In this document: in pieces, positions 1 through 64,000 of the stretch
Numbering within the stretch: position 1 is the stretch's first letter
How the letters are laid out: the number at the start of each line of letters is the position of its first letter
Assembly: GCF_003790525.1 (NCBI RefSeq)
Contig: NZ_CP033635.1
DNA length: 64,000 nucleotides
Strand: one strand, 5' to 3'
DNA from: Escherichia coli
GTDB lineage: Bacteria; Pseudomonadota; Gammaproteobacteria; Enterobacterales; Enterobacteriaceae
Made by a program: the position numbers and the translations under genes
Notes under the pieces: model-generated
The model's database searches: none
What the model saw: the letters and a program-made list of their open reading frames with translations, nothing else
Told to the model about the DNA's origin: nothing

Positions 1-2309
<2,309 letters not shown>

Positions 2310-2401
2310 ACAACGCCGAAGATGTTTTGGCGGAAGAGAGAAGATTTTCAGCCTGATACAGATTAAATCAGAACGCAGAAGCGGTCTGATGAAACAGAAT
2401 T

Positions 2402-2521
2402 TGCCTGGCGGCCGTAGCGCGGTGGTCCCACCTGACCCCATGCCGAACTCAGAAGTGAAACGCCGTAGCGCCGATGGTAGTGTGGGGTCTCCCCATGCGA
2501 GAGTAGGGAACTGCCAGGCAT
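2402..2521 (+). rRNA. rrfG: 5S ribosomal RNA
   Basis: 120-nt sequence TGCCTGGCGGCCGTAGCGCGGTGGTCCCACCTGACCCCATGCCGAACTCAGAAGTGAAACGCCGTAGCGCCGATGGTAGTGTGGGGTCTCCCCATGCGAGAGTAGGGAACTGCCAGGCAT matches E. coli 5S rRNA; follows the 23S 3' end after a ~92-nt spacer. Confidence 0.97.
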
Positions 2522-2533
2522 CAAATTAAGCAG

Positions 2534-2561
2534 AAGGCCATCCGTCAGGATGGCCTTTTTG
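2534..2561 (+). terminator. rrn operon rho-independent terminator
   Basis: AGGCCATCC-GTCA-GGATGGCCT hairpin followed by TTTTTG, immediately after the 5S rRNA. Confidence 0.85.
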
Positions 2562-2580
2562 CATTGGTGCAGAAAAAAAT

Positions 2581-2612
2581 GCCTGATGCGATGCTGCGCG
2601 TCTTATACTCCC
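2581..2612. repeat. degenerate REP-like sequence
   Basis: GCCTGATGCGATGCTGCGCGTCTTATAC resembles the 5' two-thirds of the REP consensus (GCCTGATGCGACGCT...CGCGTCTTATCAGGCC) but lacks the 3' arm. Confidence 0.3.
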
Positions 2613-2843
2613 ACATATGCCAGATTCAGCAACGGATACGGTTTCCCCAACTTGCCTACTTCCATACGTGTCCTCCTTACCAGAAATTTATCCTTAAGCT
2701 CCTCAATAACCATTTTCCTGCTAACTAAATTCATGGTTAAGGTTGCATAATGATACGCAACAAATGTATAACATTTTTTTACCAAAAAAAATAAACAACA
2801 GCGACTGACAAAAGCATCGGATTACGGCAGGAGACATAATGGC

Positions 2844-4142
2844 ATGGCTGAAAGTACTGTAACGGCAGACAGCAAACTGACAAGTAGTGATACTCGTCGC
2901 CGCATTTGGGCGATTGTGGGGGCCTCTTCAGGTAATCTGGTCGAGTGGTTCGATTTCTATGTCTACTCGTTCTGTTCACTCTACTTTGCCCACATCTTCT
3001 TCCCTTCCGGGAACACGACGACTCAACTACTACAAACAGCAGGTGTTTTTGCTGCGGGATTTCTGATGCGCCCAATAGGCGGTTGGCTATTTGGCCGCAT
3101 AGCCGATAAACATGGTCGCAAAAAATCGATGCTATTATCGGTGTGTATGATGTGTTTCGGCTCACTGGTTATCGCCTGTTTGCCAGGCTACGAAACAATC
3201 GGTACCTGGGCTCCGGCATTATTGCTTCTTGCTCGTTTATTCCAGGGATTATCCGTTGGCGGAGAATATGGCACCAGCGCCACCTATATGAGTGAAGTTG
3301 CCGTTGAAGGGCGCAAAGGTTTTTACGCATCATTTCAGTATGTGACGTTGATCGGCGGGCAACTGCTAGCTCTACTGGTTGTCGTGGTTTTACAACACAC
3401 CATGGAAGACGCTGCACTCAGAGAGTGGGGATGGCGTATTCCTTTCGCGTTAGGAGCTGTGTTAGCTGTTGTGGCGTTGTGGTTACGTCGTCAGTTAGAT
3501 GAAACTTCACAACAAGAAACGCGCGCTTTAAAAGAAGCTGGATCTCTGAAAGGATTATGGCGCAATCGCCGTGCATTCATCATGGTTCTCGGTTTTACCG
3601 CTGCGGGCTCCCTTTGTTTCTATACCTTCACCACTTATATGCAGAAGTATCTGGTAAATACTGCGGGAATGCATGCCAACGTGGCGAGTGGCATTATGAC
3701 TGCCGCATTGTTTGTATTCATGCTTATTCAACCACTCATTGGCGCGCTGTCGGATAAGATTGGTCGCCGTACCTCAATGTTATGTTTCGGTTCGCTGGCA
3801 GCCATTTTTACCGTTCCTATTCTCTCAGCATTGCAGAACGTTTCCTCGCCTTATGCCGCTTTTGGTCTGGTGATGTGCGCCCTGCTGATAGTGAGTTTTT
3901 ATACTTCAATCAGTGGAATACTGAAGGCTGAGATGTTCCCGGCACAGGTTCGCGCATTAGGCGTTGGTCTGTCATATGCGGTCGCCAATGCTATATTTGG
4001 TGGGTCGGCGGAGTACGTAGCGTTGTCGCTGAAATCAATAGGAATGGAAACAGCCTTCTTCTGGTATGTGACCTTGATGGCCGTGGTGGCGTTTCTGGTT
4101 TCACTAACATTGCACCGTAAAGGAAAAGGGATGCGGCTTTAG
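2844..4142 (+). CDS. kgtP: alpha-ketoglutarate:H+ symporter (MFS)
   Basis: 432-aa [46 protein letters not shown]...; multi-pass membrane protein of the sugar-transporter MFS type; length and N-terminus match KgtP. Confidence 0.95.
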
Positions 4143-4462
4143 TGACGAGTCAGTTGCCAGACGGTATAGCCGGTGCTTGCACCGGCGATATCCCAGGCAA
4201 AATCCTTCCAGCTCCAGCCGCTCCCCTCAGGGCGGCTATCCCAAAGCTCTTTTGACGCCCCCAGACTGACAGAGAACATCAATCCAAACATGGCACTGCG
4301 ATCCCGGCTCATCCCCTGATGCTGTGCATATTCATTTCCGGCGGCGGAAAGCATCGCCGAGGCGATAAAGTGTTGAGCTTTATCCTGCCCGCTCCAGCTA
4401 TCGTTAGCCATATGGCTGCATCCAGAAAGTAACAATAGCGAGCAGACAAAAAGAATACGCAA
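4139..4462 (-). CDS. yfiM: small lipoprotein of unknown function
   Basis: ORF-track ORF is 114 aa (4139-4483). I favour the in-frame TTG 7 codons in (107 aa), because the pssA terminator hairpin at 4472-4503 overlaps the longer start. Signal peptide with lipobox LLSGC. Convergent with kgtP, overlapping its 3' end by 4 bp. Confidence 0.8.
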
Positions 4463-4471
4463 AACGTGGCC

Positions 4472-4503
4472 TCCAAAAAACAAACCCCGTACAGGACGGG
4501 GTT
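4472..4503 (-). terminator. rho-independent terminator downstream of pssA
   Basis: On the minus strand AACCCCGTcctgtACGGGGTT hairpin followed by TGTTTTTTGG; lies 5 nt after the pssA stop. Confidence 0.7.
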
Positions 4504-4507
4504 GTGA

Positions 4508-5863
4508 TTACAGGATGCGGCTAATTAATCGGTCGATGCGGATACGGCGCAAACGACGGATGAGTTTACGAACCTTCACCGGATAATCGGCAATACTTTG
4601 CAGATCGCGATAGTGCTTAACGATGGTGGTATGCTCGCGGATCAGCTCCAGTTCTTTCTCTCGCTGTGGCGCAAGCTCCAGTTGCGGATCGTGGATCAAA
4701 ATGGCGTTTTCCAGATCCAGACGCCAGGCGCGCGGGTTCAGGTTATTACCGGTGATCAACATCCACTTATCATCAACCCACATCCCTTTCAGGTGATAGG
4801 TGTTGTCGTCATCTTTCCATAACCGAACCACTAATTGGTCAGTATTGACGTAATACTGCAAACGGCTCAGGAAACGACGCAGATTGATCTCATAGAGATA
4901 AGGCAATGCGCCAATTATCTTGAAAGGTTCATCTTCCGGAATGTAGAAGTCATTCGCGGTTTTATCACCAACAATAATTTCGACCTTTTTCCCTTCGCGC
5001 AGCAACTGGATAATATTGCGCACAAGGATTGCTGGCAGGTTGAAGTAAGGTGTGCAGATGGTTAGTTTCTGCTCGGCACAAGGCATAAGATGGAAAATAG
5101 TCTTGTTCAACAGACTCGATTTCCCCAGCCCCACTAGCGGCGTTACGGAAAGCTGATCGTTGTCGGCATCGCCCTGGAAATGATAAGCGGCATCACGCAG
5201 CTCCTGGCGGAACAGGCGAATGTCGTTCTTGATTTCCGGGCTTTTTGGCCGATTAACATCATCCAGACGATTAACGCCGCGGCCATTCATAATATTCTGT
5301 GTAACCCATTCAAACATAATGTCTGACATCTTACGGTTACGGATCAGATGATAACGGTCGTAGCGATATTTATCGTGCTGATGCAGGTAAACATCGTTCA
5401 GGCTGGCACCGCTATAAAGTACGCTATCGTCGATGATAAAGCCTTTAAAGTGCAGAACACCAAGGGCTTCACGGGTATTGATTGGAACGCCATAAACCGG
5501 AACATCTACGCCCGGATTTTCCTGCGCCATGCGGCAGTACCAGTCAGCGTTAGTGTTAGATGCCGCAGCGCCAATGCGTCCACGTTGTGCACGATGCCAG
5601 TCGACCAGCACCCGCACATCCAGTTCCGGACGCTGCCTTTTAGCCTCATACAACGCGTTCAGAATGCCTTTGCCACCGTCATCCTGTTCGAGATACAGGG
5701 CGACAATGCAAATGCGCTGCTTCGCGCTGGCTATTTTTTCCAGCAGCGTCTCCCGGAAGTCGGCGGGAGCGTAAAAGAAATCGACATCATCAACTGATTG
5801 AGAAATCTTGGGTAGTTGGGCAAGGTGTTGTTGATGTTTATTACGCTTAAATTTTGACAACAT
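4508..5863 (-). CDS. pssA: CDP-diacylglycerol-serine O-phosphatidyltransferase (phosphatidylserine synthase)
   Basis: 451 aa from the second Met of the 452-aa ORF (MLSKFKRNKHQQHLAQLPKISQ...); two HxK-type phospholipase-D-like segments (LHFKGFIID..., HLKGMWVDD...). Confidence 0.95.
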   Translation of the reverse strand: MLSKFKRNKHQQHLAQLPKISQSVDDVDFFYAPADFRETLLEKIASAKQRICIVALYLEQDDGGKGILNALYEAKRQRPELDVRVLVDWHRAQRGRIGAAASNTNADWYCRMAQENPGVDVPVYGVPINTREALGVLHFKGFIIDDSVLYSGASLNDVYLHQHDKYRYDRYHLIRNRKMSDIMFEWVTQNIMNGRGVNRLDDVNRPKSPEIKNDIRLFRQELRDAAYHFQGDADNDQLSVTPLVGLGKSSLLNKTIFHLMPCAEQKLTICTPYFNLPAILVRNIIQLLREGKKVEIIVGDKTANDFYIPEDEPFKIIGALPYLYEINLRRFLSRLQYYVNTDQLVVRLWKDDDNTYHLKGMWVDDKWMLITGNNLNPRAWRLDLENAILIHDPQLELAPQREKELELIREHTTIVKHYRDLQSIADYPVKVRKLIRRLRRIRIDRLISRIL

Positions 5864-5976
5864 CACAGTGCATTTCTTCTCTGTTCATTGAAGGGTCCTC
5901 TGTGCAATGCAGACGACATAAGCGGGCAATAATAACACCAGTCCCGATTAAGTGGTCAACATTTCCAGTACCTTAC

Positions 5977-8637
5977 TCATGATTCCTCGCGCTGGGCAAG
6001 ATTTAGCGTAAGCCCAACGATCCCCTCTTCGAGCTGGATATCAACGTTAAACCCGAGCTTGCGGGCCAGCGCCACCATGCCACGATTGTTTGGCATCGTA
6101 ATACCATTCAGACGTTGCAGTCCGTGATCTCGCGTATAGGTAATCAACTTTTCCATTAAGCGTCGACCTAAGCCTAACCCTTTGAGATCCGAGCGAACCA
6201 GCACGGCAAATTCGGCATCGATGTTATCAGGGTCGGAGATCGCACGCGTGACGCCGAGGATCTCTTCCGTTTGATCAATACGTCGTACCGCTACAAATGC
6301 CATTTCCCGATCGTAGTCGATCTGCGTCATGTTGGCTAAATCTTCATGGGTAAATTCGTTGATCTCGCTAAAGTAGCGGTAATAAAGATCTTCTTTGGTG
6401 ACTCGCGAAATGAACTGCTGAAGTTGTGGCTCATCTTCTGGCAAAATCGGGCGGAACAAGCAGCGTTCACCGTTTTTCAATTCTACCCACTCTTCCAGCT
6501 GATGCGGATAAGGGCGCACTGCCAGCCGGCTCTCGTTATCGCCTTCAAACGGCGCGATATCCAGCGTGACATCCAGCGCGGTAAATTCACTGCCAGAAGC
6601 CAGCAAAGGATGAATATCCAGACGTTGAATTTCCGGACAATCGACAATCAAGTTGGAAACCTGTACCAGAAGCTGGCTCAAGCCTGCAACATCCAATGGG
6701 CGTAGCGCACTGCGCGCACGAATCTTTTTACTTTTGATCCCCTGAATAACCAGATAGCGGGCCAGGTTCATGTTCAGCGGTGGTAACGCGACGACGGCTT
6801 GATCTTCAGGACGCCACTCCACACCGCCTTCGCCCAGCATGATCAACGGCCCGAAAACCGGATCGTGCTCAACCACAACCCGCAACTCCTGAGCGCCAGC
6901 ACGGTTAGCCATACTTTGCACCAACAGGCCGTGGATCCGCGCCTGCGGCCAGGCCATTTTTACGCGATCGAAAATAGCGTTTGCCGCTTGCTGGACTTCA
7001 TTAGCTGTACGCAGGTAGAGCATGACGCCCTGAACTTCCGATTTATGTGGAATATCCGGCGAACGCAATTTCAGCGCCACCGGATAACCAATCTGTTCGG
7101 CAATATGCACCGCTTCGGTGCTATCGCTGGCAATCCAGGTGGGGAGCGTGTTCATGCCATATGCTTGCAGGATGGGCTGAACTTCATGGGTATCGAGTGA
7201 CGTTGCTCCTTCGGCAATCGCCTGTTGCAACAGAAGATGCGCTTCTGCGGTATTGGAGGTCAGATTGCTGGGCAACGCCGGCGTTTCGCGTAGTTGCTTC
7301 TGATTACGCCGGTACTCCACCATATGCATAAAAGCAGTGATGGTTCCTTCCGGCGTGCGATAGGTCGGCAGCCCGGCTTCACTGAATAATCGTCGTGCCT
7401 CTTGCGAGGAGTGCTCGCCACACCAGTTCGTCAGCAGAGAAACATACTTGCTGCGGGGATGATGCTTTACCGCTTCAATTAATGCTTGCGCGCTTTCTGT
7501 TGCGGGAGCAGCGGCGCTGGGCGAATGAATAACCATCAGCGCGTCAAAATCCTGGCTGTGGAGCAGGATATCCAGCGTTTTAATATAGTGCTCACTGCTG
7601 GCGTCATCGCGTAGATCGAGCGGGTTAGAGATTGCCACATGTTCTGGCAGTGCATCGCGCAGTTTCTGGCAGGTTTCTTCGCTTAGCGTTGCCAGCTTGC
7701 CATTGCGTGACCATAAGGCATCCAGCGCCAGCGCGGCAGGCGCAGCACCGTTGCTGATAATCATCAACCGGTCACCACGCAGCGGGCGCATATGGCTAAG
7801 GGTTTCCACCGCCGAAAACAGTTCGTGGGTATCCTGTACCCGCAACAAACCGGCACGCTGAATAGCCGCATCCCACGCTGGATCCATTCCTGCCGTGGTG
7901 TTCAACAGACGTTGAGCCGCCGGGCTACGTCCGCTTTTAATCACCAGAATCGGTTTATTGCGCGAGGCACTACGGGCCGCCGAAACAAAGCGTCGCGCGT
8001 CGCTTAACTGTTCGAGATAGAGCAGGATGGCGCTGGTTTTACTGTCGCGCGCCAGATAGTCGAGCAATTCATCAACGTCGATATCCAGGCTGTCGCCGAG
8101 CGCAATAAAGTAGGAAAAGCCCATCTCACGCTGTTGCGCCCAGTCGAGGATGGTGTTGGAGACAGCAGCCGATTGCGAAATAAACGCCAGCTTGCCGCGT
8201 TTAATCGGCACAGGCGAAAAGCTGGCATTCAGACCTTGCCAGGGAGCCAGTAAACCCAGACTGTTTGGTCCAAGCAGGCGCATGTTATGGCGCAGGGCGC
8301 AGGCGCGGAGATCTTCGTGTTGCGATGACGGGGCGGAAAGAATAATGCAGGTTTTACAGCCTTTCTCGCCGAGCTCTTCCAGAAGAGCAAGATTACGGCT
8401 GGCATTGGTACATAAAACCGCAAGGTCTGGTGTAAAGGGCAAGCTGGCAATATCCGGCCAGGCCAACACACCCAACACTGCTTTCCAGGCAGGCGTCACC
8501 GGGAGTACCGGTCCGTTAAAGCCTCCCGCCAGCAGGTTACGCATCATCAGGTAACCTGCGCGATTGGGTTTCATCGATGCGCCAATTACCGCAATCGATT
8601 TTGGTCGCAGTAGTGCTTCCAGTCCTCGCTGACTCAT
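5977..8637 (-). CDS. patZ: protein lysine acetyltransferase (NDP-forming acyl-CoA synthetase-like N-terminus plus C-terminal GNAT)
   Basis: 886-aa ORF MSQRGLEALLRPKSIAVIGASMKPNRAGY...; CoA-binding Rossmann start, C-terminal GNAT-like segment (...RGLGLGRRLMEKLITYTRDHG...). Confidence 0.93.
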   Translation of the reverse strand: MSQRGLEALLRPKSIAVIGASMKPNRAGYLMMRNLLAGGFNGPVLPVTPAWKAVLGVLAWPDIASLPFTPDLAVLCTNASRNLALLEELGEKGCKTCIILSAPSSQHEDLRACALRHNMRLLGPNSLGLLAPWQGLNASFSPVPIKRGKLAFISQSAAVSNTILDWAQQREMGFSYFIALGDSLDIDVDELLDYLARDSKTSAILLYLEQLSDARRFVSAARSASRNKPILVIKSGRSPAAQRLLNTTAGMDPAWDAAIQRAGLLRVQDTHELFSAVETLSHMRPLRGDRLMIISNGAAPAALALDALWSRNGKLATLSEETCQKLRDALPEHVAISNPLDLRDDASSEHYIKTLDILLHSQDFDALMVIHSPSAAAPATESAQALIEAVKHHPRSKYVSLLTNWCGEHSSQEARRLFSEAGLPTYRTPEGTITAFMHMVEYRRNQKQLRETPALPSNLTSNTAEAHLLLQQAIAEGATSLDTHEVQPILQAYGMNTLPTWIASDSTEAVHIAEQIGYPVALKLRSPDIPHKSEVQGVMLYLRTANEVQQAANAIFDRVKMAWPQARIHGLLVQSMANRAGAQELRVVVEHDPVFGPLIMLGEGGVEWRPEDQAVVALPPLNMNLARYLVIQGIKSKKIRARSALRPLDVAGLSQLLVQVSNLIVDCPEIQRLDIHPLLASGSEFTALDVTLDIAPFEGDNESRLAVRPYPHQLEEWVELKNGERCLFRPILPEDEPQLQQFISRVTKEDLYYRYFSEINEFTHEDLANMTQIDYDREMAFVAVRRIDQTEEILGVTRAISDPDNIDAEFAVLVRSDLKGLGLGRRLMEKLITYTRDHGLQRLNGITMPNNRGMVALARKLGFNVDIQLEEGIVGLTLNLAQREES

Positions 8638-8668
8638 ACCGGTCTCCCGCAGAAGTGACCGAATGATT

Positions 8669-9367
8669 TTAAACGCTTTCTAACTGTTCTGCTGTGATGC
8701 TACCCAGATGTTGCGTTTTTCCTGCCAGATAGCGTGTTTTAAAGCGGGTAAAATGCTCGCCTAACCCTGCCGCCGCCCCGGTATCGCCGACCATATCTAA
8801 CAGTGCGATGGCTACCTCGGCAGTACAATATTGGCCTTCAGCCTGGGCTTCACGCAGGCGATAGGCAGAAAGCCGGGAAAGATCGACGGAAATGACGGGA
8901 AGATTATCCAGATACGGACTTTTACGAAACATCTTGCGAGCTTCCGGCCAGGTACCATCGAGCATGATAAATAGCGGAGGCTTACCGGCAGGTGGTGTGA
9001 AGATCACTTCCCGTTGCTCATCAGCATACGAGGCGGGAAAGACCACCATTGGCTGATAGTCCGGGTTTTGTACCAGATCCAGCAAATCTAGCGAGGGTTC
9101 GGTACGCGACCATTGAAACGCAACGGTATCAGGCAAAATATCAGCAATCAGACGCCCGGTATTACTGGGCTTCATTGGCTCGGTGTCGAACATCAGCAAA
9201 CAGAAGCGACTTTTTGCTTGTGCTGGGGTAATTGTCGAACAGAGACATAATTTCTCTGGCAAAAGACAGCGTTGGCAGCGACGAACGCGATTACCGCGGG
9301 CAAGAAAAGGACGTGTTGCGCGCGCAATACGCTCGGCGCGTAACTGGAGAACAGCGTTTTCGGTCAT
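8669..9367 (-). CDS. tapT: DTW-domain tRNA-uridine aminocarboxypropyltransferase
   Basis: 232 aa from internal Met (MTENAVLQLRAERIARATRPFLARG...) of the 249-aa ORF; CxxC...C cluster and the DGTW motif (FIMLDGTWPEARKMF). Formerly yfiP. Confidence 0.88.
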   Translation of the reverse strand: MTENAVLQLRAERIARATRPFLARGNRVRRCQRCLLPEKLCLCSTITPAQAKSRFCLLMFDTEPMKPSNTGRLIADILPDTVAFQWSRTEPSLDLLDLVQNPDYQPMVVFPASYADEQREVIFTPPAGKPPLFIMLDGTWPEARKMFRKSPYLDNLPVISVDLSRLSAYRLREAQAEGQYCTAEVAIALLDMVGDTGAAAGLGEHFTRFKTRYLAGKTQHLGSITAEQLESV

Positions 9368-9435
9368 AAGAGAGCGTCGAAAAAACGCCATTGTCGCAGA
9401 GGAGAAAACGGGGCACAAGATGCGCCCCGGTAAGA

Positions 9436-9855
9436 TTAAAGAGATTCGTTCAGCCAGCTATCAAACGGCGCTTTCGGTACTGCGCCATTAAGCATGTCGA
9501 CAACCTGACCGTTTTTGAAAATCATGATCGTCGGTATACTACGAATTCCAAAGCGACTGCTTAATTCACGTTCAGCTTCGGTATTCACTTTCACAAAGCG
9601 CACTTTACCGCTACGCTCTTGCGCGACATCTTCAAAAATTGGTGCGAAATTACGGCAGGGGCCGCACCACGGTGCCCAGAAGTCGATCACCACAGGTAGA
9701 TCATCTTTCAGCAATTTGTCGAGCGTTTCACCGGTCGCATTAATCACCTCTCCGTCAAACAAGTCGTGACCGCAGCGTCCGCATTTTGCCGCATCTTCGA
9801 TCCGATCGTCGGGAATGCGATTGATGGCCTGACAATGGGTACAAACGGTATTCAT
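9436..9855 (-). CDS. trxC: thioredoxin 2
   Basis: 139-aa ORF with N-terminal zinc-finger cysteines (CTHCQ...CGRCGH) and thioredoxin active site WAPWCGPCR. Confidence 0.95.
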
Positions 9856-10061
9856 AACTAACCTCGGGATGAGTAAGGAGACTTATCGGCAACGACGCCG
9901 GTATGTTTCTAATATGTTACATATTATCGGGGACATTGTTCCAGACAACAATCTGTTTTATTCAATGGGTATGATAGACACAGGCTTTGGAACGAAATCA
10001 TGGCGAACCGCGCGGACTTCGGGTAATCTGCGCGCTTCGCGCAGCGCTGGTGGAGAAAAGC

Positions 10062-11099
10062 ATGAACGATGAAATGAAAGGTAAAAGCGGCAAGGTCAAA
10101 GTGATGTATGTCCGCAGTGATGATGATTCTGATAAACGTACCCACAACCCGCGTACCGGGAAAGGGGGCGGGCGTCCAGGAAAATCTCGTGCTGACGGTG
10201 GCCGTCGCCCCGCCCGCGATGACAAACAGAGTCAGCCCCGTGACCGCAAGTGGGAAGATTCGCCGTGGCGCACGGTTTCCCGCGCGCCGGGTGATGAGAC
10301 GCCGGAAAAGGCCGATCACGGTGGCATCAGTGGTAAAAGTTTTATTGATCCGGAAGTTTTGCGTCGTCAGCGTGCGGAAGAAACCCGCGTCTACGGAGAA
10401 AACGCCTGTCAGGCACTGTTCCAGAGCCGTCCGGAAGCGATTGTTCGCGCCTGGTTTATCCAGAGCGTAACGCCACGTTTTAAAGAAGCCTTGCGCTGGA
10501 TGGCGGCAAACCGCAAAGCGTACCATGTGGTGGATGAAGCGGAACTGACAAAAGCGTCAGGCACGGAACATCACGGCGGCGTTTGCTTCCTGATCAAAAA
10601 GCGTAACGGTACAACCGTGCAGCAGTGGGTAAGCCAGGCTGGCGCGCAGGATTGTGTACTGGCCCTGGAAAACGAATCTAACCCGCATAACCTGGGCGGC
10701 ATGATGCGTAGCTGTGCGCACTTCGGCGTGAAAGGTGTTGTGGTGCAGGATGCAGCACTGCTGGAGTCTGGGGCGGCTATCCGTACCGCAGAAGGCGGCG
10801 CAGAGCACGTTCAGCCGATTACTGGCGACAACATTGTTAACGTGCTGGATGATTTCCGTCAGGCGGGTTACACCGTAGTGACAACTTCCAGCGAGCAGGG
10901 TAAACCGCTGTTCAAAACCAGTCTGCCAGCGAAAATGGTACTGGTGCTGGGTCAGGAATATGAAGGGTTACCGGATGCCGCACGCGATCCGAACGATCTG
11001 CGCGTGAAGATTGATGGTACTGGCAACGTTGCCGGGCTGAATATCTCTGTCGCAACCGGCGTTCTTCTTGGCGAATGGTGGCGTCAGAATAAAGCCTGA
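10062..11099 (+). CDS. yfiF: SpoU/TrmH-family RNA 2'-O-methyltransferase (putative) with basic low-complexity N-terminal extension
   Basis: 345 aa from the Met at [14 protein letters not shown]... (ORF-track ORF starts 25 codons earlier at 9987); C-terminal SpoU-type methyltransferase region (...[16 protein letters not shown]...[18 protein letters not shown]). Confidence 0.88.
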
Positions 11100-11146
11100 T
11101 AAATCAGCCGGGTGGCAACTCTGCCATCCGGCATTTTCCCGCAAAT

Positions 11147-11836
11147 TTACTCACTCTCTGCCGGTAATACTGGCATCCAGTCAATCGGCGTCTCGCCACG
11201 TTGTTCCAGCCACTGATTTGCCAGCACAAAATGGTTGCAGCCAAAGAATCCACGATGCGCCGAAAGCGGCGACGGATGCGGTGCTTTCAGTACATGATGG
11301 CGTTGCTTATCTATAATCGCCCCTTTCTTTTGCGCATGCGATCCCCACAACAAAAACACCACGCCTTCGCGATGCTGGTTAATCAGGCTGATCACTTTAT
11401 CGGTGAAGGTTTCCCAGCCGAGGCTGGCGTGGGAATGCGCCTGACCTGCGCGTACCGTCAACACAGTATTGAGTAGCAGAACGCCCTGACGCGCCCAGCT
11501 TTCAAGATAACCATGATTAGGGCGGGTGAAACCGGGAATAGTATTTTCCAGCTCTTTATACATATTCAGCAGTGACGGCGGTGTCGCAATGCCGGGGCGA
11601 ACGGAAAATGCCAGACCATGCGCCTGTCCCGGTCCGTGATAAGGATCCTGGCCGAGAATCACCACTTTAACGTCACCCAACTCTGTAAAGCGGAACGCGT
11701 TAAAGACATCCTTTTGTGGCGGATAGATAGTGACGCCGGACTGCCGCTCGCTGGCGACGGTCTGAAGGGTATTAAGAAAATAGGGTTGCTGCTTCTCTTC
11801 AGCCAGCACATCATGCCAGGTTAATTCGTTAGCCAT
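11147..11836 (-). CDS. ung: uracil-DNA glycosylase
   Basis: 229-aa ORF with the UDG catalytic motif [18 protein letters not shown] and [11 protein letters not shown]. Confidence 0.96.
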
Positions 11837-11966
11837 CTCGCTCTCCTGCGAATCTTCAATCCGCCTAGCTTAACTGCTTCTTTCTACAGAACAAAATCAT
11901 GCTCATTTTTTAGACTTAAACGAGTGCAAAAAAATGTAAATTGGTAAAATTTCACACCTGCATAAG

Positions 11967-11980
11967 TTGATGTAAAACAA
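11967..11980 (+). promoter_or_regulatory. upstream FNR-type site (TTGAT-N4-AACAA) of the grcA promoter
   Basis: TTGATgtaaAACAA, centred 53 bp upstream of the perfect site; matches the reported two-site FNR arrangement for yfiD/grcA. Confidence 0.6.
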
Positions 11981-12019
11981 TAAAATCCATTTGTGACCAC
12001 ATTCGATATGTGGTTTCTA

Positions 12020-12033
12020 TTGATTTAAATCAA
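12020..12033 (+). promoter_or_regulatory. consensus FNR site (TTGAT-N4-ATCAA) of the grcA promoter
   Basis: Perfect TTGATttaaATCAA palindrome ~108 bp upstream of the grcA start codon. Confidence 0.8.
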
Positions 12034-12140
12034 AGAATCAAGGGTGTTTGAGGAGTATATATACACTCAAGCAACAATGGTTTTACCAATTGGCCGCGAC
12101 AGGCTGAACAAATCAAATAATTTTGCCGGGGAGGCATCAC

Positions 12141-12524
12141 ATGATTACAGGTATCCAGATTACTAAAGCCGCTAACGACGATCTGCTGAACTCTTTCTGG
12201 CTGCTGGACAGCGAAAAAGGCGAAGCGCGTTGCATCGTTGCGAAAGCAGGTTTTGCAGAAGACGAAGTGGTTGCAGTAAGCAAACTGGGTGACATTGAGT
12301 ACCGTGAAGTTCCAGTAGAAGTGAAACCAGAAGTTCGCGTTGAAGGTGGTCAACACCTGAACGTAAACGTTCTGCGTCGTGAAACTCTGGAAGATGCAGT
12401 TAAGCATCCGGAAAAATATCCGCAGCTGACCATCCGTGTATCCGGTTATGCAGTTCGCTTTAACTCTCTGACTCCGGAACAGCAGCGCGACGTTATCGCT
12501 CGTACCTTTACTGAAAGCCTGTAA
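12141..12524 (+). CDS. grcA: autonomous glycyl radical cofactor (PFL C-terminal domain-like)
   Basis: 127 aa from [20 protein letters not shown]...; glycyl-radical motif RVSGYAVRF near the C-terminus; ORF-track ORF starts 6 codons upstream. Confidence 0.95.
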
Positions 12525-12547
12525 GGCTTAAGTAGCAAGTTACTAAG

Positions 12548-12577
12548 CGGAAGAGGGCGACCTCTTCCGCTTTTTTC
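12548..12577. terminator. rho-independent terminator between convergent grcA and eamB
   Basis: GCGGAAGAGG-GCGA-CCTCTTCCGC hairpin followed by TTTTTT. Confidence 0.85.
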
Positions 12578-12578
12578 A

Positions 12579-13166
12579 TTAATAGAAAATGCGTACCGCG
12601 CAATAGACCAGCAGCAGCGCGAGCACGATATTTAACTGGCGACCATACTGGCGAAACAATCGCTGAAACAGGTGCCCCGCCAGCGCCCAGCACACATTGC
12701 CAAACGTCCCAATCATCGCCAGCAAAACGCTGACGCCAATCACCCAGCTTAACGCCTGCGTTTGTGGCAGGACAAATGTCGACAGTGCTGTAATGCCATA
12801 CAAAATGATTTTGACGTTCACAAACTGCAAAGCAAAGCTGGCCCAAAAACTGATTGGTTTTGTCTGAAGCCCATCTTCCTTTGTTGGACTGGTAGCGATT
12901 TTCCACGCCAGCCAGACAATATATGCCGCCCCCGCCCAACTCAAAAGGTGTACCACTGCCGGGTCAATCACTGCCAGTGAAAATGAAATGCCCGCACACA
13001 GTAACATCACAATCAAAAATCCCAGACTCATCCCTGCCAGCACGCGAGTACTTTGACGAAATCCATGCGACGTAGCAGAGCTAAGGGCGAGAATATTGTT
13101 CGGTCCTGGCGTCATGGCGGTAATCAGGGTGTAAGTCCAAAAAGCACTTAAAAGGGTCGGTGTCAC
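12579..13166 (-). CDS. eamB: cysteine/O-acetylserine exporter (LysE/RhtB family)
   Basis: 195-aa hydrophobic ORF MTPTLLSAFWTYTLITAMTPGPNNILALSS...; typical RhtB/LysE N-terminus. Confidence 0.92.
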   Translation of the reverse strand: MTPTLLSAFWTYTLITAMTPGPNNILALSSATSHGFRQSTRVLAGMSLGFLIVMLLCAGISFSLAVIDPAVVHLLSWAGAAYIVWLAWKIATSPTKEDGLQTKPISFWASFALQFVNVKIILYGITALSTFVLPQTQALSWVIGVSVLLAMIGTFGNVCWALAGHLFQRLFRQYGRQLNIVLALLLVYCAVRIFY

Positions 13167-13268
13167 TTGTTATCTCCTCTGTTTTGGTAGACAGTACCCG
13201 ACACGAAACATTTAAAAAAATGAATGTTTTAATATTCTAAATTCGATATTTTCGATAGGTTTGGGGTT

Positions 13269-14150
13269 ATGGATCTGCGCCGTTTTATTACACTTAAAAC
13301 CGTGGTGGAAGAGGGTTCCTTTTTGCGAGCTTCGCAAAAATTGTGCTGCACACAATCGACGGTGACTTTTCATATTCAGCAGCTTGAGCAGGAGTTCTCA
13401 GTCCAGTTATTTGAGAAAATTGGTCGACGAATGTGCCTTACCCGCGAAGGAAAAAAGCTGCTGCCGCACATCTATGAACTCACCAGAGTGATGGATACCC
13501 TTCGTGAGGCTGCCAAAAAAGAGTCGGATCCGGACGGGGAACTACGCGTTGTTTCAGGCGAAACGTTGCTTTCTTACCGAATGCCGCAGGTGTTGCAGCG
13601 TTTTCGGCAACGCGCACCAAAAGTGTGTTTATCGTTGCAGTCTCTGAACTGTTACGTGATCCGTGATGCGCTACTGAATGATGAGGCTGATGTCGGCGTC
13701 TTTTACCGCGTAGGGAATGATGATGCTCTGAACCGACGAGAGTTGGGTGAACAATCGCTGGTGCTGGTAGCTTCACCGCAAATTGCAGATGTCGATTTTA
13801 CTGAGCCGGGAAGACATAACGCCTGTAGTTTTATTATCAATGAACCGCAATGTGTCTTCCGCCAGATATTTGAGAGCACGCTGCGCCAGCGACGGATCAC
13901 GGTGGAAAACACCATTGAGCTTATAAGTATCGAAAGCATCAAGCGTTGTGTCGCGGCAAATATCGGGGTCAGTTACCTGCCGCGCTTTACAGTGGCAAAT
14001 GAACTTGCGAGTGGCGAATTAATCGAATTGCCTTTTGGCGAACAGTCGCAGACCATTACGGCAATGTGCGCTCACCATGCCGGAAAAGCGGTTAGCCCGG
14101 CGATGCACATTTTTATTCAGTGTGTTGAAGAGTGTTTTTTGCCGGGATAA
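13269..14150 (+). CDS. yfiE: LysR-family transcriptional regulator
   Basis: 293-aa ORF with N-terminal LysR HTH (LRRFITLKTVVEEGSFLRASQKLCCTQSTVTFHIQQLE); divergent from eamB. Confidence 0.9.
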   Translation: MDLRRFITLKTVVEEGSFLRASQKLCCTQSTVTFHIQQLEQEFSVQLFEKIGRRMCLTREGKKLLPHIYELTRVMDTLREAAKKESDPDGELRVVSGETLLSYRMPQVLQRFRQRAPKVCLSLQSLNCYVIRDALLNDEADVGVFYRVGNDDALNRRELGEQSLVLVASPQIADVDFTEPGRHNACSFIINEPQCVFRQIFESTLRQRRITVENTIELISIESIKRCVAANIGVSYLPRFTVANELASGELIELPFGEQSQTITAMCAHHAGKAVSPAMHIFIQCVEECFLPG

Positions 14151-14155
14151 AAATA

Positions 14156-14177
14156 ATGCCGGGCTTAAACCCGGCAT
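14156..14177. terminator. palindromic hairpin between convergent yfiE and srmB (putative bidirectional terminator)
   Basis: ATGCCGGGCTTAAACCCGGCAT perfect palindrome flanked by A-rich and T-containing sequence. Confidence 0.7.
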
Positions 14178-14182
14178 TGAGA

Positions 14183-15517
14183 TTACTCTTCTGTCGTTTG
14201 CGGTGGCACGCCCGTTCCGCTCGGTTTACGGCGCTTACCAATATTTTTGGTGTCGCGATGGCGTTTTTTCACCCGCGGCTTCTCTTTCTCTTTAGCTTTT
14301 TTCTTCTCGGCGCGTTTTGCCAGTACTTTCTTCGATGGCTTGCCGGTCTGCTTCTCGCTTGGCGCACGCGTTTTCGGGCGTAACTCGTCAATTACGCGAG
14401 CTTTAATTGGCTCTTCAATATAGCGACCAACTTTGCCCAGCAGCAGATGGTCATGGGCTTCCACCAGCGAAATCGCGGTGCCTTTACGACCGGCGCGCGC
14501 GGTACGTCCGATACGGTGCAAATAAGTATCGCCACTGCGCGGCATATCGAAGTTAAAGACGTGGCTGACGTCAGGAATGTCGATACCGCGCGCGGCAACA
14601 TCGGTTGCAACCAGTACGTTTACGCGACCTTCGGTCAAACGCTTGATCGCTTCGTTACGCTTGCCCTGTACCATCTCACCTTCGAGATAGCAGTTGTTGA
14701 TGCCCGCTTCGCGCAGCCAGTTTGCCAGCTCATGCACACGCTCACGCTTACGCACAAACACAATTGAGCGGGTCGCTTCCGGCTGTTTTAACAGGTGCAC
14801 CAGCAATGCGGTTTTATGTTCCAGGTCATCGGCGCGGTAATACCACTGATGAATTTTTTTGCGCTCACGGGTGGACGGATTGGCAGAAACCTCCACCGGA
14901 TCTTCCAGCAGACGCTCGGCAAAGTCCTGAATCGCATCGCCTTCCAGCGTTGCCGAAAAGAGCAGGGTCTGTTTACGCCAGCGCGTTTCGCCAGCAATAT
15001 GTTCGATATCCTGAGCGAAGCCCATATCCAGCATACGGTCTGCTTCGTCGAGGATCAGCGTTTCAACCGCGCGGCAATCGAAGTTCTCTTCTTTTATGTA
15101 TTGCAGCAGACGTCCGGTCGTGGCGACCACGATGTCCTGATTTTCGCTGAACACTTCCGCGTGGTTCATATAGGCCACGCCGCCGGTGATGGTGGCGATA
15201 TCCAGATGCGTATGTTTCGCCAGTTCGCGGGCATGATCGGCCACCTGCATCGCCAGCTCGCGAGTTGGGGTGAGGATCAAAATACGCGGCGGACCGGATT
15301 TCTTACGTGGGAAATCGAGCAGGTGCTGCAACGCTGGCAGCAGATACGCCGCCGTTTTACCGGTGCCTGTCGGCGCAGAACCGAGTACATCACGGCCATC
15401 GAGCGCAGGCGGAATGGCGGCAGCCTGAATGGCGGTCGGGCGAGTGAAACCTTTATCCTGGAGGGCTTCCAGCAGGCTTTCGTCGAGTTCAAGTTCGGAA
15501 AAAGTCGTTACAGTCAT
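14183..15517 (-). CDS. srmB: DEAD-box ATP-dependent RNA helicase
   Basis: 444-aa ORF with Q-motif, Walker [13 protein letters not shown] box ([14 protein letters not shown]), SAT, and a basic C-terminal tail. Confidence 0.95.
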
Positions 15518-15648
15518 GTTCTACCTCTGTGTGGGGCGCTGATTATAGACGTTACGGCTGCAATCTTCATCTGTTTGTATGGATATCGCTTCTCGGGTAT
15601 TGTTCTCACCCGGTGCTATCGCCGTTTTTCCTGCAAGGTTTTATTTTC

Positions 15649-18002
<2,354 letters not shown>

Positions 18003-18248
18003 TTAATTTACTAAACATGGTTTGGTCAGCATAGCATCATGTTGTGCGAATAAACACCTGCTATTTTAATATTTGTTACAGTTGCTAAACACGCTGACGC
18101 AGGGCGGCGAGAAAAAGAGAAGTTACTGGCTGGTGGAGGATTAGGTGGTGAAATAAAAAGGCCGTTGGGTTACTCTTCAGGCAGTTAAATGGGCATTTCT
18201 ACACAGATAATGCGATGTTCAGATTCTGTAGACTTATAATGATAGATA

Positions 18249-18404
18249 ATGATCCGTCTACAGCATGACAAACAAAAACAGATGCGTTACGGAACTTTAC
18301 AAAAACGAGACACTCTAACCCTTTGCTTGCTCAAATTGCAGCTAATGGAGTGGCGTTTCGATAGCGCGTGGAAATTTGGTTTGGGGAGACTTTACCTCGG
18401 ATGA
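18249..18404 (+). CDS. rseD: rpoE leader peptide (51-codon upstream ORF coupled to rpoE)
   Basis: ATG at 18249 opens a 51-codon frame (MIRLQHDKQKQMRYGTLQKRDTLTLCLLKLQLMEWRFDSAWKFGLGRLYLG) whose TGA overlaps the rpoE ATG as ATGA (18401-18404). Length matches the described ORF51/rseD. Confidence 0.65.
   Translation: MIRLQHDKQKQMRYGTLQKRDTLTLCLLKLQLMEWRFDSAWKFGLGRLYLG
18291..18318 (+). promoter_or_regulatory. sigmaE-dependent promoter (rpoE P2-type)
   Basis: GGAACTT (18291-18297), 16-bp spacer, TCTAA (18314-18318); fits the sigmaE consensus GGAACTT-N16-TCAAA. Confidence 0.75.
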
Positions 18405-18976
18405 GCGAGCAGTTAACGGACCAGGTCCTGGTTGAACGGGTCCAGAAGGGAGATCAGAAAGCCTTTAACTTACTGGTAGTGCGCTATCAGCATAAAGTGG
18501 CGAGTCTGGTTTCCCGCTATGTGCCGTCGGGTGATGTTCCCGATGTGGTACAAGAAGCTTTTATTAAAGCCTATCGTGCGCTGGATTCGTTCCGGGGAGA
18601 TAGCGCTTTTTATACATGGCTGTATCGGATTGCTGTAAATACAGCGAAAAATTACCTGGTTGCTCAGGGGCGTCGTCCACCTTCCAGTGATGTGGATGCC
18701 ATTGAAGCTGAAAACTTCGAAAGTGGCGGCGCGTTGAAAGAAATTTCGAACCCTGAGAACTTAATGTTGTCAGAAGAACTGAGACAGATAGTTTTCCGAA
18801 CTATTGAGTCCCTCCCGGAAGATTTACGCATGGCAATAACCTTGCGGGAGCTGGATGGCCTGAGCTATGAAGAGATAGCCGCTATCATGGATTGTCCGGT
18901 AGGTACGGTGCGTTCACGTATCTTCCGAGCGAGGGAAGCTATTGATAACAAAGTTCAACCGCTTATCAGGCGTTGA
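18401..18976 (+). CDS. rpoE: RNA polymerase sigma factor sigmaE (sigma-24)
   Basis: 191 aa from MSEQLTDQVLVERVQKGDQKAFNLLVVRYQHKV...; ECF sigma regions 2 and 4. Confidence 0.97.
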   Translation: MSEQLTDQVLVERVQKGDQKAFNLLVVRYQHKVASLVSRYVPSGDVPDVVQEAFIKAYRALDSFRGDSAFYTWLYRIAVNTAKNYLVAQGRRPPSSDVDAIEAENFESGGALKEISNPENLMLSEELRQIVFRTIESLPEDLRMAITLRELDGLSYEEIAAIMDCPVGTVRSRIFRAREAIDNKVQPLIRR

Positions 18977-19008
18977 CGATAGCGGGATACTGGATAAGGG
19001 TATTAGGC

Positions 19009-19659
19009 ATGCAGAAAGAACAACTTTCCGCTTTAATGGATGGCGAAACGCTGGATAGTGAGCTGCTTAACGAACTGGCTCATAACCCAGAAATGCAGAA
19101 AACCTGGGAAAGCTATCACTTAATCCGTGACTCAATGCGGGGTGATACTCCCGAGGTGCTCCATTTCGATATCTCTTCACGAGTGATGGCCGCCATTGAA
19201 GAAGAGCCAGTACGTCAACCGGCGACATTGATCCCGGAAGCCCAGCCTGCGCCGCATCAATGGCAGAAAATGCCATTCTGGCAGAAAGTACGTCCGTGGG
19301 CGGCACAGCTTACCCAAATGGGCGTAGCCGCATGCGTATCGCTTGCAGTTATCGTTGGCGTCCAGCACTATAATGGACAATCTGAAACGTCCCAGCAGCC
19401 CGAAACGCCGGTATTTAATACACTGCCGATGATGGGTAAAGCCAGCCCGGTAAGCCTGGGAGTACCTTCTGAAGCGACCGCAAACAATGGTCAACAGCAG
19501 CAGGTACAGGAGCAGCGTCGTCGCATTAATGCAATGTTGCAGGATTACGAACTGCAACGCCGACTCCACTCTGAACAGCTTCAGTTTGAGCAGGCGCAAA
19601 CCCAGCAAGCCGCTGTACAGGTGCCAGGAATTCAAACTTTAGGAACGCAATCGCAGTAA
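19009..19659 (+). CDS. rseA: anti-sigmaE factor
   Basis: 216 aa from MQKEQLSALMDGETLDSELLNELAHNPEMQKTWESYHLIRD...; single TM segment, Q-rich C-terminus. Confidence 0.95.
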   Translation: MQKEQLSALMDGETLDSELLNELAHNPEMQKTWESYHLIRDSMRGDTPEVLHFDISSRVMAAIEEEPVRQPATLIPEAQPAPHQWQKMPFWQKVRPWAAQLTQMGVAACVSLAVIVGVQHYNGQSETSQQPETPVFNTLPMMGKASPVSLGVPSEATANNGQQQQVQEQRRRINAMLQDYELQRRLHSEQLQFEQAQTQQAAVQVPGIQTLGTQSQ

Positions 19660-20615
19660 TGAAGCAACTTTGGTTTGCCATGTCATTAGTGACAGGTAGC
19701 CTGTTATTCTCTGCTAACGCCTCGGCCACTCCCGCGTCCGGGGCGTTATTACAGCAGATGAACCTGGCCAGTCAGTCACTGAATTACGAGCTGTCATTCA
19801 TCAGCATCAATAAACAGGGTGTTGAGTCTCTGCGTTATCGACATGCACGCCTCGATAACCGTCCTCTTGCACAATTGTTGCAAATGGATGGCCCGCGCCG
19901 GGAAGTGGTACAGCGCGGCAATGAGATCAGCTATTTTGAACCGGGACTTGAACCGTTCACGCTTAATGGCGATTACATTGTTGATTCTCTGCCATCGCTC
20001 ATCTATACCGATTTCAAACGCCTTTCTCCTTACTACGACTTTATCTCCGTCGGGCGCACGCGTATTGCTGATCGTCTTTGCGAAGTTATTCGCGTGGTTG
20101 CCCGAGATGGTACACGCTACAGCTACATCGTGTGGATGGACACCGAATCGAAATTACCGATGAGGGTTGATCTCCTTGATCGCGATGGTGAAACGCTGGA
20201 ACAATTTCGCGTGATTGCTTTTAATGTCAATCAGGATATCAGCAGCAGTATGCAGACGCTGGCGAAGGCAAATTTGCCGCCGTTGCTTTCTGTTCCTGTA
20301 GGTGAAAAAGCTAAATTCAGCTGGACGCCAACCTGGTTGCCACAGGGTTTTAGCGAAGTTTCCAGTAGTCGACGTCCGCTACCGACGATGGACAACATGC
20401 CTATTGAATCACGTCTCTATTCCGACGGATTATTCAGCTTCTCGGTAAACGTTAACCGCGCTACGCCATCGAGCACCGATCAGATGTTGCGCACCGGACG
20501 CAGAACCGTCAGTACAAGCGTACGTGATAACGCCGAAATCACCATTGTCGGTGAACTGCCGCCGCAAACGGCGAAACGCATTGCCGAGAATATTAAGTTC
20601 GGGGCAGCGCAATGA
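19659..20615 (+). CDS. rseB: sigmaE regulatory protein RseB
   Basis: 318-aa ORF with signal peptide (MKQLWFAMSLVTGSLLFSANASA); start overlaps the rseA stop by 1 nt (TAATG). Confidence 0.95.
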   Translation: MKQLWFAMSLVTGSLLFSANASATPASGALLQQMNLASQSLNYELSFISINKQGVESLRYRHARLDNRPLAQLLQMDGPRREVVQRGNEISYFEPGLEPFTLNGDYIVDSLPSLIYTDFKRLSPYYDFISVGRTRIADRLCEVIRVVARDGTRYSYIVWMDTESKLPMRVDLLDRDGETLEQFRVIAFNVNQDISSSMQTLAKANLPPLLSVPVGEKAKFSWTPTWLPQGFSEVSSSRRPLPTMDNMPIESRLYSDGLFSFSVNVNRATPSSTDQMLRTGRRTVSTSVRDNAEITIVGELPPQTAKRIAENIKFGAAQ

Positions 20616-21091
20616 TCAAAGAGTGGGCTACCGTCGTCTCCTGGGAAAACGGGCAGGCGCTGGTTAGTTGTGATGTTAAAGCCTCATGCAGCAGCTGCGC
20701 TTCACGCGCCGGTTGCGGTAGCCGCGTGTTGAATAAACTTGGCCCGCAAACCACGCATACCATTGTCGTACCCTGTGATGAACCGTTAGTGCCGGGGCAA
20801 AAAGTAGAATTAGGAATCGCCGAAGGCAGCCTGCTTAGCTCCGCATTACTGGTTTATATGTCGCCGTTGGTGGGACTATTCCTCATCGCTTCACTATTTC
20901 AGCTACTCTTTGCTTCAGATATTGCAGCATTATGCGGTGCGATTCTCGGTGGCGTTGGTGGATTCCTGATTGCACGTGGCTGCTCTCGAAAGTTTGCTGC
21001 CCGGTCTGAATGGCAACCGATCATCTTAAGCGTGGCCTTGCCGCCTGGCCTTGTGCGATTTGAAACATCTTCGGAAGACGCGAGCCAGTGA
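20612..21091 (+). CDS. rseC: sigmaE regulatory protein RseC
   Basis: 159-aa ORF, N-terminal cysteine cluster (CSSCASRAGC) and two TM segments; ATGA overlap with rseB. Confidence 0.93.
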   Translation: MIKEWATVVSWENGQALVSCDVKASCSSCASRAGCGSRVLNKLGPQTTHTIVVPCDEPLVPGQKVELGIAEGSLLSSALLVYMSPLVGLFLIASLFQLLFASDIAALCGAILGGVGGFLIARGCSRKFAARSEWQPIILSVALPPGLVRFETSSEDASQ

Positions 21092-21287
21092 TTTCACTGG
21101 CTTTGTTGCATTTTGCATAACAAATGCGAGGACGTTTCCAGATACCCAATCCATACGGTATGAACATTTCCTCGCCTCAATGTTGTAGTGTAGAATGCGG
21201 CGTTTCTATTAATACAGACGTTAAGCTCAGAACAGCGACTTCTAAAAGCCTGGTTAACCGGGCATTAAGGCACAATAATCATACTTT

Positions 21288-23087
<1,800 letters not shown>

Positions 23088-23102
23088 CCCTTAGGAGTTG
23101 GC

Positions 23103-24077
23103 ATGGCGAATATGTTTGCCCTGATTCTGGTGATTGCCACACTAGTGACGGGCATTTTATGGTGCGTGGATAAATTCTTTTTCGCACCTAAACGGCGGGA
23201 ACGTCAGGCAGCGGCGCAGGCGGCTGCCGGTGACTCACTGGATAAAGCAACGTTGAAAAAGGTTGCGCCGAAGCCTGGCTGGCTGGAAACCGGTGCTTCT
23301 GTTTTTCCGGTGCTGGCTATCGTATTGATTGTGCGTTCGTTTATTTATGAACCGTTCCAGATCCCGTCAGGTTCGATGATGCCGACTCTGTTAATCGGTG
23401 ATTTTATTCTGGTAGAGAAGTTTGCTTATGGCATTAAAGATCCTATCTACCAGAAAACGCTGATCGAAACCGGTCATCCGAAACGCGGCGATATCGTGGT
23501 CTTTAAATATCCGGAAGATCCAAAGCTTGATTACATCAAGCGCGCGGTGGGTTTACCGGGCGATAAAGTCACTTATGATCCGGTCTCGAAAGAGCTGACG
23601 ATTCAACCGGGATGCAGTTCCGGCCAGGCATGTGAAAACGCGCTGCCGGTCACCTACTCCAACGTGGAACCGAGCGATTTCGTTCAGACCTTCTCACGCC
23701 GTAATGGTGGGGAAGCGACCAGCGGATTCTTTGAAGTGCCGAAAAACGAAACCAAAGAAAATGGAATTCGTCTTTCCGAGCGTAAAGAGACACTGGGTGA
23801 TGTGACGCACCGCATTCTGACAGTGCCGATTGCGCAGGACCAGGTGGGGATGTATTACCAGCAGCCAGGGCAACAACTGGCAACCTGGATTGTTCCGCCG
23901 GGACAATACTTCATGATGGGTGACAACCGCGACAACAGCGCGGACAGCCGTTACTGGGGCTTTGTGCCGGAAGCGAATCTGGTCGGTCGGGCAACGGCTA
24001 TCTGGATGAGTTTCGATAAGCAAGAAGGCGAATGGCCGACAGGTGTGCGCTTAAGTCGCATTGGCGGCATCCATTAA
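23103..24077 (+). CDS. lepB: signal peptidase I
   Basis: 324-aa ORF; catalytic Ser region (IPSGSMMPTL) and conserved GDNRDNSADSRYWGFV box. Confidence 0.97.
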   Translation: MANMFALILVIATLVTGILWCVDKFFFAPKRRERQAAAQAAAGDSLDKATLKKVAPKPGWLETGASVFPVLAIVLIVRSFIYEPFQIPSGSMMPTLLIGDFILVEKFAYGIKDPIYQKTLIETGHPKRGDIVVFKYPEDPKLDYIKRAVGLPGDKVTYDPVSKELTIQPGCSSGQACENALPVTYSNVEPSDFVQTFSRRNGGEATSGFFEVPKNETKENGIRLSERKETLGDVTHRILTVPIAQDQVGMYYQQPGQQLATWIVPPGQYFMMGDNRDNSADSRYWGFVPEANLVGRATAIWMSFDKQEGEWPTGVRLSRIGGIH

Positions 24078-24091
24078 TAGCCCATCTTCGT

Positions 24092-24122
24092 TCACGTTGT
24101 CGCCGTTATGGCGACAACGTGA
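24092..24122 (+). terminator. hairpin downstream of lepB (probable terminator)
   Basis: 13-bp perfect stem TCACGTTGTCGCC-gttat-GGCGACAACGTGA followed by ATTATTTAT. Confidence 0.7.
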
Positions 24123-24223
24123 ATTATTTATGAGATAAATCTCCCGTGGCTAACGACATCCCCCGTCGTTGTGTATAGAATATTCCCCCGAAGTTTAAGG
24201 TTGGCACCTCCAGGTTGCCACGG

Positions 24224-24315
24224 CACACGAAACAGCGTTGGTCCCCATATACCGGTAAACTGAAACTGCAGCGAAGCAGTTAGCAGAACCATGTATATCA
24301 GGTCTGTTTCGTGTG
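24224..24315 (+). promoter_or_regulatory. rnc 5' leader long-range stem (candidate RNase III autoregulatory structure)
   Basis: 12-nt arms CACACGAAACAG (24224-24235) and CTGTTTCGTGTG (24304-24315) are exact reverse complements in the untranslated leader upstream of the rnc ATG. Confidence 0.55.
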
Positions 24316-24319
24316 CTGA

Positions 24320-25932
<1,613 letters not shown>

Positions 25933-25943
25933 GAGTAACTCCG

Positions 25944-26672
25944 ATGGAAGGCTGGCAGCGCGCATTTGTCCTGCATAGTCGCCCGTGGAGCGAAACCAGC
26001 CTGATGCTGGACGTCTTCACGGAGGAATCGGGTCGCGTGCGTCTGGTTGCCAAAGGCGCACGCTCTAAACGCTCTACTCTGAAAGGTGCATTACAGCCTT
26101 TCACCCCTCTCTTGCTACGTTTTGGCGGGCGTGGCGAAGTCAAAACGCTGCGCAGTGCTGAAGCTGTCTCGCTGGCGCTGCCATTAAGCGGTATCACGCT
26201 TTACAGCGGTCTGTACATCAACGAACTTCTCTCCCGCGTACTGGAATACGAGACGCGCTTCTCTGAACTCTTTTTCGATTACTTGCACTGCATTCAGTCA
26301 CTTGCAGGTGCCACTGGTACGCCAGAACCCGCGCTGCGCCGCTTTGAACTGGCACTGCTCGGGCATCTGGGCTATGGCGTCAATTTTACTCATTGTGCGG
26401 GTAGCGGCGAGCCGGTAGATGACACCATGACGTATCGTTATCGCGAAGAAAAAGGGTTTATCGCAAGCGTCGTTATCGACAATAAAACGTTCACCGGAAG
26501 GCAGTTAAAAGCGTTAAACGCGCGGGAATTTCCTGACGCAGACACACTGCGCGCCGCGAAACGCTTTACCCGCATGGCGCTTAAGCCGTATCTTGGCGGT
26601 AAACCATTAAAGAGCAGGGAACTGTTCCGGCAGTTTATGCCTAAGCGAACGGTGAAAACACATTATGAATGA
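25944..26672 (+). CDS. recO: DNA repair protein RecO
   Basis: 242-aa [44 protein letters not shown]... matching RecO. Confidence 0.95.
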
Positions 26673-26683
26673 TGAGGATTGTC

Positions 26684-27415
26684 ATGGCTGAATTACTGTT
26701 AGGCGTCAACATTGACCATATTGCAACGCTGCGTAACGCACGCGGTACTGCTTACCCAGATCCGGTGCAGGCGGCGTTTATTGCTGAGCAGGCGGGAGCG
26801 GACGGCATTACCGTGCATTTACGTGAAGATCGCCGCCACATTACCGACCGCGATGTGCGCATCCTGCGTCAGACGCTGGATACCCGCATGAATCTGGAGA
26901 TGGCGGTGACCGAAGAGATGCTGGCGATCGCCGTTGAGACGAAGCCACATTTTTGCTGTCTGGTACCGGAAAAGCGTCAGGAAGTAACAACCGAAGGCGG
27001 CCTGGACGTCGCTGGACAGCGTGAAAAAATGCGCGATGCCTGCAAACGTCTGGCGGAGGCCGGGATCCAGGTTTCTCTGTTTATCGACGCCGATGAAGAG
27101 CAGATCAAAGCTGCGGCAGAGGTTGGCGCACCGTTTATCGAGATCCACACAGGTTGCTATGCTGATGCCAAAACTGACGCCGAACAGGCGCAAGAGCTGG
27201 CGCGTATCGCCAAAGCCGCGACCTTTGCCGCTAGTCTCGGTCTGAAAGTTAACGCTGGTCACGGTCTGACCTATCACAACGTGAAAGCCATTGCCGCCAT
27301 CCCTGAGATGCATGAACTGAATATCGGTCATGCCATTATTGGTCGTGCAGTGATGACTGGACTGAAAGATGCGGTGGCAGAAATGAAGCGTTTGATGCTG
27401 GAAGCGCGTGGCTAA
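26684..27415 (+). CDS. pdxJ: pyridoxine 5'-phosphate synthase
   Basis: 243 aa from [21 protein letters not shown]...; ORF-track ORF begins 5 codons upstream. Confidence 0.95.
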
Positions 27416-27795
27416 TGGCAATATTAGGTTTAGGTACGGATATTGTGGAGATCGCTCGCATTGAATCGGTGATCGCCCGATCCGGTGAGCGCCTGGCACG
27501 CCGCGTATTAAGCGATAACGAATGGGCAATCTGGAAAACGCACCACCAGCCGGTGCGTTTTCTGGCGAAGCGTTTTGCTGTGAAAGAAGCGGCGGCAAAA
27601 GCGTTTGGCACCGGGATCCGCAATGGTCTGGCGTTTAATCAATTTGAAGTATTCAATGATGAGCTCGGCAAACCACGGCTACGGCTATGGGGTGAGGCAT
27701 TAAAACTGGCGGAAAAGCTCGGCGTTGTAAATATGCATGTAACGCTGGCAGATGAACGCCACTATGCTTGTGCCACGGTAATTATTGAAAGTTAA
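27415..27795 (+). CDS. acpS: holo-[acyl-carrier-protein] synthase
   Basis: 126-aa [20 protein letters not shown]...; 4'-phosphopantetheinyl transferase fold; start overlaps the pdxJ stop. Confidence 0.96.
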
Positions 27796-27811
27796 AAAAA
27801 TACCGTTCTCT

Positions 27812-27900
27812 TTATAAAGTAAAACCCCCGAACTGGTAAGGAACGGGGGTTTTACTTTACAACTTTAATTTTGTGCAGCACACGATTCCAACGGAAATGA
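27812..27900 (-). ncRNA. ohsC: OhsC antitoxin sRNA (approximate boundaries)
   Basis: Minus-strand segment between the bidirectional terminator and a candidate -10 (RC of 27899-27904 = CATAAT). Contains the antisense of GTGCAGCACACGATTCCAA (27873-27891), an 18/19 match to the shoB 5' UTR copy at 28122-28140. Ends are not determined. Confidence 0.5.
27818..27856. terminator. bidirectional rho-independent terminator (acpS on + strand, ohsC on - strand)
   Basis: AGTAAAACCCCCG-aactggtaaggaa-CGGGGGTTTTACT palindrome; both strands give a G/C stem followed by UUUUACUUUA. Confidence 0.8.
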
Positions 27901-28215
27901 TTATGGATCAATTTAGTTGACCTGTACAAGCAACTTGCAATCTCTGACATAAAAAACGCGAGCCTTTACGAAGAAATCGACATTGATGAAAAGATTAACG
28001 TGACCGCTTTTTGATAAGTACATTAAAATCGGTTTCGTTATTGGCAATTTTGCTGTGCTTTACACCATGCCACTGAATTCCCCCATTGAAACGAGTGGTG
28101 TCGTCAAAGCTCTGGTGTGGAGTGCAGCACTCGATTCCAATAACTCGCACGTTCAGTTTTGGGGTGATGTAAGGGCTAATCTGAACGGCTGCATTCCTTG
28201 TTTAAGGAAAAACGA

Positions 28216-28296
28216 ATGACTGATTGCCGATACCTGATTAAACGGGTTATCAAAATCATCATTGCTGTTTTACAGCTGCTCCTTTTGTTCTTATAA
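28216..28296 (+). CDS. shoB: ShoB small toxic membrane peptide (type I toxin), 26 aa
   Basis: ATG at 28216 preceded by AAGGA; encodes MTDCRYLIKRVIKIIIAVLQLLLLFL, a hydrophobic 26-mer; missed by the ORF track because of size. Confidence 0.85.
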   Translation: MTDCRYLIKRVIKIIIAVLQLLLLFL

Positions 28297-28315
28297 CACA
28301 AGGAAACGTACTTAA

Positions 28316-28352
28316 GGTGCGTCCGGTGAACCAATCGGACGCGCCTTTAATA
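28316..28352 (+). terminator. hairpin downstream of shoB (weak terminator)
   Basis: GGTGCGTCCG-gtgaaccaat-CGGACGCGCC followed by only TTT; weak U-tract. Confidence 0.45.
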
Positions 28353-28489
28353 ACTATAAATAAGTGTCTGGGCAGATACTATATAAATTTACTTAGTGAA
28401 TGATTATGCTAATTTCATCATTTAAATAAATATAATAGCGTTAAGGTTTCTCTATAAAATAATTAACACTCTACTTCCAGAGCAGAATA

Positions 28490-28786
<297 letters not shown>

Positions 28787-28805
28787 TTATACGCGCATTC
28801 TTTAC

Positions 28806-29654
28806 TCAGACCAGTTTTTTCACCAGCGCTTCACTATGACGAATACGTTCTGGTGCCAGTTCCAGATCCTGCTGAATCAGCGCAATGAACAGCAAATCCG
28901 TTAACATTCCCTGCGCGTGACAAGCAGAGATTGAAGCACTGTTTGTCGCTTGTTCTTCGGCAATGGTATACAGGCAATGAGAAGCACGCTGTTGCAGGGC
29001 ATTGGGAGTAAAGCCGGTAATCGCCAGCACTTTTCCGCCCACTCGCAGCATCTCATCTGCCGCCAGGTTTAACTCGCGTCGTACACCGGTGTAGGAAATG
29101 GCTAATAACAGATCGTCAGGGGACGACGCCTGTACTGTAGCGAGTAGCGCATGCATATCGCGCACTGCGGCAGCATTGAAGCCAATCTTCATCAGCTTCC
29201 AGGCAAAGTTTTGCGCCACCAGACCCGAAGCGCCAATACCGGTCAGAATTATCCGCCGCGCAGAGCGCAACATTGTTACGCATTCATGCAGTTTCTCTTC
29301 ACTATTAACGTTTAGCGTTGCGTACATGGCGGCAGTATTTTCTTTAATCAGTTTTTCGCCGACCAGCCGTAACGGATCATCACCGCGGATTTGGTTATGA
29401 ATGGGCACGGAGGGAGATTCCGGCTGGCTTGCCAGCGCTTCACTCAACGCCAACTTAAGTGCCGGAAAACCTTTATAGCCGAGTTTTTGCGCGAACTTCA
29501 CGACGCTGGACTGACTGACTCCGGCTTCGTTGGCCAGTTGCTGAGAGCTTAAATGGCGCGCCGTATCAGGTTGTAGCAGCAGATAATCCGCCAGTTTTTT
29601 ATCACTCTGGGCAAGCCCCTGGTAACGCTGACGGATACGAAGTAAGCCGTTCAT
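28806..29654 (-). CDS. yfhH: RpiR/SIS-family transcriptional regulator (uncharacterised)
   Basis: 282 aa from MNGLLRIRQRYQGLAQSDKKLADYLL...; N-terminal RpiR-type HTH (SSQQLANEAGVSQSSVVKFAQKLGYKGF) and C-terminal SIS domain; ORF-track start is 24 codons upstream. Confidence 0.85.
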   Translation of the reverse strand: MNGLLRIRQRYQGLAQSDKKLADYLLLQPDTARHLSSQQLANEAGVSQSSVVKFAQKLGYKGFPALKLALSEALASQPESPSVPIHNQIRGDDPLRLVGEKLIKENTAAMYATLNVNSEEKLHECVTMLRSARRIILTGIGASGLVAQNFAWKLMKIGFNAAAVRDMHALLATVQASSPDDLLLAISYTGVRRELNLAADEMLRVGGKVLAITGFTPNALQQRASHCLYTIAEEQATNSASISACHAQGMLTDLLFIALIQQDLELAPERIRHSEALVKKLV

Positions 29655-29862
29655 ATCTTTCCTCGCGATGAAATAGTGGCGACAACAGGCAATATGAGAC
29701 AAACGCGAGTGAATTTTATATTCCATTGCCGCTAATTGCCATGAATTAAAAATTCCAGTTAGCCATGATGCGGTCGATTGTTGCCGGAAAAGTGATGATC
29801 TATCTGTTAGGCTATGTAGTAGCGAAAATTAATCAGGATGTTTCAGTCCAGAGGAGTATGGT

Positions 29863-30498
29863 TTGGCAACTCACGAGCGTCGTGTGGTGTTTTTTGACTT
29901 AGATGGAACATTGCATCAGCAGGATATGTTCGGCAGTTTTTTGCGTTATTTACTGCGTCGCCAACCGCTGAATGCGTTGCTTGTCCTGCCGTTGTTGCCG
30001 ATCATAGCCATTGCGTTATTGATAAAAGGCCGTGCGGCACGCTGGCCGATGAGTCTGCTTCTGTGGGGATGCACTTTTGGTCACAATGAAGCGCGTTTGC
30101 AGGCGTTGCAGGCCGATTTCGTACGCTGGTTTCGTGACAATGTTACCGCCTTTCCGCTGGTTCAGGAGCGATTAACCACCTACCTGTTAAGTTCCGATGC
30201 TGATATCTGGTTGATTACCGGCTCTCCGCAGCCGCTGGTTGAAGCGGTTTATTTCGATACGCCCTGGTTGCCGCGGGTTAATCTTATCGCCAGTCAGATT
30301 CAGCGTGGCTATGGTGGTTGGGTATTGACGATGCGTTGCCTCGGGCATGAGAAGGTCGCGCAACTGGAGCGCAAAATCGGCACGCCGCTGCGGCTGTACA
30401 GTGGCTATAGCGACAGTAATCAGGACAACCCGCTGCTTTATTTCTGTCAGCATCGTTGGCGAGTAACCCCGCGCGGTGAACTCCAGCAACTGGAATAG
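29863..30498 (+). CDS. pgpC: phosphatidylglycerophosphatase C (HAD-like)
   Basis: 211-aa ORF with HAD motif I (VVFFDLDGTLHQQD) and TM segment. Confidence 0.88.
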   Translation: MATHERRVVFFDLDGTLHQQDMFGSFLRYLLRRQPLNALLVLPLLPIIAIALLIKGRAARWPMSLLLWGCTFGHNEARLQALQADFVRWFRDNVTAFPLVQERLTTYLLSSDADIWLITGSPQPLVEAVYFDTPWLPRVNLIASQIQRGYGGWVLTMRCLGHEKVAQLERKIGTPLRLYSGYSDSNQDNPLLYFCQHRWRVTPRGELQQLE

Positions 30499-30510
30499 AG
30501 TAAAGCATAG

Positions 30511-32612
<2,102 letters not shown>

Positions 32613-32777
32613 TTAGTTAATTCTCTGTGTCGTGCGCGTCCCAGCTTGAAAAAACGTAATAATAGTGAAAGGTTTACTCATAAATGAGCGGCATTTTGCG
32701 TAAACCTGCGCCAGTTGGCAACTTATTACAGCCATTGGCGGCACGCGTTGCTAATTCACGATGGTGATTTTATTTCC

Positions 32778-32793
32778 ACGCAAACGGTTTCGT
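32778..32793 (+). promoter_or_regulatory. PurR operator (pur box) of purL
   Basis: ACGCAAACGGTTTCGT matches the PurR consensus ACGCAAACGTTTGCGT at 14/16 positions, ~80 bp upstream of the purL start. Confidence 0.8.
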
Positions 32794-32871
32794 CAGCGCA
32801 TCAGATTCTTTATAATGACGCCCGTTTCCCCCCCCCTTGGGTACACCGAAAGCTTAGAAGACGAGAGACTT

Positions 32872-35800
32872 ATGATGGAAATTCTGCGTGGTTCGCCTGC
32901 ATTGTCGGCATTCCGAATCAACAAACTGCTGGCACGTTTTCAGGCTGCCAGGCTCCCGGTTCACACTATTTACGCCGAGTATGTCCATTTTGCTGACCTC
33001 AATGCGCCGTTAAACGATGATGAGCACGCACAACTTGAACGCCTGCTGAAATATGGCCCGGCACTCGCCAGCCACGCCCCGCAAGGCAAACTCCTGCTGG
33101 TGACCCCGCGTCCTGGCACCATCTCTCCCTGGTCTTCGAAAGCGACCGATATCGCCCATAATTGCGGTCTACAACAGGTAAACCGCCTTGAGCGCGGCGT
33201 GGCTTACTATATAGAAGCCGGTACGCTGACCAATGAACAATGGCAGCAGGTGACCGCTGAACTGCACGACCGCATGATGGAAACGGTCTTTTTTGCTTTA
33301 GATGATGCAGAGCAGTTGTTTGCTCATCATCAGCCAACCCCGGTCACCAGCATTGATTTGCTGGGGCAGGGCCGTCAGGCGCTAATCGACGCTAACCTGC
33401 GTCTTGGTCTGGCGCTGGCGGAAGATGAGATTGACTATCTGCAGGATGCGTTCACAAAGCTTGGTCGTAACCCGAACGACATCGAGCTGTATATGTTCGC
33501 GCAGGCGAACTCCGAGCACTGCCGTCACAAAATTTTTAACGCCGACTGGATTATCGACGGTGAACAGCAGCCGAAATCGCTGTTCAAGATGATCAAAAAC
33601 ACCTTCGAAACCACGCCAGACCACGTTCTCTCTGCTTATAAAGATAACGCCGCCGTAATGGAAGGTTCTGAAGTGGGTCGCTACTTTGCCGACCACGAAA
33701 CGGGCCGCTACGATTTCCATCAGGAACCGGCGCATATTCTGATGAAAGTTGAAACCCACAACCACCCGACGGCGATTTCTCCGTGGCCGGGCGCGGCGAC
33801 CGGTTCCGGCGGTGAAATCCGCGATGAAGGTGCCACCGGCCGCGGCGCGAAGCCGAAAGCTGGCCTGGTCGGTTTCTCCGTATCCAACCTGCGTATTCCT
33901 GGCTTTGAACAACCGTGGGAAGAAGATTTCGGTAAGCCTGAGCGCATTGTCACCGCGCTGGACATCATGACAGAAGGTCCGCTGGGCGGCGCGGCATTTA
34001 ACAACGAATTTGGTCGTCCGGCACTGAACGGCTACTTCCGTACCTATGAAGAAAAAGTGAACAGCCACAATGGCGAAGAGCTGCGCGGTTATCACAAACC
34101 GATCATGCTGGCGGGTGGGATCGGCAACATTCGCGCCGATCACGTACAAAAAGGCGAGATCAACGTTGGTGCGAAGCTGGTCGTTCTCGGCGGCCCGGCA
34201 ATGAACATCGGTCTTGGCGGCGGCGCGGCGTCTTCTATGGCATCTGGTCAGTCTGATGCGGACCTCGACTTTGCTTCCGTACAGCGCGACAACCCGGAGA
34301 TGGAGCGTCGCTGCCAGGAAGTGATCGACCGTTGCTGGCAGCTTGGTGATGCCAACCCAATCCTGTTTATCCACGACGTTGGCGCAGGCGGTCTTTCTAA
34401 CGCCATGCCGGAACTGGTGAGCGACGGCGGGCGCGGCGGTAAATTTGAACTGCGCGATATCCTGAGCGACGAGCCAGGCATGAGCCCGCTGGAGATCTGG
34501 TGTAACGAATCCCAGGAACGCTACGTGCTGGCGGTTGCTGCCGATCAGTTACCGCTGTTTGACGAACTGTGTAAGCGTGAACGAGCACCCTACGCGGTGA
34601 TTGGCGAGGCCACCGAAGAATTACATCTTTCTCTGCACGATCGTCATTTTGATAATCAACCCATCGATCTGCCGCTGGACGTACTGCTTGGTAAAACGCC
34701 GAAGATGACCCGCGAAGTACAAACGCTGAAAGCGAAGGGTGATGCGCTGGTTCGTGAAGGGATTACCATTGCTGACGCGGTGAAACGCGTGCTGCACCTG
34801 CCGACCGTGGCGGAGAAAACTTTCCTGGTGACCATTGGTGACCGCAGCGTAACCGGCATGGTAGCGCGCGATCAGATGGTGGGTCCGTGGCAGGTGCCGG
34901 TCGCTAACTGCGCGGTCACTTCCGCCAGCCTCGATAGCTACTACGGCGAAGCGATGGCGATTGGCGAGCGTGCGCCGGTTGCGCTGCTGGATTTCGCCGC
35001 CTCTGCCCGTCTGGCGGTCGGTGAAGCGTTAACCAATATTGCCGCAACACAGATTGGCGATATCAAACGCATTAAACTTTCCGCCAACTGGATGGCGGCG
35101 GCAGGCCACCCTGGTGAAGATGCGGGCCTGTATGAAGCCGTTAAAGCTGTGGGCGAAGAACTTTGTCCGGCGCTGGGCCTGACGATCCCGGTGGGTAAAG
35201 ACTCTATGTCGATGAAAACCCGCTGGCAGGAAGGTAACGAAGAGCGCGAAATGACGTCGCCGCTGTCGCTGGTGATTTCTGCATTTGCCCGTGTGGAAGA
35301 TGTGCGTCACACCATCACGCCGCAGCTTTCTACCGAAGATAACGCATTACTGCTGATTGATCTGGGCAAAGGCAATAACGCGCTGGGCGCAACGGCGCTG
35401 GCGCAGGTTTATCGTCAGCTTGGCGACAAACCGGCAGATGTACGCGACGTTGCCCAACTGAAAGGCTTCTATGACGCGATTCAGGCGCTGGTTGCACAGC
35501 GTAAGCTGCTCGCGTACCACGACCGCTCGGATGGCGGCCTGCTGGTAACGCTGGCGGAAATGGCGTTTGCTGGTCATTGTGGCATTGACGCAGATATCGC
35601 CTCTCTGGGTGACGATCGCCTGGCTGCGTTGTTTAACGAAGAACTGGGTGCGGTGATTCAGGTTCGTGCCGCTGACCGTGAAGCGGTCGAGTCCGTACTG
35701 GCACAGCATGGACTTGCGGATTGCGTCCATTATGTAGGGCAGGCGGTTTCCGGTGACCGTTTTGTGATTACCGCCAACGGGCAGACTGTATTCAGCGAAA

Positions 35801-36759
35801 GCCGCACTACGTTGCGTGTCTGGTGGGCAGAAACTACCTGGCAGATGCAGCGCCTGCGTGACAACCCGGAGTGTGCCGATCAGGAACATCAGGCGAAATC
35901 TAACGACGCCGATCCGGGCCTGAATGTGAAACTGTCGTTTGATATCAACGAAGATGTGGCAGCACCGTATATTGCCACCGGTGCGCGTCCGAAAGTTGCC
36001 GTGCTGCGTGAGCAGGGTGTGAACTCGCATGTTGAAATGGCGGCAGCTTTCCACCGTGCAGGCTTCGATGCAATCGATGTGCATATGAGCGACCTGCTGG
36101 CTGGACGCACGGGACTGGAGGATTTCCACGCCCTGGTCGCGTGCGGTGGTTTCTCCTACGGTGATGTACTGGGTGCCGGTGAAGGTTGGGCGAAGTCTAT
36201 CCTGTTCAATGACCGTGTACGCGATGAGTTTGCAACCTTCTTCCACCGTCCGCAAACGCTGGCGCTGGGGGTATGTAACGGTTGCCAGATGATGTCTAAT
36301 CTGCGCGAACTGATCCCAGGCAGTGAGTTGTGGCCACGTTTTGTGCGCAATACCTCCGATCGCTTTGAAGCGCGTTTCAGCCTGGTTGAAGTAACCCAAA
36401 GCCCGTCTCTGCTGTTGCAGGAGATGGTGGGCTCGCAAATGCCGATTGCTGTCTCTCATGGTGAAGGGCGCGTGGAAGTGCGTGATGCGGCGCATCTGGC
36501 GGCGCTGGAAAGTAAAGGGCTGGTGGCACTGCGCTATGTCGATAACTTCGGCAAAGTCACTGAAACCTACCCGGCTAACCCGAACGGTTCTCCGAATGGT
36601 ATTACGGCGGTCACGACTGAAAGTGGTCGAGTCACTATTATGATGCCGCACCCGGAACGTGTTTTCCGTACTGTCAGCAACTCCTGGCATCCGGAAAACT
36701 GGGGCGAGGATGGCCCATGGATGCGCATTTTCCGCAATGCACGTAAGCAGTTGGGGTAA
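32872..36759 (+). CDS. purL: phosphoribosylformylglycinamidine synthase
   Basis: 1295 aa from [26 protein letters not shown]...; large-type FGAM synthetase with C-terminal glutamine amidotransferase ([12 protein letters not shown]); the ORF-track ORF starts 37 codons upstream, across the pur box. Confidence 0.96.
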
Positions 36760-36783
36760 GCCGTCAAACTCATTGTTTTTGCA

Positions 36784-36816
36784 GCCCGGATGAGGCATTC
36801 ACGCCGCATCCGGCAT
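36784..36816. repeat. REP element
   Basis: GCCCGGATGAGGCATTCACGCCGCATCCGGCAT imperfect palindrome; shares TTCACGCCGCATCCGGCAT with the second REP at 54493-54526. Confidence 0.75.
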
Positions 36817-36837
36817 TAAGCACCAACCGCTATTATA

Positions 36838-36862
36838 AGCTCCCAACTTCGGGAGCTTTTTT
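36838..36862 (+). terminator. rho-independent terminator downstream of purL
   Basis: AGCTCCC-aacttc-GGGAGCT hairpin followed by TTTTT. Confidence 0.85.
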
Positions 36863-36863
36863 G

Positions 36864-36977
36864 TGTCTGTAAATCACGACAATGGGTGGTTTACCGTGTC
36901 GCTTTCTGGCGACACTTAACTGATTGATTTTAATATTATCTAATAAGTTTATCTTAAGTTGTCTCTTTTTAGCGACA
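36864..36977 (+). promoter_or_regulatory. upstream activating region with three TGTC-N10-GACA sites (GlrR/QseF-type)
   Basis: TGTCtgtaaatcacGACA (36864-36881), TGTCgctttctggcGACA (36897-36914), TGTCtctttttagcGACA (36960-36977), all upstream of the sigma54 promoter. Confidence 0.8.
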
Positions 36978-37066
36978 CAGTGGCTGATTTACATTCAAAT
37001 AGCGAAGAAGCCATAAATCCCTCAAAGCAGCGTATAATCAGTACGTTACCAAACTATTTTCTTTAT

Positions 37067-37082
37067 TGGCACAGTTACTGCA
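37067..37082 (+). promoter_or_regulatory. sigma54 promoter of glmY
   Basis: TGGCACagttaCTGCA: -24 GG and -12 GC with canonical spacing; overlaps a sigma70-like -10 (CATAAT). Confidence 0.85.
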
Positions 37083-37093
37083 TAATAGTAACC

Positions 37094-37277
37094 AGTGGCT
37101 CATTCACCGACTTATGTCAGCCCCTTCGGGACGTGCTACATAAAATTCGAATGACGCACAACAAGGTGCCTGCCGTCCAACTTCTGATATCAGCGTAGCT
37201 ATATCAACCCTCGGGCGAAACGTCGAGTTAGGCACCGCCTTATTCCATAACAAAGCCGGGTCATTCCCGGCTTTGTT
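37094..37277 (+). ncRNA. glmY: GlmY small regulatory RNA
   Basis: Starts ~12 nt after the -12 element (AGTGGCTCATTCACCGACTTATGTCAGCCCCTTCGGG...) and ends at the AAAGCCGGG-tcatt-CCCGGCTTT hairpin plus TGTTGTAT (37252-37277); no plausible ORF. 3' end approximate. Confidence 0.8.
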
Positions 37278-37335
37278 GTATCTGAACTTCCCCTCGGTTA
37301 GCATCAGGCTATTCGCGTCTGACGAGAGTAACACC

Positions 37336-38763
37336 TTGAAACGCTGGCCCGTTTTTCCCCGCTCATTACGACAACTGGTAATGCTGGCATTTTTGCTGAT
37401 TCTGCTACCCCTGTTGGTGCTGGCATGGCAAGCCTGGCAAAGCCTGAATGCGCTTAGCGATCAGGCGGCGCTGGTTAACCGCACTACGCTTATTGATGCC
37501 CGGCGCAGTGAAGCGATGACCAACGCGGCGCTGGAGATGGAGCGTAGCTACCGTCAGTATTGCGTGTTGGACGACCCAACCCTGGCGAAGGTTTATCAAA
37601 GCCAGCGCAAGCGTTACAGCGAAATGCTCGATGCCCACGCAGGCGTGCTGCCGGACGATAAACTCTACCAGGCATTACGTCAGGACTTGAACAATCTGGC
37701 TCAACTTCAGTGTAACAACAGCGGTCCCGATGCCGCCGCCGCCGCGCGTCTGGAAGCCTTTGCCAGTGCCAATACCGAAATGGTGCAGGCCACGCGCACA
37801 GTGGTGTTCTCTCGTGGGCAGCAACTTCAGCGTGAAATCGCCGAACGTGGGCAATATTTTGGTTGGCAATCGCTGGTGCTATTTCTGGTGAGTCTGGTGA
37901 TGGTGCTACTTTTCACGCGGATGATTATCGGGCCGGTGAAAAATATCGAGCGCATGATCAACCGGCTGGGGGAAGGGCGTTCTCTGGGCAATAGCGTCTC
38001 GTTCAGTGGACCGAGCGAGTTACGCTCGGTTGGGCAACGTATTCTTTGGTTAAGTGAGCGCCTGTCATGGCTGGAATCCCAACGCCATCAATTTTTAAGA
38101 CATTTATCTCATGAATTAAAAACCCCGCTGGCGAGTATGCGCGAGGGCACTGAATTACTGGCAGACCAGGTTGTCGGGCCGCTTACGCCCGAGCAAAAAG
38201 AGGTGGTGAGCATCCTTGATAGCAGCAGCCGCAATTTGCAAAAACTGATCGAACAACTGCTTGATTACAACCGTAAACAAGCGGACAGTGCGGTGGAACT
38301 GGAGAATGTTGAGTTAGCACCGCTGGTGGAGACAGTAGTTTCTGCTCATAGCCTGCCCGCACGGGCTAAAATGATGCATACCGACGTTGATCTCAAAGCA
38401 ACAGCTTGCCTGGCGGAGCCAATGCTGCTGATGAGCGTACTGGATAATCTTTACTCCAATGCGGTGCACTACGGGGCTGAATCCGGTAACATTTGCCTCC
38501 GCAGCAGTTTACATGGTGCGCGGGTTTATATTGATGTCATCAATACAGGCACGCCCATTCCGCAAGAGGAACGCGCCATGATCTTCGAACCCTTTTTTCA
38601 GGGAAGCCACCAGCGAAAAGGGGCGGTGAAGGGCAGCGGTCTGGGATTAAGCATTGCCAGGGATTGTATTCGCCGTATGCAAGGGGAACTGTATCTGGTC
38701 GACGAGAGCGGGCAAGATGTTTGTTTCCGCATTGAATTACCGTCGTCGAAAAACACGAAATAA
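37336..38763 (+). CDS. glrK: two-component sensor histidine kinase
   Basis: 475 aa assuming the TTG start at 37336 (…KRWPVFPRSLRQLVMLAFLLI…); HisKA H-box LSHELKTPLASM and HATPase region (GSGLGLSIARD). Also called qseE. Confidence 0.9.
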   Translation: MKRWPVFPRSLRQLVMLAFLLILLPLLVLAWQAWQSLNALSDQAALVNRTTLIDARRSEAMTNAALEMERSYRQYCVLDDPTLAKVYQSQRKRYSEMLDAHAGVLPDDKLYQALRQDLNNLAQLQCNNSGPDAAAAARLEAFASANTEMVQATRTVVFSRGQQLQREIAERGQYFGWQSLVLFLVSLVMVLLFTRMIIGPVKNIERMINRLGEGRSLGNSVSFSGPSELRSVGQRILWLSERLSWLESQRHQFLRHLSHELKTPLASMREGTELLADQVVGPLTPEQKEVVSILDSSSRNLQKLIEQLLDYNRKQADSAVELENVELAPLVETVVSAHSLPARAKMMHTDVDLKATACLAEPMLLMSVLDNLYSNAVHYGAESGNICLRSSLHGARVYIDVINTGTPIPQEERAMIFEPFFQGSHQRKGAVKGSGLGLSIARDCIRRMQGELYLVDESGQDVCFRIELPSSKNTK

Positions 38764-38927
38764 TGCTAACAGCCTATCCCATCAGGCTATTTTATTTGCC
38801 AGTTTGGCCCCGGGCAGTGCTCGAAATCTTCACGTACGACATGTACGCTCCGGTTTCTCCGCGCTGTCCATGTCCAAACTGCCTGCAACAATTACGCCCA
38901 CTGGGATAGGCTTTAAGTCTGGTGAAT

Positions 38928-39641
38928 ATGCGACACATTTTTCAACGATTATTGCCCCGACGGCTGTGGCTGGCAGGGCTGCCATGTCTGGCATTGCTGG
39001 GTTGCGTGCAGAGTCACAATAAGCCAGCCATTGATACGCCAGCAGAAGAAAAAATTCCGGTTTATCAACTGGCTGACTATCTTTCTACTGAATGTAGCGA
39101 CATCTGGGCGCTGCAAGGTAAATCAACCGAAACCAATCCGCTTTACTGGCTGCGGGCGATGGATTGTGCTGATCGTTTAATGCCTGCGCAGTCGCGTCAG
39201 CAAGCCCGCCAATATGACGACGGCAGCTGGCAAAATACCTTTAAACAAGGGATTTTGCTCGCCGACGCCAAAATTACGCCGTATGAGCGCCGCCAGCTGG
39301 TCGCGCGCATTGATGCGCTAAGTACCAAGATCCCGGCACAGGTTCGCCCTCTGTATCAACTCTGGCGCGACGGTCAGGCGCTGCAACTGCAACTGGCGGA
39401 AGAGCGCCAACGCTACAGTAAACTCCAGCAGTCCAGCGACAGCGAGCTGGATACTTTGCGCCAGCAACATCACGTTCTACAACAGCAACTGGAACTCACC
39501 ACCCGCAAGCTGGAAAACCTGACTGATATTGAACGCCAGCTCTCGACCCGCAAACCGGCTGGAAATTTCTCGCCGGATACGCCACACGAGAGTGAAAAGC
39601 CCGCGCCATCCACCGATGAGGTCACTCCTGATGAGCCATAA
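38928..39641 (+). CDS. qseG: outer-membrane lipoprotein of the GlrK/GlrR system
   Basis: 237 aa from MRHIFQRLLPRRLWLAGLPCLALLGCVQ...; lipobox LLGC; Q/L-rich coiled-coil C-terminus. Formerly yfhG. Confidence 0.88.
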   Translation: MRHIFQRLLPRRLWLAGLPCLALLGCVQSHNKPAIDTPAEEKIPVYQLADYLSTECSDIWALQGKSTETNPLYWLRAMDCADRLMPAQSRQQARQYDDGSWQNTFKQGILLADAKITPYERRQLVARIDALSTKIPAQVRPLYQLWRDGQALQLQLAEERQRYSKLQQSSDSELDTLRQQHHVLQQQLELTTRKLENLTDIERQLSTRKPAGNFSPDTPHESEKPAPSTDEVTPDEP

Positions 39642-40965
39642 ACCTGCGCATTTATTATTGGTCGATGACGATCCGGGATTGCTGAAACTGCTTGGCCTGC
39701 GTCTGACCAGCGAAGGCTACAGCGTGGTCACAGCGGAAAGTGGCGCTGAAGGATTACGGGTACTGAATCGCGAAAAAGTAGATTTAGTCATCAGCGACCT
39801 GCGGATGGATGAAATGGACGGTATGCAGCTGTTTGCTGAAATCCAGAAAGTGCAGCCGGGAATGCCAGTAATTATTCTTACCGCGCATGGTTCTATTCCT
39901 GATGCCGTTGCTGCAACACAGCAGGGCGTGTTCAGTTTTCTCACCAAGCCTGTCGATAAAGATGCGCTATATCAGGCAATTGACGATGCGCTGGAACAAT
40001 CCGCGCCAGCCACCGACGAACGCTGGCGCGAGGCGATTGTCACCCGCAGCCCGCTGATGCTGCGCTTGCTGGAACAGGCGCGGCTGGTGGCACAATCAGA
40101 CGTTAGCGTTTTGATTAACGGCCAGAGCGGCACCGGGAAAGAGATTTTCGCCCAGGCTATCCACAACGCGAGCCCGCGCAACAGCAAACCATTTATTGCT
40201 ATTAACTGTGGCGCATTGCCCGAGCAGTTGCTGGAGTCGGAGCTGTTTGGTCATGCACGTGGCGCGTTTACTGGCGCTGTCAGCAATCGCGAAGGTTTAT
40301 TCCAGGCGGCGGAAGGCGGTACGCTATTTCTTGATGAGATTGGCGATATGCCTGCACCGTTGCAGGTCAAACTGCTGCGCGTGTTGCAGGAGCGTAAAGT
40401 GCGCCCGCTGGGCAGTAACCGCGATATTGATATCGACGTGCGGATTATTTCTGCCACTCACCGCGACCTGCCAAAAGCGATGGCGCGCGGGGAATTCCGC
40501 GAAGATCTCTATTACCGCCTCAACGTTGTCAGCCTGAAAATTCCGGCACTGGCGGAGCGCACAGAAGACATTCCGCTACTGGCAAATCACCTGTTGCGCC
40601 AGGCGGCAGAGCGACATAAACCGTTTGTCCGCGCGTTCTCCACCGATGCGATGAAACGTCTGATGACCGCTAGCTGGCCGGGTAATGTGCGCCAGTTGGT
40701 CAACGTGATTGAACAGTGCGTGGCGCTGACCTCATCTCCGGTGATTAGTGATGCGCTGGTGGAGCAGGCGCTGGAGGGTGAAAATACGGCGCTGCCAACC
40801 TTTGTTGAGGCACGTAATCAGTTTGAACTCAACTATTTGCGTAAGCTGCTGCAAATTACCAAAGGCAACGTCACCCACGCGGCGAGAATGGCGGGGCGCA
40901 ACCGGACAGAATTTTATAAACTGCTTTCCCGACACGAGCTGGATGCAAACGATTTCAAGGAATGA
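39631..40965 (+). CDS. glrR: sigma54-dependent response regulator
   Basis: 444 aa from [21 protein letters not shown]...; receiver domain, AAA+ sigma54-activator motifs ([15 protein letters not shown]) and C-terminal HTH. Overlaps the qseG 3' end by 11 bp. Also called qseF. Confidence 0.93.
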
Positions 40966-40989
40966 ATTGGCGTTATGTGTTACGTTTAG

Positions 40990-41364
<375 letters not shown>

Positions 41365-41376
41365 ACCGCGTCAAGG

Positions 41377-41402
41377 GTTGCCGGATGTTTCCATCCGGCA
41401 AC
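41377..41402. terminator. palindromic hairpin between convergent glnB and hmp
   Basis: GTTGCCGGATG-tttc-CATCCGGCAAC perfect 11-bp stem; flanking U-tracts are weak on both strands. Confidence 0.55.
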
Positions 41403-41408
41403 ATCAAA

Positions 41409-42599
41409 TCACAGCACCTTATGCGGGCCAAAGCATTCGTAATGAATGTTTTCCTGCTTCACGCCCAGATCCACTAACTGTTTCGCGGCAAACTGCATGA
41501 AGCCAACCGGGCCGCAGAGATAGAACTGCATTGTCGGATCGCTGAACGCACCTTCCAGTTTGCTCAAATCCATCAGACCTTCGCTATCAAACTGACCTTT
41601 AGCGCGATCGGCTTCGCTTGGCTGACGATACCAGGTGTGCGCGGTAAAGCGCGGCAGTGCTTGCCCCAGTTCCTTAACTTCATCGGCAAAGGCGTGAACA
41701 TCGCCATTTTCTGCCGCATGGAACCAGTTCACTTGTGCTGTGTGGCCAGCTTTTGCCAGCGTGTCGAGCATTGCCAGCATTGGCGTTTGACCGACACCGG
41801 CAGAGATTAACGTCACTGGTGTGTCATCTGCGACAGCCATAAAGAAATCACCTGCTGGAGCAACCAGTTTCACGACATCGCCAACATTGGCGTGATTGTG
41901 CAGCCAGTTGGATACCTGCCCGCCATCTTCGCGTTTCACCGCAATACGATAGCCTTTGCCATCCGGTTTGCGAGTCAAAGAGTACTGACGAATTTCCTGA
42001 TGCGGGAAACCTTCCGGCTTCAGCCAGACGCCGAGATATTGCCCCGGACGGTATTCTGCCACTGCGCCACCGTCGACCGGCTCCAGTTCGAAGCTGGTGA
42101 TAAGCGCGCTGCGCGGTGTTTTAGCCACAATGCGGAAATCGCGAGTACCTTCCCAGCCACCGGCTTTGCTGGCGTTTTCGTTATAGATTTCCGCCTCGCG
42201 ATTGATAAATACATTAGCCAGGACGCCATAGGCTTTACCCCACGCGTCCAGCACTTCCTGCCCCGGGCTGAACATTTCGTCCAGCGTTGCCAACAGGTGT
42301 TCACCGACGATGTTGTACTGTTCCGGTTTGATCTGGAAACTGGTGTGCTTCTGCGCGATTTTTTCTACCGCTGGCAGCAGCGCAGGCAGGTTTTCAATAT
42401 TGCTGGCGTAGGCGGCAATAGCGTTAAACAGGGCTTCACGTTGATCGCCATTGCGCTGGTTACTCATGTTAAAAATTTCTTTGAGTTCTGGGTTATGAGT
42501 AAACATACGGTCGTAGAAATGGGCGGTTAACTTTGGTCCCGTTTCCACCAGTAAAGGGATGGTGGCTTTTACTGTAGCGATGGTTTGAGCGTCAAGCAT
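41409..42599 (-). CDS. hmp: flavohemoglobin (nitric oxide dioxygenase)
   Basis: 396 aa from [17 protein letters not shown]...; globin domain followed by FAD/NAD-binding reductase domain. Confidence 0.95.
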
Positions 42600-42625
42600 A
42601 TGGTCTTCCTTTTTTTGCATCTTAA

Positions 42626-42648
42626 TTGATGTATCTCAAATGCATCTT
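42626..42648. promoter_or_regulatory. NsrR-type operator at the hmp promoter
   Basis: Minus-strand AAGATGCATTTGAGATACATCAA is close to the NsrR consensus AAGATGCATTTAAAATACATCTT; starts 27 bp upstream of the hmp start codon. Confidence 0.7.
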
Positions 42649-42926
42649 ATAAAAAATAGCCCTGCAATGTAAATGGTTCTTTGGTGTTTTTCAGAAAGAA
42701 TGTGATGAAGTGAAAAATTTGCATCACAAACCTGAAAAGAAATCCGTTTCCGGTTGCAAGCTCTTTATTCTCCAAAGCCTTGCGTAGCCTGAAGGTAATC
42801 GTTTGCGTAAATTCCTTTGTCAAGACCTGTTATCGCACAATGATTCGGTTATACTGTTCGCCGTTGTCCAACAGGACCGCCTATAAAGGCCAAAAATTTT
42901 ATTGTTAGCTGAGTCAGGAGATGCGG

Positions 42927-44180
42927 ATGTTAAAGCGTGAAATGAACATTGCCGATTATGATGCCGAACTGTGGCAGGCTATGGAGCAGGAAAAAGTACG
43001 TCAGGAAGAGCACATCGAACTGATCGCCTCCGAAAACTACACCAGCCCGCGCGTAATGCAGGCGCAGGGTTCTCAGCTGACCAACAAATATGCTGAAGGT
43101 TATCCGGGCAAACGCTACTACGGCGGTTGCGAGTATGTTGATATCGTTGAACAACTGGCGATCGATCGTGCGAAAGAACTGTTCGGCGCTGACTACGCTA
43201 ACGTCCAGCCGCACTCCGGCTCCCAGGCTAACTTTGCGGTGTACACTGCGTTGCTGGAACCAGGCGATACCGTTCTGGGTATGAATCTGGCGCATGGCGG
43301 TCACCTGACTCACGGTTCTCCGGTTAACTTCTCCGGTAAACTGTACAACATCGTTCCTTACGGTATCGATGCTACCGGTCATATCGACTACGCCGATCTG
43401 GAAAAACAAGCCAAAGAACACAAACCGAAAATGATTATCGGTGGCTTCTCTGCATATTCCGGCGTGGTGGACTGGGCGAAAATGCGTGAAATCGCTGACA
43501 GCATCGGTGCTTACCTGTTCGTTGATATGGCGCACGTTGCGGGCCTGGTTGCTGCTGGCGTCTACCCGAACCCGGTTCCTCATGCTCACGTTGTTACTAC
43601 CACCACTCACAAAACCCTGGCGGGTCCGCGCGGCGGCCTGATCCTGGCGAAAGGTGGTAGCGAAGAGCTGTACAAAAAACTGAACTCTGCCGTTTTCCCT
43701 GGTGGTCAGGGCGGCCCGTTGATGCACGTAATCGCTGGTAAAGCGGTTGCTCTGAAAGAAGCGATGGAGCCTGAGTTCAAAACTTACCAGCAGCAGGTCG
43801 CTAAAAACGCTAAAGCGATGGTAGAAGTGTTCCTGGAACGCGGCTACAAAGTGGTTTCCGGCGGCACTGATAACCACCTGTTCCTGGTTGATCTGGTTGA
43901 TAAAAACCTGACCGGTAAAGAAGCTGACGCCGCTCTGGGCCGTGCTAACATCACCGTCAACAAAAACAGCGTACCGAACGATCCGAAGAGCCCGTTTGTG
44001 ACCTCCGGTATTCGTGTAGGTACTCCGGCGATTACCCGTCGTGGCTTTAAAGAAGCCGAAGCGAAAGAACTGGCTGGCTGGATGTGTGACGTGCTGGACA
44101 GCATCAATGATGAAGCTGTTATCGAGCGCATCAAAGGTAAAGTTCTCGACATCTGCGCACGTTATCCGGTTTACGCATAA
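42927..44180 (+). CDS. glyA: serine hydroxymethyltransferase
   Basis: 417 aa from [22 protein letters not shown]...; PLP-lysine region [14 protein letters not shown]. Confidence 0.97.
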
Positions 44181-44200
44181 GCGAAACGGTTAATCTGTTG

Positions 44201-44228
44201 AAAAAAGGCTTCCTTCGGGAAGCCTTTC
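44201..44228. terminator. rho-independent terminator between convergent glyA and yphH
   Basis: AAAAAA-GGCTTCC-ttcg-GGAAGCC-TTTC; A-tract on one side and T-tract on the other. Confidence 0.8.
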
Positions 44229-44243
44229 TACGTTATTGCGCCA

Positions 44244-45437
44244 TCAAATCTGCCGTAACTGCGCCTCAACATACAAATAGCCAATTCCCAGCACCTGCTG
44301 TGCGCGGCTTAATTGCCCAAAGCCAATTTGCGTCGCTTTCACGCTCGGTCCTTCGTCGCGGTCGAACGGGTTAAATCCCGTCTGGCGAATAATGGTATTA
44401 AGCCAGTTCTCACCAAAGGCACAACTGCGACCGTACAACCAAATCTGATTAATATTGAGGATGTTGAGGAAGTTATACAGACTCAAACCAATGGCGTTGG
44501 CAGAGCGATCAACCCAACTGGTGATCCACGGTTCTCCACTCTGCCAGGCAGCGATTAACTGCGCGGTAGTCAGTTTTTCAGGATCAAGCTGAGTATTAAC
44601 CGGTTGTGATTTTAGCCATACCCGCGCCTGTTTTTTTAATGCGCTTAACGAGGCGACGGTTTCCAGGCAGCCGTAACGCCCGCAGTCGCAGACGACGCCA
44701 TCCGGATTAACGATGGTGTGACCAATTTGCCCGCTACCATACAAACTGCCGCGATAAATTTGCTCGTTAATCACGAACGACGAGCCAATGCCGTAATCAA
44801 CGTTGATCACGCAGAAATCCCGTTCCTGCGAATTATTTTGCCATTTCTCCGCCAGCGCCAGCATCACGCAGTCATTATCGACCATCACCCGAATGCCGAG
44901 CTTCTCTTCCAGCAGATACTTTACCTCAACCGGCGTTGTCCACGGCGCTTGCGGCATGGTTTGCGACACGCCAGTCACCGGATCAACCTGACCGTGGATT
45001 GCCAGCGCCAGGTTGATGGTACGGTCCGGCCACAATTTACGGTGGCGATGCCAGCATTTTTCGATTTCGGACAGCAGCGCCTGCGGCGTCGGTGCATCAA
45101 TCTGTAAATACTCAAATTCACCTTTCGGACTTAAACAGGCGTTAGCGACCTGACACTCAATACTGGTGGGCGTCACGTTCAGGCACAGCGTCCAGTCACC
45201 TTCCGGCGCAATCAGCCATGTACCGCTACTATGCCCGCGCGTCTGGCTTTCATCGTCGATATTTACCACCCGTTTTTCGCTTTCCAGTTCCTGCAAAATA
45301 TTACTGACTGCCGGAATCGAAATTTGCGCCAGCCGGGCCAGCGTTGATTTATTGGCGCGCTTTTGCCGGTACAGCAGTTCCAGAATCACGCATTTGTTAT
45401 GGTGGCGAATCTGTTGATTATTAATGCAGGCTCTCAT
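44244..45437 (-). CDS. yphH: ROK/NagC-family transcriptional regulator (uncharacterised)
   Basis: 397 aa from the ATG at 45437 (the ORF track uses a GTG two codons upstream); N-terminal HTH (KSTLARLAQISIPAVSNILQELE) plus ROK sugar-kinase-like domain with CxCGxxGC zinc motif (CDCGRYGCLE). Confidence 0.85.
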   Translation of the reverse strand: MRACINNQQIRHHNKCVILELLYRQKRANKSTLARLAQISIPAVSNILQELESEKRVVNIDDESQTRGHSSGTWLIAPEGDWTLCLNVTPTSIECQVANACLSPKGEFEYLQIDAPTPQALLSEIEKCWHRHRKLWPDRTINLALAIHGQVDPVTGVSQTMPQAPWTTPVEVKYLLEEKLGIRVMVDNDCVMLALAEKWQNNSQERDFCVINVDYGIGSSFVINEQIYRGSLYGSGQIGHTIVNPDGVVCDCGRYGCLETVASLSALKKQARVWLKSQPVNTQLDPEKLTTAQLIAAWQSGEPWITSWVDRSANAIGLSLYNFLNILNINQIWLYGRSCAFGENWLNTIIRQTGFNPFDRDEGPSVKATQIGFGQLSRAQQVLGIGYLYVEAQLRQI

Positions 45438-45554
45438 CTTCACTAAACCTTGTTTAGTTAATTGCGTGATTATTCCGCGAAAACATTGCCAGATTGTTCA
45501 ATACACTGCCACAAATCTTTTAATTCAGTATGTCTTGTTAATATTGAGGGCACC

Positions 45555-48500
45555 ATGACTCCAGTAAAAGTGTGGCAAGAGCGCGTTGAGATCCCGACCT
45601 ATGAAACCGGGCCGCAGGATATACATCCCATGTTCCTGGAAAATCGCGTTTATCAGGGATCGTCCGGCGCGGTTTATCCCTACGGCGTGACCGATACGCT
45701 GAGCGAGCAGAAAACCCTGAAATCCTGGCAGGCGGTGTGGCTGGAAAATGACTACATCAAAGTGATGATCCTGCCGGAACTGGGCGGTCGGGTGCATCGC
45801 GCATGGGATAAAGTGAAACAGCGCGATTTTGTCTATCACAATGAAGTCATTAAACCTGCGCTGGTGGGGCTGCTGGGACCGTGGATCTCCGGCGGGATTG
45901 AGTTTAACTGGCCGCAACACCATCGCCCGACCACCTTTATGCCCGTTGATTTCACCCTCGAAGCCCATGACGACGGCGCACAGACGGTGTGGGTCGGCGA
46001 AACGGAGCCGATGCACGGTTTACAGGTGATGACAGGTTTCACCCTGCGTCCTGACCGGGCGGCGCTGGAAATCGCCAGTCGCGTCTATAACGGCAACGCC
46101 ACGCCGCGTCATTTCTTGTGGTGGGCCAACCCGGCAGTGAAAGGGGGTGAAGGGCATCAGAGCGTCTTCCCGCCGGATGTAACGGCGGTGTTTGATCACG
46201 GCAAACGGGCCGTCTCCGCTTTCCCCATCGCCACCGGCACTTACTACAAAGTGGACTACTCCGCCGGAGTGGACATTTCTCGCTATAAAAATGTGCCCGT
46301 TCCAACCTCATATATGGCTGAAAAATCACAGTACGATTTTGTTGGCGCGTGGTGTCACGATGAAGATGGTGGTTTGCTACACGTTGCCAACCACCATATT
46401 GCGCCAGGTAAAAAACAGTGGAGCTGGGGACACAGTGAATTTGGCCAGGCGTGGGATAAGAGCCTGACTGACAATAACGGCCCGTATATCGAACTGATGA
46501 CCGGTATTTTTGCCGATAACCAGCCTGATTTTACCTGGCTTGATGCTTACGAGGAGAAGCGTTTCGAGCAGTATTTCCTGCCTTATCATTCTCTGGGCAT
46601 GGTGCAAAATGCCTCCCGCGATGCGGTGATAAAACTCCAGCGTAGTGAGCGGGGGATTGAGTGGGGGCTGTATGCCATCTCTCCGTTGAACGGATACCGC
46701 CTGGCGATCCGCGAAATCGGCAAATGCAACGCGTTGCTCGATGATGCCGTGGCCCTGACACCAGCGACCGCCATCCAGGGCGTGTTGCACGGTATCAATC
46801 CTGACAGACTGACCATTGAGCTCTCCGATGCCGACGGCAATATTGTACTGAGTTATCATGAACATCAGCCGCAAGCGTTGCCGTTGCCGGACGTCGCCAA
46901 AGCGCCACTGTCAGCACAAGACATTACCAGTACAGATGAAGCCTGGTTTATCGGTCAGCATCTGGAGCAATATCATCACGCCAGCCGTTCACCGTTCGAT
47001 TACTACCTGCGCGGCGTGGCGCTGGATCCGCTGGATTATCGCTGTAACCTGGCGCTGGCGATGCTGGAATATAACCGCGCCGATTTCCCGCAAGCGGTGG
47101 CGTATGCCACTCAGGCGCTGAAACGCGCACATGCGCTGAACAAAAATCCGCAGTGCGGACAGGCCAGTTTGATTCGCGCCAGTGCTTACGAACGTCAGGG
47201 ACAATATCAACAAGCCGAAGAGGATTTCTGGCGGGCGGTCTGGAGCGGCAATAGTAAAGCAGGTGGCTATTATGGTCTGGCACGACTGGCGGCGCGTAAT
47301 GGTCACTTCGATGCTGGTCTGGATTTTTGCCAACAAAGTCTTCGCGCCTGCCCAACCAATCAGGAAGTGCTTTGCCTGCATAATCTGCTGCTGGTGTTAA
47401 GTGGTCGTCAGGACAACGCGCGTTTGCAGCGCGAGAAACTGCTGCGCGATTATCCGCTGAACGCCACTCTGTGGTGGCTGAACTGGTTCGATGGTCGTAG
47501 CGAATCAGCCCTCGCGCAGTGGCGCGGTCTGTGTCAGGGACGCGACGTTAACGCCCTGATGACCGCCGGGCAACTGATTAACTGGGGAATGCCTACCCTG
47601 GCGGCAGAGATGCTGAACGCACTGGACTGCCAGCGCACGCTGCCGCTTTATCTGCAGGCGAGTTTATTGCCGAAAGCCGAACGCGGCGAACTGGTCGCAA
47701 AAGCCATTGATGTCTTCCCGCAGTTTGTCCGTTTCCCGAATACGCTGGAAGAAGTGGCGGCGCTGGAGAGTATTGAAGAGTGCTGGTTTGCCCGTCATTT
47801 ATTGGCCTGCTTCTACTACAACAAGCGTAGCTACGGCAAAGCCATTGCCTTATGGCAACGTTGCGTAGAGATGTCGCCGGAGTTTGCCGACGGCTGGCGC
47901 GGGTTAGCGATCCATGCGTGGAATAAGCAACACGATTATGAGCTGGCCGCGCGTTATCTTGATAATGCTTATCAGCTTGCGCCGCAGGATGCACGTCTGC
48001 TTTTCGAACGGGATTTGCTGGATAAGTTAAGTGGAGCCACACCGGAGAAACGACTGGCGCGTCTGGAAAATAATCTGGAAATTGCGCTGAAACGCGACGA
48101 CATGACCGCAGAACTGCTCAATTTGTGGCATCTCACGGGTCAGGCAGACAAAGCGGCGGACATTCTCGCCACGCGCAAATTCCACCCGTGGGAAGGCGGG
48201 GAAGGGAAGATCACCAGTCAGTTTATCCTCAACCAGTTATTACGCGCCTGGCAGCATCTTGATGCCAGAGAGCCGCAGCAGGCCAGCGAACTGCTTCATG
48301 CCGCGCTGCATTATCCGGAGAATTTAAGCGAAGGCCGTTTACCGGGGCAAACTGATAACGACATCTGGTTCTGGCAGGCGATATGCGCCAACGCGCAGGG
48401 AGATGAAACTGAAGCGATGCGTTGTTTACGTCTGGCGGCGACTGGCGATCGCACCATTAACATTCACAGTTATTACAACGATCAGCCGGTTGATTATCTC

Positions 48501-48836
48501 TTCTGGCAAGGAATGGCGCTGCGACTGCTGGGCGAACAACAAATCGCACAGCAACTGTTTAGTGAAATGAAACAGTGGGCGCAAGAGATGGCGAAAACCA
48601 GTATTGAGGCGGATTTCTTTGCTGTTTCACAACCTGACCTGTTGTCGCTGTATGGCGATTTACAACAGCAGCATAAAGAAAAATGCCTGATGGTGGCGAT
48701 GCTGGCGTCCGCGGGACTCGGGGAGGTTGCGCACTATGAATCTGCTCGCGCTGAATTGACGGCGATTAATCCGGCCTGGCCGAAAGCGGCATTATTCACC
48801 ACTGTGATGCCTTTTATTTTTAACTACGTTCACTAA
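45555..48836 (+). CDS. yphG: large uncharacterised protein, N-terminal DUF5107-type domain plus C-terminal TPR-like repeats
   Basis: 1093 aa from MTPVKVWQERVEIPTYETGPQD... (ATG at 45555 preceded by GAGGG); C-terminal half shows repeated helical TPR-like motifs; no signal peptide. ORF-track ORF extends 31 codons further upstream. Confidence 0.85.
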   Translation: MTPVKVWQERVEIPTYETGPQDIHPMFLENRVYQGSSGAVYPYGVTDTLSEQKTLKSWQAVWLENDYIKVMILPELGGRVHRAWDKVKQRDFVYHNEVIKPALVGLLGPWISGGIEFNWPQHHRPTTFMPVDFTLEAHDDGAQTVWVGETEPMHGLQVMTGFTLRPDRAALEIASRVYNGNATPRHFLWWANPAVKGGEGHQSVFPPDVTAVFDHGKRAVSAFPIATGTYYKVDYSAGVDISRYKNVPVPTSYMAEKSQYDFVGAWCHDEDGGLLHVANHHIAPGKKQWSWGHSEFGQAWDKSLTDNNGPYIELMTGIFADNQPDFTWLDAYEEKRFEQYFLPYHSLGMVQNASRDAVIKLQRSERGIEWGLYAISPLNGYRLAIREIGKCNALLDDAVALTPATAIQGVLHGINPDRLTIELSDADGNIVLSYHEHQPQALPLPDVAKAPLSAQDITSTDEAWFIGQHLEQYHHASRSPFDYYLRGVALDPLDYRCNLALAMLEYNRADFPQAVAYATQALKRAHALNKNPQCGQASLIRASAYERQGQYQQAEEDFWRAVWSGNSKAGGYYGLARLAARNGHFDAGLDFCQQSLRACPTNQEVLCLHNLLLVLSGRQDNARLQREKLLRDYPLNATLWWLNWFDGRSESALAQWRGLCQGRDVNALMTAGQLINWGMPTLAAEMLNALDCQRTLPLYLQASLLPKAERGELVAKAIDVFPQFVRFPNTLEEVAALESIEECWFARHLLACFYYNKRSYGKAIALWQRCVEMSPEFADGWRGLAIHAWNKQHDYELAARYLDNAYQLAPQDARLLFERDLLDKLSGATPEKRLARLENNLEIALKRDDMTAELLNLWHLTGQADKAADILATRKFHPWEGGEGKITSQFILNQLLRAWQHLDAREPQQASELLHAALHYPENLSEGRLPGQTDNDIWFWQAICANAQGDETEAMRCLRLAATGDRTINIHSYYNDQPVDYLFWQGMALRLLGEQQIAQQLFSEMKQWAQEMAKTSIEADFFAVSQPDLLSLYGDLQQQHKEKCLMVAMLASAGLGEVAHYESARAELTAINPAWPKAALFTTVMPFIFNYVH

Positions 48837-48932
48837 ACCCTATTAACTGTAATATTTGAGCGGCACGCGCTGCCGCTCACGCTCAAATAATTAAAATAAG
48901 CCGTTGTAAATAAAAACCCTACAGGAGGCACT

Positions 48933-49916
48933 ATGCCTAAAAAAATGAGAACAACCCGTAATCTATTATTAATGGCTACGCTATTAGGTAGCGCACTATT
49001 TGCCAGGGCTGCGGATAAAGAAATGACCATTGGCGCAATATACCTTGATACCCAGGGATATTACGCTGGCGTGCGTCAGGGTGTTCAGGATGCGGCAAAA
49101 GATTCTTCAGTACAGGTACAGTTAATTGAAACTAACGCCCAGGGTGATATTTCGAAAGAAAGTACCTTTGTTGATACCCTCGTGGCGCGTAATGTCGATG
49201 CCATTATTTTATCGGCAGTGTCTGAAAATGGCAGTAGCCGTACCGTTCGTCGCGCCAGTGAAGCGGGTATTCCGGTGATTTGCTACAACACCTGTATTAA
49301 TCAAAAAGGCGTCGATAAATATGTCTCGGCGTATCTGGTCGGCGATCCGCTGGAATTTGGTAAAAAACTGGGTAATGCTGCCGCCGATTATTTTATTGCC
49401 AACAAAATTGACCAGCCGAAAATTGCCGTCATCAATTGCGAAGCCTTTGAAGTTTGTGTGCAGCGACGTAAAGGGTTTGAAGAAGTATTAAAAGCCCGCG
49501 TTCCCGGCGCGCAAATTGTCGCTAATCAGGAAGGGACTGTTTTAGATAAAGCGATTTCCGTTGGTGAAAAACTAATTATCTCCAGGCCGGATCTCAACGC
49601 CATTATGGGTGAATCGGGCGGAGCGACACTCGGCGCGGTAAAAGCGGTACGTAATCAAAATCAGGCCGGAAAAATTGCTGTTTTCGGTTCGGATATGACC
49701 ACTGAAATTGCTCAGGAGCTGGAAAACAATCAGGTGCTGAAAGCGGTAGTGGATATTTCCGGCAAGAAAATGGGCAATGCTGTTTTCGCGCAAACATTGA
49801 AGGTTATCAATAAACAAGCCGACGGTGAAAAAGTGATTCAGGTGCCTATCGATCTCTATACCAAAACGGAAGACGGTAAACAGTGGCTGGCAACGCACGT
49901 TGATGGTCTGCCCTAA
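48933..49916 (+). CDS. yphF: ABC transporter periplasmic sugar-binding protein (uncharacterised)
   Basis: 327-aa ORF with signal peptide (MPKKMRTTRNLLLMATLLGSALFARA); periplasmic-binding-protein type I fold typical of monosaccharide ABC systems. Confidence 0.88.
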   Translation: MPKKMRTTRNLLLMATLLGSALFARAADKEMTIGAIYLDTQGYYAGVRQGVQDAAKDSSVQVQLIETNAQGDISKESTFVDTLVARNVDAIILSAVSENGSSRTVRRASEAGIPVICYNTCINQKGVDKYVSAYLVGDPLEFGKKLGNAAADYFIANKIDQPKIAVINCEAFEVCVQRRKGFEEVLKARVPGAQIVANQEGTVLDKAISVGEKLIISRPDLNAIMGESGGATLGAVKAVRNQNQAGKIAVFGSDMTTEIAQELENNQVLKAVVDISGKKMGNAVFAQTLKVINKQADGEKVIQVPIDLYTKTEDGKQWLATHVDGLP

Positions 49917-49938
49917 TCGCTGATTCGCAGAGGTCCCT

Positions 49939-51450
49939 ATGTTCACGGCAACAGAGGCAGTCCCGGTAGCAAAAGTGGTGGCAGGAAATAAGCGTTATCC
50001 CGGCGTCGTTGCGTTGGATAACGTTAACTTCACGCTCAATAAAGGCGAAGTTCGTGCGCTGTTAGGCAAAAACGGCGCGGGCAAATCGACCCTCATTCGA
50101 ATGCTTACCGGTAGCGAACGTCCGGATAGCGGTGATATCTGGATTGGCGAGACGCGACTGGAAGGTGACGAAACTACGCTGACTCGCCGTGCCGCTGAAC
50201 TGGGGGTTCGTGCGGTTTATCAGGAATTAAGTCTGGTGGAAGGGCTGACGGTGGCGGAAAACCTCTGCCTCGGTCAGTGGCCCCGCCGCAACGGCATGAT
50301 TGATTACCTGCAAATGGCGCAGGATGCCCAACGTTGCTTACAGGCGCTGGGCGTTGACGTTAGCCCTGAACAACTTGTTTCAACGCTAAGCCCGGCGCAA
50401 AAGCAACTGGTGGAAATTGCGCGGGTGATGAAGGGCGAGCCGCGCGTGGTCATTCTTGATGAACCCACCAGCTCGCTTGCCAGTGCGGAAGTTGAACTGG
50501 TGATCAGCGCGGTGAAAAAGATGTCGGCACTGGGCGTGGCGGTGATTTATGTCAGCCACCGGATGGAAGAAATTCGCCGCATTGCCTCCTGTGCCACCGT
50601 TATGCGCGATGGTCAGGTGGCGGGCGATGTGATGCTCGAAAACACCTCTACGCATCATATTGTGTCGCTAATGCTCGGGTGCGATCACGTTGATATTGCG
50701 CCGGTTGCCCCTCAGGAAATTATGGATCAGGCCGTGCTGGAAGTCCGTGCGTTACGCCATAAGCCCAAGCTGGAGGATATCAGCTTTACGCTACGTCGCG
50801 GCGAAGTGCTCGGCATTGCTGGCCTGCTGGGGGCAGGGCGCAGTGAATTGTTGAAAGCCATAGTTGGGCTGGAGACGTATGAACAGGGCGAAATTGTTAT
50901 CAACGGCGAGAAAATCACGTGCCCCGATTACGGCGACATGCTGAAACGCGGCATTGGATATACGCCAGAAAACCGCAAAGAAGCGGGGATCATTCCCTGG
51001 CTGGGCGTTGACGAAAATACAGTGCTGACCAATCGGCAAAAAATCAGCGCCAACGGTGTGCTGCAATGGTCCACCATCCGCCGCCTGACCGAAGAGGTGA
51101 TGCAGCGGATGACGGTCAAGGCCGCCAGTAGCGAAACGCCCATCGGCACGCTTTCTGGCGGCAATCAGCAAAAAGTGGTGATCGGTCGTTGGGTCTATGC
51201 CGCCAGCCAGATTTTGTTGCTCGACGAGCCAACGCGTGGCGTCGATATCGAAGCCAAACAGCAGATTTACCGTATTGTCCGCGAGCTGGCTGCCGAAGGA
51301 AAAAGCGTGGTGTTTATCTCCAGTGAAGTGGAGGAGTTACCGTTGGTGTGCGACCGCATTCTGTTGTTACAGCACGGTACGTTCTCGCAGGAGTTTCACT
51401 CTCCGGTCAATGTGGATGAGCTGATGTCCGCCATTCTGTCTGTGCACTGA
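49939..51450 (+). CDS. yphE: ABC transporter ATP-binding protein, tandem ATPase domains (uncharacterised)
   Basis: 503-aa ORF with two Walker A motifs (GKNGAGKST; GLLGAGRSEL) and two signature motifs (LSPAQKQL; LSGGNQQK), as in ribose/xylose-type importers. Confidence 0.9.
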   Translation: MFTATEAVPVAKVVAGNKRYPGVVALDNVNFTLNKGEVRALLGKNGAGKSTLIRMLTGSERPDSGDIWIGETRLEGDETTLTRRAAELGVRAVYQELSLVEGLTVAENLCLGQWPRRNGMIDYLQMAQDAQRCLQALGVDVSPEQLVSTLSPAQKQLVEIARVMKGEPRVVILDEPTSSLASAEVELVISAVKKMSALGVAVIYVSHRMEEIRRIASCATVMRDGQVAGDVMLENTSTHHIVSLMLGCDHVDIAPVAPQEIMDQAVLEVRALRHKPKLEDISFTLRRGEVLGIAGLLGAGRSELLKAIVGLETYEQGEIVINGEKITCPDYGDMLKRGIGYTPENRKEAGIIPWLGVDENTVLTNRQKISANGVLQWSTIRRLTEEVMQRMTVKAASSETPIGTLSGGNQQKVVIGRWVYAASQILLLDEPTRGVDIEAKQQIYRIVRELAAEGKSVVFISSEVEELPLVCDRILLLQHGTFSQEFHSPVNVDELMSAILSVH

Positions 51451-51474
51451 TGAATTTTACCGAGGAACCTGAAG

Positions 51475-52473
51475 ATGTCTGCTTCGTCATTACCATTGCC
51501 GCAGGGCAAGAGCGTCTCGCTCAAACAATTTGTCAGTCGCCATATTAATGAGATCGGTTTGCTGGTGGTGATTGCCATTTTGTATCTGGTCTTCTCCCTG
51601 AACGCGCCGGGTTTTATCTCATTGAATAACCAGATGAACGTGCTGCGTGATGCCGCCACCATTGGGATCGCCGCCTGGGCGATGACGCTGATTATTATCT
51701 CCGGTGAAATTGATGTCAGCGTTGGGCCGATGGTGGCTTTTGTCTCGGTGTGCCTGGCATTTTTGCTGCAATTTGACGTTCCGCTGGCGATTGCTTGTCT
51801 GCTGGTGTTGCTGTTAGGTGCGCTGATGGGAACGCTCGCCGGGGTGCTGCGCGGCGTGTTTAACGTGCCAAGTTTTGTTGCCACGCTGGGTTTATGGAGC
51901 GCCCTGCGCGGAATGGGGCTGTTTATGACGAACGCCTTGCCAGTGCCAATTAACGAAAACGAAGTGCTGGACTGGCTGGGCGGACAATTTCTCGGTGTGC
52001 CGGTATCCGCGCTGATCATGATGGTGTTATTTGCGCTGTTTGTGTTCATTAGCCGCAAAACCGCCTTCGGGCGCTCGGTTTTTGCTGTTGGCGGTAATGC
52101 CACTGCAGCGCAGTTGTGCGGTATTAACGTTCGTCGGGTACGCATTCTTATTTTTACCCTTTCGGGATTATTAGCGGCGGTGACCGGCATTTTGTTGGCG
52201 GCGCGCCTCGGTTCCGGTAACGCAGGTGCCGCAAACGGTCTGGAGTTTGACGTCATCGCCGCGGTCGTCGTCGGCGGTACGGCGCTTTCCGGTGGTCGCG
52301 GCTCGTTGTTCGGTACGCTGCTTGGCGTACTGGTGATTACGCTAATCGGTAACGGTCTGGTGCTGCTCGGGATTAACTCCTTTTTCCAGCAGGTGGTGCG
52401 CGGCGTCATCATCGTGGTGGCGGTGCTGGCGAATATCTTGCTGACCCAGCGTAGCAGTAAAGCGAAACGCTAA
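51475..52473 (+). CDS. yphD: ABC transporter permease (uncharacterised)
   Basis: 332-aa polytopic membrane protein of the RbsC/AraH permease family. Confidence 0.9.
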   Translation: MSASSLPLPQGKSVSLKQFVSRHINEIGLLVVIAILYLVFSLNAPGFISLNNQMNVLRDAATIGIAAWAMTLIIISGEIDVSVGPMVAFVSVCLAFLLQFDVPLAIACLLVLLLGALMGTLAGVLRGVFNVPSFVATLGLWSALRGMGLFMTNALPVPINENEVLDWLGGQFLGVPVSALIMMVLFALFVFISRKTAFGRSVFAVGGNATAAQLCGINVRRVRILIFTLSGLLAAVTGILLAARLGSGNAGAANGLEFDVIAAVVVGGTALSGGRGSLFGTLLGVLVITLIGNGLVLLGINSFFQQVVRGVIIVVAVLANILLTQRSSKAKR

Positions 52474-52538
52474 ACCTTAACGCCCCTGGCGCGGGTGCGG
52501 CAGGGATGAAAATTAATCGTATTGTTAATGAGGGATTT

Positions 52539-53600
52539 ATGAAAACGATGCTGGCAGCTTATTTACCAGGAAATTCGACCGTCGATCTGCGGGAAGTTGC
52601 GGTGCCGACGCCGGGTATTAACCAGGTACTGATCAAAATGAAATCCTCCGGAATTTGCGGAAGCGATGTCCACTATATCTACCACCAGCACCGCGCTACG
52701 GCGGCGGCACCCGATAAACCGTTATACCAGGGATTTATCAACGGTCATGAACCGTGCGGGCAAATTGTGGCGATGGGGCAAGGCTGCCGCCATTTTAAAG
52801 AGGGCGACCGTGTGCTGGTGTATCACATTTCTGGCTGTGGTTTTTGCCCGAACTGCCGTCGTGGTTTTCCTATCTCTTGTACTGGCGAAGGAAAAGCGGC
52901 TTACGGCTGGCAGCGTGACGGCGGCCATGCTGAATACCTGCTGGCGGAAGAAAAAGATCTGATCCTCCTGCCGGATGCACTGAGTTACGAAGATGGTGCG
53001 TTTATCAGTTGCGGCGTTGGTACAGCGTATGAAGGGATTTTGCGCGGCGAAGTTTCCGGCAGTGATAACGTGCTGGTGGTCGGTCTGGGGCCGGTCGGCA
53101 TGATGGCGATGATGCTGGCAAAAGGTCGCGGTGCAAAAAGGATCATCGGCGTTGATATGTTGCCGGAACGTCTGGCGATGGCGAAACAGTTAGGAGTGAT
53201 GGATCACGGCTATTTAGCGACTACCGAAGGTCTGCCGCAGATAATCGCCGAACTCACTCACGGCGGCGCGGATGTTGCGCTTGATTGTTCCGGTAATGCC
53301 GCAGGTCGCTTACTGGCACTGCAATCCACCGCTGACTGGGGACGGGTGGTTTACATCGGGGAAACCGGAAAAGTGGAGTTCGAGGTTAGCGCTGATCTGA
53401 TGCATCATCAACGGCGGATTATTGGCTCCTGGGTGACCAGTCTGTTCCATATGGAAAAATGCGCCCACGATTTAACGGACTGGAAACTGTGGCCGCGTAA
53501 TGCCATTACCCATCGCTTCTCACTGGAACAGGCAGGAGATGCCTATGCGCTGATGGCGAGCGGCAAATGCGGGAAAGTTGTGATTAACTTCCCGGATTAA
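52539..53600 (+). CDS. yphC: zinc-dependent alcohol/polyol dehydrogenase (uncharacterised)
   Basis: 353 aa from MKTMLAAYLPGNSTVDLREV...; catalytic zinc motif GHEPCGQIVAMG, structural zinc cysteines (CGFCPNCRRG), Rossmann GLGPVG. Confidence 0.88.
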   Translation: MKTMLAAYLPGNSTVDLREVAVPTPGINQVLIKMKSSGICGSDVHYIYHQHRATAAAPDKPLYQGFINGHEPCGQIVAMGQGCRHFKEGDRVLVYHISGCGFCPNCRRGFPISCTGEGKAAYGWQRDGGHAEYLLAEEKDLILLPDALSYEDGAFISCGVGTAYEGILRGEVSGSDNVLVVGLGPVGMMAMMLAKGRGAKRIIGVDMLPERLAMAKQLGVMDHGYLATTEGLPQIIAELTHGGADVALDCSGNAAGRLLALQSTADWGRVVYIGETGKVEFEVSADLMHHQRRIIGSWVTSLFHMEKCAHDLTDWKLWPRNAITHRFSLEQAGDAYALMASGKCGKVVINFPD

Positions 53601-53611
53601 GGAGTTAGCGG

Positions 53612-54484
53612 ATGACCATCTATACCTTATCTCACGGGCCGCTAAAGCTGGACGTTTCTGACCGGGGCGGCGTCATCGAAGGCTTCTGGCGTGACGCGAC
53701 GCCGCTCTTACGTCCCGGTAAAAAAAGCGGTGTGGCAACCGATGCCTCTTGTTTTCCGCTGGTGCCGTTTGCAAACCGGGTGAGCGGCAATCGTTTTGTC
53801 TGGCAGGGGCGTGAGTATCAACTGCAACCGAATGTTGAGTGGGATGCGCATTATCTACACGGCGATGGCTGGTTGGGCGAGTGGCAATGTGTCTCGCGCA
53901 GCGATGATAGCTTGTGTCTGGTGTATGAACATCTCAGCGGTGTTTATCACTATCGGGTAAGCCAGGCATTTCATTTAACGGCGGATACGCTGACAGTGAC
54001 GCTCGCTGTCACCAATCAAGGGGCAGAGACGCTGCCATTTGGTACCGGCTGGCATCCTTATTTTCCGTTGTCGCCGCAAACGCGGATTCAGGCACAGGCG
54101 AGCGGTTACTGGCTGGAGCGGGAGCAGTGGCTGGCGGGTGAGTTTTGCGAGCAGCTACCGCAGGAACTGGATTTTAACCAGCTCACGCCGTTGCCGCGCC
54201 AGTGGGTAAACAATGGTTTTGCCGGATGGAATGGTAAGGCCCGCATCGAGCAGCCGCAGGAGGGTTATGCCATCATCATGGAAACGACGCGGCCTGCACC
54301 GTGTTATTTCATCTTTGTTTCCGACCCGGCGTTTGATAAAGGATATGCGTTTGATTTCTTCTGTCTGGAACCGATGAGCCATGCGCCAGATGATCATCAT
54401 CGCCCGGAAGGTGGTGATCTCATTGCGCTTGCACCAGGGGAATCAACAACTTCAGAGATGTCGTTGCGGGTTGCGTTACTGTAA
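53612..54484 (+). CDS. yphB: aldose 1-epimerase (mutarotase)-like protein (uncharacterised)
   Basis: 290-aa ORF; mutarotase-family features (…NQGAETLPFGTGWHPYFPL…, C-terminal FCLEPMS). Confidence 0.85.
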   Translation: MTIYTLSHGPLKLDVSDRGGVIEGFWRDATPLLRPGKKSGVATDASCFPLVPFANRVSGNRFVWQGREYQLQPNVEWDAHYLHGDGWLGEWQCVSRSDDSLCLVYEHLSGVYHYRVSQAFHLTADTLTVTLAVTNQGAETLPFGTGWHPYFPLSPQTRIQAQASGYWLEREQWLAGEFCEQLPQELDFNQLTPLPRQWVNNGFAGWNGKARIEQPQEGYAIIMETTRPAPCYFIFVSDPAFDKGYAFDFFCLEPMSHAPDDHHRPEGGDLIALAPGESTTSEMSLRVALL

Positions 54485-54492
54485 TTTATAAA

Positions 54493-54526
54493 ATGCCGGA
54501 TAAGGCGTTCACGCCGCATCCGGCAT
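54493..54526. repeat. REP element
   Basis: ATGCCGGATAAGGCGTTCACGCCGCATCCGGCAT palindrome between convergent yphB and yphA. Confidence 0.8.
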
Positions 54527-54531
54527 CTTTC

Positions 54532-54954
54532 CTAACGCCGATCGAGAGAAATCGCCCCCGGCCCGGTAATTGCCAACAGCAGGAATGCGCCAGCGATACT
54601 GACATTCTTCCAGAAATTAATCATATTTGGCCCAACCGCATCGCCGGTCATATCCCAGTAATGGTGACCAATTACCGCTGTACCCAGCGTGTAGAAAATA
54701 AACAGCACCGCCAGCGGACGGGTGAAAAAGCCAAGCACGATTAATATCGCGGCGGGCACTTCCATAACTACCGCAATAATCGCTGCCAGCATCGGCATTG
54801 GCGCGCCCAGCGAGGCCATATATTGGACCGTACCGTCAAAGCCCATCATTTTGGGAAAACCAAAAATAATGAAAATTAAGACCACGGCGATACGGGCAAT
54901 TAATAACAAAACGGGGCGTGCAGCACCAAAATCAAAATAACGTAGTGAGTTCAT
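54532..54954 (-). CDS. yphA: DoxX-family inner membrane protein (uncharacterised)
   Basis: 140 aa from [29 protein letters not shown]...; four predicted TM helices. Confidence 0.85.
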
Positions 54955-55050
54955 AACCAATCCCTTTGCAAGATAATGTGATTTAAACGTAATACACACT
55001 CTGGCACCTCGCCACGCCCCAGGAGTTTAGATATTCGCTAATTATCCTGG

Positions 55051-56262
<1,212 letters not shown>

Positions 56263-57075
56263 TTAAAGATCCAGCCCAGCCGCTACGTGGCGAATGCCGC
56301 GAATCGCTAAACCCGCATCAGCGTTGATCATCACACCGCTTAATGCGCGATTATTGCGCCGCGATGCCAACATCACATACGGACCCGTAAAATCCGCCGG
56401 TTGCGGGAAAAATTGCAGCGGTAATATGGCGGCAATTTTCTCCGGCGTCAGAGACTGCATTATCGAGGTTTCACTTTGCCCGAGCGCCTGTGGGCCGCGC
56501 AGGTCGCTGGCCATACCACACGGGCCGACGCCATTCACCCGCACTTTCGGTGCCAGTTCATAAGCCAGTTGGCGAATAAGTCCGGTTGCGGCATGTTTAC
56601 TGGCGGTGTACAGCGGGCCACCGCCGCCGGGATACCAGGCGGCATTTGACAGTGTGAAAATCATGCTGCCTTCACTGGCGATTAACGCCGGAGCGCAGGC
56701 TTTTGCGCCCAGCAGGTAACCGAGTACGTTGACGTTAAACAGCTCGTGGAAGCCGGTTTCGAGCGTCTCTGCGGGAGTATTAACCAGTGAGGCATTGTGA
56801 TCCCAGATGCCCGCATTGCCGATAAAACAATCCAGTTTGCCAGAACGAGTCAGGATCTGATCGAGCGCGCGTTGATAATCGGCATAACAGGTCACGTTGC
56901 CTTCCACCGCCAGAATATGTTCACCAAATCGCTGACGCAGACTGGCGACTTTCGCCGCCGACAGTTCCAGCGTGGCAACCTGCGCGCCTTCTTCGATAAA
57001 TCGCTCGACCAGCGCCAGGCCTAATCCCGATCCGCCGCCGGTAATAAAGATGGACTCGTTATGCAGATCGCTCAT
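56263..57075 (-). CDS. hcaB: cis-2,3-dihydrodiol dehydrogenase (SDR family)
   Basis: 270-aa ORF; SDR motifs [12 protein letters not shown] and YTASKHA. Confidence 0.93.
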
Positions 57076-57391
57076 GGCTGCGCCTCCGGTAAGTCGATGA
57101 AGATGTCACCACCTTCAACGTGTACTGGATAAGTGGTTAGCGGATCGGTGGCGGGCAGGCATAATGCTTTCCCCGTTTTCAGGCAAAAACTGGCGGCGTG
57201 CAGCGGGCACTCCACCGTGGCGTCATCTTCCAGATACCCTTCTGACATCGACGCATTACCATGGCTGCAACGATCGTTAATGGCATAAAACTCGCCGCCT
57301 ACGTTGAACAGGGCGATGACGGGCGAGGTATCGATCCGGAGAGCCTCACCCTCCGGCACATCCGCAACGGGACACGCATAAATTCGATTCA

Positions 57392-57392
<1 letters not shown>
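57072..57392 (-). CDS. hcaC: Rieske-type ferredoxin of the dioxygenase
   Basis: 106-aa ORF; Rieske ligands CSHGNASM...CPLHAASF. Confidence 0.93.
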
Positions 57393-59304
<1,912 letters not shown>

Positions 59305-59403
59305 CTATTTTTGTGCCATAAGGATGTTGCTGGTTGGTTGCTGATATGTGAAATAGTTAATTTCTACCAGCTGAGACGTTTTTTCGATAACAAGGGGAAG
59401 GTG

Positions 59404-60294
59404 ATGGAACTACGGCATTTACGCTATTTCGTCGCAGTGGCGCAGGCACTGAACTTTACCCGTGCGGCGGAAAAACTGCATACCTCACAGCCTTCGTTAA
59501 GCAGCCAGATCCGCGATCTTGAAAACTGTGTCGGTGTTCCGTTACTGGTGAGGGATAAGCGCAAAGTCGCGTTGACGGCGGCGGGAGAATGTTTTCTCCA
59601 GGACGCGCTGGCAATCCTCGAACAAGCGGAAAATGCCAAATTACGGGCGCGGAAAATTGTTCAGGAAGACAGACAATTAACCATTGGCTTTGTGCCATCG
59701 GCGGAAGTGAATTTACTGCCAAAAGTATTACCGATGTTTCGTCTCAGACAGCCAGACACCTTAATTGAGCTGGTGAGTTTAATCACCACGGAACAGGAAG
59801 AAAAAATTCGCCGTGGTGAACTCGACGTCGGCTTAATGCGCCATCCCGTTTATAGCCCGGAGATTGATTATCTGGAGCTTTTTGACGAACCATTAGTGGT
59901 GGTGTTACCGGTTGATCACCCTTTAGCACATGAAAAAGAGATCACTGCCGCGCAACTGGATGGCGTGAATTTCGTCAGTACTGATCCAGCGTATTCCGGT
60001 TCGCTTGCGCCGATCGTTAAAGCGTGGTTTGCGCAAGAAAACAGCCAGCCAAATATCGTCCAGGTGGCAACGAATATTCTGGTGACCATGAATCTGGTGG
60101 GGATGGGGCTGGGCGTCACTTTGATACCCGGTTATATGAATAATTTTAATACCGGCCAGGTGGTATTTCGACCCATTGCCGGAAATGTGCCTGCCATTGC
60201 TTTACTGATGGCGTGGAAGAAAGGGGAGATGAAGCCGGCATTACGCGATTTCATCGCCATTGTGCAGGAACGTTTGGCAAGCGTAACGGCATAA
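59404..60294 (+). CDS. hcaR: LysR-family activator of the hca operon
   Basis: 296 aa from MELRHLRYFVAVAQALNFTRAAEKLHTSQPSLSSQIRDLE...; divergent from hcaE; ORF-track ORF starts 31 codons upstream. Confidence 0.93.
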   Translation: MELRHLRYFVAVAQALNFTRAAEKLHTSQPSLSSQIRDLENCVGVPLLVRDKRKVALTAAGECFLQDALAILEQAENAKLRARKIVQEDRQLTIGFVPSAEVNLLPKVLPMFRLRQPDTLIELVSLITTEQEEKIRRGELDVGLMRHPVYSPEIDYLELFDEPLVVVLPVDHPLAHEKEITAAQLDGVNFVSTDPAYSGSLAPIVKAWFAQENSQPNIVQVATNILVTMNLVGMGLGVTLIPGYMNNFNTGQVVFRPIAGNVPAIALLMAWKKGEMKPALRDFIAIVQERLASVTA

Positions 60295-60453
60295 TTACGC
60301 ATTATTTTTGCAACATGCGTCGCGGATCGCAGTTTTTTAGTGCTTGTGAACTGGTGTTACAGACATCGGGAAGCAGGCTCGAATATTCTTATTTTTCAAC
60401 TTGCACCAACATTCGATTAACCCCAGACTAACGCCTCCTGACGGGAGGGACTC

Positions 60454-61593
60454 ATGGTTTTGCAATCCACGCGCTGGTTGGCGCTCGGCTATTTCACATA
60501 CTTTTTTAGTTACGGCATTTTTCTACCTTTCTGGAGCGTCTGGCTTAAAGGTATTGGTTTAACGCCAGAAACCATCGGCCTGTTATTGGGGGCGGGTCTG
60601 GTTGCCCGTTTCCTCGGGAGTTTGCTCATCGCGCCCCGCGTCAGCGATCCTTCCCGCCTGATTTCCGCCTTGCGCGTGCTGGCACTGCTGACACTTCTCT
60701 TTGCTGTCGCCTTCTGGGCGGGGGCGCACGTAGCGTGGCTGATGCTGGTGATGATTGGCTTTAACCTCTTTTTCTCACCGCTGGTACCGTTGACCGATGC
60801 ACTGGCGAATACGTGGCAAAAGCAGTTCCCGCTTGATTACGGCAAAGTGAGACTGTGGGGCTCGGTAGCGTTTGTCATTGGCTCGGCGCTGACGGGCAAA
60901 CTGGTCAGTATGTTTGATTATCGGGTGATCCTCGCGCTGTTGACGTTGGGCGTGGCATCCATGCTGCTCGGCTTTCTCATCCGTCCGACGATTCAGCCAC
61001 AAGGGGCAAGCCGCCAGCAGGAGAGCACCGGTTGGTCTGCGTGGTTGGCGTTGGTTCGCCAGAACTGGCGCTTTCTGGCCTGCGTTTGTTTATTGCAGGG
61101 GGCACATGCGGCCTATTACGGTTTTAGCGCCATTTACTGGCAGGCAGCTGGCTACTCGGCCTCGGCGGTGGGCTATTTGTGGTCGCTGGGCGTGGTGGCA
61201 GAAGTCATTATCTTTGCGCTGAGTAATAAGCTTTTCCGCCGTTGTAGCGCCCGTGATATGTTGCTGATCTCGGCAGTATGTGGGGTATTGCGTTGGGGAA
61301 TTATGGGGGCAACCACTGAGCTACTGTGGTTGATTATGGTGCAAATTTTGCATTGCGGCACCTTCACCGTGTGCCATCTGACCGCTATGCGCTACATTGC
61401 TGCTCGCCAGGGTAGCGAAGTCATCCGTTTACAGGCGGTTTACTCTGCCGTCGCGATGGGCGGCAGTATCGCCATCATGACCGTTTTCGCCGGTTTCCTG
61501 TATCAATATCTCGGCCACGGCGTGTTCTGGGTGATGGCGCTGGTGGCGCTTCCGGCAATGTTTTTGCGCCCGAAAGTTGTTCCCTCATGCTGA
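60454..61593 (+). CDS. hcaT: MFS transporter (putative 3-phenylpropionate transporter)
   Basis: 379-aa polytopic membrane ORF; 3' end overlaps the convergent csiE by 9 bp. Confidence 0.9.
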   Translation: MVLQSTRWLALGYFTYFFSYGIFLPFWSVWLKGIGLTPETIGLLLGAGLVARFLGSLLIAPRVSDPSRLISALRVLALLTLLFAVAFWAGAHVAWLMLVMIGFNLFFSPLVPLTDALANTWQKQFPLDYGKVRLWGSVAFVIGSALTGKLVSMFDYRVILALLTLGVASMLLGFLIRPTIQPQGASRQQESTGWSAWLALVRQNWRFLACVCLLQGAHAAYYGFSAIYWQAAGYSASAVGYLWSLGVVAEVIIFALSNKLFRRCSARDMLLISAVCGVLRWGIMGATTELLWLIMVQILHCGTFTVCHLTAMRYIAARQGSEVIRLQAVYSAVAMGGSIAIMTVFAGFLYQYLGHGVFWVMALVALPAMFLRPKVVPSC

Positions 61594-62865
61594 TTCGAGC
61601 ATTTTGCGGATCTGCTCCTGTTGATGTGTTGTCAACGTCAGGTCCGTATAGATCAGCGGTGGTGAAAAGAGCGGTAACGGCATGGTATAAGGAGCAATAA
61701 TCAGTGCCGCGCCGCGCGGAGCGCCTGTCTGCAAAAATGCCTTTACCGACATATGTTTAATGTTGAGCGGCAGTAACGTTAGTTCGCGTAGCTGCTGCTC
61801 AATCTGCGCTTCTCGCTCGCTATCATTCCCGGTCAGTAGAATAATCTGTTTCTCATGCAGGTCGTTTTCCTGCATTAGCCAGGCACCGAAAATCACCGCG
61901 ACCAGACCGCTTTCCTCATCAGAAAGATGGACGCCGTATTCACTTTCAAATCCGGCCAGCGCCGCGCGGGTGGTGCGCACCAGGCGTGGATACAGGCGGG
62001 CGAACTCTTCCGGCAGGGTGTTATCAATACCGATGGCAAACAAACTGCGATTTAACGCCTGGGCGAGGTGGGTATAAAGCTGATCGCACAACCCCTGTTC
62101 ATCATAAAAACGAACATTTCCCAGCTCACGAAAATGGTTTACCAGACGTTTGATAGACTGACGCAGTTGTCTGTCCCGCTGATGCGCATCCCGCAGTGGA
62201 TCGGGAACCCGCAACATGGAAAAAAGTAATGCCATGAACAGTGGCTCATCAGGCGGTACAGGCTGGAGCGCCCGACGCTGCCAGTGGCGTCCAATTTCCT
62301 GCGCTACCTGAAATTCAAGGCAGGATTCCGCCCAGCGACGTTGGAGCGGATTAAACTGAGGCGTAATTCCAGCGTGGTGTTGCAGCAAACAATATTGCAG
62401 ATACAGACACAGGAAATGAATATCGCGCGTTTCAAAGCGTTTTTGCAGCCGTCGGGAGCAGAGATTCACTAACGCTTGTAGATTGGTATCGTCGTAAAAG
62501 TTACGCGCAATTCCGCGCCGCTTCAGTTCACTCTTCAGGGCGGGGGTGAAATGGCTGGTAATAAATGACGGACACAGACGGAAACCACGTCGTAGCCAGT
62601 GAAATAAACACAAACGTTGGTTAAGCACTGTACCTTCAACCCGGTAGCTACCGTCATAACCAGTAGTCAGTGTGAGTTGATGATAGCGCAGGATCTCCCG
62701 TCCTGTTTCGCTGATATCAAGACTGGCAATATCATCATCCACACCATTAAGCTCGCTGAAAGTTGCCGTGGTGGCGGTCAACCCCGGCTGAAAGAGTGTC
62801 AGCAAGATCTGGCAGCGGCGCTGGGGAGCCGAAAGGACAGATGGTGGAGCAAGCGTAGGCATCAT
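61585..62865 (-). CDS. csiE: stationary-phase-inducible protein CsiE
   Basis: 426 aa from MMPTLAPPSVLSAPQRRCQILLTLFQPGL...; ORF-track ORF begins 7 codons upstream. Confidence 0.88.
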   Translation of the reverse strand: MMPTLAPPSVLSAPQRRCQILLTLFQPGLTATTATFSELNGVDDDIASLDISETGREILRYHQLTLTTGYDGSYRVEGTVLNQRLCLFHWLRRGFRLCPSFITSHFTPALKSELKRRGIARNFYDDTNLQALVNLCSRRLQKRFETRDIHFLCLYLQYCLLQHHAGITPQFNPLQRRWAESCLEFQVAQEIGRHWQRRALQPVPPDEPLFMALLFSMLRVPDPLRDAHQRDRQLRQSIKRLVNHFRELGNVRFYDEQGLCDQLYTHLAQALNRSLFAIGIDNTLPEEFARLYPRLVRTTRAALAGFESEYGVHLSDEESGLVAVIFGAWLMQENDLHEKQIILLTGNDSEREAQIEQQLRELTLLPLNIKHMSVKAFLQTGAPRGAALIIAPYTMPLPLFSPPLIYTDLTLTTHQQEQIRKMLESA

Positions 62866-63055
62866 CTGTAGATCTCCCATAAGCATAATTGATAAGAATA
62901 GCTAAAGTTTGCTCAGGGAAATGGCGAAGGGAATGCTAATCATCAGAAATGTTGGCAAGCGTCACAGAATTTTTCTCATCTTAAACTGTTCTGACCAGTG
63001 GATTAGCATGTCTTAAGGTGGTTTTGTGAATGATTATCGTGCTAGCGATCATGGG

Positions 63056-63910
63056 TTAGTTCTGCGGATTCAACGCGCTAAGGATAAAATCCACCATCTG
63101 TTCGCGATAAACATCGCCGTGACGATCAGAAAAAGCATCAATGTGTTCGCCATCCGGGATTAGGATCAACCGTTTTGGCTCTTTTGCCAGGCTATACAAC
63201 TTTTCGCTGTGCTGCCATGGGATAACGTGATCAGCTTTACCGTGAATGAGTAAAAGCGGGATCGGGCTGACGCTGGCGATGTAATTTTCGCCGCTGTAAC
63301 TCTCATCAAGTAAGTAGCCACTGCCGGGGATCATCTGGTTGGCGATGGTCGCATAAGAGGCAAATGTGGAGTCGAGGATCACCGCACGTATGCCTTCACG
63401 ATCACCCTGACCAATAACATCAAGAATATTCGCCCCGCCAATACTCTGCCCGAACAGCACCAGCCGTTGTGGGTTTACATCACTGCGATGGCGCGCCACA
63501 TTGATGGCACTTTGCGTATCGTCTAATAACCCTGCCTGAGAAGGTTTTCCTTTTGATTTACCAAACCCGCGATAATCAAACATAAAAACGTTGAAATTAC
63601 GCTCGGGTAACCAACTGACCAGCGGCCAGTGGGCGGACATATTTCCGGCATTGCCGTGAGCATGAATAATGGTAGCAATGGCGTTATCAGCAGGGCCCGT
63701 CGAAGAAGGAATAAACCAGCCTTGCAGACGAGTACCGTCCTTAGCCGTAAATTCGACGGATTCCGCCGACCAGGGGTCGGGACCGTATATTTTATCGTCA
63801 GGATAATAGAAGAAGTTGATGGCGACGCGCGGCACTAAATAAACGCAGAAGGCAACAACAAAGAGAATAAACAGAATTTTGAGAACGCGTTTGTTCACTG
63901 GCAGCGCCAT
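63056..63910 (-). CDS. yfhR: alpha/beta-hydrolase-fold serine hydrolase (uncharacterised)
   Basis: 284 aa from MALPVNKRVLKILFILFVVAF... (ATG at 63910 preceded by AAGGAAAGG); N-terminal TM anchor, nucleophile elbow GQSIGG; ORF-track ORF starts 9 codons upstream. Confidence 0.85.
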   Translation of the reverse strand: MALPVNKRVLKILFILFVVAFCVYLVPRVAINFFYYPDDKIYGPDPWSAESVEFTAKDGTRLQGWFIPSSTGPADNAIATIIHAHGNAGNMSAHWPLVSWLPERNFNVFMFDYRGFGKSKGKPSQAGLLDDTQSAINVARHRSDVNPQRLVLFGQSIGGANILDVIGQGDREGIRAVILDSTFASYATIANQMIPGSGYLLDESYSGENYIASVSPIPLLLIHGKADHVIPWQHSEKLYSLAKEPKRLILIPDGEHIDAFSDRHGDVYREQMVDFILSALNPQN

Positions 63911-64000
63911 AACCTTTCCTTGCGACTTCTTTATCATCCATTAATCGGGGAAAGATGGTGGGAGAGTGACGAAAGAAAGTAAAGCGGTGAGGAAGTATTT

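What the first reader, a model, noticed from the sequence alone, without database searches (positions are those of the whole stretch)
28806..29862. Uncharacterised RpiR/SIS regulator yfhH divergent from pgpC
An RpiR-type HTH plus SIS (sugar-phosphate-binding) regulator is divergently arranged with the phosphatidylglycerophosphatase gene pgpC, sharing a ~208-bp control region, and lies directly upstream of the ferredoxin-like yfhL on the same strand. No sugar-phosphate metabolic gene is adjacent, so its ligand and targets are not evident from context.
Basis: inference. Interest (0 to 1): 0.2.

Follow-up and report, generated by a model that had tools for sequence, protein, structure and literature searches.

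The report
Orphaned MurR-like regulator beside deleted murQP
The uncharacterised E. coli regulator YfhH is a close cousin of the cell-wall-sugar repressor MurR whose own target genes (a MurNAc etherase and transporter) were deleted in the Escherichia ancestor, leaving the regulator, its two binding sites and a gene scar next to pgpC.

Summary
yfhH (28806-29654, minus strand; 282 aa; HTH_6 + SIS) lies 208 bp from divergent pgpC and 55 bp upstream of yfhL, and I found no functional study of it.

The claim that context gives no clue fails once relatives are compared. In 40 of 80 Enterobacteriaceae species, the yfhH orthologue is divergent from a murQ (MurNAc-6-P etherase) and murP-like PTS operon lying between yfhH and pgpC. 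Other lineages show partial or complete loss.

The E. coli spacer is a deletion scar:
- 29655-29756 matches the yfhH-murQ control region.
- 29758-29862 matches the last ~125 nt of murP.

Two GGAAT-N5-ATTC boxes (29711-29724 and 29743-29756, 32 bp apart) are conserved in 66 of 79 species. They stand out as conserved islands within Escherichia.

Five of the eight MurR residues that hydrogen-bond MurNAc-6-P are identical in YfhH, and three are conservatively replaced. yfhH dN/dS in Escherichia is about 0.02, so the gene is not decaying.

Best reading: a MurNAc-6-P-responsive, autoregulated repressor that has lost its operon. Its adjacency to pgpC is secondary. pgpC appears to have its own conserved promoter-like block inside the murP remnant.

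All function is inferred from sequence; nothing was tested experimentally. Interest is moderate.

The parts
28806..29654 (-). yfhH CDS, 282 aa, MurR/RpiR-family regulator
   Evidence: ORF; Pfam HTH_6 + SIS; NCBIfam PRK11557 equivalog at 572 bits against a cutoff of 355; RefSeq annotation.
29424..29654 (-). HTH_6 DNA-binding domain (residues 1-77). The helix segment SQSSVVKFAQKLG differs from E. coli MurR (SQSSIVKFAQKLG) at one position.
28881..29273 (-). SIS sugar-phosphate-binding domain (residues 128-258). It carries S143, K156, H168, S187 and Y188, identical to the MurR MurNAc-6-P contacts S146, K159, H171, S190 and Y191. A142, T189 and R192 replace G145, S192 and K195.
   Evidence: contact list from PMC9177960.
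29660..29664 (-). Shine-Dalgarno GAGGA, 5 nt before the yfhH ATG at 29654
   Evidence: Read from the sequence.
29711..29724 (-). Box 1, GGAATATAAAATTC: the predicted yfhH-proximal YfhH operator. It overlaps promoter-like -10 elements on both strands.
   Evidence: PWM score 27.1 bits.
29743..29756 (-). Box 2, GGAATTTTTAATTC: the predicted second operator, formerly murQ-proximal, 32 bp from box 1. It is invariant in six Escherichia species.
   Evidence: PWM score 25.6 bits.
29655..29756 (.). Segment homologous to the yfhH-murQ intergenic control region of Citrobacter (L008 3897-4000). It ends 14 nt short of where the murQ ATG would be.
   Evidence: Local alignment; multi-species alignment.
29758..29862 (+). 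Remnant of the 3' end of the deleted murP-like PTS EIIBC gene. It reads ..IVAGKVMIYLLGYVVA.. against MurP ..IVAGKVMFYLLGYLVA.., and has small internal deletions plus one of about 22 nt. The deletion junction is at about 29757/29758.
29776..29815 (+). Block kept by every murP-truncating deletion seen and nearly invariant in Escherichia. It is a candidate pgpC-tadA promoter: extended -10 TGtTAGGCT at 29805-29813, -35-like CGGAAA at 29785-29790, predicted transcription start near 29820.
   Evidence: Conservation. The promoter reading is my inference; the consensus scan did not call it. It is not a stable RNA fold (z = -0.01).
29863..30498 (+). pgpC (yfhB), phosphatidylglycerophosphatase C, TTG start, GGAG Shine-Dalgarno at 29853-29856
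28490..28750 (-). yfhL, a 2x[4Fe-4S] ferredoxin, 55 nt downstream of yfhH. A TATAAT sits in the gap (minus strand, 28791 to 28786).
   Evidence: sequence read; promoter activity upstream of yfhL reported in PMC2984482.

Best explanation
YfhH is a MurR-type repressor, paralogous to E. coli MurR/YfeT. Its ancestral job was to control a divergent murQ-murP operon (MurNAc-6-P etherase plus a MurNAc-type PTS transporter) that lay between yfhH and pgpC.

By analogy with tetrameric MurR, it would bind two GGAAT-N5-ATTC operators 32-33 bp apart that overlap the divergent core promoters. It would be released by MurNAc-6-P bound in the SIS pocket.

In the common ancestor of the sampled Escherichia species, a deletion of about 2.2 kb removed murQ and most of murP. 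It kept the regulator, both operators, and the last ~105 nt of murP, which appear to hold the promoter of the downstream pgpC-tadA genes.

In E. coli today YfhH most likely autoregulates yfhH. It may also gate whatever residual rightward transcription runs from the former murQ promoter into pgpC.

Shown from sequence: the family assignment, the deletion scar, the conserved boxes and the purifying selection. Inferred: DNA binding at the boxes, the ligand, tetramer formation, and the present-day targets.
For: 1. Context in relatives. Of 80 species-level orthologous loci, 40 have complete murQ + murP between yfhH and pgpC, and 3 truncated contigs have at least murQ. Six have murQ only, one has murQ plus murP fragments, one has only a murP scrap, and 26 have neither (ORFs). 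The etherase passes the MurQ equivalog TIGR00274 (415 bits against a cutoff of 302).

2. Deletion scar. Window 29655-29756 aligns to the Citrobacter yfhH-murQ spacer, and 29758-29862 aligns to the murP 3' end. The translated remnant matches MurP at 15 of 17 residues.

3. Operators. In 651 kb of orthologous loci, 140 of 144 GAAT-N5-ATTC matches fall within the 100 bp upstream of yfhH. Sixty-six of 79 loci have two boxes, spaced 32-33 bp apart in 64 of 65 measured (alignment). Within Escherichia the boxes are conserved islands while the sequence between them has diverged. They are the only two exact matches in the 64 kb window.

4. More distant relatives. Proteins at 41-42% identity (P0127, P0134) also sit beside MurQ equivalogs. 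In the murQ-linked regions of those contigs the GAAT-N5-ATTC core recurs once in L083, 119 bp upstream of murQ, and GGAAT-N5-ATTCC recurs twice in L085.

5. Ligand pocket. Of the 8 MurR residues that hydrogen-bond MurNAc-6-P (PMC9177960), 5 are identical in YfhH, including K159, which contacts the lactyl carboxylate. The other 3 are conservative changes (G to A, S to T, K to R). E. coli and Citrobacter YfhH are identical at all 8. The closest solved structure is the MurR SIS domain.

6. Parallel architecture at murR-murQ. The E. coli murR-murQ spacer has two one-mismatch boxes, GGAATCATTGAGTC and GGAATCATATATCC, also 32 bp apart.

7. Not a relic. yfhH dN/dS is 0.019 within Escherichia, against 0.027-0.040 in lineages that keep murQP. 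The gene is present in 5425 of 5426 complete genomes.
Against: - There are no experimental data on binding, ligand or regulon.
- Three of the eight direct-contact residues differ from MurR.
- The linked PTS is only 38% identical to E. coli MurP and scores below the MurP equivalog cutoff (331 against 516). The sugar could therefore be a MurNAc relative rather than MurNAc itself.
- In Escherichia, the consensus TATAAT that precedes box 1 in murQ-bearing species is lost, so the promoter has been remodelled.
- Very strong purifying selection on a regulator that supposedly only autoregulates is not well explained. It hints at an unidentified target.
- My MurR 'boxes' at murR-murQ were not checked against the published footprint, because that paper was not available.
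- The PWM built from YfhH boxes does not score the murR-murQ boxes above threshold.
Confidence: 0.7

Rival explanations
1. YfhH in E. coli has been retained because it now controls other genes. One possibility is cross-regulation of the MurR regulon (murQP-yfeW) or other peptidoglycan-recycling or amino-sugar genes, acting as a second MurNAc-6-P sensor.
For: - dN/dS is about 0.02 long after loss of the adjacent operon.
- The HTH segment SQSSxVKFAQKLG differs from MurR at one position.
- The murR-murQ spacer carries GGAAT-type boxes with the same 32 bp spacing.
Against: - A PWM scan found no site of 9 bits or more in the murR-murQ locus or the anmK locus. It found only weak sites (9.0-11.7 bits) in the nagZ/nagK and nagBACD/nagE loci, the best placed being 10.2 bits in the nagB-nagE spacer. 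True boxes score at least 13.9 bits, with a median of 24.8.
- Only about 163 kb of the genome could be scanned.
Confidence: 0.2
2. YfhH is a dedicated regulator of pgpC (phospholipid synthesis), sharing an evolved divergent control region. This is the reading suggested by adjacency, by the first reader and by PMC6055005.
For: - The two genes are divergent, 208 bp apart.
- A promoter-like site on the plus strand overlaps box 1 (ATGAGA-17-TATATT). Transcripts from it would enter pgpC.
Against: - The adjacency is secondary. In 40 of 80 species, 2.4 kb of murQ-murP separates the two genes.
- pgpC sits 3 nt after murP in those species, and a conserved promoter-like block inside the murP 3' end survives every murP-truncating deletion.
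- Pluralibacter and Trabulsiella have lost box 2 entirely.
Confidence: 0.15
3. The polarity is the reverse: the ancestral state was yfhH next to pgpC, and murQ-murP was inserted later in Citrobacter, Enterobacter and related genera.
For: Twenty-six of 80 species lack the genes, including Escherichia and Klebsiella.
Against: - E. coli retains recognisable murP 3' coding sequence in the spacer.
- Decay intermediates exist: murQ only, murQ plus murP fragments, and a murP scrap only.
- The regulator is itself MurQ-associated in relatives at 41-42% identity.
Confidence: 0.03
4. yfhH is a decaying, functionless relic in E. coli.
For: - Its cognate operon is gone.
- The consensus -10 upstream of box 1 is lost in Escherichia.
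Against: - dN/dS is 0.019 across Escherichia species with dS up to 0.85.
- The ORF is intact at 282 aa, and the region is present in 5425 of 5426 genomes.
- Both boxes are conserved.
Confidence: 0.02

Closest known systems
E. coli MurR (YfeT, b2427), MurNAc-6-P-responsive repressor of murQP-yfeW and of itself
   Same: - Same HTH_6 + SIS architecture.
- 35.7% identity over the full length.
- MurR is the best PDB match for the SIS domain (7EN5).
- Five of eight direct ligand contacts are identical and three are conservative.
- It is divergent from murQ-murP (in relatives, for YfhH).
- Two GGAAT-type boxes lie 32 bp apart in the spacer.
   Different: - YfhH is not the orthologue. It scores 171 bits against a cutoff of 408 on the MurR model and has its own equivalog model, PRK11557.
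- In E. coli it has no adjacent murQP.
- Its linked MurQ and PTS in relatives are only 54% and 38% identical to E. coli MurQ and MurP.
- The YfhH box has an A/T-rich N5 and a strict ATTC right half that the MurR boxes lack.
Other E. coli RpiR-family regulators: RpiR/AlsR (allose) and HexR (KDPG)
   Same: Same two-domain family.
   Different: All score far below their model cutoffs: AlsR 118 against 400, HexR 106 against 296. Their ligands and regulons are unrelated to MurQ.
MurR-like RpiR regulators of Gram-positive bacteria (B. subtilis YbbH/MurR; S. aureus MurR)
   Same: RpiR-family repressors next to murQ/murP (PMC9177960). The YbbH N-terminal domain is a PDB hit (2O3F).
   Different: The sequence relationship is distant, and the operators were not compared here.

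Membership tests
RpiR/MurR family of transcription regulators | N-terminal HTH_6 (rpiR-type) DNA-binding domain | tested here: met
   PF01418, residues 1-77, full profile length, E 2e-30.
RpiR/MurR family of transcription regulators | C-terminal SIS phosphosugar-binding domain | tested here: met
   PF01380, residues 128-258, full profile length, E 2e-32.
YfhH equivalog (NCBIfam NF008590 / PRK11557) | Score above the curated cutoff over the full length | tested here: met
   571.9 bits against a cutoff of 355, residues 1-282 of 282.
MurR proper (YfeT orthologue, NCBIfam NF012026) | Score above the curated equivalog cutoff | tested here: not met
   171 bits against a cutoff of 408; 35.7% identity to E. 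coli MurR. YfhH is a paralogue, not the orthologue.
MurR-like function (MurNAc-6-P-responsive murQ repressor) | Gene linked to and divergent from murQ (with or without murP) | tested here: inconclusive
   Not met in this window: there is no murQ in the 64 kb. Met for the orthologue in at least 50 of 80 species and for relatives at 41-42% identity. A murP remnant is present in the window.
MurR-like function (MurNAc-6-P-responsive murQ repressor) | Residues that contact MurNAc-6-P in the MurR crystal structure | tested here: inconclusive
   Five of eight direct contacts are identical (S146, K159, H171, S190, Y191). The other three are G145A, S192T and K195R. This is compatible with the ligand but is not proof.
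MurR-like function (MurNAc-6-P-responsive murQ repressor) | Two neighbouring repeat operators in the divergent spacer | tested here: met
   Two GGAAT-N5-ATTC boxes 32 bp apart, conserved in 66 of 79 loci. This is a sequence prediction only.
MurR-like function (MurNAc-6-P-responsive murQ repressor) | Tetramer; DNA binding relieved by MurNAc-6-P | not testable with these tools
   Needs purified protein for SEC/AUC, EMSA and ITC.
HexR / AlsR(RpiR) | Score above the curated cutoff of the respective model | tested here: not met
   HexR 106 against 296; AlsR 118 against 400.

The most novel reading that the evidence does not exclude
Escherichia has kept a second, operon-less MurNAc-6-P sensor under very strong purifying selection because it acquired a new output. 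One possibility is coupling peptidoglycan-recycling flux to transcription entering pgpC-tadA (phosphatidylglycerol synthesis and an essential tRNA deaminase). Another is acting with or against MurR at the murQP-yfeW operators. Either way it would be a rewired regulator created by a deletion that fused an old sugar-operon promoter to envelope or housekeeping genes.
Probability: 0.2. Interest if true: 0.55.

Novelty: new member of a known kind. Interest (0 to 1): 0.38.

Why it matters
YfhH is one of the few E. coli K-12 transcription factors that still has no function assigned. It is the only uncharacterised member of the four-member RpiR family (PMC4797297).

This analysis turns 'no clue from context' into a specific, cheap test:
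- a defined pair of operators;
- a candidate inducer, MurNAc-6-P;
- a natural positive control, the intact yfhH-murQ-murP loci of Citrobacter and Enterobacter.

It also shows that the yfhH-pgpC 'divergent pair' is a deletion artefact. This corrects a published adjacency-based guess at a lipid link.

It documents repeated loss of a second MurNAc utilisation/recycling operon across Enterobacteriaceae. The three sampled species that carry a YfeT-type murRQP (E. coli, Citrobacter sp. Awk 4, C. sedlakii) have all lost murP at this locus. This is relevant to how cell-wall recycling pathways, which are linked to AmpC induction in these genera, are organised and regulated.

Tried and rejected
- Literature. 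The search for 'yfhH' gave 18 papers, none with functional data: it appears as a marker gene, in lists, and in one adjacency guess. 'b2561' gave nothing relevant. Searches on ChIP-exo and uncharacterised TFs and on murQ + RpiR + Salmonella gave nothing useful. The original MurR operator paper (Jaeger & Mayer 2008) could not be retrieved.
- RNA element in the spacer. Rfam finds only ohsC, elsewhere. The murP remnant does not fold better than shuffles (z = -0.01). Rejected.
- Consensus sigma-70 scan. It gave only weak 9-of-12 matches, no more than expected by chance (4 found against 2.5 expected). It did not call the conserved block, so my extended -10 reading is by eye. I also tried to fit sigma-E and sigma-32 consensus sequences to that block, because holoenzyme SELEX peaks map to the spacer (PMC5493296). 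The fit was not convincing.
- Regulon search. PWM scans covered the 64 kb window and the K-12 murR, anmK, nagZ/nagK and nagBACD/nagE regions. Nothing came near the two boxes. The best others were 13.8 bits at 28482 (yfhL 3' end), 11.7 bits in the nagZ/nagK region, and 10.2 bits in the nagB-nagE spacer. A whole-genome scan was not possible with the caps.
- One-mismatch GGAAT-N5-ATTCC hits at 3428, 11535 and 23763 are at chance level.
- The P0128 relative sat on a short contig and was uninformative.
- The 1.57 kb inserts in L065 and L071 are an unrelated MFS transporter. The 3 kb inserts between yfhH and yfhL in the K. oxytoca group are unrelated genes.
- The upstream ATG giving a 306-aa ORF was rejected.

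Full report
**1. What is in the window**

The window is E. coli. Positions 28400-30600 are 100% identical to strain SMS-3-5, and the region is found in 5425 of 5426 complete E. coli genomes. RefSeq annotates the neighbourhood as rnc-era-recO-pdxJ-acpS, shoB, yfhL, yfhH, yfhb (pgpC), tadA, mltF and purL.

yfhH occupies 28806-29654 on the minus strand and encodes 282 aa. It has a full-length HTH_6 domain (residues 1-77) and a full-length SIS domain (residues 128-258). It matches its own NCBIfam equivalog, PRK11557, at 572 bits against a cutoff of 355.

pgpC starts with TTG at 29863, so the spacer is 29655-29862, exactly 208 bp. yfhL begins 55 nt after the yfhH stop on the same strand.

The longer 306-aa ORF that starts at 29726 is not the gene. 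The Pfam profile starts at residue 1 of the 282-aa form, a GAGGA sits 5 nt upstream of that ATG, and the orthologues are 282 aa.

**2. What is already known**

Full-text searches found YfhH only in lists of uncharacterised transcription factors. It is the one unstudied member of the four E. coli RpiR-family proteins, the others being HexR, MurR and RpiR (PMC4797297; PMC9308461).

It also appears as a non-essential marker gene. One paper guesses at a link to PgpC purely from adjacency (PMC6055005). I found no ligand, operator or regulon in print.

**3. The decisive evidence comes from relatives**

A scan of one genome per species returned 80 orthologous loci at 75-99% identity, all Enterobacteriaceae. 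Mapping the neighbours showed that the distance from yfhH to pgpC is about 210-270 bp in some genera but about 2.39 kb in most.

The extra DNA encodes two genes that are divergent from yfhH and co-directional with pgpC. The first is a 297-aa MurNAc-6-P etherase, which passes the MurQ equivalog TIGR00274 at 415 bits against a cutoff of 302. The second is a 454-aa PTS EIIBC whose best model is MurP, though below its cutoff (331 against 516).

The tally across the 80 loci is:

| State of the yfhH-pgpC interval | Loci |
|---|---|
| Complete murQ + murP | 40 |
| Truncated contig with at least murQ | 3 |
| murQ only | 6 |
| murQ plus murP fragments (S. enterica subsp. arizonae) | 1 |
| murP scrap only (Citrobacter sp. 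Awk 4) | 1 |
| Neither gene (Escherichia, Klebsiella, Raoultella, Pluralibacter, Trabulsiella, Yokenella, Pseudocitrobacter) | 26 |
| Unrelated MFS gene in their place | 2 |
| Locus too truncated to score | 1 |

**4. The E. coli spacer is a deletion scar**

Window 29655-29756 aligns to the Citrobacter yfhH-murQ intergenic region and stops 14 nt before the murQ start codon. Window 29758-29862 aligns to the last ~125 nt of murP.

Translated, the remnant reads LAMMRSIVAGKVMIYLLGYVVAKINQ... against MurP ...TIVAGKVMFYLLGYLVAVIAGF.... So about 2.2 kb, comprising murQ and most of murP, was deleted.

All six Escherichia species sampled share the same junction, so the event predates their divergence. 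This rules out the reverse polarity, in which murQP would have been inserted elsewhere.

**5. Predicted operators**

The spacer contains two 14-nt boxes on the minus strand, 32 bp apart: GGAATATAAAATTC (29711-29724) and GGAATTTTTAATTC (29743-29756). They are the only exact GGAAT-N5-ATTC matches in the 64 kb window.

Across the orthologous loci, 140 of 144 GAAT-N5-ATTC matches in 651 kb fall in the 100 bp upstream of yfhH. Sixty-six of 79 loci have both boxes, and the spacing is 32-33 bp in 64 of 65 measured.

Within Escherichia, where yfhH dS reaches 0.85, the boxes stay constant while the 13-17 nt between and beside them have diverged. Klebsiella and Raoultella have also lost murQP but keep both boxes. 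Pluralibacter and Trabulsiella keep only box 1.

The boxes overlap promoter-like elements on both strands. In murQ-bearing species, a TATAAT directly precedes box 1 in the yfhH direction.

**6. Wider support**

At 50% clustering the YfhH family is narrow. The next full-length relatives are about 40-42% identical.

Two of the three I could place also sit next to MurQ equivalogs. P0127 is followed by murQ and a true MurP (630 bits against a cutoff of 516). P0134 is divergent from an operon of murA-like, nagK-like and murQ genes. In the murQ-linked regions of those contigs the GAAT-N5-ATTC core recurs once in L083, 119 bp upstream of murQ, and GGAAT-N5-ATTCC recurs twice in L085.

The E. coli murR-murQ spacer holds GGAATCATTGAGTC and GGAATCATATATCC, also 32 bp apart. 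That matches the published statement that MurR binds two neighbouring repeats there and represses both murQP and itself (PMC9177960). I could not check this against the original footprint.

**7. Ligand**

The best solved relative is the MurR SIS domain (7EN5-7EN7). Zhang et al. list eight MurR residues that hydrogen-bond MurNAc-6-P.

In YfhH, S146, K159, H171, S190 and Y191 are identical. K159 is the residue that contacts the lactyl carboxylate. G145, S192 and K195 become A, T and R. E. coli and Citrobacter YfhH are the same at all eight positions.

MurNAc-6-P is therefore the most likely inducer. This remains an inference. The linked PTS is only 38% identical to MurP, so a related sugar is possible.

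**8. yfhH is not decaying**

Pairwise dN/dS for yfhH is 0.019 within Escherichia. It is 0.029 in Klebsiella/Raoultella, which have also lost the operon, and 0.027-0.040 in Enterobacter and Citrobacter, which keep it.

An operon-less regulator held this tightly is the one feature my main explanation does not fully account for.

**9. pgpC**

In murQP-bearing species pgpC starts 3 nt after murP. Every deletion that truncated murP (Escherichia, C. sedlakii, Citrobacter sp. NCU1 and sp. Awk 4, Lelliottia/Huaxiibacter, Superficieibacter, and the Kosakonia group) stops just upstream of the same block, CCGGAAAAGTGATGaTCTATCTGTTAGGCTAT. Klebsiella and Pluralibacter retain only its CTGTTA(G/A)GCTA core.

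In the window this block is 29784-29815, and it is nearly invariant in Escherichia. It is not a stable RNA structure.

I read it as an extended -10 promoter (TGtTAGGCT) for pgpC-tadA. tadA is essential (PMC10768439), which would explain why no deletion removed the block. Holoenzyme SELEX peaks for sigma-32 and sigma-E map to this spacer (PMC5493296). The promoter assignment is inference only.

It follows that the yfhH-pgpC pairing is secondary and that pgpC does not depend on the YfhH boxes for expression. Read-through from the former murQ promoter remains possible.

**10. Possible reason for the loss**

YfeT-type MurR orthologues (72% identity or more) turned up only in E. coli, Citrobacter sp. 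Awk 4, C. sedlakii, some Salmonella, K. aerogenes and Serratia ficaria. The three of these that are in my locus set have all lost murP at the yfhH locus.

This fits redundancy after gain of a second system. With n = 3 it is only suggestive.

**11. Search for other E. coli targets**

I built a PWM from 63 distinct boxes and scanned the window and the K-12 murR, anmK, nagZ/nagK and nagBACD/nagE regions. The two boxes score 27.1 and 25.6 bits, and nothing else exceeds 13.8 bits. A whole-genome scan was beyond the caps.

**12. Verdict**

It is wrong that context is uninformative, and wrong that the spacer is a shared yfhH/pgpC control region.

YfhH is best described as a MurR-paralogous, probably MurNAc-6-P-responsive, autoregulated repressor that lost its murQ-murP operon in the Escherichia ancestor. 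It is a new, not yet characterised member of a known kind. Interest is moderate. The main value is a concrete, testable function for a long-standing y-gene, together with the open question of why it is so strongly conserved.

Noticed in passing
window 28216-28296 (+) and 27816-27892 (-): The type I toxin-antitoxin pair shoB (26-aa hydrophobic peptide MTDCRYLIKRVIKIIIAVLQLLLLFL) and its antisense sRNA ohsC lie in the acpS-yfhL gap. ohsC scores 101.7 bits in Rfam, and shoB is annotated in RefSeq.
   Followed up: partly
window 29776-29815: A block inside the murP remnant is kept by every murP-truncating deletion across genera and is nearly invariant in Escherichia. It is conserved at synonymous sites even where murP is intact. 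It looks like an extended -10 promoter (TGtTAGGCT) for pgpC-tadA embedded in the 3' end of the former murP.
   Followed up: partly
window 28719-28735 (inside the first codons of yfhL): TTGATGCATTTTTTAG resembles an NsrR half-site (AAGATGCATTT, recalled from memory). A Salmonella paper cites an NsrR site 'at yfhH' in E. coli (PMC7527575). A link between NsrR and the ferredoxin gene yfhL would make sense but was not examined.
   Followed up: no
window 28786-28791 (minus strand TATAAT) in the 55-nt yfhH-yfhL gap: A perfect -10 hexamer sits about 35 nt upstream of the yfhL start, and no terminator is predicted after yfhH. yfhL may therefore have its own promoter and also receive read-through from yfhH.
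   Followed up: no
window 29726 (alternative ATG, 306-aa ORF): An in-frame upstream ATG extends the yfhH ORF by 24 codons and overlaps box 1. It is not supported as the real start.
   Followed up: yes
window 31056-31059: tadA (plus strand, ends 31059) and mltF (minus strand, ends 31056) are convergent and overlap by 4 nt at their stop codons. mltF, a lytic transglycosylase that generates anhydro-muropeptides, lies only 1.2 kb from a MurR-like regulator. No YfhH box was found near it.
   Followed up: partly
L022 (CACSKA010000009.1, labelled Chryseobacterium sp. 18061): This contig carries a typical Enterobacteriaceae acpS-yfhL-yfhH-pgpC-tadA-mltF locus, nearly identical to L021 (Citrobacter sp. 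18056). The taxonomic label looks wrong, or the assembly is contaminated.
   Followed up: no
L056, L058, L075, L080 (4846-8100); L065, L071 (about 2430-4000): The locus is a hotspot for rearrangement. The Klebsiella oxytoca group has a 3 kb insert between yfhH and yfhL (ketopantoate-reductase-like, MFS and LysR genes). The Kosakonia quasisacchari group has an MFS transporter where murQP used to be.
   Followed up: partly
L068 (Citrobacter amalonaticus AUH_CA_2023_1) 1615-2977: murP matches in two pieces that join at residue 176, which suggests a frameshift. This could be an early pseudogene or a sequencing error. yfhH in the same locus also matches only to residue 256.
   Followed up: no
window 28482-28500 (3' end of yfhL): This is the third-best PWM hit for the YfhH box (13.8 bits, at the bottom of the range of true boxes). 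It is AT-rich and probably due to chance.
   Followed up: no

Follow-up and report, generated by a model that had tools for sequence, protein, structure and literature searches.

Within the window, the 64-kb stretch of Escherichia coli DNA analysed here, positions 36864–37277 are almost certainly the E. coli glmY gene together with its regulatory region. This identification draws on the positions of the regulatory motifs and their uniqueness in the window, on an RNA family match, on synteny and on the identities of the neighbouring proteins, all of which were directly observed. An earlier sequence-only reading had placed a glmY small RNA (sRNA) upstream of glrK, in a module with GlrK and GlrR, and here the Rfam match, the alignment to K-12 b4441, the identities of the downstream proteins and the published work all agree. 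The locus is an ordinary one, already known in full detail from work published between 2007 and 2020, and locally it stands out only by a minority glmY allele and by an intact REP element that K-12 lacks.

Genomic context

The gene lies in a spacer of 576 bp, a length that the sequence-only reading had given correctly, between the purL stop codon at 36759 and the TTG start of glrK at 37336. The upstream gene (32872–36759, + strand) encodes phosphoribosylformylglycinamidine synthase, matches NCBIfam NF003672 with 2273 bits and is named purL in the annotation of both strain SC516 and K-12. The glmY 3' end at 37277 falls just upstream of glrK, as it does in K-12 and SC516, and the gene order purL-glmY-glrK-qseG-glrR-glnB is the same in the window and in K-12, with the K-12 MG1655 record carrying an annotated ncRNA glmY (b4441, 184 nt) between purL and glrK. 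The spacer is 100% identical to that of E. coli SC516, with which the surrounding 12.6 kb share 99.97% identity. Homologues covering at least 80% of the 576-bp spacer were found in 5425 of 5426 complete E. coli genomes, in every case on the chromosome; a single genome lacked any match to the glmY region, and another carried two copies of it. Among the matches listed, RefSeq E. coli genomes with PGAP annotation, SC516 included, show no feature over 36760–37335. The sRNA is annotated in the curated K-12 record and is systematically unannotated in most assemblies.

The purL-proximal part of the spacer contains a REP element and the purL terminator, both of which had already been picked out from the bare sequence. 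The REP element (36786–36814, − strand) is an exact match to GCCGGATGCGGCGTGAAYGCCTYATCCGG, used here as the REP consensus; zero matches would be expected by chance, and a second copy is found in the window at 54496. In the alignment the REP downstream of purL in K-12 MG1655 is shorter by 18 nt (GCCCGGATG......CGGCA), while the window copy is intact, and in many E. coli genomes the alignment to the spacer query begins only at position 45 or 59. The K-12 gap and these late-starting alignments indicate that the species is polymorphic for this REP. The purL intrinsic terminator (36837–36863, + strand), detected by the terminator scan, consists of an 8-bp stem with a 6-nt loop (36837–36858) followed by a T run. 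Besides this terminator, the promoter/terminator scan returned one unrelated promoter-like site within purL.

The GlmY small RNA

Rfam family RF00128 (GlmY_tke1) matches positions 37094–37241 on the + strand with 145.2 bits (E = 5.6e-33), far above the gathering score of 33 bits and over the whole model (positions 1–163 of 163). This was the best match kept within Rfam clan CL00011 and the sole sRNA family match in the neighbourhood. GlmY is processed from 184 to 148 nt (PMC4152352), and the published length of the primary transcript puts its 3' end at 37277. The predicted primary transcript (37094–37277, + strand) aligns without gaps to K-12 b4441 at 181 of 184 bases, and the predicted processed, active form (37094–37241, + strand) comprises exactly the 148 nt of the Rfam match. 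The motif GCCUUAU, named as the GlmY processing-site motif (PMC8745638), was found at 37237–37243. As predicted from these features, the locus has the 184-nt transcript, the terminator and the 148-nt form ending in GCCUU/AU that are expected of GlmY.

The 184-mer has a predicted folding energy of −64.2 kcal/mol, compared with −45.6 ± 4.2 kcal/mol for shuffled sequences (z = −4.4), and is predicted to form two stem-loop domains in its 5' part and a terminator hairpin of 12 bp. This hairpin and the UUUGUU that follows it make up the glmY intrinsic terminator (37250–37277, + strand), which appears in both the MFE and the centroid fold and finishes at the annotated K-12 3' end; a non-coding transcript of about 184 nt closed by an intrinsic terminator, as the earlier reading had proposed, is therefore what the coordinates 37094–37277 describe. 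The simple promoter/terminator scan did not flag 37250–37277, probably as the T run is taken up into the A/U-extended stem, and we accepted the terminator on the basis of the fold and the K-12 annotated 3' end.

Activator sites, IHF sites and promoters

Three exact TGTC-N10-GACA palindromes, the predicted binding sites of the activator GlrR/QseF, lie upstream of the gene: site 1 (TGTCTGTAAATCACGACA, 36864–36881), site 2 (TGTCGCTTTCTGGCGACA, 36897–36914) and site 3 (TGTCTCTTTTTAGCGACA, 36960–36977), centred at −221.5, −188.5 and −125.5 respectively and together spanning −230 to −117 relative to A37094. No other exact match occurs in the 64-kb window, for which dinucleotide shuffling gives a mean of 0.75, and at that rate only about 7e-7 triplets within 114 bp would be expected. 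With one mismatch allowed, the window held 16 matches against 20.6 expected, with no enrichment elsewhere. The description of the palindromes as 'evenly built' in the sequence-only reading holds for their common build and their positions and fails for their spacing, the centres being 33 and 63 bp apart, in both cases near whole numbers of helical turns. All three sites are identical to those of K-12. According to PMC3045617, GlrR binds upstream of glmY, at a distance of over 100 bp, to three TGTCN10GACA motifs, of which site 1 is dispensable for promoter activity and sites 2 and 3 are essential; conservation across genera has been published for 39 genomes.

The IHF consensus WATCARNNNNTTR is matched exactly at two places near these sites, a distal one (AATCAATCAGTTA, 36917–36929, − strand) between activator sites 2 and 3 and a proximal one (AATCAGTACGTTA, 37036–37048, + strand) between site 3 and the promoter. 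The window contains seven exact matches in total, two of which thus flank activator site 3 within a stretch of 230 bp, and this enhancer-to-promoter stretch has a GC content of 36%, against 52% for the window. Both matches equal K-12 at every base that the consensus specifies; the distal one differs only at 36922 (G, against C in K-12), within the unspecified N4. Gopel et al. (PMC3045617) describe two IHF-like motifs flanking activator site 3, binding of IHF to the glmY upstream region, a requirement of the sigma-54 promoter for ihfA/B, and an essential role of the distal IHF-like site at that promoter. The matches at 36917–36929 and 37036–37048 would correspond to the published sites 1 and 2. 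With its predicted activator sites over 100 bp away from the start and a putative IHF site in between, the region has the layout of a sigma-54 promoter activated by an enhancer-binding protein.

The sigma-54 promoter TGGCAC-N5-CTGCA was located by pattern match at 37067–37082 (+ strand), with GG at 37068–37069 and GC at 37080–37081, and is the sole exact match to TGGCAC-N5-YTGCW in the 64-kb window. The GG and GC are spaced as in a sigma-54 promoter, C37081 lying at about −13/−12 relative to A37094. Where one mismatch was allowed, counts in the window were at or under the shuffle expectation, as they were for the activator motif, so that for both patterns the exact matches alone are informative. 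This element had previously been called 'canonical'; its position and uniqueness stand, and the one qualification is that its CTGCA is one base off the textbook −12 element TTGCA. The 17-mer TTGGCACAGTTACTGCA (37066–37082) is letter-identical to the sigma-54 motif OS24 assigned to glmY by ChIP-seq, and the −24/−12 element of glmY is among the strongest sigma-54 sites in E. coli by that method (PMC4591121).

A sigma-70 −10 box, CATAAT (37081–37086, + strand), can be read from the sequence where it overlaps the sigma-54 −12 element. Such an overlap had been noted beforehand, and it agrees with PMC3045617, in which CATAAT is the characterised sigma-70 −10 box overlapping the sigma-54 −12 element at glmY. 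The weak sigma-70 promoter is reported to use the same start base as the sigma-54 promoter and to be partly occluded by sigma-54 (PMC3045617, PMC7073468). The −24/−12 element, the −10 box and the start base are all identical to K-12. Transcription of K-12 glmY depends on rpoN, glrR, glrK and ihf (PMC3045617), and given the identity of the motifs the same dependence would be expected at the window copy.

The downstream qseEGF operon

Downstream of glmY, and separated from its 3' end by 58 bp, lie the genes of its presumed regulators, all on the + strand. The first, glrK/qseE (37336–38763, TTG start), encodes a sensor histidine kinase with Pfam HAMP, HisKA and HATPase_c domains and is so annotated in SC516 and K-12. 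It is followed by qseG (38928–39641), encoding an outer-membrane lipoprotein that is the third component of the system (NCBIfam NF007997, 359 bits; Pfam YfhG lipoprotein), and by glrR/qseF (39631–40965), encoding the sigma-54-dependent response regulator (NCBIfam NF011695; Pfam Response_reg, Sigma54_activat and AAA_lid_14); glnB, with a P-II domain, comes next (41026–41364). GlrR scored 982.3 bits against the equivalog model NF011695 (cut-off 763 bits) over residues 1–444 and has both a receiver and a Sigma54_activat domain, which establishes it as GlrR/QseF. Its C-terminal helix-turn-helix gave no separate Pfam match at E ≤ 0.001, that part of the protein being covered by NF011695, which extends over residues 1–444.

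The short gap of 58 bp invites the reading that glmY is a processed 5' leader of a glmY-qseEGF transcript, in which case the sigma-54 promoter would drive the two-component system itself in a positive autoregulatory loop. In Proteus, glmY and the two-component genes are in fact reported to be co-transcribed (PMC8745638). We nevertheless consider this arrangement unlikely in E. coli. The glmY gene is closed by a strong terminator, a 12-bp hairpin with a U tail, and from the terminator stem to glrK the sequence equals that of K-12, the sole substitution in the terminator lying in its loop (37262). In K-12, moreover, qseEGF has its own sigma-70 promoter, with a start 25 bp upstream of qseE (PMC6075780), and no transcriptional autoregulation of the operon was found (PMC6075780, PMC3045617). 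The corresponding promoter in the window is probably TTGTAT, 17 bp and TAGCAT (37276–37311, + strand), with hexamers that we picked by eye and a start near 37311. An own sigma-70 promoter and the lack of autoregulation imply that glmY and the two-component system are adjacent but transcribed independently; some read-through from glmY into glrK is possible.

Related RNAs and promoters

The independently transcribed sRNA has a close relative in GlmZ (Rfam RF00083), which is homologous, has a similar architecture of two stem-loops, belongs to the same clan CL00011 and likewise binds RapZ. In many enterobacteria GlmZ even shares the design of three activator sites, IHF and a sigma-54 promoter (PMC3045617). 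With such kinship, the RNA at 37094 could be imagined to be GlmZ, or a GlmZ-like sRNA that pairs directly with glmS mRNA, instead of the decoy GlmY. We rejected this identity, which we hold to be exceedingly improbable, on the grounds that GlmY provides the best match kept in the clan and that both the purL-glmY-glrK synteny and the K-12 annotation point to glmY. In addition, E. coli glmZ is located between aslA and hemY and has a sigma-70 promoter only, and GlmZ, unlike GlmY, carries a base-pairing site for glmS and is cleaved by RNase E with RapZ (PMC4152352, PMC3045617), whereas GlmY is reported to be without complementarity to glmS (PMC4152352). In K-12, GlmY sequesters RapZ and so protects GlmZ (PMC4152352, PMC7073468), and with 98% identity and an identical fold the window GlmY would be expected to act as the same RapZ decoy.

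Although both appear in the six-frame list, a small protein encoded by either the ORF at 36959–37198 (+ strand, 79 aa) or that at 37104–37334 (− strand, 76 aa) is scarcely credible and was rejected, as both ORFs have TTG or GTG starts and are absent from the annotation of K-12 and SC516, the first of them would run across the promoter and the start of transcription, and the structured RNA family match fully accounts for the region.

Apart from that of glmY, rpoE P2 is the sole promoter in E. coli reported to depend on QseF and sigma-54 (PMC6075780, PMC6358824), which means that both known GlrR/QseF targets lie in the window, within about 19 kb of each other. Like glmY, rpoE P2 is activated by QseF with the involvement of QseG and shares its start with a sigma-70 promoter, P3 (PMC6075780); unlike glmY, it drives a protein-coding gene and its motifs fit only the looser pattern TGT-N12-ACA. 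In the window, rpoE starts at 18401 (+ strand), and TGT-N12-ACA motifs are found at 18000 (TGTTTAATTTACTAAACA) and 18074 (TGTTACAGTTGCTAAACA), 401 and 327 bp upstream of its ATG. A crude, simple scan upstream of rpoE gave no convincing match to a −24/−12 element.

Other Rfam matches in the window comprised the last part of an rrn operon (the 3'-terminal 2.3 kb of a 23S rRNA together with a 5S rRNA, 1–2519), AsrC, the antisense RNA of rseC (20576–21406, − strand), the rncO leader (24190–24404, + strand) and OhsC, the antitoxin sRNA of the shoB/ohsC pair (27816–27892, − strand). All of these are as expected for the corresponding part of the E. coli chromosome.

Variation within the species

The closest known system is K-12 glmY (b4441, formerly sroF or tke1), whose overlapping sigma-54/sigma-70 promoter and upstream GlrR/QseF sites are described in Gopel 2011 (PMC3045617) and, reportedly, in Reichenbach 2009. 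The window resembles it in gene order, the 184-nt length, activator sites, promoter elements, terminator stem and fold, and differs by three substitutions in the RNA, about ten spacer substitutions outside the motifs and a REP region that is 18 nt longer. The three substitutions in GlmY are at nt 54 (U for A), 117 (C for A) and 169 (C for A), corresponding to 37147, 37210 and 37262 in the window; all three bases are unpaired, and neither the predicted fold nor its energy is changed by them. Nucleotide 117 lies in the internal loop of stem-loop 2, where the Rfam consensus has a conserved A in place of the C seen here. A 60-nt segment around C117 finds an exact match in only 152 of 5425 complete E. 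coli genomes, and 261 genomes reach an identity of 99% or more over the whole 414 bp. If the loop of stem-loop 2 contacts RapZ, the U54/C117/C169 allele might slightly shift the glucosamine-6-phosphate set-point, an effect that we regard as very improbable.

Seven E. coli alleles were compared (window, K-12, O157:H7, AST85, BH100, D3 and CE0007a; 94–100% identity), revealing 40 variable positions in the 414 bp. None of these falls in the TGTC/GACA half-sites, the −24/−12 element or the −10 box. Four lie within activator sites, all of them in the N10 spacers, and five within the GlmY RNA, all at unpaired bases; in one strain, AST85, the TTR portion of the distal IHF match is altered. Such a distribution would be expected under purifying selection on the known functional elements, in what is a small sample from a single species.

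Proposed regulatory circuit

Protein binding, sigma-factor dependence, RNA processing and the function as a RapZ decoy would carry over to this locus through its near-identity to the characterised K-12 locus. In the published scheme, GlrK is activated by QseG from the periplasm and by glucosamine-6-phosphate-free RapZ from the cytoplasm, and phosphorylates GlrR (PMC6075780; PMC7073468). Applied to the window by near-identity, GlrK with its QseG and RapZ inputs would generate phosphorylated GlrR (QseF), which would occupy the three TGTC-N10-GACA sites 221, 188 and 125 bp upstream of the start. IHF would bend the AT-rich DNA between the activator sites and the promoter, and the ATPase of the activator would then open the sigma-54 holoenzyme on TGGCAC-N5-CTGCA, with A37094 as the start; the weak sigma-70 promoter (CATAAT), also starting at A37094, may provide basal expression. 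GlrK, its lipoprotein partner QseG and GlrR would be made from the downstream genes with their own sigma-70 promoter.

The resulting transcript of 184 nt would end at the hairpin at 37250–37277 and then be trimmed to 148 nt. Processed GlmY would mimic GlmZ and sequester RapZ, the RNase E adaptor, with no pairing to glmS. In K-12 this decoy activity prevents the cleavage of GlmZ by RNase E, and GlmZ activates glmS translation (PMC4152352, PMC7073468); with RapZ sequestered, GlmZ in the present strain would likewise escape RNase E cleavage and glmS translation would rise when glucosamine-6-phosphate is scarce. Every element listed in the sequence-only reading was found where it had been placed and none of its statements proved wrong; it made no mention of the IHF sites, QseG, a separate promoter for qseEGF or the mechanism by which GlmY acts as a RapZ decoy.

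Since PGAP-annotated genomes such as SC516 list nothing over the spacer, the exact coordinates of glmY given here are useful for annotation, and the whole regulatory module of enhancer sites, sigma-54 promoter, sRNA and terminator proved recoverable from raw sequence. For the biology of E. coli the locus brings nothing new: it is part of the thoroughly characterised GlmY/GlmZ/RapZ/QseEF circuit of GlmS and cell-envelope precursor supply.

Follow-up and report, generated by a model that had tools for sequence, protein, structure and literature searches.

The closest described counterpart of the gene considered here is glrK/qseE of Escherichia coli K-12 (b2556, formerly yfhK; UniProt GLRK_ECOLI, 475 aa). 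It stands in a conserved synteny, glmY-glrK-qseG-glrR-glnB (PMC3045617), and the small RNA gene glmY is preceded by published overlapping sigma54 and sigma70 promoters (PMC6075780, PMC3045617) and by GlrR/QseF sites with the motif TGTC-N10-GACA (PMC3045617). The two-component system has been described as “transcribed independently” (PMC3045617), and likewise in a further paper from the same group (PMC4152352). According to PMC6075780, qseEGF in K-12 has its own sigma70 promoter just 3' of glmY, with a transcription start site (TSS) 25 bp before the start codon, and earlier RT-PCR is cited there for the statement that read-through from the glmY promoter “does virtually not occur.” In reporter fusions, Goepel et al. 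2018 found low and virtually indistinguishable activity for qseE'-lacZ constructs that began at -70 or at -480, the latter including the entire glmY locus; deletion of qseF or qseG had no effect on the fusions in either exponential or stationary phase (PMC6075780). Expression of qseE was reported to be very weak, and global proteomics, as cited in the same paper, left QseE undetected as against 11 QseG and 36 QseF molecules per cell (PMC6075780).

A second described system is that of Proteus mirabilis, in which glmY also lies directly upstream of qseEGF, on the same strand and in the same order as in E. coli. For Proteus, co-transcription from the glmY promoter was claimed and a fragment from upstream of qseE had no promoter activity (PMC8745638); in E. 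coli, by contrast, the promoter is independent and read-through is not measurable (PMC6075780, PMC3045617). Regarding the start codon itself, UUG belongs to a class of codons initiating at 10-100% of AUG, and it starts ~3% of E. coli genes (bioRxiv 10.1101/063800).

We analyzed the glrK locus in a 64,000-nucleotide stretch of E. coli DNA (contig NZ_CP033635.1; hereafter, the window), which represents an E. coli lineage other than K-12. Based on Rfam and RefSeq mapping, the gene order is purL, glmY, glrK (qseE), qseG, glrR (qseF), and glnB, all on the + strand, which is the order described in PMC3045617. Positions 36760-38800 are 100% identical to SMS-3-5 and several other strains, and this stretch is present in 5425 of 5426 complete E. 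coli genomes. The TTG start, protein length, and gene order are all shared with K-12; the 70 nt 5' of the glrK start are identical, so the K-12 experiments apply here, and we found nothing of substance that differs. The features of the locus are as follows.

36864-36881, 36897-36914, and 36960-36977, + strand: three GlrR/QseF binding sites, TGTC-N10-GACA, from a pattern search
37067..37082, + strand: sigma54-type glmY promoter, TGGCAC-N5-CTGCA, just 5' of the glmY start at 37094
37094..37277, + strand: glmY small RNA gene, with an Rfam match at 37094-37241 and the terminator after it; 184 nt in the K-12 annotation
37247..37279, + strand: glmY intrinsic terminator, a perfect 14-bp hairpin (AACAAAGCCGGG/CCCGGCUUUGUU region) from RNA folding
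37276..37281, + strand: putative -35 element (TTGTAT) of the glrK/qseEGF sigma70 promoter, with a 17-bp spacer to the -10 element and overlapping the glmY terminator T-tract
37299..37304, + strand: -10 element (TAGCAT) of the glrK/qseEGF promoter, TAnnnT in 80/80 loci
37311..37335, + strand: glrK mRNA 5' untranslated region (UTR), 25 nt, with the TSS position taken from PMC6075780
37336..37338, + strand: glrK/qseE TTG initiation codon, from the RefSeq CDS start, K-12 b2556, and a codon census of 80 loci
37336..38763, + strand: glrK/qseE CDS, 475 aa plus stop, sensor histidine kinase with HAMP, HisKA, and HATPase_c domains
38928-39641, + strand: qseG, ATG start, from RefSeq mapping and the ORF list
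39631-40965, + strand: glrR/qseF, ATG start, from the same sources
41026-41364, + strand: glnB, from the same sources

The Rfam match for glmY (RF00128) scored 145 bits with an E value of 4.8e-34, and the position of TGGCAC-N5-CTGCA fits the published glmY promoter. The three matches to TGTC-N10-GACA in the window are all upstream of glmY. Further upstream, the longest ORF for purL encodes 1332 aa from ATG 32761 (region 32761-36759); the RefSeq CDS is shorter (3888 nt, 1295 aa), and its annotated start is therefore an internal codon of that ORF. A promoter/terminator scan called a clean purL terminator at 36837-36858.

The predicted GlrK protein matches that of K-12 at 474 of 475 residues, the single difference being N119H, and the identical CDS is named qseE in RefSeq. 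PF00672, PF00512, and PF02518 (HAMP, HisKA, and HATPase_c) are recorded for its protein cluster, and a direct reading of the sequence gives a hydrophobic stretch at residues 14-31 after a K/R-rich N-terminus. Identity, domain set, and synteny all agree with assignment of the protein as the QseE/GlrK sensor histidine kinase orthologue.

An earlier note on this DNA had listed TTG codons at 37273 and 37336 as the only in-frame start candidates before the conserved N-terminus, with no ATG. The absence of ATG held up: the frame contains neither ATG nor GTG from the upstream stop, which lies 65 codons before 37336, to 37336 itself, and neither precedes KRWPVFPRSLRQLV. The list of TTG codons was incomplete, as a third, at 37276, had been overlooked. 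The ORF at 37273..38763 opens with TTG 37273; TTG 37336 follows 63 nt later in the same frame and yields 475 aa, and the frame around it reads ...SNT-L-KRWPVFPRSLRQLVMLAF. The first in-frame ATG is at 37381 (codon 16, Met16). Two near-cognate in-frame codons, CTG 37282 and ATC 37303, were dismissed as starts, being upstream of the TSS.

The note had also taken TTG 37336 as the start of a 475-aa protein, about 60 nt past the glmY terminator, and both statements agree with current annotation. The RefSeq CDS starts at 37336, K-12 b2556 is of equal length (NP_417051, at version 2), and UniProt applies the name GLRK_ECOLI to the 475-aa sequence. In the K-12 annotation glmY ends at 37277 of the window, leaving a gap of 58 nt to the glrK TTG. 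The TTG 37336 start is the current reference annotation, already known and ordinary, and little is at stake in restating it, as the promoter and the lack of read-through are also published for identical sequence. The practical value of the analysis lies in annotation. At least five start models for glrK and its orthologues are in public databases, which carry 460-, 475-, and 496-aa models as well as 497- and 538-aa models (Citrobacter), and orthologues are annotated at 460-463, 475-478, 497, or 538 aa. The start of this gene is thus a genuine annotation question, to which a reference answer exists. Automatic gene callers very often give the 460-aa model. In the 538-aa Citrobacter models, the coding sequence would run through glmY. 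Our comparison decides for the 475-aa TTG model, and the correct start matters for N-terminal tags, deletions, and topology models of this virulence-linked kinase.

We compared orthologous loci from Enterobacteriaceae, using one genome per species; of 80 loci fetched, 79 were analyzed together with the window, which gave 80 loci, all with distinct sequences, from Escherichia, Citrobacter, Salmonella, Enterobacter, Kosakonia, Kluyvera, Buttiauxella, and other genera. The top 120 homologues were all close relatives, and a search of representatives at 50% identity placed most of the order in one cluster, so that the only distant locus recovered was a Providencia-like one (L083). Outside Escherichia, synonymous third positions were only ~40-54% identical to those of the window, which means that the loci are well diverged. 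The first 45 codons of glrK contain no indels across the loci. Codon 1 is TTG in 74 of 80 loci and GTG in the other six; ATG and other leucine codons do not occur there in any of the 80. As controls, the other five TTG leucine codons of glrK have stayed TTG in no more than 2-35 of 80 loci, TTG reaches at most 29/80 in any of the 40 invariant-leucine columns, and invariant leucine positions near the start use three to six synonymous codons each. In the Providencia-like locus, which has 57% identity and glmY upstream, the equivalent codon is also TTG. An in-frame TTG is unremarkable by chance; it is the conservation of this one that exceeds chance.

The codons on either side of TTG 37336 point to the same boundary. 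Codons 8-15 (PRSLRQLV) are invariant in amino acid across the 80 loci and use two to five synonymous codons each, a pattern of free synonymous change indicating that they are translated. No start-type codon occurs at codons 2-10 in any of the 80 loci, and no protein-level conservation was found 5' of codon 1. In about half of the species an in-frame stop lies ≤13 codons upstream, and the stretch from that stop to the TTG often lacks a start codon.

These data bear on the 460-aa model, in which ATG 37381 is the start and TTG 37336 is untranslated or merely an in-frame leader codon. K-12 was originally annotated with this model (“ORF_f460”), gene callers still place it on at least 1000 contigs, models of 460-463 aa are common among orthologues, ATG is the stronger start codon, and the Shine-Dalgarno (SD) energies in E. 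coli (-2.8 for ATG 37381 vs -3.4 for TTG 37336) do not exclude it. However, the translation signature of codons 8-15 lies before this ATG, and codon 16 is ATG in only 62 of 80 loci; the other 18 have ACG, ACA, ATC, ATT, GTT, or GTG (Thr, Ile, or Val), and in 12 of these species codon 17 is not ATG either. ATG 37381 also lacks an SD element at proper spacing, and starting there would remove all four positive charges that precede transmembrane segment 1 (K2, R3, R9, and R12), a loss that would be expected to affect topology. We therefore rejected ATG 37381 (37381..37383, + strand) as the main start, and we consider it very unlikely that the 460-aa model is correct.

The longest-ORF model fares worse still. 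It would start glrK at TTG 37273 or 37276 (496 or 495 aa), overlapping the 3' end of glmY, and it has in its favour that no other start-type codon of the ORF precedes TTG 37273 and that a 496-aa “YfhK” model from this codon appears in some GenBank records (22 contigs). Against this, both codons lie inside the glmY terminator T-tract, and 37276 lies within the putative promoter -35 element as well; they are upstream of the published TSS (~37311) and hence absent from the glrK mRNA. The extension specific to this model, LYLNFPSVSIRLFASDESNT, adds 21 codons that are not conserved as protein and that, in many species, contain in-frame stops. The two TTG codons are found chiefly in the Escherichia/Citrobacter group, in which the terminator sequence holds them fixed, so conservation of the terminator explains them; about half of the other species carry in-frame stops in the interval from here to the start. 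The pair (37273..37278, + strand) was rejected, and we give a start at either codon almost no credence. The comparison strongly supports excluding both the 460-aa and the 496-aa models as the conserved start.

Taking the comparison together with the published K-12 data, we are confident that translation of glrK/qseE truly initiates at TTG 37336-37338, the sole conserved start codon, and that it yields a scarce 475-aa kinase expressed from its own weak sigma70 promoter with an essentially nil contribution from glmY.

Some lineages have an ATG close to the conserved TTG. Five loci read ATG-AAG-CTA-TTG, with the ATG three codons before the TTG: L065 and L076 (Buttiauxella), L068 (Enterobacter sp.), L074 (Dryocola), and L080 (Cedecea). 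In the Providencia-like L083, positions 1501-1512 read ATG-AAT-GCA-TTG, again with an in-frame ATG three codons before the TTG. Buttiauxella gaviniae and B. noackiae do not have an ATG at codon -3. Judging from sequence, the start may have moved to the ATG in the lineages that have it.

We also looked for entries under glrK, qseE, yfhK, or b2556 in the supplements of INRI-seq (PMC9825163), TRAINSPOTTER (PMC13245402), TetRP (PMC4909307), and a ribosome-signature study (PMC5576327), and found none in these four. The absence of GlrK from these initiation-site and N-terminomics supplements is probably due to the scarcity of the protein.

The TTG at 37336 lies on the glrK mRNA, with the published TSS 25 bp upstream and a conserved -10 element 31 nt upstream. 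The TSS coordinate (~37311) comes from a secondary statement in PMC6075780. A TAnnnT hexamer is present in 80/80 loci (TAGCAT in 61) and ends 28-36 nt before the start codon (31 nt in 53). TTGTAT is found 17 or 18 bp upstream of the -10 element in 46 of 80 loci and is probably the -35 element of the glrK promoter. Its overlap with the terminator T-tract is kept in the same number of species (46/80); in others (Kosakonia, Kluyvera, and Buttiauxella), the -35 region differs and the terminator is set 10-25 nt farther upstream. A consensus sigma70 scan of the region called no promoter, because the glrK promoter matches at only 7 of 12 positions. The E. coli TSS table of PMC3415461 has no glrK entry; in that dataset only the Klebsiella orthologue has a TSS, which the supplement maps 7-8 nt after GTTAGCAT. 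For Klebsiella pneumoniae NC_009648, this TSS is only 5 nt before the annotated start of KPN_02881 (yfhK, 1440 nt) (PMC3415461), and that annotation probably extends the N-terminus too far beyond the conserved TTG/GTG start.

Within the leader, GAGAG at 37324-37328 has a spacing of 5-8 nt and forms an anti-SD duplex of only -3.4 kcal/mol, which in E. coli is no better than at the rival codons. Codon slots -4 and -3 are GAG in 64 of 80 loci and AGT in 47 of 80, with no wobble pattern; GAG-AGT-AAC is thus kept as nucleotides, as expected for a ribosome-binding region. Folding gave no excess of structure in the 5' UTR and start region relative to shuffled sequences (z +0.87).

In our reading, glrK is the first gene of the qseE-qseG-qseF(-glnB) operon, and its transcription starts at a weak sigma70 promoter of its own, within the 58 nt that separate it from glmY (putative -35 at 37276-37281, -10 at 37299-37304, TSS ~37311). 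The 25-nt leader, predicted to be unstructured and carrying the weak GAGAG SD element, precedes the UUG, and the N-terminus fMet-KRWPVFPRSLRQ would supply positive charges ahead of transmembrane segment 1. Together, the weak promoter, weak SD element, and UUG would keep the kinase very scarce. Transcription of glmY stops at the strong intrinsic terminator and contributes essentially nothing to glrK.

That a weak start suits low expression of the sensor, as the earlier note had suggested, is plausible, since the weak promoter, weak SD element, and TTG fit a kinase that proteomics did not detect. Within the operon, glrK is the only gene with a non-ATG start; qseG and glrR both start with ATG, and the SD element of glrR is better. 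It is a reasonable inference that the UUG is kept in order to hold the kinase low. Across the 80 species and the Providencia-like outgroup, codon 1 has switched to GTG in four lineages (six loci) and never to ATG, and taxonomy suggests that the four switches were independent. The lack of any switch to ATG as against those to GTG hints at selection for weakness, with which it agrees, the events being too few for proof; the family-wide absence of ATG at codon 1 is a small hint of selection on kinase scarcity. More tentative is the proposal that the UUG start is actively kept weak, with selection holding the kinase well below QseG and QseF; it may be correct, although we lean somewhat against it. 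If the weak start is selected, substitution of AUG should mis-set QseE/QseF and glmY signalling. Ordinary UUG-initiated bacterial genes resemble glrK in having a start-type codon, in orthologues that switch only to GTG, and in an SD-like element 5-8 nt upstream. The AUU start codon of infC is put to autoregulatory use; unlike for infC, we know of no autoregulatory use of the unusual start codon of glrK.

The earlier note had further proposed that read-through of the glmY terminator couples glrK expression to glmY, and it had set an independent glrK promoter against this idea. Such a promoter is present (PMC6075780; -10 element in 80/80 loci), and the proposal fails on several grounds. The glmY terminator folds at -23.4 kcal/mol (z -7.6), with none of 200 shuffles as stable, and its 3' half runs into the T-tract TTTGTTGT, which contains the in-frame TTG codons at 37273 and 37276. 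The terminator scanner missed this terminator, apparently due to a stem that extends into the T-tract. If read-through supplied a meaningful share of glrK expression, GlrR-activated glmY would feed back on the kinase. In its favour, no more than 58 nt separate the two genes, which share a strand and have conserved synteny; the interruption in the T-tract means that termination need not be complete; and for Proteus mirabilis RT-PCR was reported to give a product reaching from glmY to qseF, and the genes were called an operon (PMC8745638). However, in K-12 the qseE'-lacZ fusion with the complete glmY locus behaves like the short promoter fusion, and the earlier RT-PCR indicated virtually no read-through (PMC6075780). 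The hairpin is very stable, and the independent -10 element is conserved in every locus. Read-through coupling of glrK to glmY in E. coli is not supported, and we consider a meaningful contribution from it very unlikely. That read-through becomes relevant under conditions beyond those assayed, as claimed for Proteus, is the less likely reading. Mentions of “cotranscribed” genes in papers on EHEC were set aside, as they concern espJ-espFu rather than glmY-qseE.

The spacing between glmY and qseE differs in the Providencia-like L083 (CP054158.1), with a gap of ~375 nt vs 58 nt in E. coli. This gap contains a good sigma54-type motif, TGGCATGTTGATTGCT, at 1373-1388, ~115 nt before qseE. The three TGTC-N10-GACA sites of L083 all lie 5' of glmY (719-832). 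The sigma54-type motif could represent a second promoter of this class, serving either qseEGF or an unannotated RNA, or it could have arisen by chance.

What the first reader, a model, noticed from the sequence alone, without database searches (positions are those of the whole stretch)
42626..42648. Near-consensus NsrR operator in the hmp-glyA divergent region
The 23-bp inverted repeat AAGATGCATTTGAGATACATCAA (minus strand) starts 27 bp upstream of the hmp start codon, matching the nitric-oxide-responsive NsrR operator that represses hmp. It is a sequence-level check on the regulatory annotation.
Basis: partly seen in the sequence, partly recalled or inferred. Interest (0 to 1): 0.2.

Follow-up and report, generated by a model that had tools for sequence, protein, structure and literature searches.

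The report
Known NsrR repressor site at hmp

Summary
The 23-mer AAGATGCATTTGAGATACATCAA lies exactly at 42648..42626 (- strand). Its last base is 27 nt upstream of the hmp ATG (42599), in the 327-bp hmp-glyA divergent region of an E. coli chromosome.

It is the published NsrR 11-1-11 operator. The identical sequence is listed for hmp, with an NsrR ChIP-seq peak, in Mehta et al. 2015.

A leave-one-out NsrR matrix ranks it 1st of 63,978 window positions (18.5 bits; 0.03 expected by chance).

It overlaps the -10 hexamer of a promoter whose -35 and -10 are essentially invariant in 79 Enterobacteriaceae hmp loci. All 79 carry the operator, and conservation collapses just downstream of it.

"Near-consensus" is overstated:
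- The left half is perfect, but the right half matches only 7/11.
- Self-complementarity is 7/11, which is unremarkable on its own.
- The Escherichia site is the weakest NsrR match of the 79, yet among the best FNR-box matches (TTGAGATACATCAA).

It is therefore a composite NsrR/FNR operator, as the literature already describes. I could not check the hmp transcription start in any paper I could access.

Verdict: observation confirmed, interpretation supported, already known, low interest.

The parts
42626..42648 (-). NsrR 11-1-11 operator AAGATGCATTT-G-AGATACATCAA
   Evidence: sequence; leave-one-out PWM 18.5 bits, rank 1 of 63,978; identical sequence in the published ChIP-seq-positive table; present in 79 of 79 Enterobacteriaceae hmp loci
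42638..42648 (-). Left (promoter-distal) half-site AAGATGCATTT, a perfect consensus half
   Evidence: 0 mismatches; the only exact copy in the window; PatSer 10.92, same score as the ytfE halves; 15.7 bits; 96% identity, 2.13 bits per column across species
42626..42636 (-). Right half-site AGATACATCAA, degenerate (7/11 to consensus AAATGCATCTT)
   Evidence: 4 mismatches; 3.2 bits vs family median 11.8; G at position 14 in 1 of 63 distinct orthologous operators
42626..42639 (.). FNR-type box TTGAGATACATCAA (9/10 to TTGATnnnnATCAA), lying wholly inside the NsrR operator
   Evidence: 1 mismatch; <=2 mismatches only in Escherichia, Citrobacter-group loci and two Klebsiella-group loci; Myers 2013: predicted FNR site at hmp, FNR-dependent expression, no ChIP-seq peak; Rodionov 2005: FNR site conserved only in E. 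coli and Salmonella
42668..42673 (-). hmp promoter -35 hexamer TTTACA
   Evidence: consensus scan; 100% identical in all 79 upstream regions
42644..42649 (-). hmp promoter -10 hexamer TAAGAT (18-nt spacer); the alternative reading TATAAG at 42646..42651 (16-nt spacer) is equally conserved. Either overlaps the left half-site
   Evidence: (95-100% per base); the alternative hexamer was read directly
42637..42637 (-). Inferred hmp transcription start (G, 7 nt after TAAGAT); not verified
   Evidence: Inference from hexamer position. It is consistent with my recollection that the FNR box is described as centred at +5.5, which I could not check in any held paper
42605..42611 (-). hmp Shine-Dalgarno AAGGAAG
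   Evidence: (conserved, 1.70 bits per column, after a poorly conserved gap at 42612..42625)
41409..42599 (-). hmp (NO dioxygenase / flavohaemoglobin) coding sequence, the regulated gene
   Evidence: NF009805 628 bits, full length; annotated hmp/hmpA
42613..42623 (-). Weak third half-site-like copy AAGATGCAAAA; part of a 9-bp direct repeat TAAGATGCA (42616..42624 and 42641..42649)
   Evidence: listed as 'hmp (19)', PatSer 5.0; direct repeat; not conserved outside Escherichia; varies even within E. coli

Best explanation
This is the operator through which the [4Fe-4S] Rrf2-family repressor NsrR shuts off the sigma-70 promoter of hmp. A NsrR dimer binds the 11-1-11 site, which covers the 3' part of the -10 hexamer, the start point and the first ~12 transcribed bases, so RNA polymerase cannot form an open complex. 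Nitric oxide nitrosylates the cluster, NsrR leaves the DNA, and hmp is transcribed. In Escherichia the promoter-proximal half-site also forms an FNR box, so the same 23 bp can be occupied by FNR under anoxia. It is a composite operator in which NsrR affinity appears to have been partly traded away. Shown here: the sequence, its position over a conserved promoter, the motif match and cross-species conservation. Taken from papers: in vivo NsrR occupancy of this exact sequence, NO-sensitive binding of NsrR to the Salmonella version, and the predicted FNR site without a ChIP peak. Inferred: the exact TSS, occlusion as the repression mechanism, and competition between NsrR and FNR.
For: The sequence is identical to the published hmp site, with an NsrR ChIP-seq peak (3.8-fold, summit 34 bp from the start codon), and the same promoter was bound in K-12 ChIP-chip. 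The leave-one-out PWM gives 18.5 bits, rank 1 of 63,978, 0.03 expected by chance, and lies inside the 12.2-31.7 range of known sites. The site overlaps the -10 of a promoter-like element whose hexamers are 95-100% conserved in 79 species. The operator was found in all 79 loci, and in 65 of them it sits 25-27 nt from the ATG. Operator columns average 1.62 bits against 0.78 in the 3' flank, and the central spacer base is the least conserved operator position, as expected for 11-1-11. The Salmonella site AAGATGCATTTGATATACATCAT binds NsrR in EMSA and NO weakens the binding. V. vulnificus NsrR protects -2..+18 of hmpA. For the FNR overlap: a 9/10 box, restricted to the Escherichia/Citrobacter/Salmonella group (Rodionov 2005), and hmp is FNR-responsive with a predicted site.
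Against: The right half-site is poor (3.2 bits), and the site is the weakest NsrR match of 79 orthologues. ChIP enrichment is modest compared with ytfE and hcp. No held paper let me verify the hmp TSS or an E. coli NsrR footprint, so the positions relative to +1 are inferred. The left half overlaps the -10, so part of its conservation is owed to the promoter itself. The correlation between cross-species constraint and the regulon-motif information profile is only modest (rho 0.44, p 0.04; right half alone not significant). The FNR box is not statistically distinctive (6 such boxes in the window vs 2.3 expected), and FNR gave no ChIP-seq peak at hmp.
Confidence: 0.93

Rival explanations
1. The element is essentially an FNR repressor site, and the NsrR resemblance is incidental.
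For: TTGAGATACATCAA matches the FNR consensus 9/10. hmp expression depends on FNR and earlier work reported FNR binding (Myers 2013, citing Cruz-Ramos 2002).
Against: The FNR box is absent (3-7 mismatches) in most of the 79 genera, while the NsrR-type operator is present in all. The perfectly conserved left half-site lies outside the FNR box. FNR gave no ChIP-seq peak at hmp whereas NsrR did. FNR-like boxes of this quality are not rare by chance.
Confidence: 0.04
2. The conservation only reflects core-promoter and initial-transcribed-sequence constraints, and no repressor binds specifically.
For: The left half overlaps the -10 hexamer. The -35 and -10 are themselves invariant. A bare 7/11 inverted repeat is common.
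Against: Conservation extends about 12 nt past the inferred start (A13, A15, T16, C18 and A19 are invariant or nearly so) and then collapses. The PWM match has a 0.03 chance expectation. Published ChIP-seq and EMSA show NsrR binding.
Confidence: 0.02
3. Another reported hmp regulator (Fur, MetR, NarL/NarP) is the main protein acting at these 23 bp.
For: Fur is reported as a weak repressor of hmp, and MetR as an activator acting in the glyA-hmp intergenic region.
Against: The intergenic region has no Fur-box match better than 11/19. The best MetR-like box is at 42711-42723, 60+ bp upstream. There is no NarL/P heptamer in 42600-42700.
Confidence: 0.01

Closest known systems
E. coli hmp NsrR binding site (Rodionov et al. 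2005 prediction; Bodenmiller & Spiro 2006; Partridge et al. 2009 ChIP-chip; Mehta et al. 2015 ChIP-seq, Table 4)
   Same: Identical 23-bp sequence, the same gene and the same distance from the start codon (half-site centres 44 and 19 nt upstream, as in Mehta's Table 2). MG1655 coordinates are 2685786-2685808.
   Different: Nothing; it is the same element.
ytfE NsrR operator AAGATGCATTTAAAATGCATCTT (perfect palindrome)
   Same: Same 11-1-11 architecture, and the left half-site is identical.
   Different: The hmp right half has 4 mismatches. The PWM score is 18.5 bits, against 31.7 for the best-scoring known site. ChIP enrichment is 3.8-fold vs 9.7-fold.
Salmonella Typhimurium hmp operator AAGATGCATTTGATATACATCAT
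   Same: Orthologous position, 21/23 identical. NsrR binds it in EMSA and NO weakens the binding.
   Different: Salmonella has T at position 14 and T at position 23. The loci carrying that same 23-mer (Citrobacter spp.) score 25.9 bits with 1 FNR-box mismatch, and the S. enterica arizonae locus scores 25.8 with 3, against 18.5 and 1 for E. coli.
FNR repressor site of Phmp (Poole et al. 1996; Cruz-Ramos et al. 2002)
   Same: The TTGAG-N4-ATCAA box occupies operator positions 10-23.
   Different: It is a different regulator, and the box is conserved only in close relatives of E. coli. It is 'silent' in FNR ChIP-seq. I could not read the primary papers.
Vibrio vulnificus hmpA NsrR site (DNase I footprint -2 to +18)
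   Same: NsrR site over the hmp(A) start point, 11-1-11-like, repression relieved by NO.
   Different: Different genus; there nsrR is divergently adjacent to hmpA, and Lrp and CRP co-regulate.

Membership tests
NsrR (Rrf2-family) 11-1-11 operator of Enterobacteria | Two 11-bp AAGATGCATTT-like half-sites in inverted orientation separated by 1 bp | tested here: met
   Left half 11/11, right half 7/11, 18/22 overall. Leave-one-out PWM 18.5 bits, within the 12.2-31.7 range of 25 published sites, rank 1 in the window, 0.03 expected by chance. The right half alone is weak (3.2 bits).
NsrR (Rrf2-family) 11-1-11 operator of Enterobacteria | Located in the promoter of an NO-stress gene, positioned to block RNA polymerase | tested here: met
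   26 nt upstream of hmp, overlapping the -10 hexamer of a conserved sigma-70-like promoter. The exact TSS was not verified.
NsrR (Rrf2-family) 11-1-11 operator of Enterobacteria | Conserved at orthologous promoters, with the central spacer base free to vary | tested here: met
   Present in 79 of 79 Enterobacteriaceae hmp loci. The spacer at position 12 is the least conserved operator column (0.69 bit). Operator mean is 1.62 bits against 0.78 for the 3' flank.
NsrR (Rrf2-family) 11-1-11 operator of Enterobacteria | Occupied by NsrR in vivo / bound in vitro | not testable with these tools
   From the literature only: ChIP-seq peak at this exact sequence in CFT073 and ChIP-chip in K-12; EMSA for the Salmonella orthologue.
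NsrR (Rrf2-family) 11-1-11 operator of Enterobacteria | Target gene derepressed by NO or in an nsrR mutant | not testable with these tools
   Stated in held papers citing Bodenmiller & Spiro 2006, and shown for Salmonella hmp-lacZ. The primary E. coli paper is not held.
FNR binding site (TTGAT-N4-ATCAA) | Match to the FNR consensus | tested here: met
   TTGAGATACATCAA, 9/10. However, 6 boxes of this quality occur in the window against 2.3 expected, so the match alone is weak evidence.
FNR binding site (TTGAT-N4-ATCAA) | Conservation at orthologous promoters | tested here: inconclusive
   <=2 mismatches in 25 of 79 sequences, nearly all Escherichia or Citrobacter-group; 3-7 mismatches in the other 54. 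This is consistent with a lineage-specific gain (also Rodionov 2005).
FNR binding site (TTGAT-N4-ATCAA) | In vivo occupancy by FNR | not testable with these tools
   Literature: no FNR ChIP-seq peak at hmp despite a predicted site and FNR-dependent expression (Myers 2013).

The most novel reading that the evidence does not exclude
In the Escherichia lineage the hmp operator was remodelled from a strong, nearly symmetric NsrR site (family consensus AAGATGCATTTAAAATACATCAT, median 26.6 bits) into a weaker composite NsrR/FNR site (18.5 bits). An Escherichia-specific G at operator position 14 (window 42635) lowers the predicted fit to both regulators: G14A would add ~6 bits for NsrR at no FNR cost, and G14T would give a perfect FNR box. 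This could be a deliberate tuning of basal hmp expression. Because the FNR box lies wholly inside the NsrR operator, NsrR occupancy could also explain why FNR is 'silent' at hmp in ChIP-seq.
Probability: 0.3. Interest if true: 0.3.

Novelty: already known. Interest (0 to 1): 0.1.

Why it matters
As a check on regulatory annotation it succeeds: a reader working from sequence alone located a real, experimentally supported operator to the base. Biologically it adds nothing new, because NsrR control of hmp is textbook NO-stress regulation. The one modestly useful by-product is the comparative picture. E. coli, the model organism, carries the least NsrR-like hmp operator among 79 Enterobacteriaceae, because its proximal half also forms an FNR box. 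This matters for anyone using E. coli Phmp as an NO biosensor or transferring NsrR affinity data between species.

Tried and rejected
1. The idealised palindrome with <=3 mismatches found nothing, because the site has 4 mismatches. I replaced this test with an explicit mismatch count and a PWM.

2. The repeat finder reported no inverted repeat in the intergenic region. The symmetry is only 7/11 and is not significant by itself.

4. The primary papers are not held: Bodenmiller & Spiro 2006, Cruz-Ramos 2002, Poole 1996 and Karlinsey 2012. Searches were term-syntax errors.

5. Direct TSS evidence was not obtained. The Kim 2012 supplement is truncated before 2.68 Mb, the Conway 2014 supplement is not held, the Cappable-seq supplement gave no hit, and a full-text search for Phmp architecture returned nothing.

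6. The engineering and review papers gave no promoter coordinates.

7. Fur box, NarL/P heptamers and MetR were rejected as occupants of these 23 bp.

8. Identity to the E. coli base ranked the site only 97th of 305 sliding windows (53rd by column information). This is because the whole intergenic region is well conserved (glyA control elements) and E. coli is the outlier at three operator positions. The sharp contrast is with the immediately downstream 15 nt (0.94 bit), not with the whole region.

9. The second-best PWM hit (32584-32606, 12.6 bits) is below the mean random maximum (13.7) and was dismissed.

Full report
OBSERVATION.
The window's - strand at 42648..42626 reads AAGATGCATTTGAGATACATCAA, exactly as reported. 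hmp occupies 41409..42599 (-). It matches the NCBIfam equivalog for NO-inducible flavohemoprotein over its full length (628 bits). glyA is 42927..44180 (+). The last base of the site is 27 nt upstream of the A of the hmp ATG, with 26 nt in between. The ORF listing entry that starts at 42620 (MQKKEDHM...) is only the longest-ORF extension. PGAP and MG1655 annotation start hmp at the 42599 ATG, which has a Shine-Dalgarno AAGGAAG at 42611..42605.

The DNA is E. coli. The 401-bp intergenic stretch is found once per genome in 5,425 of 5,426 complete E. coli genomes, at >=99% identity in 5,394 of them. In MG1655 the operator is identical and lies at 2685786-2685808. The window is in the opposite orientation to MG1655 and is not MG1655 itself (227 ungapped differences over 3.5 kb).

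IS IT MORE THAN CHANCE?
As an inverted repeat, no. Only 7 of 11 position pairs are complementary, the repeat finder did not report it, and 569 other 23-mers in the window are at least as symmetric.

As a match to the NsrR motif, yes.
- It has 4 mismatches (18/22) to the idealised palindrome AAGATGCATTTnAAATGCATCTT, and nothing else in 64 kb comes within 6 mismatches.
- I built a symmetrised weight matrix from the 25 distinct published CFT073 sites other than hmp (Mehta et al. 2015, Table 4).
- On that matrix the site scores 18.5 bits and ranks first of 63,978 positions. The runner-up scores 12.6.
- Markov-1 simulated windows reach 18.5 bits 0.03 times per window.
- The score lies inside the range of the training sites (12.2-31.7) but below their median (20.8).
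- The asymmetry is strong: the left half contributes 15.7 bits and the right half 3.2.

So "near-consensus" holds for the left half only.

CONTEXT ON THE hmp STRAND.
A sigma-70-like promoter is predicted on the - strand: TTTACA (42673..42668), an 18-nt spacer, then TAAGAT (42649..42644). An equally conserved alternative -10, TATAAG (42651..42646, 16-nt spacer), can be read directly from the sequence. Either hexamer overlaps the left half-site. A start about 7 nt after TAAGAT would be the G at 42637. The operator would then span roughly -11 to +12.

This agrees with my recollection that the FNR box in Phmp is described as centred at +5.5. That is memory only. None of the primary promoter papers is held, and three attempts to find an hmp TSS in open TSS supplements failed.

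COMPARATIVE EVIDENCE.
One genome-collection scan with Hmp returned 80 Enterobacteriaceae loci at 81-99% protein identity. Seventy-eight of them had enough upstream sequence; with the window that gives 79 upstream regions.
- In a MAFFT alignment, the -35 hexamer is 100% identical in all 79 and the -10 bases are 95-100% identical.
- The left half-site averages 96% identity and 2.13 of 2.32 bits.
- The right half averages 76% identity and 1.84 bits.
- The 15 nt between the operator and the Shine-Dalgarno fall to 52% identity and 0.94 bits.
- A PWM scan finds the operator in every locus, 25-27 nt from the ATG in 65 of 79.
- Among the 63 distinct operator variants, A1, A2, A4, T5, A8, T9, A13, A15, T16 and C18 are invariant.
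- The central spacer (position 12, 0.69 bit) is the least conserved operator position, as an 11-1-11 architecture predicts. Position 14 is next at 0.71 bit.
- Operator columns average 1.62 bits against 0.78 for the 8 nt downstream.
- The per-position constraint correlates only modestly with the information profile of the E. coli regulon motif (rho 0.44, p 0.04). For the right half alone the correlation is not significant.

A caveat: the whole intergenic region is well conserved because it also carries the glyA control elements. The operator is therefore not the single most conserved 23-mer in it (53rd of 305 by column information).

WHAT THE LITERATURE SAYS.
- Rodionov et al. 2005 predicted the motif upstream of hmp and noted that it is conserved in enterobacteria, whereas the FNR site is conserved only in E. 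coli and Salmonella.
- Mehta et al. 2015 list TTGATGTATCTCAAATGCATCTT, which is the + strand of this site, as the hmp 11-1-11 site. It is ChIP-seq positive with ln(P) -18.2, sixth of 27. Half-site motifs are centred 44 and 19 nt from the start codon, which reproduces the window geometry exactly. They state that hmp was also bound in the K-12 ChIP-chip study of Partridge et al. 2009.
- The hmp ChIP peak is mid-table at 3.8-fold, against 9.7-fold for the perfect ytfE palindrome and 12-fold for hcp. This agrees with the moderate PWM score.
- In Salmonella, the orthologous 23-mer AAGATGCATTTGATATACATCAT binds purified NsrR in EMSA, NO reduces the binding, and hmp-lacZ responds accordingly. The same paper cites the NsrR-DNA crystal structure 7B0C.
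- In V. vulnificus, NsrR protects -2 to +18 of hmpA.
- Reviews describe the mechanism: an NO-labile [4Fe-4S] cluster that is needed for DNA binding.

THE FNR OVERLAP AND THE E. COLI PECULIARITY.
Operator positions 10-23, TTGAGATACATCAA, match the FNR consensus TTGATnnnnATCAA at 9 of 10 positions. That match is not distinctive on its own: six such boxes occur in the window against 2.3 expected.

Across the 79 loci, the E. coli-type 23-mer (the window and three Escherichia loci) gives the lowest NsrR score: 18.5 bits, against a median of 26.6 and a maximum of 31.0. It is also among the best FNR matches. The two scores trade off across species (Spearman 0.46 between NsrR score and FNR mismatches, p 2e-5). 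Part of this trade-off is mechanical, because FNR prefers ATCAA where NsrR prefers ATCTT.

Single-base substitutions show the following:
- A22 and A23 cost NsrR about 3 and 2.5 bits, and each is an FNR-consensus base.
- The largest loss is G14. Changing it to A would add 6.3 bits for NsrR with no effect on the FNR match. Changing it to T would add 4.9 bits and make the FNR box perfect.

G14 occurs in 1 of 63 distinct orthologous operators.

Within E. coli, the 51-bp core is exact in 5,119 of 5,425 genomes. In the six variant strains I sampled, operator changes fall at positions 7 (C to T or A), 12 (G to A, which removes the FNR-critical G) and 14 (G to A, a reversion to the family consensus in NCTC10444).

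Myers et al. 2013 found that hmp has a predicted FNR site and FNR-dependent expression but no FNR ChIP-seq peak. It is one of their "silent" sites, which they attribute in general to masking by other proteins. Because the FNR box lies entirely inside the NsrR operator, masking by NsrR is a natural hypothesis. I did not test it.

RIVALS.
- An FNR-only reading fails. The invariant left half lies outside the FNR box, and most genera lack the box.
- A promoter-only reading fails. Strong conservation continues about 12 nt beyond the inferred start and then stops, and published binding data exist.
- Fur, MetR and NarL/P motifs do not fit these 23 bp.

VERDICT.
The element is already known in full detail, so interest is low. 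The only additions are quantitative:
- the chance expectation for the motif match;
- the 79-species footprint;
- the finding that the E. coli operator is the weakest NsrR match in its family, because of the embedded FNR box and an unexplained G at position 14.

Noticed in passing
window 11967-11980 and 12020-12033: Two FNR-type boxes, TTGATGTAAAACAA (1 mismatch) and a perfect TTGATTTAAATCAA, lie 53 bp apart in the ung-grcA intergenic region upstream of grcA (yfiD; 12141..12524 +, TIGR04365 234 bits). The 53-bp spacing matches what I recall of the known tandem FNR sites (-93.5 / -40.5) of the yfiD promoter; I did not check that against a paper.
   Followed up: partly
window 42635 (operator position 14): G in the E. 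coli-type operator, but in only 1 of 63 distinct orthologous operators (A in 43, T in 11, C in 8). By the PWM it is the single most costly base for NsrR (-6.3 bits vs A), and it is also the only mismatch to the FNR consensus. One E. coli strain (NCTC10444) has A. No explanation found.
   Followed up: partly
window 42613-42623 and the 9-bp repeat 42616-42624 / 42641-42649: A third, weak NsrR half-site-like copy AAGATGCAAAA (listed as 'hmp (19)' by Mehta et al.) forms a 9-bp direct repeat TAAGATGCA with the -10/left half-site, 25 bp apart. It is Escherichia-specific, varies within E. coli, and contains an in-frame upstream ATG (42620) that makes ORF finders extend hmp by 7 codons.
   Followed up: partly
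window 42711-42723, 42733-42745, 42793-42808: In the glyA-proximal part of the intergenic region there are MetR-like boxes (TGAAAAATTTGCA, 1 mismatch to TGAAnnnnnTTCA; TGAAAAGAAATCC, 2 mismatches) and a PurR-like box (ACGCAAACGATTACCT, 3 mismatches). They lie in or next to blocks highly conserved across 79 species (the top sliding windows start at 42722, 42794-42813 and 42896-42904). These are presumably the known glyA/hmp MetR and PurR sites.
   Followed up: no
window 32584-32606: Second-best NsrR PWM hit in the window (AACAGATAATTAATCTTTAATTT, 12.6 bits). It is below the mean maximum of random windows (13.7), so probably chance. I did not look at the neighbouring genes.
   Followed up: no
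window 40934-44434 vs MG1655 2684000-2687500: The window has 227 ungapped differences from MG1655 over 3.5 kb (some may be due to an indel shifting the register). The source is therefore an E. coli strain other than K-12 MG1655, although the hmp operator and promoter are identical.
   Followed up: no

Follow-up and report, generated by a model that had tools for sequence, protein, structure and literature searches.

Organization and conservation of the yph locus

Positions 44244–54954 of the window (the entire 64,000-nucleotide stretch of Escherichia coli DNA that was analyzed) contain the genes yphH, yphG, yphF, yphE, yphD, yphC, yphB and yphA, with 100% identity to E. coli SMS-3-5. All eight ORFs lie where the initial annotation put them and match the RefSeq annotation of that strain, and searches of NCBIfam, Pfam and PDB sequences bore out its individual domain assignments. 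The features of the locus are as follows:

44244–45437, minus strand: yphH, transcription factor of the ROK family (HTH at the N-terminus followed by a ROK sugar-binding domain; annotation, NCBIfam, PDB)
45442–45458, no strand: perfect palindrome ACTAAAC-CTT-GTTTAGT between yphH and yphG, candidate YphH operator
45460–45479, no strand: second box conserved in the same spacer, AATTGCGTGATTATTCCGCG (consensus ATTGCGTGATCATTGCGCA), seen as a run of invariant columns when five genera are aligned
45555–48836, plus strand: yphG, cytoplasmic protein of 1093 aa with DUF5107 and TPR regions, the signature component of the locus
48788–48879, plus strand: two hairpins at the yphG-yphF junction, a stem with a T-run in the last yphG codons (48788–48821) and a GC-rich stem in the spacer (48857–48879)
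48933–49916, plus strand: yphF, periplasmic RbsB-type (CUT2) solute-binding protein
49939–51450, plus strand: yphE, tandem-domain ABC ATPase of 503 aa, monosaccharide (CUT2) importer type
51475–52473, plus strand: yphD, RbsC/AraH-type ABC permease (NCBIfam)
52506–53600, plus strand: yphC, Zn-dependent medium-chain (MDR) dehydrogenase, polyol/secondary-alcohol type
53612–54484, plus strand: yphB, small aldose-1-epimerase-family protein, the sequence of PDB 3NRE (residues 1–288)
54532–54954, minus strand: yphA, convergent DoxX-family membrane protein (annotation)

These are genuine conserved genes and not chance ORFs; of the 5426 complete E. coli genomes, 5369 contain at least 80% of an 11.2-kb yph query, at an identity of at least 95%. 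The short intergenic gaps from yphF through yphB (11–32 bp) are consistent with a single operon, and the yphG-yphF gap is 96 bp. The hairpins at that junction fold with an MFE of -33.8 kcal/mol (z = -2.3), the first stem being terminator-like; they may act as an attenuator or mRNA-stability element. An Rfam scan of the locus gave no match.

The initial annotation had included yphA in the unit. In the Klebsiella oxytoca cassette a DoxX protein 85% identical to YphA is encoded at the opposite end, between glyA and the ROK gene. In some Enterobacteriaceae a DoxX gene does adjoin the cassette, at either end. It does so only there, being missing from most other YphG loci, and the association of yphA with the cassette is uncertain.

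The YphH regulator and the yphH-yphG intergenic region

YphH matched the NagC and Mlc models of NCBIfam at E-values of 1e-31 to 1e-32, with 109–112 bits against cut-offs of 530–650. The alignment covered residues 9–334 for Mlc and 118–342 for NagC, giving the HTH plus ROK architecture, and its PDB sequence matches included Mlc and the ROK regulator Lmo0178. YphH thus resembles the E. coli repressors NagC and Mlc in family, in architecture and in having a palindromic operator candidate in a divergent promoter region. Other ROK clusters conserve a GR motif in the linker (PMC4288165), and the linker motif of YphH is a different one. Of 17 gammaproteobacterial loci, 15 have a ROK gene divergent from that of the YphG homologue, and YphH is presumed to repress the divergent yphG operon.

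For the palindrome ACTAAAC-N3-GTTTAGT, 0.13 chance matches are expected in the window, and the five-genus alignment shows it retained in the ROK-YphG spacers of Aeromonas, K. oxytoca, Serratia and Limnobaculum. We infer that YphH would bind this site. A near-copy at 18010–18026, upstream of nadB, is probably due to chance. The second box may represent a second operator half or an activator site; a CRP site was considered and rejected there, as its second half-site, judged by eye, fits the consensus poorly.

Transporter and accessory enzymes

YphF, YphE and YphD comprise the parts of a CUT2 importer, namely an RbsB-type binding protein, a fused twin-ATPase polypeptide and an RbsC/AraH-type permease. 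YphF matched the AlsB, MglB, LsrB, RbsB, RhaS and YtfQ models (E 1e-11 to 1e-17) at scores far under their cut-offs, for example 64 bits against 335 for AlsB and 59 against 420 for MglB, and also weakly matched a rhizopine-binding protein model. Its PDB matches were many ribose- and galactose-binding proteins, the best of which, 5hsg, has no ligand in its title. YphE aligned end-to-end with AraG, XylG, AlsA and MglA (E 1e-122 to 1e-136) under the equivalog cut-offs (454 bits against 689 for AraG), and YphD aligned with RbsC and AraH. None of the YphFED scores reached the NCBIfam cut-off of a substrate-defined CUT2 equivalog (ribose, allose, arabinose, xylose, galactose, galactofuranose or AI-2).

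The locus is similar to the E. coli CUT2 operons rbsDACBKR, alsBACEK, ytfQRT-yjfF and mglBAC with galM in its RbsB-type binding protein, single tandem ATPase and RbsC-type permease, in its adjoining repressor gene, and in the presence of a ring or anomer enzyme (RbsD and GalM there, YphB here). Unlike those operons, yph encodes neither a kinase nor an isomerase from any known pathway, its transporter scores far under every curated equivalog cut-off, and it is built on a 1093-residue DUF5107-TPR protein with no characterized relative.

YphF was 3- to 4.6-fold more abundant on levoglucosan than on fructose in a study in which the catabolite-controlled transporter proteins of xylF, malE, mglA and ytfQ increased jointly (PMC8753852). 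Because many such transporters rose together, the increase is not specific evidence, and levoglucosan was rejected as the yph substrate. A UPEC study picked yphF for single-gene deletion out of a set of mutants that were defective in vivo or in vitro (PMC11032443).

YphC gave full-length matches to the Tdh and IolM-like NCBIfam models (E 1e-50, under the equivalog cut-offs), and its PDB matches were xylitol, sorbitol and threonine dehydrogenases, which places it in the polyol/threonine group of Zn-MDR enzymes. The sequence match to PDB 3NRE and the YphB motifs LHGDGW, GWHPYF and CLEP (His/His/Glu), which align with those of GalM, place YphB in the aldose-1-epimerase family by fold and catalytic motifs, as a putative mutarotase. 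YphB did not reach the GalM equivalog model, and the only NCBIfam model that it matched, weakly, was PRK15172. Among the 17 gammaproteobacterial loci, 13 have a YphB-like gene alongside YphG.

YphG, a predicted mutarotase-fold protein with a TPR solenoid

The initial annotation had described YphG as a TPR-like protein. Its C-terminal region (residues ~460–1093) does consist of helix-pair repeats forming a TPR solenoid; that description overlooked a beta-sandwich at residues ~1–440, with Pfam DUF5107 at 39–324, which is predicted to be an aldose-1-epimerase (mutarotase) fold. The structure model was built from a 99-sequence alignment; with 25 close homologues the pLDDT of the N-terminal domain was <50. 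The mutarotase relationship rests on structure, since YphG had no match to the mutarotase models of Pfam (PF01263) or NCBIfam and hhalign profile comparisons with YphB and GalM were not significant (E 0.006–0.06). For the same reason, an equivalence of YphG and GalM catalytic residues is a matter of fold and motif resemblance. E313 is invariant in the family and H122/H123 and H215 are conserved; no obvious counterpart of the GalM acid His (TNH motif) was found in a comparison made without coordinates. YphG differs from the GalM/aldose-1-epimerase family (PF01263) in its additional beta-sandwich and its TPR solenoid of 630 residues, and, being encoded together with ordinary mutarotases, it does not simply duplicate them.

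YphG showed no similarity to the known GH catalytic domains of any CAZy family, and its AFDB50 Foldseek matches were exclusively unannotated DUF5107 or TPR proteins. PDB 5CD6 (BDI_1685 of Parabacteroides distasonis, a 'TPR-domain containing protein' with no function in its title) is 21% identical to YphG and, unlike it, has about 580 residues and a short TPR part. Literature searches returned no functional assignment for the yph genes or the DUF5107 (PF17128) family, 5CD6 included, and no paper assigning a yph substrate, in line with the initial annotation.

YphG-like proteins form about 3900 clusters (50% identity; E 0.001 or better). Gut Bacteroidota, Lachnospiraceae, bifidobacteria, soil Bacteroidota and Paenibacillus commonly encode them beside galactosidases. 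YphG is ~40% identical over 1100 residues between phyla, and non-helical loops within its TPR region (FHPWEGGEG, NLGEG) are conserved. About 15–20% of diverse family members have signal peptides, one of them located in a PUL with GH16 and sulfatases, a context more in keeping with activity on glycans than with isomerization of a monosaccharide.

Gene neighborhoods of YphG homologues

To define the company that YphG keeps, 82 loci of YphG homologues from Gammaproteobacteria, Bacteroidota and Bacillota/Actinomycetota were surveyed over a span of four genes from YphG, based on crude ORF calling and BLAST clustering, with some neighbors lacking annotation. A sugar-porter MFS or CUT2 ABC transporter was present within that span in 48 of the 82 loci, a galactosidase-family protein (GH2, GH35, GH36 or GH97) in 41 and a small mutarotase-like protein in 22. 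Galactosidase neighbors were rare in Gammaproteobacteria (3/17 loci). The mutarotase partners are non-orthologous and belong to three subfamilies (YphB, Leloir-type GalM and a DUF4432/Aldose_epim protein). The regulators vary as well (ROK, AraC, LacI and DeoR types), as do the transporters (MFS, CUT2 and CUT1), and YphG is the invariant, defining component of cassettes across phyla. The core that is conserved in these gene contexts consists of a regulator, YphG and a transporter of the monosaccharide type, to which a small mutarotase-like protein is often added.

The neighboring GH2 proteins match a BT4151-type exo-beta-1,4-galactosidase model, one of them exceeding its curated cut-off. GH2 proteins of this type, known from the pectic-galactan/RG-I degradation genes of Bacteroides, adjoin YphG homologues in 35 of the 82 loci (including a second, c16-type GH2 cluster); E. 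coli yph differs in having no such glycosidase. Further neighbors were a GH36 AgaA/B-like alpha-galactosidase, a GH35-like protein, GH95, and a GH97-like retaining alpha-galactosidase with MelB. Signal peptides were absent from the YphG homologues of the analyzed loci and present on the Bacteroidota GH2s, a pattern that fits periplasmic release by GH2, MFS import and then cytoplasmic action of YphG.

Most sister cassettes (Klebsiella, Citrobacter, Serratia, Aeromonas, Limnobaculum) encode ROK, YphG, an XylE-like MFS porter and a YphB-like protein, and no dehydrogenase. Cassettes of the ABC+ADH and MFS types occupy one chromosomal site in Citrobacter (L022 versus L014), and the glyA site carries the former in E. 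coli and the latter in K. oxytoca; Enterobacter sp. BIGb0383 has both transporters within a single array. A Zn-ADH adjoined the YphG homologue in just four of the 82 loci, and because it is also absent from the same-site sister cassette, the system as a whole cannot be organized around YphC. Both YphC, an accessory, and the ABC importer are lineage-specific. The earlier sugar-or-polyol logic leaned on these two, the least conserved parts of the locus. Several Clostridia and Bacteroidota have a minimal unit of regulator, transporter and YphG with nothing more, and therefore YphG alone must tie the imported compound to central metabolism.

Proposed function of the yph locus

The Bacteroidota and Bacillota gene context favors galacto-configured sugars and so narrows the range of candidate substrates. 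Our preferred reading, which we put slightly below an even chance, is that yph is a YphH-repressed system for uptake and processing of a galacto-configured carbohydrate about the size of a monosaccharide (one resembling D-galactose or L-arabinopyranose, a derivative of such a sugar, or a small galactoside) with YphG as the catalyst. The gene neighborhood, which is correlative, suggests the galactose link, and a sugar similar to galactose is a more probable substrate than a polyol. The compound would be brought in by YphF, YphE and YphD, whose importer architecture is established from sequence. YphG would be the defining catalyst, acting at the anomeric or ring center of a sugar or cleaving a small glycoside, with its active domain closed over by the conserved loops of the TPR solenoid, and its product would enter ordinary pathways with no need for a further dedicated enzyme. 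YphB, from its family and catalytic motifs, would interconvert the anomers of a free aldose that YphG uses or makes. YphC would add an NAD(P)-linked oxidation or reduction in the E. coli-type cassette only, extending the substrate range to a polyol or handling an aglycone, and YphH would sit on the conserved yphH-yphG palindrome until released by the sugar. Since E. coli has complete pathways for D-galactose and L-arabinose, either sugar in plain form would leave YphG redundant, and the true substrate is therefore probably a derivative. Galactofuranose-to-pyranose conversion, tagatose-galactose isomerization and lactone hydrolysis may each be the YphG reaction; we have nothing specific in favor of any of them.

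The most specific form of this explanation, and so one that overlaps it, is that YphG is a new cytoplasmic glycosidase, or another enzyme that cleaves glycosidic bonds, acting on galactosides small enough for monosaccharide-type carriers (such as galactosyl-glycerol, galactosyl-cyclitols or methyl-galactosides), with YphB anomerizing the freed galactose and YphC oxidizing the aglycone. We consider this unlikely as stated. The mutarotase partner parallels the known LacZ-GalM pairing, and Mgl, a CUT2 system, carries methyl- and glyceryl-galactosides. The reading also draws on the operons that YphG shares with GH2 and GH35 enzymes in Bacilli, on the location of secreted family members in PULs, on the numerous conserved acidic and aromatic residues, and on the appearance of DUF5107 in a digestive-type gene list of phagotrophic stramenopiles (PMC8163842).

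The polyol emphasis of the initial annotation fared less well than its view of a carbohydrate-utilization-like locus, which was upheld. A polyol catabolic operon, in which YphDEF would take up a polyol, YphC would convert it by oxidation into a ketose or aldose, and YphB and YphG would then act on that sugar, is in our judgment unlikely. The similarity of YphC to xylitol and sorbitol dehydrogenases and to an IolM-like scyllo-inosose dehydrogenase, the weak rhizopine-binding match of YphF and the Zn-ADH genes downstream of YphG homologues in two Bacillota loci (L009, L061) are in its favor; the scarcity of Zn-ADH among the surveyed loci and its absence from the sister cassette at the same site argue against it, although it may still apply to the E. 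coli-type cassette specifically.

A non-enzymatic role for YphG, as a sugar-sensing scaffold or regulator whose mutarotase-like ligand domain and TPR interaction domain modulate a transporter or transcription factor, is highly unlikely given the cross-phylum identity maintained despite differing regulators and transporters, the enzyme-like conservation of an invariant Glu and His-rich motifs, and the conserved non-helical loops. That yph is a cryptic or decaying remnant with no present function in E. coli, as decades of K-12 work with no known phenotype and a split yphG (841 + 244 aa in L010) or truncated yphG (P0002, P0028, P0042) might suggest, is most improbable in view of its eight intact ORFs, its retention across the species, the detection of YphF protein and the choice of yphF among defective UPEC mutants.

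Implications

In its general type the yph locus is familiar and its genes are already well annotated, but it is built around an unassigned enzyme family. What is new here is the conserved core with YphG, the galactosidase-family neighbors across phyla and the intergenic palindrome. It is quite possible, if not the likelier outcome, that YphG founds a phylum-spanning enzyme family in which a mutarotase-fold catalytic domain is clamped by a TPR solenoid, carrying out an as yet unassigned step by which galactans, galactosides or galactose derivatives are utilized, through either new ring- or anomeric-center chemistry or a new glycosidase class. With no BT4151-type galactosidase in its locus, E. 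coli would use small galactosides or products freed by other organisms.

The yph genes are part of the E. coli core genome that still lacks characterization. If the proposed function is true, screens that now have to span all sugars and polyols can be cut to a short set of galacto-configured sugars and small galactosides, and the focus moves off the transporter and dehydrogenase and onto YphG. Once assigned, the YphG reaction would supply a missing piece in models of how galactans from plants and algae are broken down and how E. coli is cross-fed in the gut, and if YphG does found a new enzyme family, the E. coli yph operon would be a genetically tractable model for it.

The yph genes and their conservation in E. 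coli

The eight genes yphH to yphA named in the initial annotation were found at the same coordinates in the ORF listing and in the RefSeq annotation of strain SMS-3-5, and the family searches bore out its description of each product.

Genes of the yph cluster, with coordinates, strand and product. Assignments are from the SMS-3-5 RefSeq annotation, together with family searches or, for yphB, a match to PDB 3NRE.
yphH, 44244–45437, minus strand: ROK regulator
yphG, 45555–48836, plus strand: DUF5107 and TPR protein, 1093 aa
yphF, 48933–49916, plus strand: RbsB-type binding protein
yphE, 49939–51450, plus strand: tandem ATPase
yphD, 51475–52473, plus strand: RbsC-type permease
yphC, 52506–53600, plus strand: Zn-dependent medium-chain dehydrogenase
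yphB, 53612–54484, plus strand: aldose-1-epimerase family protein, matching PDB 3NRE
yphA, 54532–54954, minus strand: DoxX protein

The ORF listing and megablast comparison with complete genomes placed the region between glyA and hcaD on the E. coli chromosome. By megablast, its identity to SMS-3-5 was 100%, and coverage of the 11.2-kb query reached 80% or more in 5369 of 5426 complete E. coli genomes, with an identity of at least 95% in all but one of those covered. All eight genes are carried in the SMS-3-5 annotation.

The yphG gene is split or truncated in some E. coli strains (proteins P0002, P0028 and P0042), as in SCPM-O-B-8794 (locus L010, 2286–5660), where it is divided into 841 and 244 aa; these copies indicate that yphG is occasionally inactivated within the species. 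The yphG frame in the window is open 5′ as far as a TTG at 45462 (45462–45554), giving a potential product of 1124 aa and an overlap with the promoter/operator region. This extension is likely untranslated, as the N-termini of homologues back the annotated ATG at 45555. A 338-aa ORF antisense to yphD (51396–52412, minus strand), slightly longer than yphD and chosen over it by our crude longest-ORF selection, had no homology support and was taken as spurious.

Family searches identified YphF, YphE and YphD together as a CUT2 (monosaccharide-type) importer, and YphB retains the His/His/Glu motifs of GalM. When the Yph proteins were compared with substrate-defined NCBIfam equivalogs, every match fell far under the curated cut-off, and so none of them can be assigned to a known specificity. 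The yph locus is a variant of the E. coli CUT2 sugar operons (rbs, als, ytf, mgl/galM) which, because all the equivalog tests failed, lies outside every substrate-defined CUT2 system.

Full-text literature searched by gene name gave neither a substrate nor a regulon for the yph genes, in agreement with the initial annotation on the substrate. One paper refers to YphH as E. coli's third ROK repressor, uncharacterised (PMC4288165), and in 2022 YphH was still among the transcription factors without known function (PMC9308461). In an engineered strain, YphF protein was 3- to 4.6-fold up on levoglucosan versus fructose, with XylF, MalE, MglA and YtfQ rising alongside it (PMC8753852); we read the YphF rise as general catabolite derepression. 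In a UPEC study yphF was deleted since transposon mutants had shown defects (PMC11032443). For DUF5107, the Pfam domain in the N-terminal part of YphG, the literature searched yielded a single report, of a function-unknown orthogroup tied to phagotrophic stramenopiles and listed beside digestive enzymes (PMC8163842).

Predicted structure and conserved residues of YphG

An AlphaFold model of YphG was built on a 99-sequence alignment, as close homologues alone left the N-terminal half unusable. The resulting model (pLDDT 96, pTM 0.94) showed a predicted mutarotase fold, followed by a C-terminal 630 residues that matched TPR solenoids (APC subunits, OGT, PilF). Glycosidase entries with a similar sandwich scored 16.6 or less, and YphG had no similarity to any glycoside hydrolase catalytic domain. 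YphG therefore shares a fold with mutarotases, by prediction, but fails sequence membership, the relationship being undetectable in sequence comparison; it also co-occurs with ordinary mutarotases.

Across the 99 homologues, down to 25% identity, the sole invariant acidic residue was E313, located in the motif “IELMxGxxTDNQPDF”, which we read as a probable counterpart of the GalM catalytic strand “CLEPQxxPD”. Other conserved sites were “GGxEFNWPQHHRP” and H215. The TPR part contains the conserved non-helical loops “FHPWEGGEG” and “NLGEG”, and the active site would form where the solenoid closes over the sandwich.

YphG neighbors across phyla

One genome was scanned for each species, which gave 80 further YphG loci. 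ORFs were called, labelled against the Yph proteins, and the remaining neighbors clustered; neighbors were counted up to four genes away from the YphG homologue at 82 loci (17 from Gammaproteobacteria, 35 from Bacteroidota and 30 from Bacillota, Actinomycetota and others).

Loci with each neighbor type, in the order: all loci; Gammaproteobacteria; Bacteroidota; Bacillota, Actinomycetota and others.
AraC-family regulator: 44/82; 0/17; 24/35; 20/30
ROK regulator: 15/82; 15/17; 0/35; 0/30
XylE-like MFS porter: 43/82; 11/17; 31/35; 1/30
CUT2 ABC components: 7/82; 4/17; 0/35; 3/30
Any GH2/GH35/GH36/GH97: 41/82; 3/17; 23/35; 15/30
Small mutarotase-like protein: 22/82; 13/17; 6/35; 3/30
Zn-ADH: 4/82; 2/17; 0/35; 2/30

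YphG is linked across phyla to monosaccharide-type transporters, to mutarotases of differing origin and to galactosidase-family enzymes. The MFS porters of Serratia and Bacteroidota were 42–59% identical. The small mutarotase-like neighbors fell into three different subfamilies: Gammaproteobacteria had YphB-like proteins, Bacteroidota Leloir-type GalM, and Bacillota a DUF4432/Aldose_epim protein. The GH2 cluster matched the NCBIfam model for BT4151-type exo-beta-1,4-galactosidases, one Mucilaginibacter member scoring 1633 against the curated cut-off of 1500. A cluster of ~740 aa corresponded to GH36 AgaA/AgaB-like alpha-galactosidases and another of ~780 aa was GH35-like; further neighbors were a GH97-like retaining alpha-galactosidase, a MelB-type melibiose carrier and GH95. 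YphG is cytoplasmic, and none of its homologues at these loci had a signal peptide; the neighboring GH2s had one in Bacteroidota and lacked it in Bacillota.

Two other conserved proteins were observed near YphG homologues. One, of ~742 aa, occurs in Mucilaginibacter/Chitinophaga directly upstream of the MFS gene (L027, 6335–8563; L058, 6320–8575) or of the YphG homologue (L067, 7783–9969); it had no significant Pfam or NCBIfam match and may be another glycan-active protein. The other, of ~138 aa, lies directly 3′ of the YphG homologue in a Candidatus Enterocloster MAG (L030, 4013–4426) and in Porcincola intestinalis (L049, 11314–11733).

Alternative cassettes at one locus

YphG homologues number in the thousands. 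Those of Aeromonas, K. oxytoca, Serratia and Limnobaculum were 54–66% identical to YphG, and alongside the YphG homologue their contigs all carried a ROK gene in divergent orientation, a XylE-like MFS transporter of the sugar-porter type and a YphB-like gene, and lacked the ABC importer and dehydrogenase. In K. oxytoca (L004) this MFS cassette occupies the same glyA-adjacent site as E. coli yph, with an 85%-identical DoxX gene at its opposite end. In Citrobacter, an ABC+dehydrogenase cassette (L022) and an MFS cassette (L014) had the same flanking genes on both sides, and so the two are alternative cassettes at one locus. Between cassette types YphG is only ~54% identical and YphB ~31%, against 85% for the flanking DoxX, which looks like cassette replacement by recombination (L014 versus L022; L004 versus the window). 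Enterobacter sp. BIGb0383 had both transporter types within one array. In several Clostridia and Bacteroidota loci, only the regulator, transporter and YphG were present. In the E. coli-type cassette, YphC would play an accessory part.

Candidate regulatory elements

The yphH–yphG spacer contains a perfect palindrome, ACTAAAC-CTT-GTTTAGT (45442–45458), which is the obvious candidate for the YphH operator. The conserved blocks of the aligned equivalent spacers from five genera were this palindrome and an adjacent box at 45460–45479. With two mismatches allowed, 0.13 chance matches to the pattern were expected in the window. The only other match in the 64 kb, a one-mismatch copy (ACTAAACATGGTTTGGT, 18010–18026) upstream of nadB, in the spacer that separates nadB from rseD/rpoE, is probably due to chance.

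Two hairpins occur at 48788–48879: one, terminator-like and with a T-run, falls within the final yphG codons, and the other, GC-rich, in the yphG–yphF spacer. They might determine how much YphG is made relative to the transporter, and could either attenuate the transporter mRNA that follows or make it more stable.

Proposed role of YphG

We propose, tentatively and at slightly below an even chance, that the locus is a YphH-repressed system for the uptake and processing of a galacto-configured sugar or small galactoside, with YphG as the catalyst. The system would import a monosaccharide-sized, galacto-configured compound, which YphG would convert, in one cofactor-independent step, into a substrate for ordinary metabolism; a single step is suggested because regulator, transporter and YphG can stand alone. 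Since non-orthologous mutarotases have been recruited three times, the reaction would involve a free aldose of defined anomer.

The YphG step would be either sugar-ring isomerisation/opening or hydrolysis of a small glycoside. We keep the latter alive based on the signal peptides of ~15–20% of a diverse YphG-family sample and on the setting of one such member. This DUF5107-TPR protein (L090, 10001–13303) lies inside a Bacteroidota polysaccharide utilization locus that also encodes SusC/SusD, GH16, beta-helix proteins and two sulfatases, a gene content that hints at a sulfated galactan; its signal peptide and location indicate that an extracytoplasmic YphG subfamily exists. Either way, the predicted fold favours a reaction at the anomeric center of a bound monosaccharide unit. 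More specific forms of the galacto-configured uptake model, a polyol substrate, a regulatory role and a cryptic locus are each less probable than that model itself.

The yph finding is real and previously annotated, and the initial reading of it as a carbohydrate-utilisation-like locus was correct in outline but placed its emphasis on the wrong genes. The present analysis adds a testable narrowing of the yph substrate class, and marks out YphG as a widespread, unassigned enzyme family with a predicted structural definition.

What the first reader, a model, noticed from the sequence alone, without database searches (positions are those of the whole stretch)
45442..45458. Inverted repeat ACTAAAC-N3-GTTTAGT at the yphH start / yphH-yphG divergent control region
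A 7-bp inverted repeat with a 3-bp spacer lies immediately 5' of the yphH initiation codon, covering its ribosome-binding region, in the short divergent spacer shared with yphG. It could be a YphH (ROK repressor) operator for autoregulation, or an mRNA hairpin occluding the yphH ribosome-binding site.
Basis: inference. Interest (0 to 1): 0.25.

Follow-up and report, generated by a model that had tools for sequence, protein, structure and literature searches.

The report
Probable YphH repressor operator at yphH
The small inverted repeat in front of the E. coli yphH gene is the core of a DNA motif kept across about 80 enterobacterial species and repeated inside the neighbouring sugar operon. It is most likely the still-undescribed binding site through which the uncharacterised ROK repressor YphH controls itself and that operon.

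Summary
The repeat ACTAAAC-CTT-GTTTAGT is exactly at 45442-45458, 4 nt upstream of the yphH ATG (45437, minus strand), in the 117-bp yphH/yphG divergent spacer. Within the window alone it is not beyond chance: there are 7 such repeats in 64 kb.

Comparative evidence changes that. All 80 orthologous loci fetched carry AGTWAAS-N3-GTTWAGT upstream of yphH, preceded by an invariant TCAC, while most of the rest of the spacer diverges.

In Pantoea-type loci, which lack yphG, the box stays with yphH. There it lies 24-74 nt from the start codon and its spacer is not Shine-Dalgarno-like.

A second copy (48832-48848, 20.5 of 24.9 bits) overlaps the yphG stop codon, upstream of yphF.

The geometry is a 23-bp quasi-palindrome with T at -6 and A at +6, like NagC/Mlc operators. 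YphH aligns with Mlc, including its DNA-binding domain.

The RNA hairpin is weak (-4.8 kcal/mol) and absent in most species.

Verdict: a probable YphH operator that gives autoregulation and operon control. It is a new member of a known kind. Binding, promoter positions and the effector are all inferred, not shown.

The parts
45442..45458 (.). Box 1 core: perfect inverted repeat ACTAAAC-CTT-GTTTAGT (yphH-sense strand: ACTAAAC-AAG-GTTTAGT)
   Evidence: It scores 22.3 of 24.9 bits against the cross-species matrix. The 33 nt centred on it (45434-45466) are present once in 5422 of 5426 complete E. coli genomes.
45439..45461 (.). 23-bp quasi-palindrome around box 1 (positions -11 to +11), the size and odd-centred geometry of ROK operators
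   Evidence: 9 of 10 arms. T-6, A-4, T+3, T+4, A+6 and T+8 are invariant; A-8, A-3, G+2 and G+7 are at least 90% conserved; T at -11 and A at +11 are mostly kept. NagC/Mlc rule from PMC4288165; 23-bp palindromes for ROK regulators from PMC3553997.
45459..45469 (-). Conserved flank on the yphG side of the box (yphH-sense TCACGCAATTA), with invariant TCAC (+ strand GTGA, 45466-45469) 7 nt from the box
   Evidence: TCAC is present in 78 of 78 distinct sequences and A-13/A-12 are strongly conserved. The same spacing occurs at the second box in L068 and L081 (TCAC) and in E. coli (TCAA). Its role is unexplained.
45448..45451 (-). Probable yphH Shine-Dalgarno sequence AAGG, inside the spacer and inner edge of box 1
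   Evidence: Read from the sequence. In yphG-linked loci the spacer is purine-rich (GGA, GGG, AAG), while in Pantoea-type loci, where the box is far from the ATG, it is ACT, CTC or AGT.
44244..45437 (-). yphH coding sequence (397 aa), a ROK-family protein with an N-terminal Mlc-like DNA-binding domain; the presumed binder of the boxes
   Evidence: Pfam ROK match, E = 1.3e-32. Aligns to Mlc structures 1Z6R and 3BP8 from residue 9. The recognition-helix segment SIPAVSNIL is conserved across all locus types.
45555..48836 (+). yphG (DUF5107 plus TPR repeats), first gene of the divergent yphGFEDCB cluster
48832..48848 (-). Box 2: AGTTAATAGGGTTTAGT on the minus strand. It overlaps the last 5 nt of yphG (including the TAA stop, 48834-48836) and lies 84 nt upstream of the yphF ATG (48933)
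   Evidence: 20.5 bits. A hit of at least 20 bits occurs in 0.7% of 300 dinucleotide shuffles of the window. A box of at least 16 bits is at the same position in 14 of the 20 other loci that have yphF after yphG; it is weaker or lost in the other six, including three with a short yphG-yphF gap. The 33 nt centred on it (48824-48856) are present in 5414 of 5426 E. coli genomes.
45527..45543 (.). Tentative box 1': position equivalent to a weak third box 84-85 bp from box 1 and about 20 nt upstream of the yphG ATG. In E. coli only the half-site TATTAAC (minus strand) remains
   Evidence: the best residual matrix hit falls 84-85 bp from box 1 in 39 of 72 loci, reaching about 9-13 bits in many of the loci where yphG is followed by an MFS transporter. 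In E. coli the score is -1.6 bits, although the block CAGTATGTCTTGTTAA is nearly invariant in E. coli-type loci.
45469..45474 (-). Candidate yphH -10 hexamer AATAAT (inference only); it would put the transcription start near 45462-45463 and box 1 at about +5 to +21
   Evidence: Conservation pattern AAT-r-m-T at positions -24 to -19. No consensus promoter was found by the scan and no start-site data could be obtained.
45502..45507 (+). Candidate yphG -10 hexamer TACACT (TAnACT conserved across locus types; inference only)
   Evidence: Alignments. There is no matching -35 and no hit in the promoter scan.

Best explanation
The inverted repeat is the core of a conserved DNA operator, called here the YphH box. 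On the yphH-sense strand its consensus is TCAC-N7-AGTWAAS-N3-GTTWAGT. The most likely binder is the N-terminal winged-helix domain of the ROK-family repressor YphH acting as a dimer or higher oligomer.

Box 1 lies between the presumed yphH promoter and the start codon, and the Shine-Dalgarno sequence sits in its uncontacted 3-bp spacer. Bound YphH would therefore hinder RNA polymerase at or just after initiation and give negative autoregulation.

A second box lies at the yphG/yphF junction. A weak third box may lie next to the yphG ribosome-binding site, 84-85 bp from box 1. These would extend the same control to the divergent yphGFEDCB sugar-uptake and catabolism cluster. An unidentified sugar or sugar derivative binding the ROK domain would release the repressor.

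Shown here:
- the repeat exists at the stated coordinates;
- it is deeply conserved at the sequence level and partly dyad-symmetric;
- it follows yphH rather than yphG or the ribosome-binding site;
- a second copy exists in the operon;
- it is not a conserved RNA stem.

Inferred, not shown:
- that YphH is the binder;
- that the effect is repression;
- the promoter positions;
- looping between boxes;
- the effector.
For: 1. All 80 orthologous loci have the motif (at least 15 of 17 positions) upstream of yphH. Using the E. coli palindrome itself as the probe, 60 of 76 non-Escherichia loci have at most 3 mismatches within 120 nt upstream of yphH, against 0.0026 expected per locus.
2. Conservation is confined to positions -19 to +11 around the dyad, and the spacer varies.
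3. In 8 Pantoea/Erwinia-type loci yphH faces a different operon (MBL-fold hydrolase, MFS transporter, GMC oxidoreductase). The box is kept there, 24-74 nt from the start codon, with a non-Shine-Dalgarno spacer.
4. A distant YphG homologue is paired with a ROK protein only 28% identical to YphH. That locus lacks the box and instead has its own 13-nt repeat near both gene starts.
5. Box 2 at 48832-48848 scores 20.5 bits, and a hit of at least 20 bits occurs in 0.7% of shuffles. In the loci that keep box 2 the last yphG codon varies (CAC, AAC, TAC) while the box bases AC-TAA stay fixed.
6. The geometry matches ROK operators. NagC/Mlc sites are quasi-palindromes reaching position 11 on either side of a central base (23 bp), with TT/AA at positions 5 and 6 either side of the centre. 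Thermotoga ROK regulators have 23-bp palindromes and are autoregulated.
7. YphH is a ROK protein that aligns with Mlc through the DNA-binding domain. Its recognition-helix segment is conserved although the N-terminal 120 residues are only about 45% identical between locus types.
Against: - There are no binding, expression or ChIP data for YphH in the searchable literature.
- No transcription start is known, and no sigma-70 consensus promoter was detected. The position of the box relative to the promoters is therefore inferred.
- The dyad is imperfect in a conserved way: G at both -7 and +7 in 46 of 51 distinct sequences.
- The invariant TCAC flank is not explained by a simple dimer palindrome.
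- Box 1 is centred 105 bp from the yphG ATG, so control of yphG from it alone is unclear. The candidate third box does not score in E. coli (-1.6 bits).
- The loci are phylogenetically related, so counts of loci overstate the number of independent observations.
- Pfam does not itself call a helix-turn-helix domain in E. coli YphH.
Confidence: 0.7

Rival explanations
1. The repeat acts in the yphH mRNA. A 7-bp stem with a 3-nt loop would fold around the ribosome-binding region and lower translation initiation.
For: In E. coli the isolated 25-nt segment folds into this hairpin at -4.8 kcal/mol (z = -3.4; 2 of 200 shuffles fold as well). It lies 4 nt from the ATG. Escherichia and Phytobacter carry a C at -7 that makes the stem perfect.
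Against: In 51- and 81-nt contexts the fold is no better than shuffles (z = -0.08 and -0.41), and the 81-nt minimum-energy structure does not contain the hairpin. Across 51 distinct orthologous sequences the median minimum free energy is -1.1 kcal/mol; only 8 reach -3 or lower and 20 are unfolded. Pair 5-19 is broken in 46 of 51, pair 7-17 in 20 of 51 and pair 10-14 in 15 of 51. The motif is conserved where it is 24-74 nt from the start codon. It also recurs at the yphG/yphF junction, where the yphG-yphF transcript would carry its reverse complement, 84 nt from the nearest start codon. There is no Rfam match. The Shine-Dalgarno bases are mostly in the loop.
Confidence: 0.07
2. The box is a real protein-binding site, but for a regulator other than YphH, for example a global or neighbouring transcription factor.
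For: No experiment links YphH to the site. The conserved flank (TCAC, and the direct repeat ATTGCG-N5-ATTCCG at 45461-45478) suggests additional or different contacts. The GTGA core resembles half of a CRP site.
Against: The box co-occurs with yphH in 80 of 80 loci, including loci with a different divergent operon. It is absent where a YphG homologue is paired with a distant ROK protein. The other half of a would-be CRP site is not present in any locus type (read). The only other similar sequence in the window (18010) belongs to a palindrome of different arrangement upstream of nadB. The geometry fits ROK operators.
Confidence: 0.12
3. No regulator is involved. The block is conserved because it carries basic expression signals of yphH (-10 region, transcription start, Shine-Dalgarno sequence, spacing to the ATG), and the dyad symmetry is incidental.
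For: In 72 loci the box ends 2-5 nt from the start codon and its spacer is Shine-Dalgarno-like. TAnAGT at positions -11 to -6 and AATrmT at -24 to -19 resemble -10 hexamers.
Against: Arm positions are invariant while the Shine-Dalgarno-like spacer varies. In the Pantoea-type loci the box is separated from the Shine-Dalgarno sequence and ATG, yet its arms are kept. A high-scoring second copy sits at the yphG/yphF junction, where there is no yphH start. Basic signals are rarely kept this exactly across genera whose remaining spacer is unalignable.
Confidence: 0.08

Closest known systems
NagC and Mlc operators of E. coli (ROK-family repressors)
   Same: The regulator is a paralogous ROK protein with an N-terminal winged helix-turn-helix domain; YphH aligns with Mlc residues 12-339. 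The site is an odd-centred quasi-palindrome of about 23 bp with a T at -6 and an A at +6. In many species it has TT at -6/-5 and AA at +5/+6, which are the only fully conserved positions of NagC/Mlc sites. It lies in the control region of sugar transport and catabolism genes and of the regulator's own gene. Having more than one box per locus recalls the two NagC operators that form a loop at nagE-nagB (my own knowledge, not tested here).
   Different: The arm sequence (AGTWAAS / GTTWAGT) is not the NagC/Mlc logo. Position 5 on either side of the centre is A or T rather than fixed. There is a conserved G at both -7 and +7 and an invariant TCAC 7 bp outside one arm. The YphH linker carries RG rather than the GR motif that reads the operator flanks in NagC/Mlc. 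Binding and looping are untested.
ROK regulators of Thermotogae predicted by comparative genomics (Kazanov et al., PMC3553997)
   Same: The inference is of the same kind. A 23-bp palindromic motif is found upstream of sugar-utilisation operons next to the regulator gene, the regulators are autoregulated, and the effectors are sugars.
   Different: The lineage and the motif sequence differ. Several of the Thermotoga regulators were validated experimentally in that study, whereas YphH has no experimental validation.
Operators overlapping the start of the regulated transcript (lac O1-type steric repression)
   Same: If the candidate -10 (45469-45474) is right, box 1 would span about +5 to +21, a classic repressor position.
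   Different: The promoter is not mapped. Here the operator also encloses the Shine-Dalgarno sequence in its spacer.

Membership tests
ROK-family (NagC/Mlc-type) operator | The cognate regulator is a ROK protein with an N-terminal winged helix-turn-helix DNA-binding domain | tested here: met
   Pfam ROK match, E = 1.3e-32. Alignment to Mlc 1Z6R/3BP8 from residue 9, covering the helix-turn-helix. The literature lists YphH as the third, uncharacterised ROK repressor of E. coli.
ROK-family (NagC/Mlc-type) operator | Quasi-palindrome of about 23 bp with a central base pair | tested here: met
   7+3+7 core extending to 9 of 10 arms. Symmetric conserved positions at 2, 3, 4, 6, 8 and 11 on either side of the centre in 78 distinct sequences.
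ROK-family (NagC/Mlc-type) operator | TT at -6/-5 and AA at +5/+6 | tested here: inconclusive
   T-6 and A+6 are invariant. Position -5 is T in 55 and A in 22 of 78 sequences; position +5 is T in 45 and A in 32. E. coli itself has TA...TA.
ROK-family (NagC/Mlc-type) operator | Located in the control region of the regulator's own gene and/or adjacent sugar-utilisation genes | tested here: met
   Box 1 is upstream of yphH in 80 of 80 loci. Box 2 is upstream of the ABC-transporter genes yphFED. A weak box lies upstream of an MFS sugar-transporter gene in Pantoea-type loci.
ROK-family (NagC/Mlc-type) operator | Specific binding by the regulator, relieved by a sugar effector | not testable with these tools
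   This needs EMSA, footprinting or ChIP. No such data are in the searchable literature.
Ribosome-binding-site-sequestering mRNA hairpin | A stem stable beyond background that covers the Shine-Dalgarno sequence or start codon | tested here: not met
   -4.8 kcal/mol; z = -0.08 and -0.41 in 51- and 81-nt contexts; the Shine-Dalgarno bases lie mostly in the loop.
Ribosome-binding-site-sequestering mRNA hairpin | Base pairing conserved, or maintained by compensatory change, in orthologues | tested here: not met
   77% of cells are paired against 75.5% in shuffles. One pair is broken in 46 of 51 sequences. 20 of 51 sequences do not fold.
Known RNA families (Rfam) | Match to a curated covariance model | tested here: not met
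   No match with E up to 1 in 45200-49100.

The most novel reading that the evidence does not exclude
The element is not a plain dimer palindrome but a composite, asymmetric operator of about 31 bp with three related half-sites: TCAC-NN-AA, then AGTWAAC 9 bp later, then an inverted GTTWAGT. An alternative reading is a second dyad, TCAC-N8-GTTAAC-N8-GTGA. Either way it would be read by a YphH oligomer in a mode different from NagC/Mlc. It would work together with boxes 85 bp and 3.4 kb away by looping. Its spacer encodes the Shine-Dalgarno sequence, so in Escherichia, where a G-to-C change at -7 perfects the dyad, the same 17 bases would also dampen translation as an mRNA hairpin.
Probability: 0.15. 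Interest if true: 0.55.

Novelty: new member of a known kind. Interest (0 to 1): 0.4.

Why it matters
YphH is the only one of the three ROK repressors of E. coli K-12 with no known target, operator or effector, and the yphGFEDCB cluster has no known substrate.

A precise, conserved operator prediction makes the YphH regulon directly testable. It comprises two boxes in E. coli, with a weight matrix derived from 80 species. EMSA, ChIP-exo, box mutations and effector screening by release from the box all become possible.

The prediction also offers a third operator specificity with which to study how ROK linkers and helices read DNA. The general finding, a sugar repressor with a palindromic operator at its own divergent promoter, is what a specialist would expect.

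Tried and rejected
- **Chance.** The repeat alone is compatible with chance, but cross-species conservation excludes this.
- **Second match at 18010 (ACTAAACATGGTTTGGT, 1 mismatch).** It is part of TGTTTA-N6-TAAACA at 18000-17, 7 nt upstream of the nadB start. That is the arrangement I know as the NadR box, and it is unrelated to the yph boxes.
- **Promoter and terminator scans.** These gave no sigma-70 consensus hit around either box.
- **Reading the flank by eye as a CRP, IHF or sigma-54 site.** In each case only half of the site, or the site in only one locus type, fits, so all were rejected.
- **Published transcription start sites.** One paper is not held and another has no supplementary text held.
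- **Literature on yphH and yphB-G.** Nothing on operators or function was found.
- **Rfam.** No match.
- **Upstream extension of the yphH reading frame through the box.** Rejected because the distance from box to ATG varies by 2-5 nt between species, so the frame is not kept, and because the orthologues align from M1.
- **Third box near the yphG start.** It is positionally conserved in other genera but scores -1.6 bits in E. coli. It is kept only as tentative.
- **YphG homologues without yphH.** Two of the three distant contigs were too short to be informative.

Full report
**Observation.** The window is E. coli K-12-like DNA. The segment 45300-45700 is 100% identical to K-12 derivatives and is present in 5425 of 5426 complete E. 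coli genomes. RefSeq annotation of the identical region gives yphH (ROK family protein) on the minus strand at 44244-45437. It is followed in the opposite direction by yphG (45555-48836), yphF, yphE, yphD, yphC and yphB.

The repeat ACTAAAC-CTT-GTTTAGT is exactly at 45442-45458 and extends to 9 of 10 positions per arm over 45439-45461. On the yphH-sense strand the sequence reads ...ATCACGCAATTA ACTAAAC AAG GTTTAGT GAAG ATG. The repeat therefore ends 4 nt before the start codon, and AAGG in its centre is the likely Shine-Dalgarno sequence.

By itself the repeat is unremarkable. There are 7 perfect 7+7 repeats with a 3-nt spacer in the window and 85 with spacers of 0-10. One turns up in 1% (spacer 3) or 7.8% (any spacer 0-10) of shuffles of the 117-bp spacer.

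**Conservation.** I aligned YphH orthologues and used the alignment to fetch 80 loci from one genome per species. They span Escherichia, Citrobacter, Klebsiella, Raoultella, Enterobacter, Buttiauxella, Cedecea, Hafnia, Serratia, Budvicia, Ewingella, Pantoea, Erwinia and others.

All 80 carry AGTWAAS-N3-GTTWAGT (at least 15 of 17 positions) upstream of yphH. A position table from 78 distinct sequences shows conservation confined to -19 to +11 around the dyad centre:
- an invariant TCAC at -19 to -16, followed by GCAATA;
- the two arms, with T-6, A-4, T+3, T+4, A+6 and T+8 invariant;
- a variable spacer;
- little conservation beyond +11.

As a test independent of that table, I used the E. coli palindrome itself as the probe. 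It is found with at most 3 mismatches within 120 nt upstream of yphH in 60 of 76 non-Escherichia loci, against 0.0026 expected per locus from the rest of the same loci. The other 16 carry AGTTAAGGGAGTTAAGT, which is 4 mismatches from the perfect palindrome. The perfect 7+7 dyad is a peculiarity of Escherichia and one other genome (Phytobacter). Most species have G at both -7 and +7.

**The box follows yphH, not yphG and not the ribosome-binding site.** Three locus types exist:
- **Type A** (E. coli-like): yphH divergent from yphG-yphFED (ABC transporter)-yphC-yphB.
- **Type B**: yphH divergent from yphG, an MFS sugar transporter and an aldose epimerase.
- **Type C** (Pantoea, Erwinia, Izhakiella, Biostraticola): yphH divergent from an unrelated operon (MBL-fold hydrolase, MFS transporter, GMC oxidoreductase), with no yphG.

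In types A and B the box ends 2-5 nt from the start codon and its spacer is Shine-Dalgarno-like (GGA, GGG, AAG). In the 8 type C loci the arms are intact, but the box is 24-74 nt from the start codon, its spacer is ACT, CTC, AGT or similar, and a separate Shine-Dalgarno sequence is present.

The converse case also holds. A distant YphG homologue (43% identical) is paired with a ROK protein only 28% identical to YphH. That locus has no YphH box. It carries instead its own perfect 13-nt repeat, ATAATTTCAAATT / AATTTGAAATTAT, one copy near each gene start.

**A second box in the window.** The matrix built from the box-1 sites gives only three loci of at least 12 bits in the 64-kb window: box 1 (22.3 bits), 18010 (16.3) and 48832-48848 (minus strand AGTTAATAGGGTTTAGT, 20.5 of a possible 24.9). 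A hit of at least 20 bits occurs in 0.7% of 300 dinucleotide-preserving shuffles of the window.

This second box overlaps the yphG stop codon and lies 84 nt upstream of the yphF ATG. A box of at least 16 bits is at the same place in E. albertii, Phytobacter, Raoultella, Citrobacter amalonaticus, Entomohabitans, Ewingella and others (14 of the 20 other loci that have yphF after yphG). It is degenerate in L006, L007 and L009, where the yphG-yphF gap is short, and weak or lost in L005, L008 and L011. It is absent in type B, where (in the locus read, L029) yphG overlaps the next gene.

In the loci that keep box 2, the last sense codon of yphG is CAC, AAC or TAC followed by TAA. The amino acid changes but the box bases AC-TAA do not, and type B YphG ends differently. 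This points to a constraint on the DNA rather than on the protein.

The flank with TCA(C) 7 nt from the box is also present at box 2. The 33-nt segments centred on the two boxes each occur once per genome in more than 5410 of 5426 E. coli genomes. The 18010 hit is part of a differently arranged palindrome in front of nadB.

**A possible third box.** In the rest of the divergent spacer the best matrix hit falls 84-85 bp from box 1, about 20 nt upstream of the yphG ATG, in 39 of 72 loci. It reaches about 9-13 bits in many type B loci (the 99th percentile of background is 5.6 bits). In E. coli the equivalent sequence (45527-45543) scores -1.6 bits. It still lies in a block, CAGTATGTCTTGTTAA, that is nearly invariant in type A loci. 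I treat this box as tentative.

**DNA site or RNA structure.** The E. coli hairpin has -4.8 kcal/mol in isolation, but in 51- and 81-nt contexts the fold is no better than shuffles, and the hairpin is not formed in three other genera tested. Over 51 distinct orthologous 23-mers the median minimum free energy is -1.1 kcal/mol and 20 do not fold.

Counted as a helix, 77% of cells pair against 75.5% in shuffles. Pair 5-19 is broken in 46 of 51 sequences, pair 7-17 in 20 and pair 10-14 in 15. Rfam has no match. Box 2 lies after the yphG stop, 84 nt from the nearest start codon. A conserved RNA stem is therefore not what is being maintained.

**Who binds.** YphH is a ROK protein that aligns with the Mlc structures from residue 9, across the DNA-binding domain, and has the CxCGxxGC zinc motif. 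Its N-terminal 120 residues drop to about 45% identity between locus types. The segment SIPAVSNIL, which aligns with the Mlc recognition helix, is nevertheless kept, in line with the nearly constant box.

NagC/Mlc sites are quasi-palindromes reaching position 11 on either side of the centre (23 bp), whose only invariant positions are TT at -6/-5 and AA at +5/+6. Thermotoga ROK regulators have 23-bp palindromes and are autoregulated. The YphH box has the same odd-centred geometry, invariant T-6 and A+6, and TT...AA in many species. The literature treats YphH as uncharacterised, and no operator is described.

**Mechanism proposed.** YphH bound at box 1 would block transcription of yphH. The candidate -10 at 45469-45474 would put the box at about +5 to +21, but no promoter is mapped. 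Through box 2, and perhaps the yphG-proximal box, YphH would also repress the divergent sugar cluster until an effector binds. Confidence is about 0.7. The rivals are another binding protein (0.12), plain expression signals (0.08) and an mRNA hairpin (0.07).

**Unexplained.**
- The conserved G at both -7 and +7.
- The invariant TCAC flank and a possible alternative dyad centred 4.5 bp away from the box centre.
- The direct repeat ATTGCG-N5-ATTCCG.
- How yphG itself is controlled in E. coli.

Noticed in passing
window 18000-18017 (near-match to the finding at 18010-18026): A palindrome TGTTTA-ATTTAC-TAAACA lies 7 nt upstream of the start of a 540-aa minus-strand ORF (16371-17993; nadB by position, my assignment). 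This is the arrangement I know as the NadR operator. It explains the 1-mismatch hit to the yphH repeat and is unrelated to it.
   Followed up: partly
window 48857-48879: A GC-rich hairpin TGAGCGGCA-CGCGC-TGCCGCTCA lies 8 nt after box 2, between yphG and yphF. The stem GAGCGGC/GCCGCTC is kept in most E. coli-type loci while the loop varies. No T-run follows it on either strand, so it is not a canonical terminator.
   Followed up: partly
window 48788-48821: A terminator-like hairpin plus T-run (GGCATTATTCACCACTGTGATGCC TTTTATTTTT) lies inside the last codons of yphG, just before box 2. The T-run is not conserved in other genera.
   Followed up: partly
window 45461-45478: A direct repeat ATTGCG-N5-ATTCCG (ATTGCG-N5-ATTGCG in other genera, 11-bp period) lies next to box 1 and overlaps the invariant GTGA. 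It is conserved in both yphG-linked locus types. Its function is unknown.
   Followed up: partly
window 45502-45510 and 45526-45541: Two further conserved blocks lie in the yphH-yphG spacer. TAnACTGCC is a possible yphG -10. CAGTATGTCTTGTTAA lies just upstream of the yphG Shine-Dalgarno sequence and is nearly invariant in E. coli-type loci.
   Followed up: partly
L082 3312-3324 and 3421-3433: In a distant, AT-rich contig, a ROK gene (28% identical to YphH) is divergent from a YphG homologue (43% identical). The spacer has a perfect 13-nt inverted repeat, ATAATTTCAAATT / AATTTGAAATTAT, with one copy near each gene start. The two-box layout is the same but the box sequence differs.
   Followed up: partly
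L060, L071-L074, L077-L079 (about 1800-5900): In Pantoea/Erwinia-type genomes the yphH orthologue and its box face an MBL-fold hydrolase, MFS transporter and GMC oxidoreductase operon instead of yphG. A weak box (13.1 bits) lies upstream of a downstream sugar-transporter gene in L072 and L073.
   Followed up: partly
window 44244-45437 (YphH) versus L020-L081: The N-terminal 120 residues of YphH (the DNA-binding domain) are only about 45% identical between locus types, although the whole protein is about 65% identical. The recognition-helix segment SIPAVSNIL stays nearly constant.
   Followed up: partly
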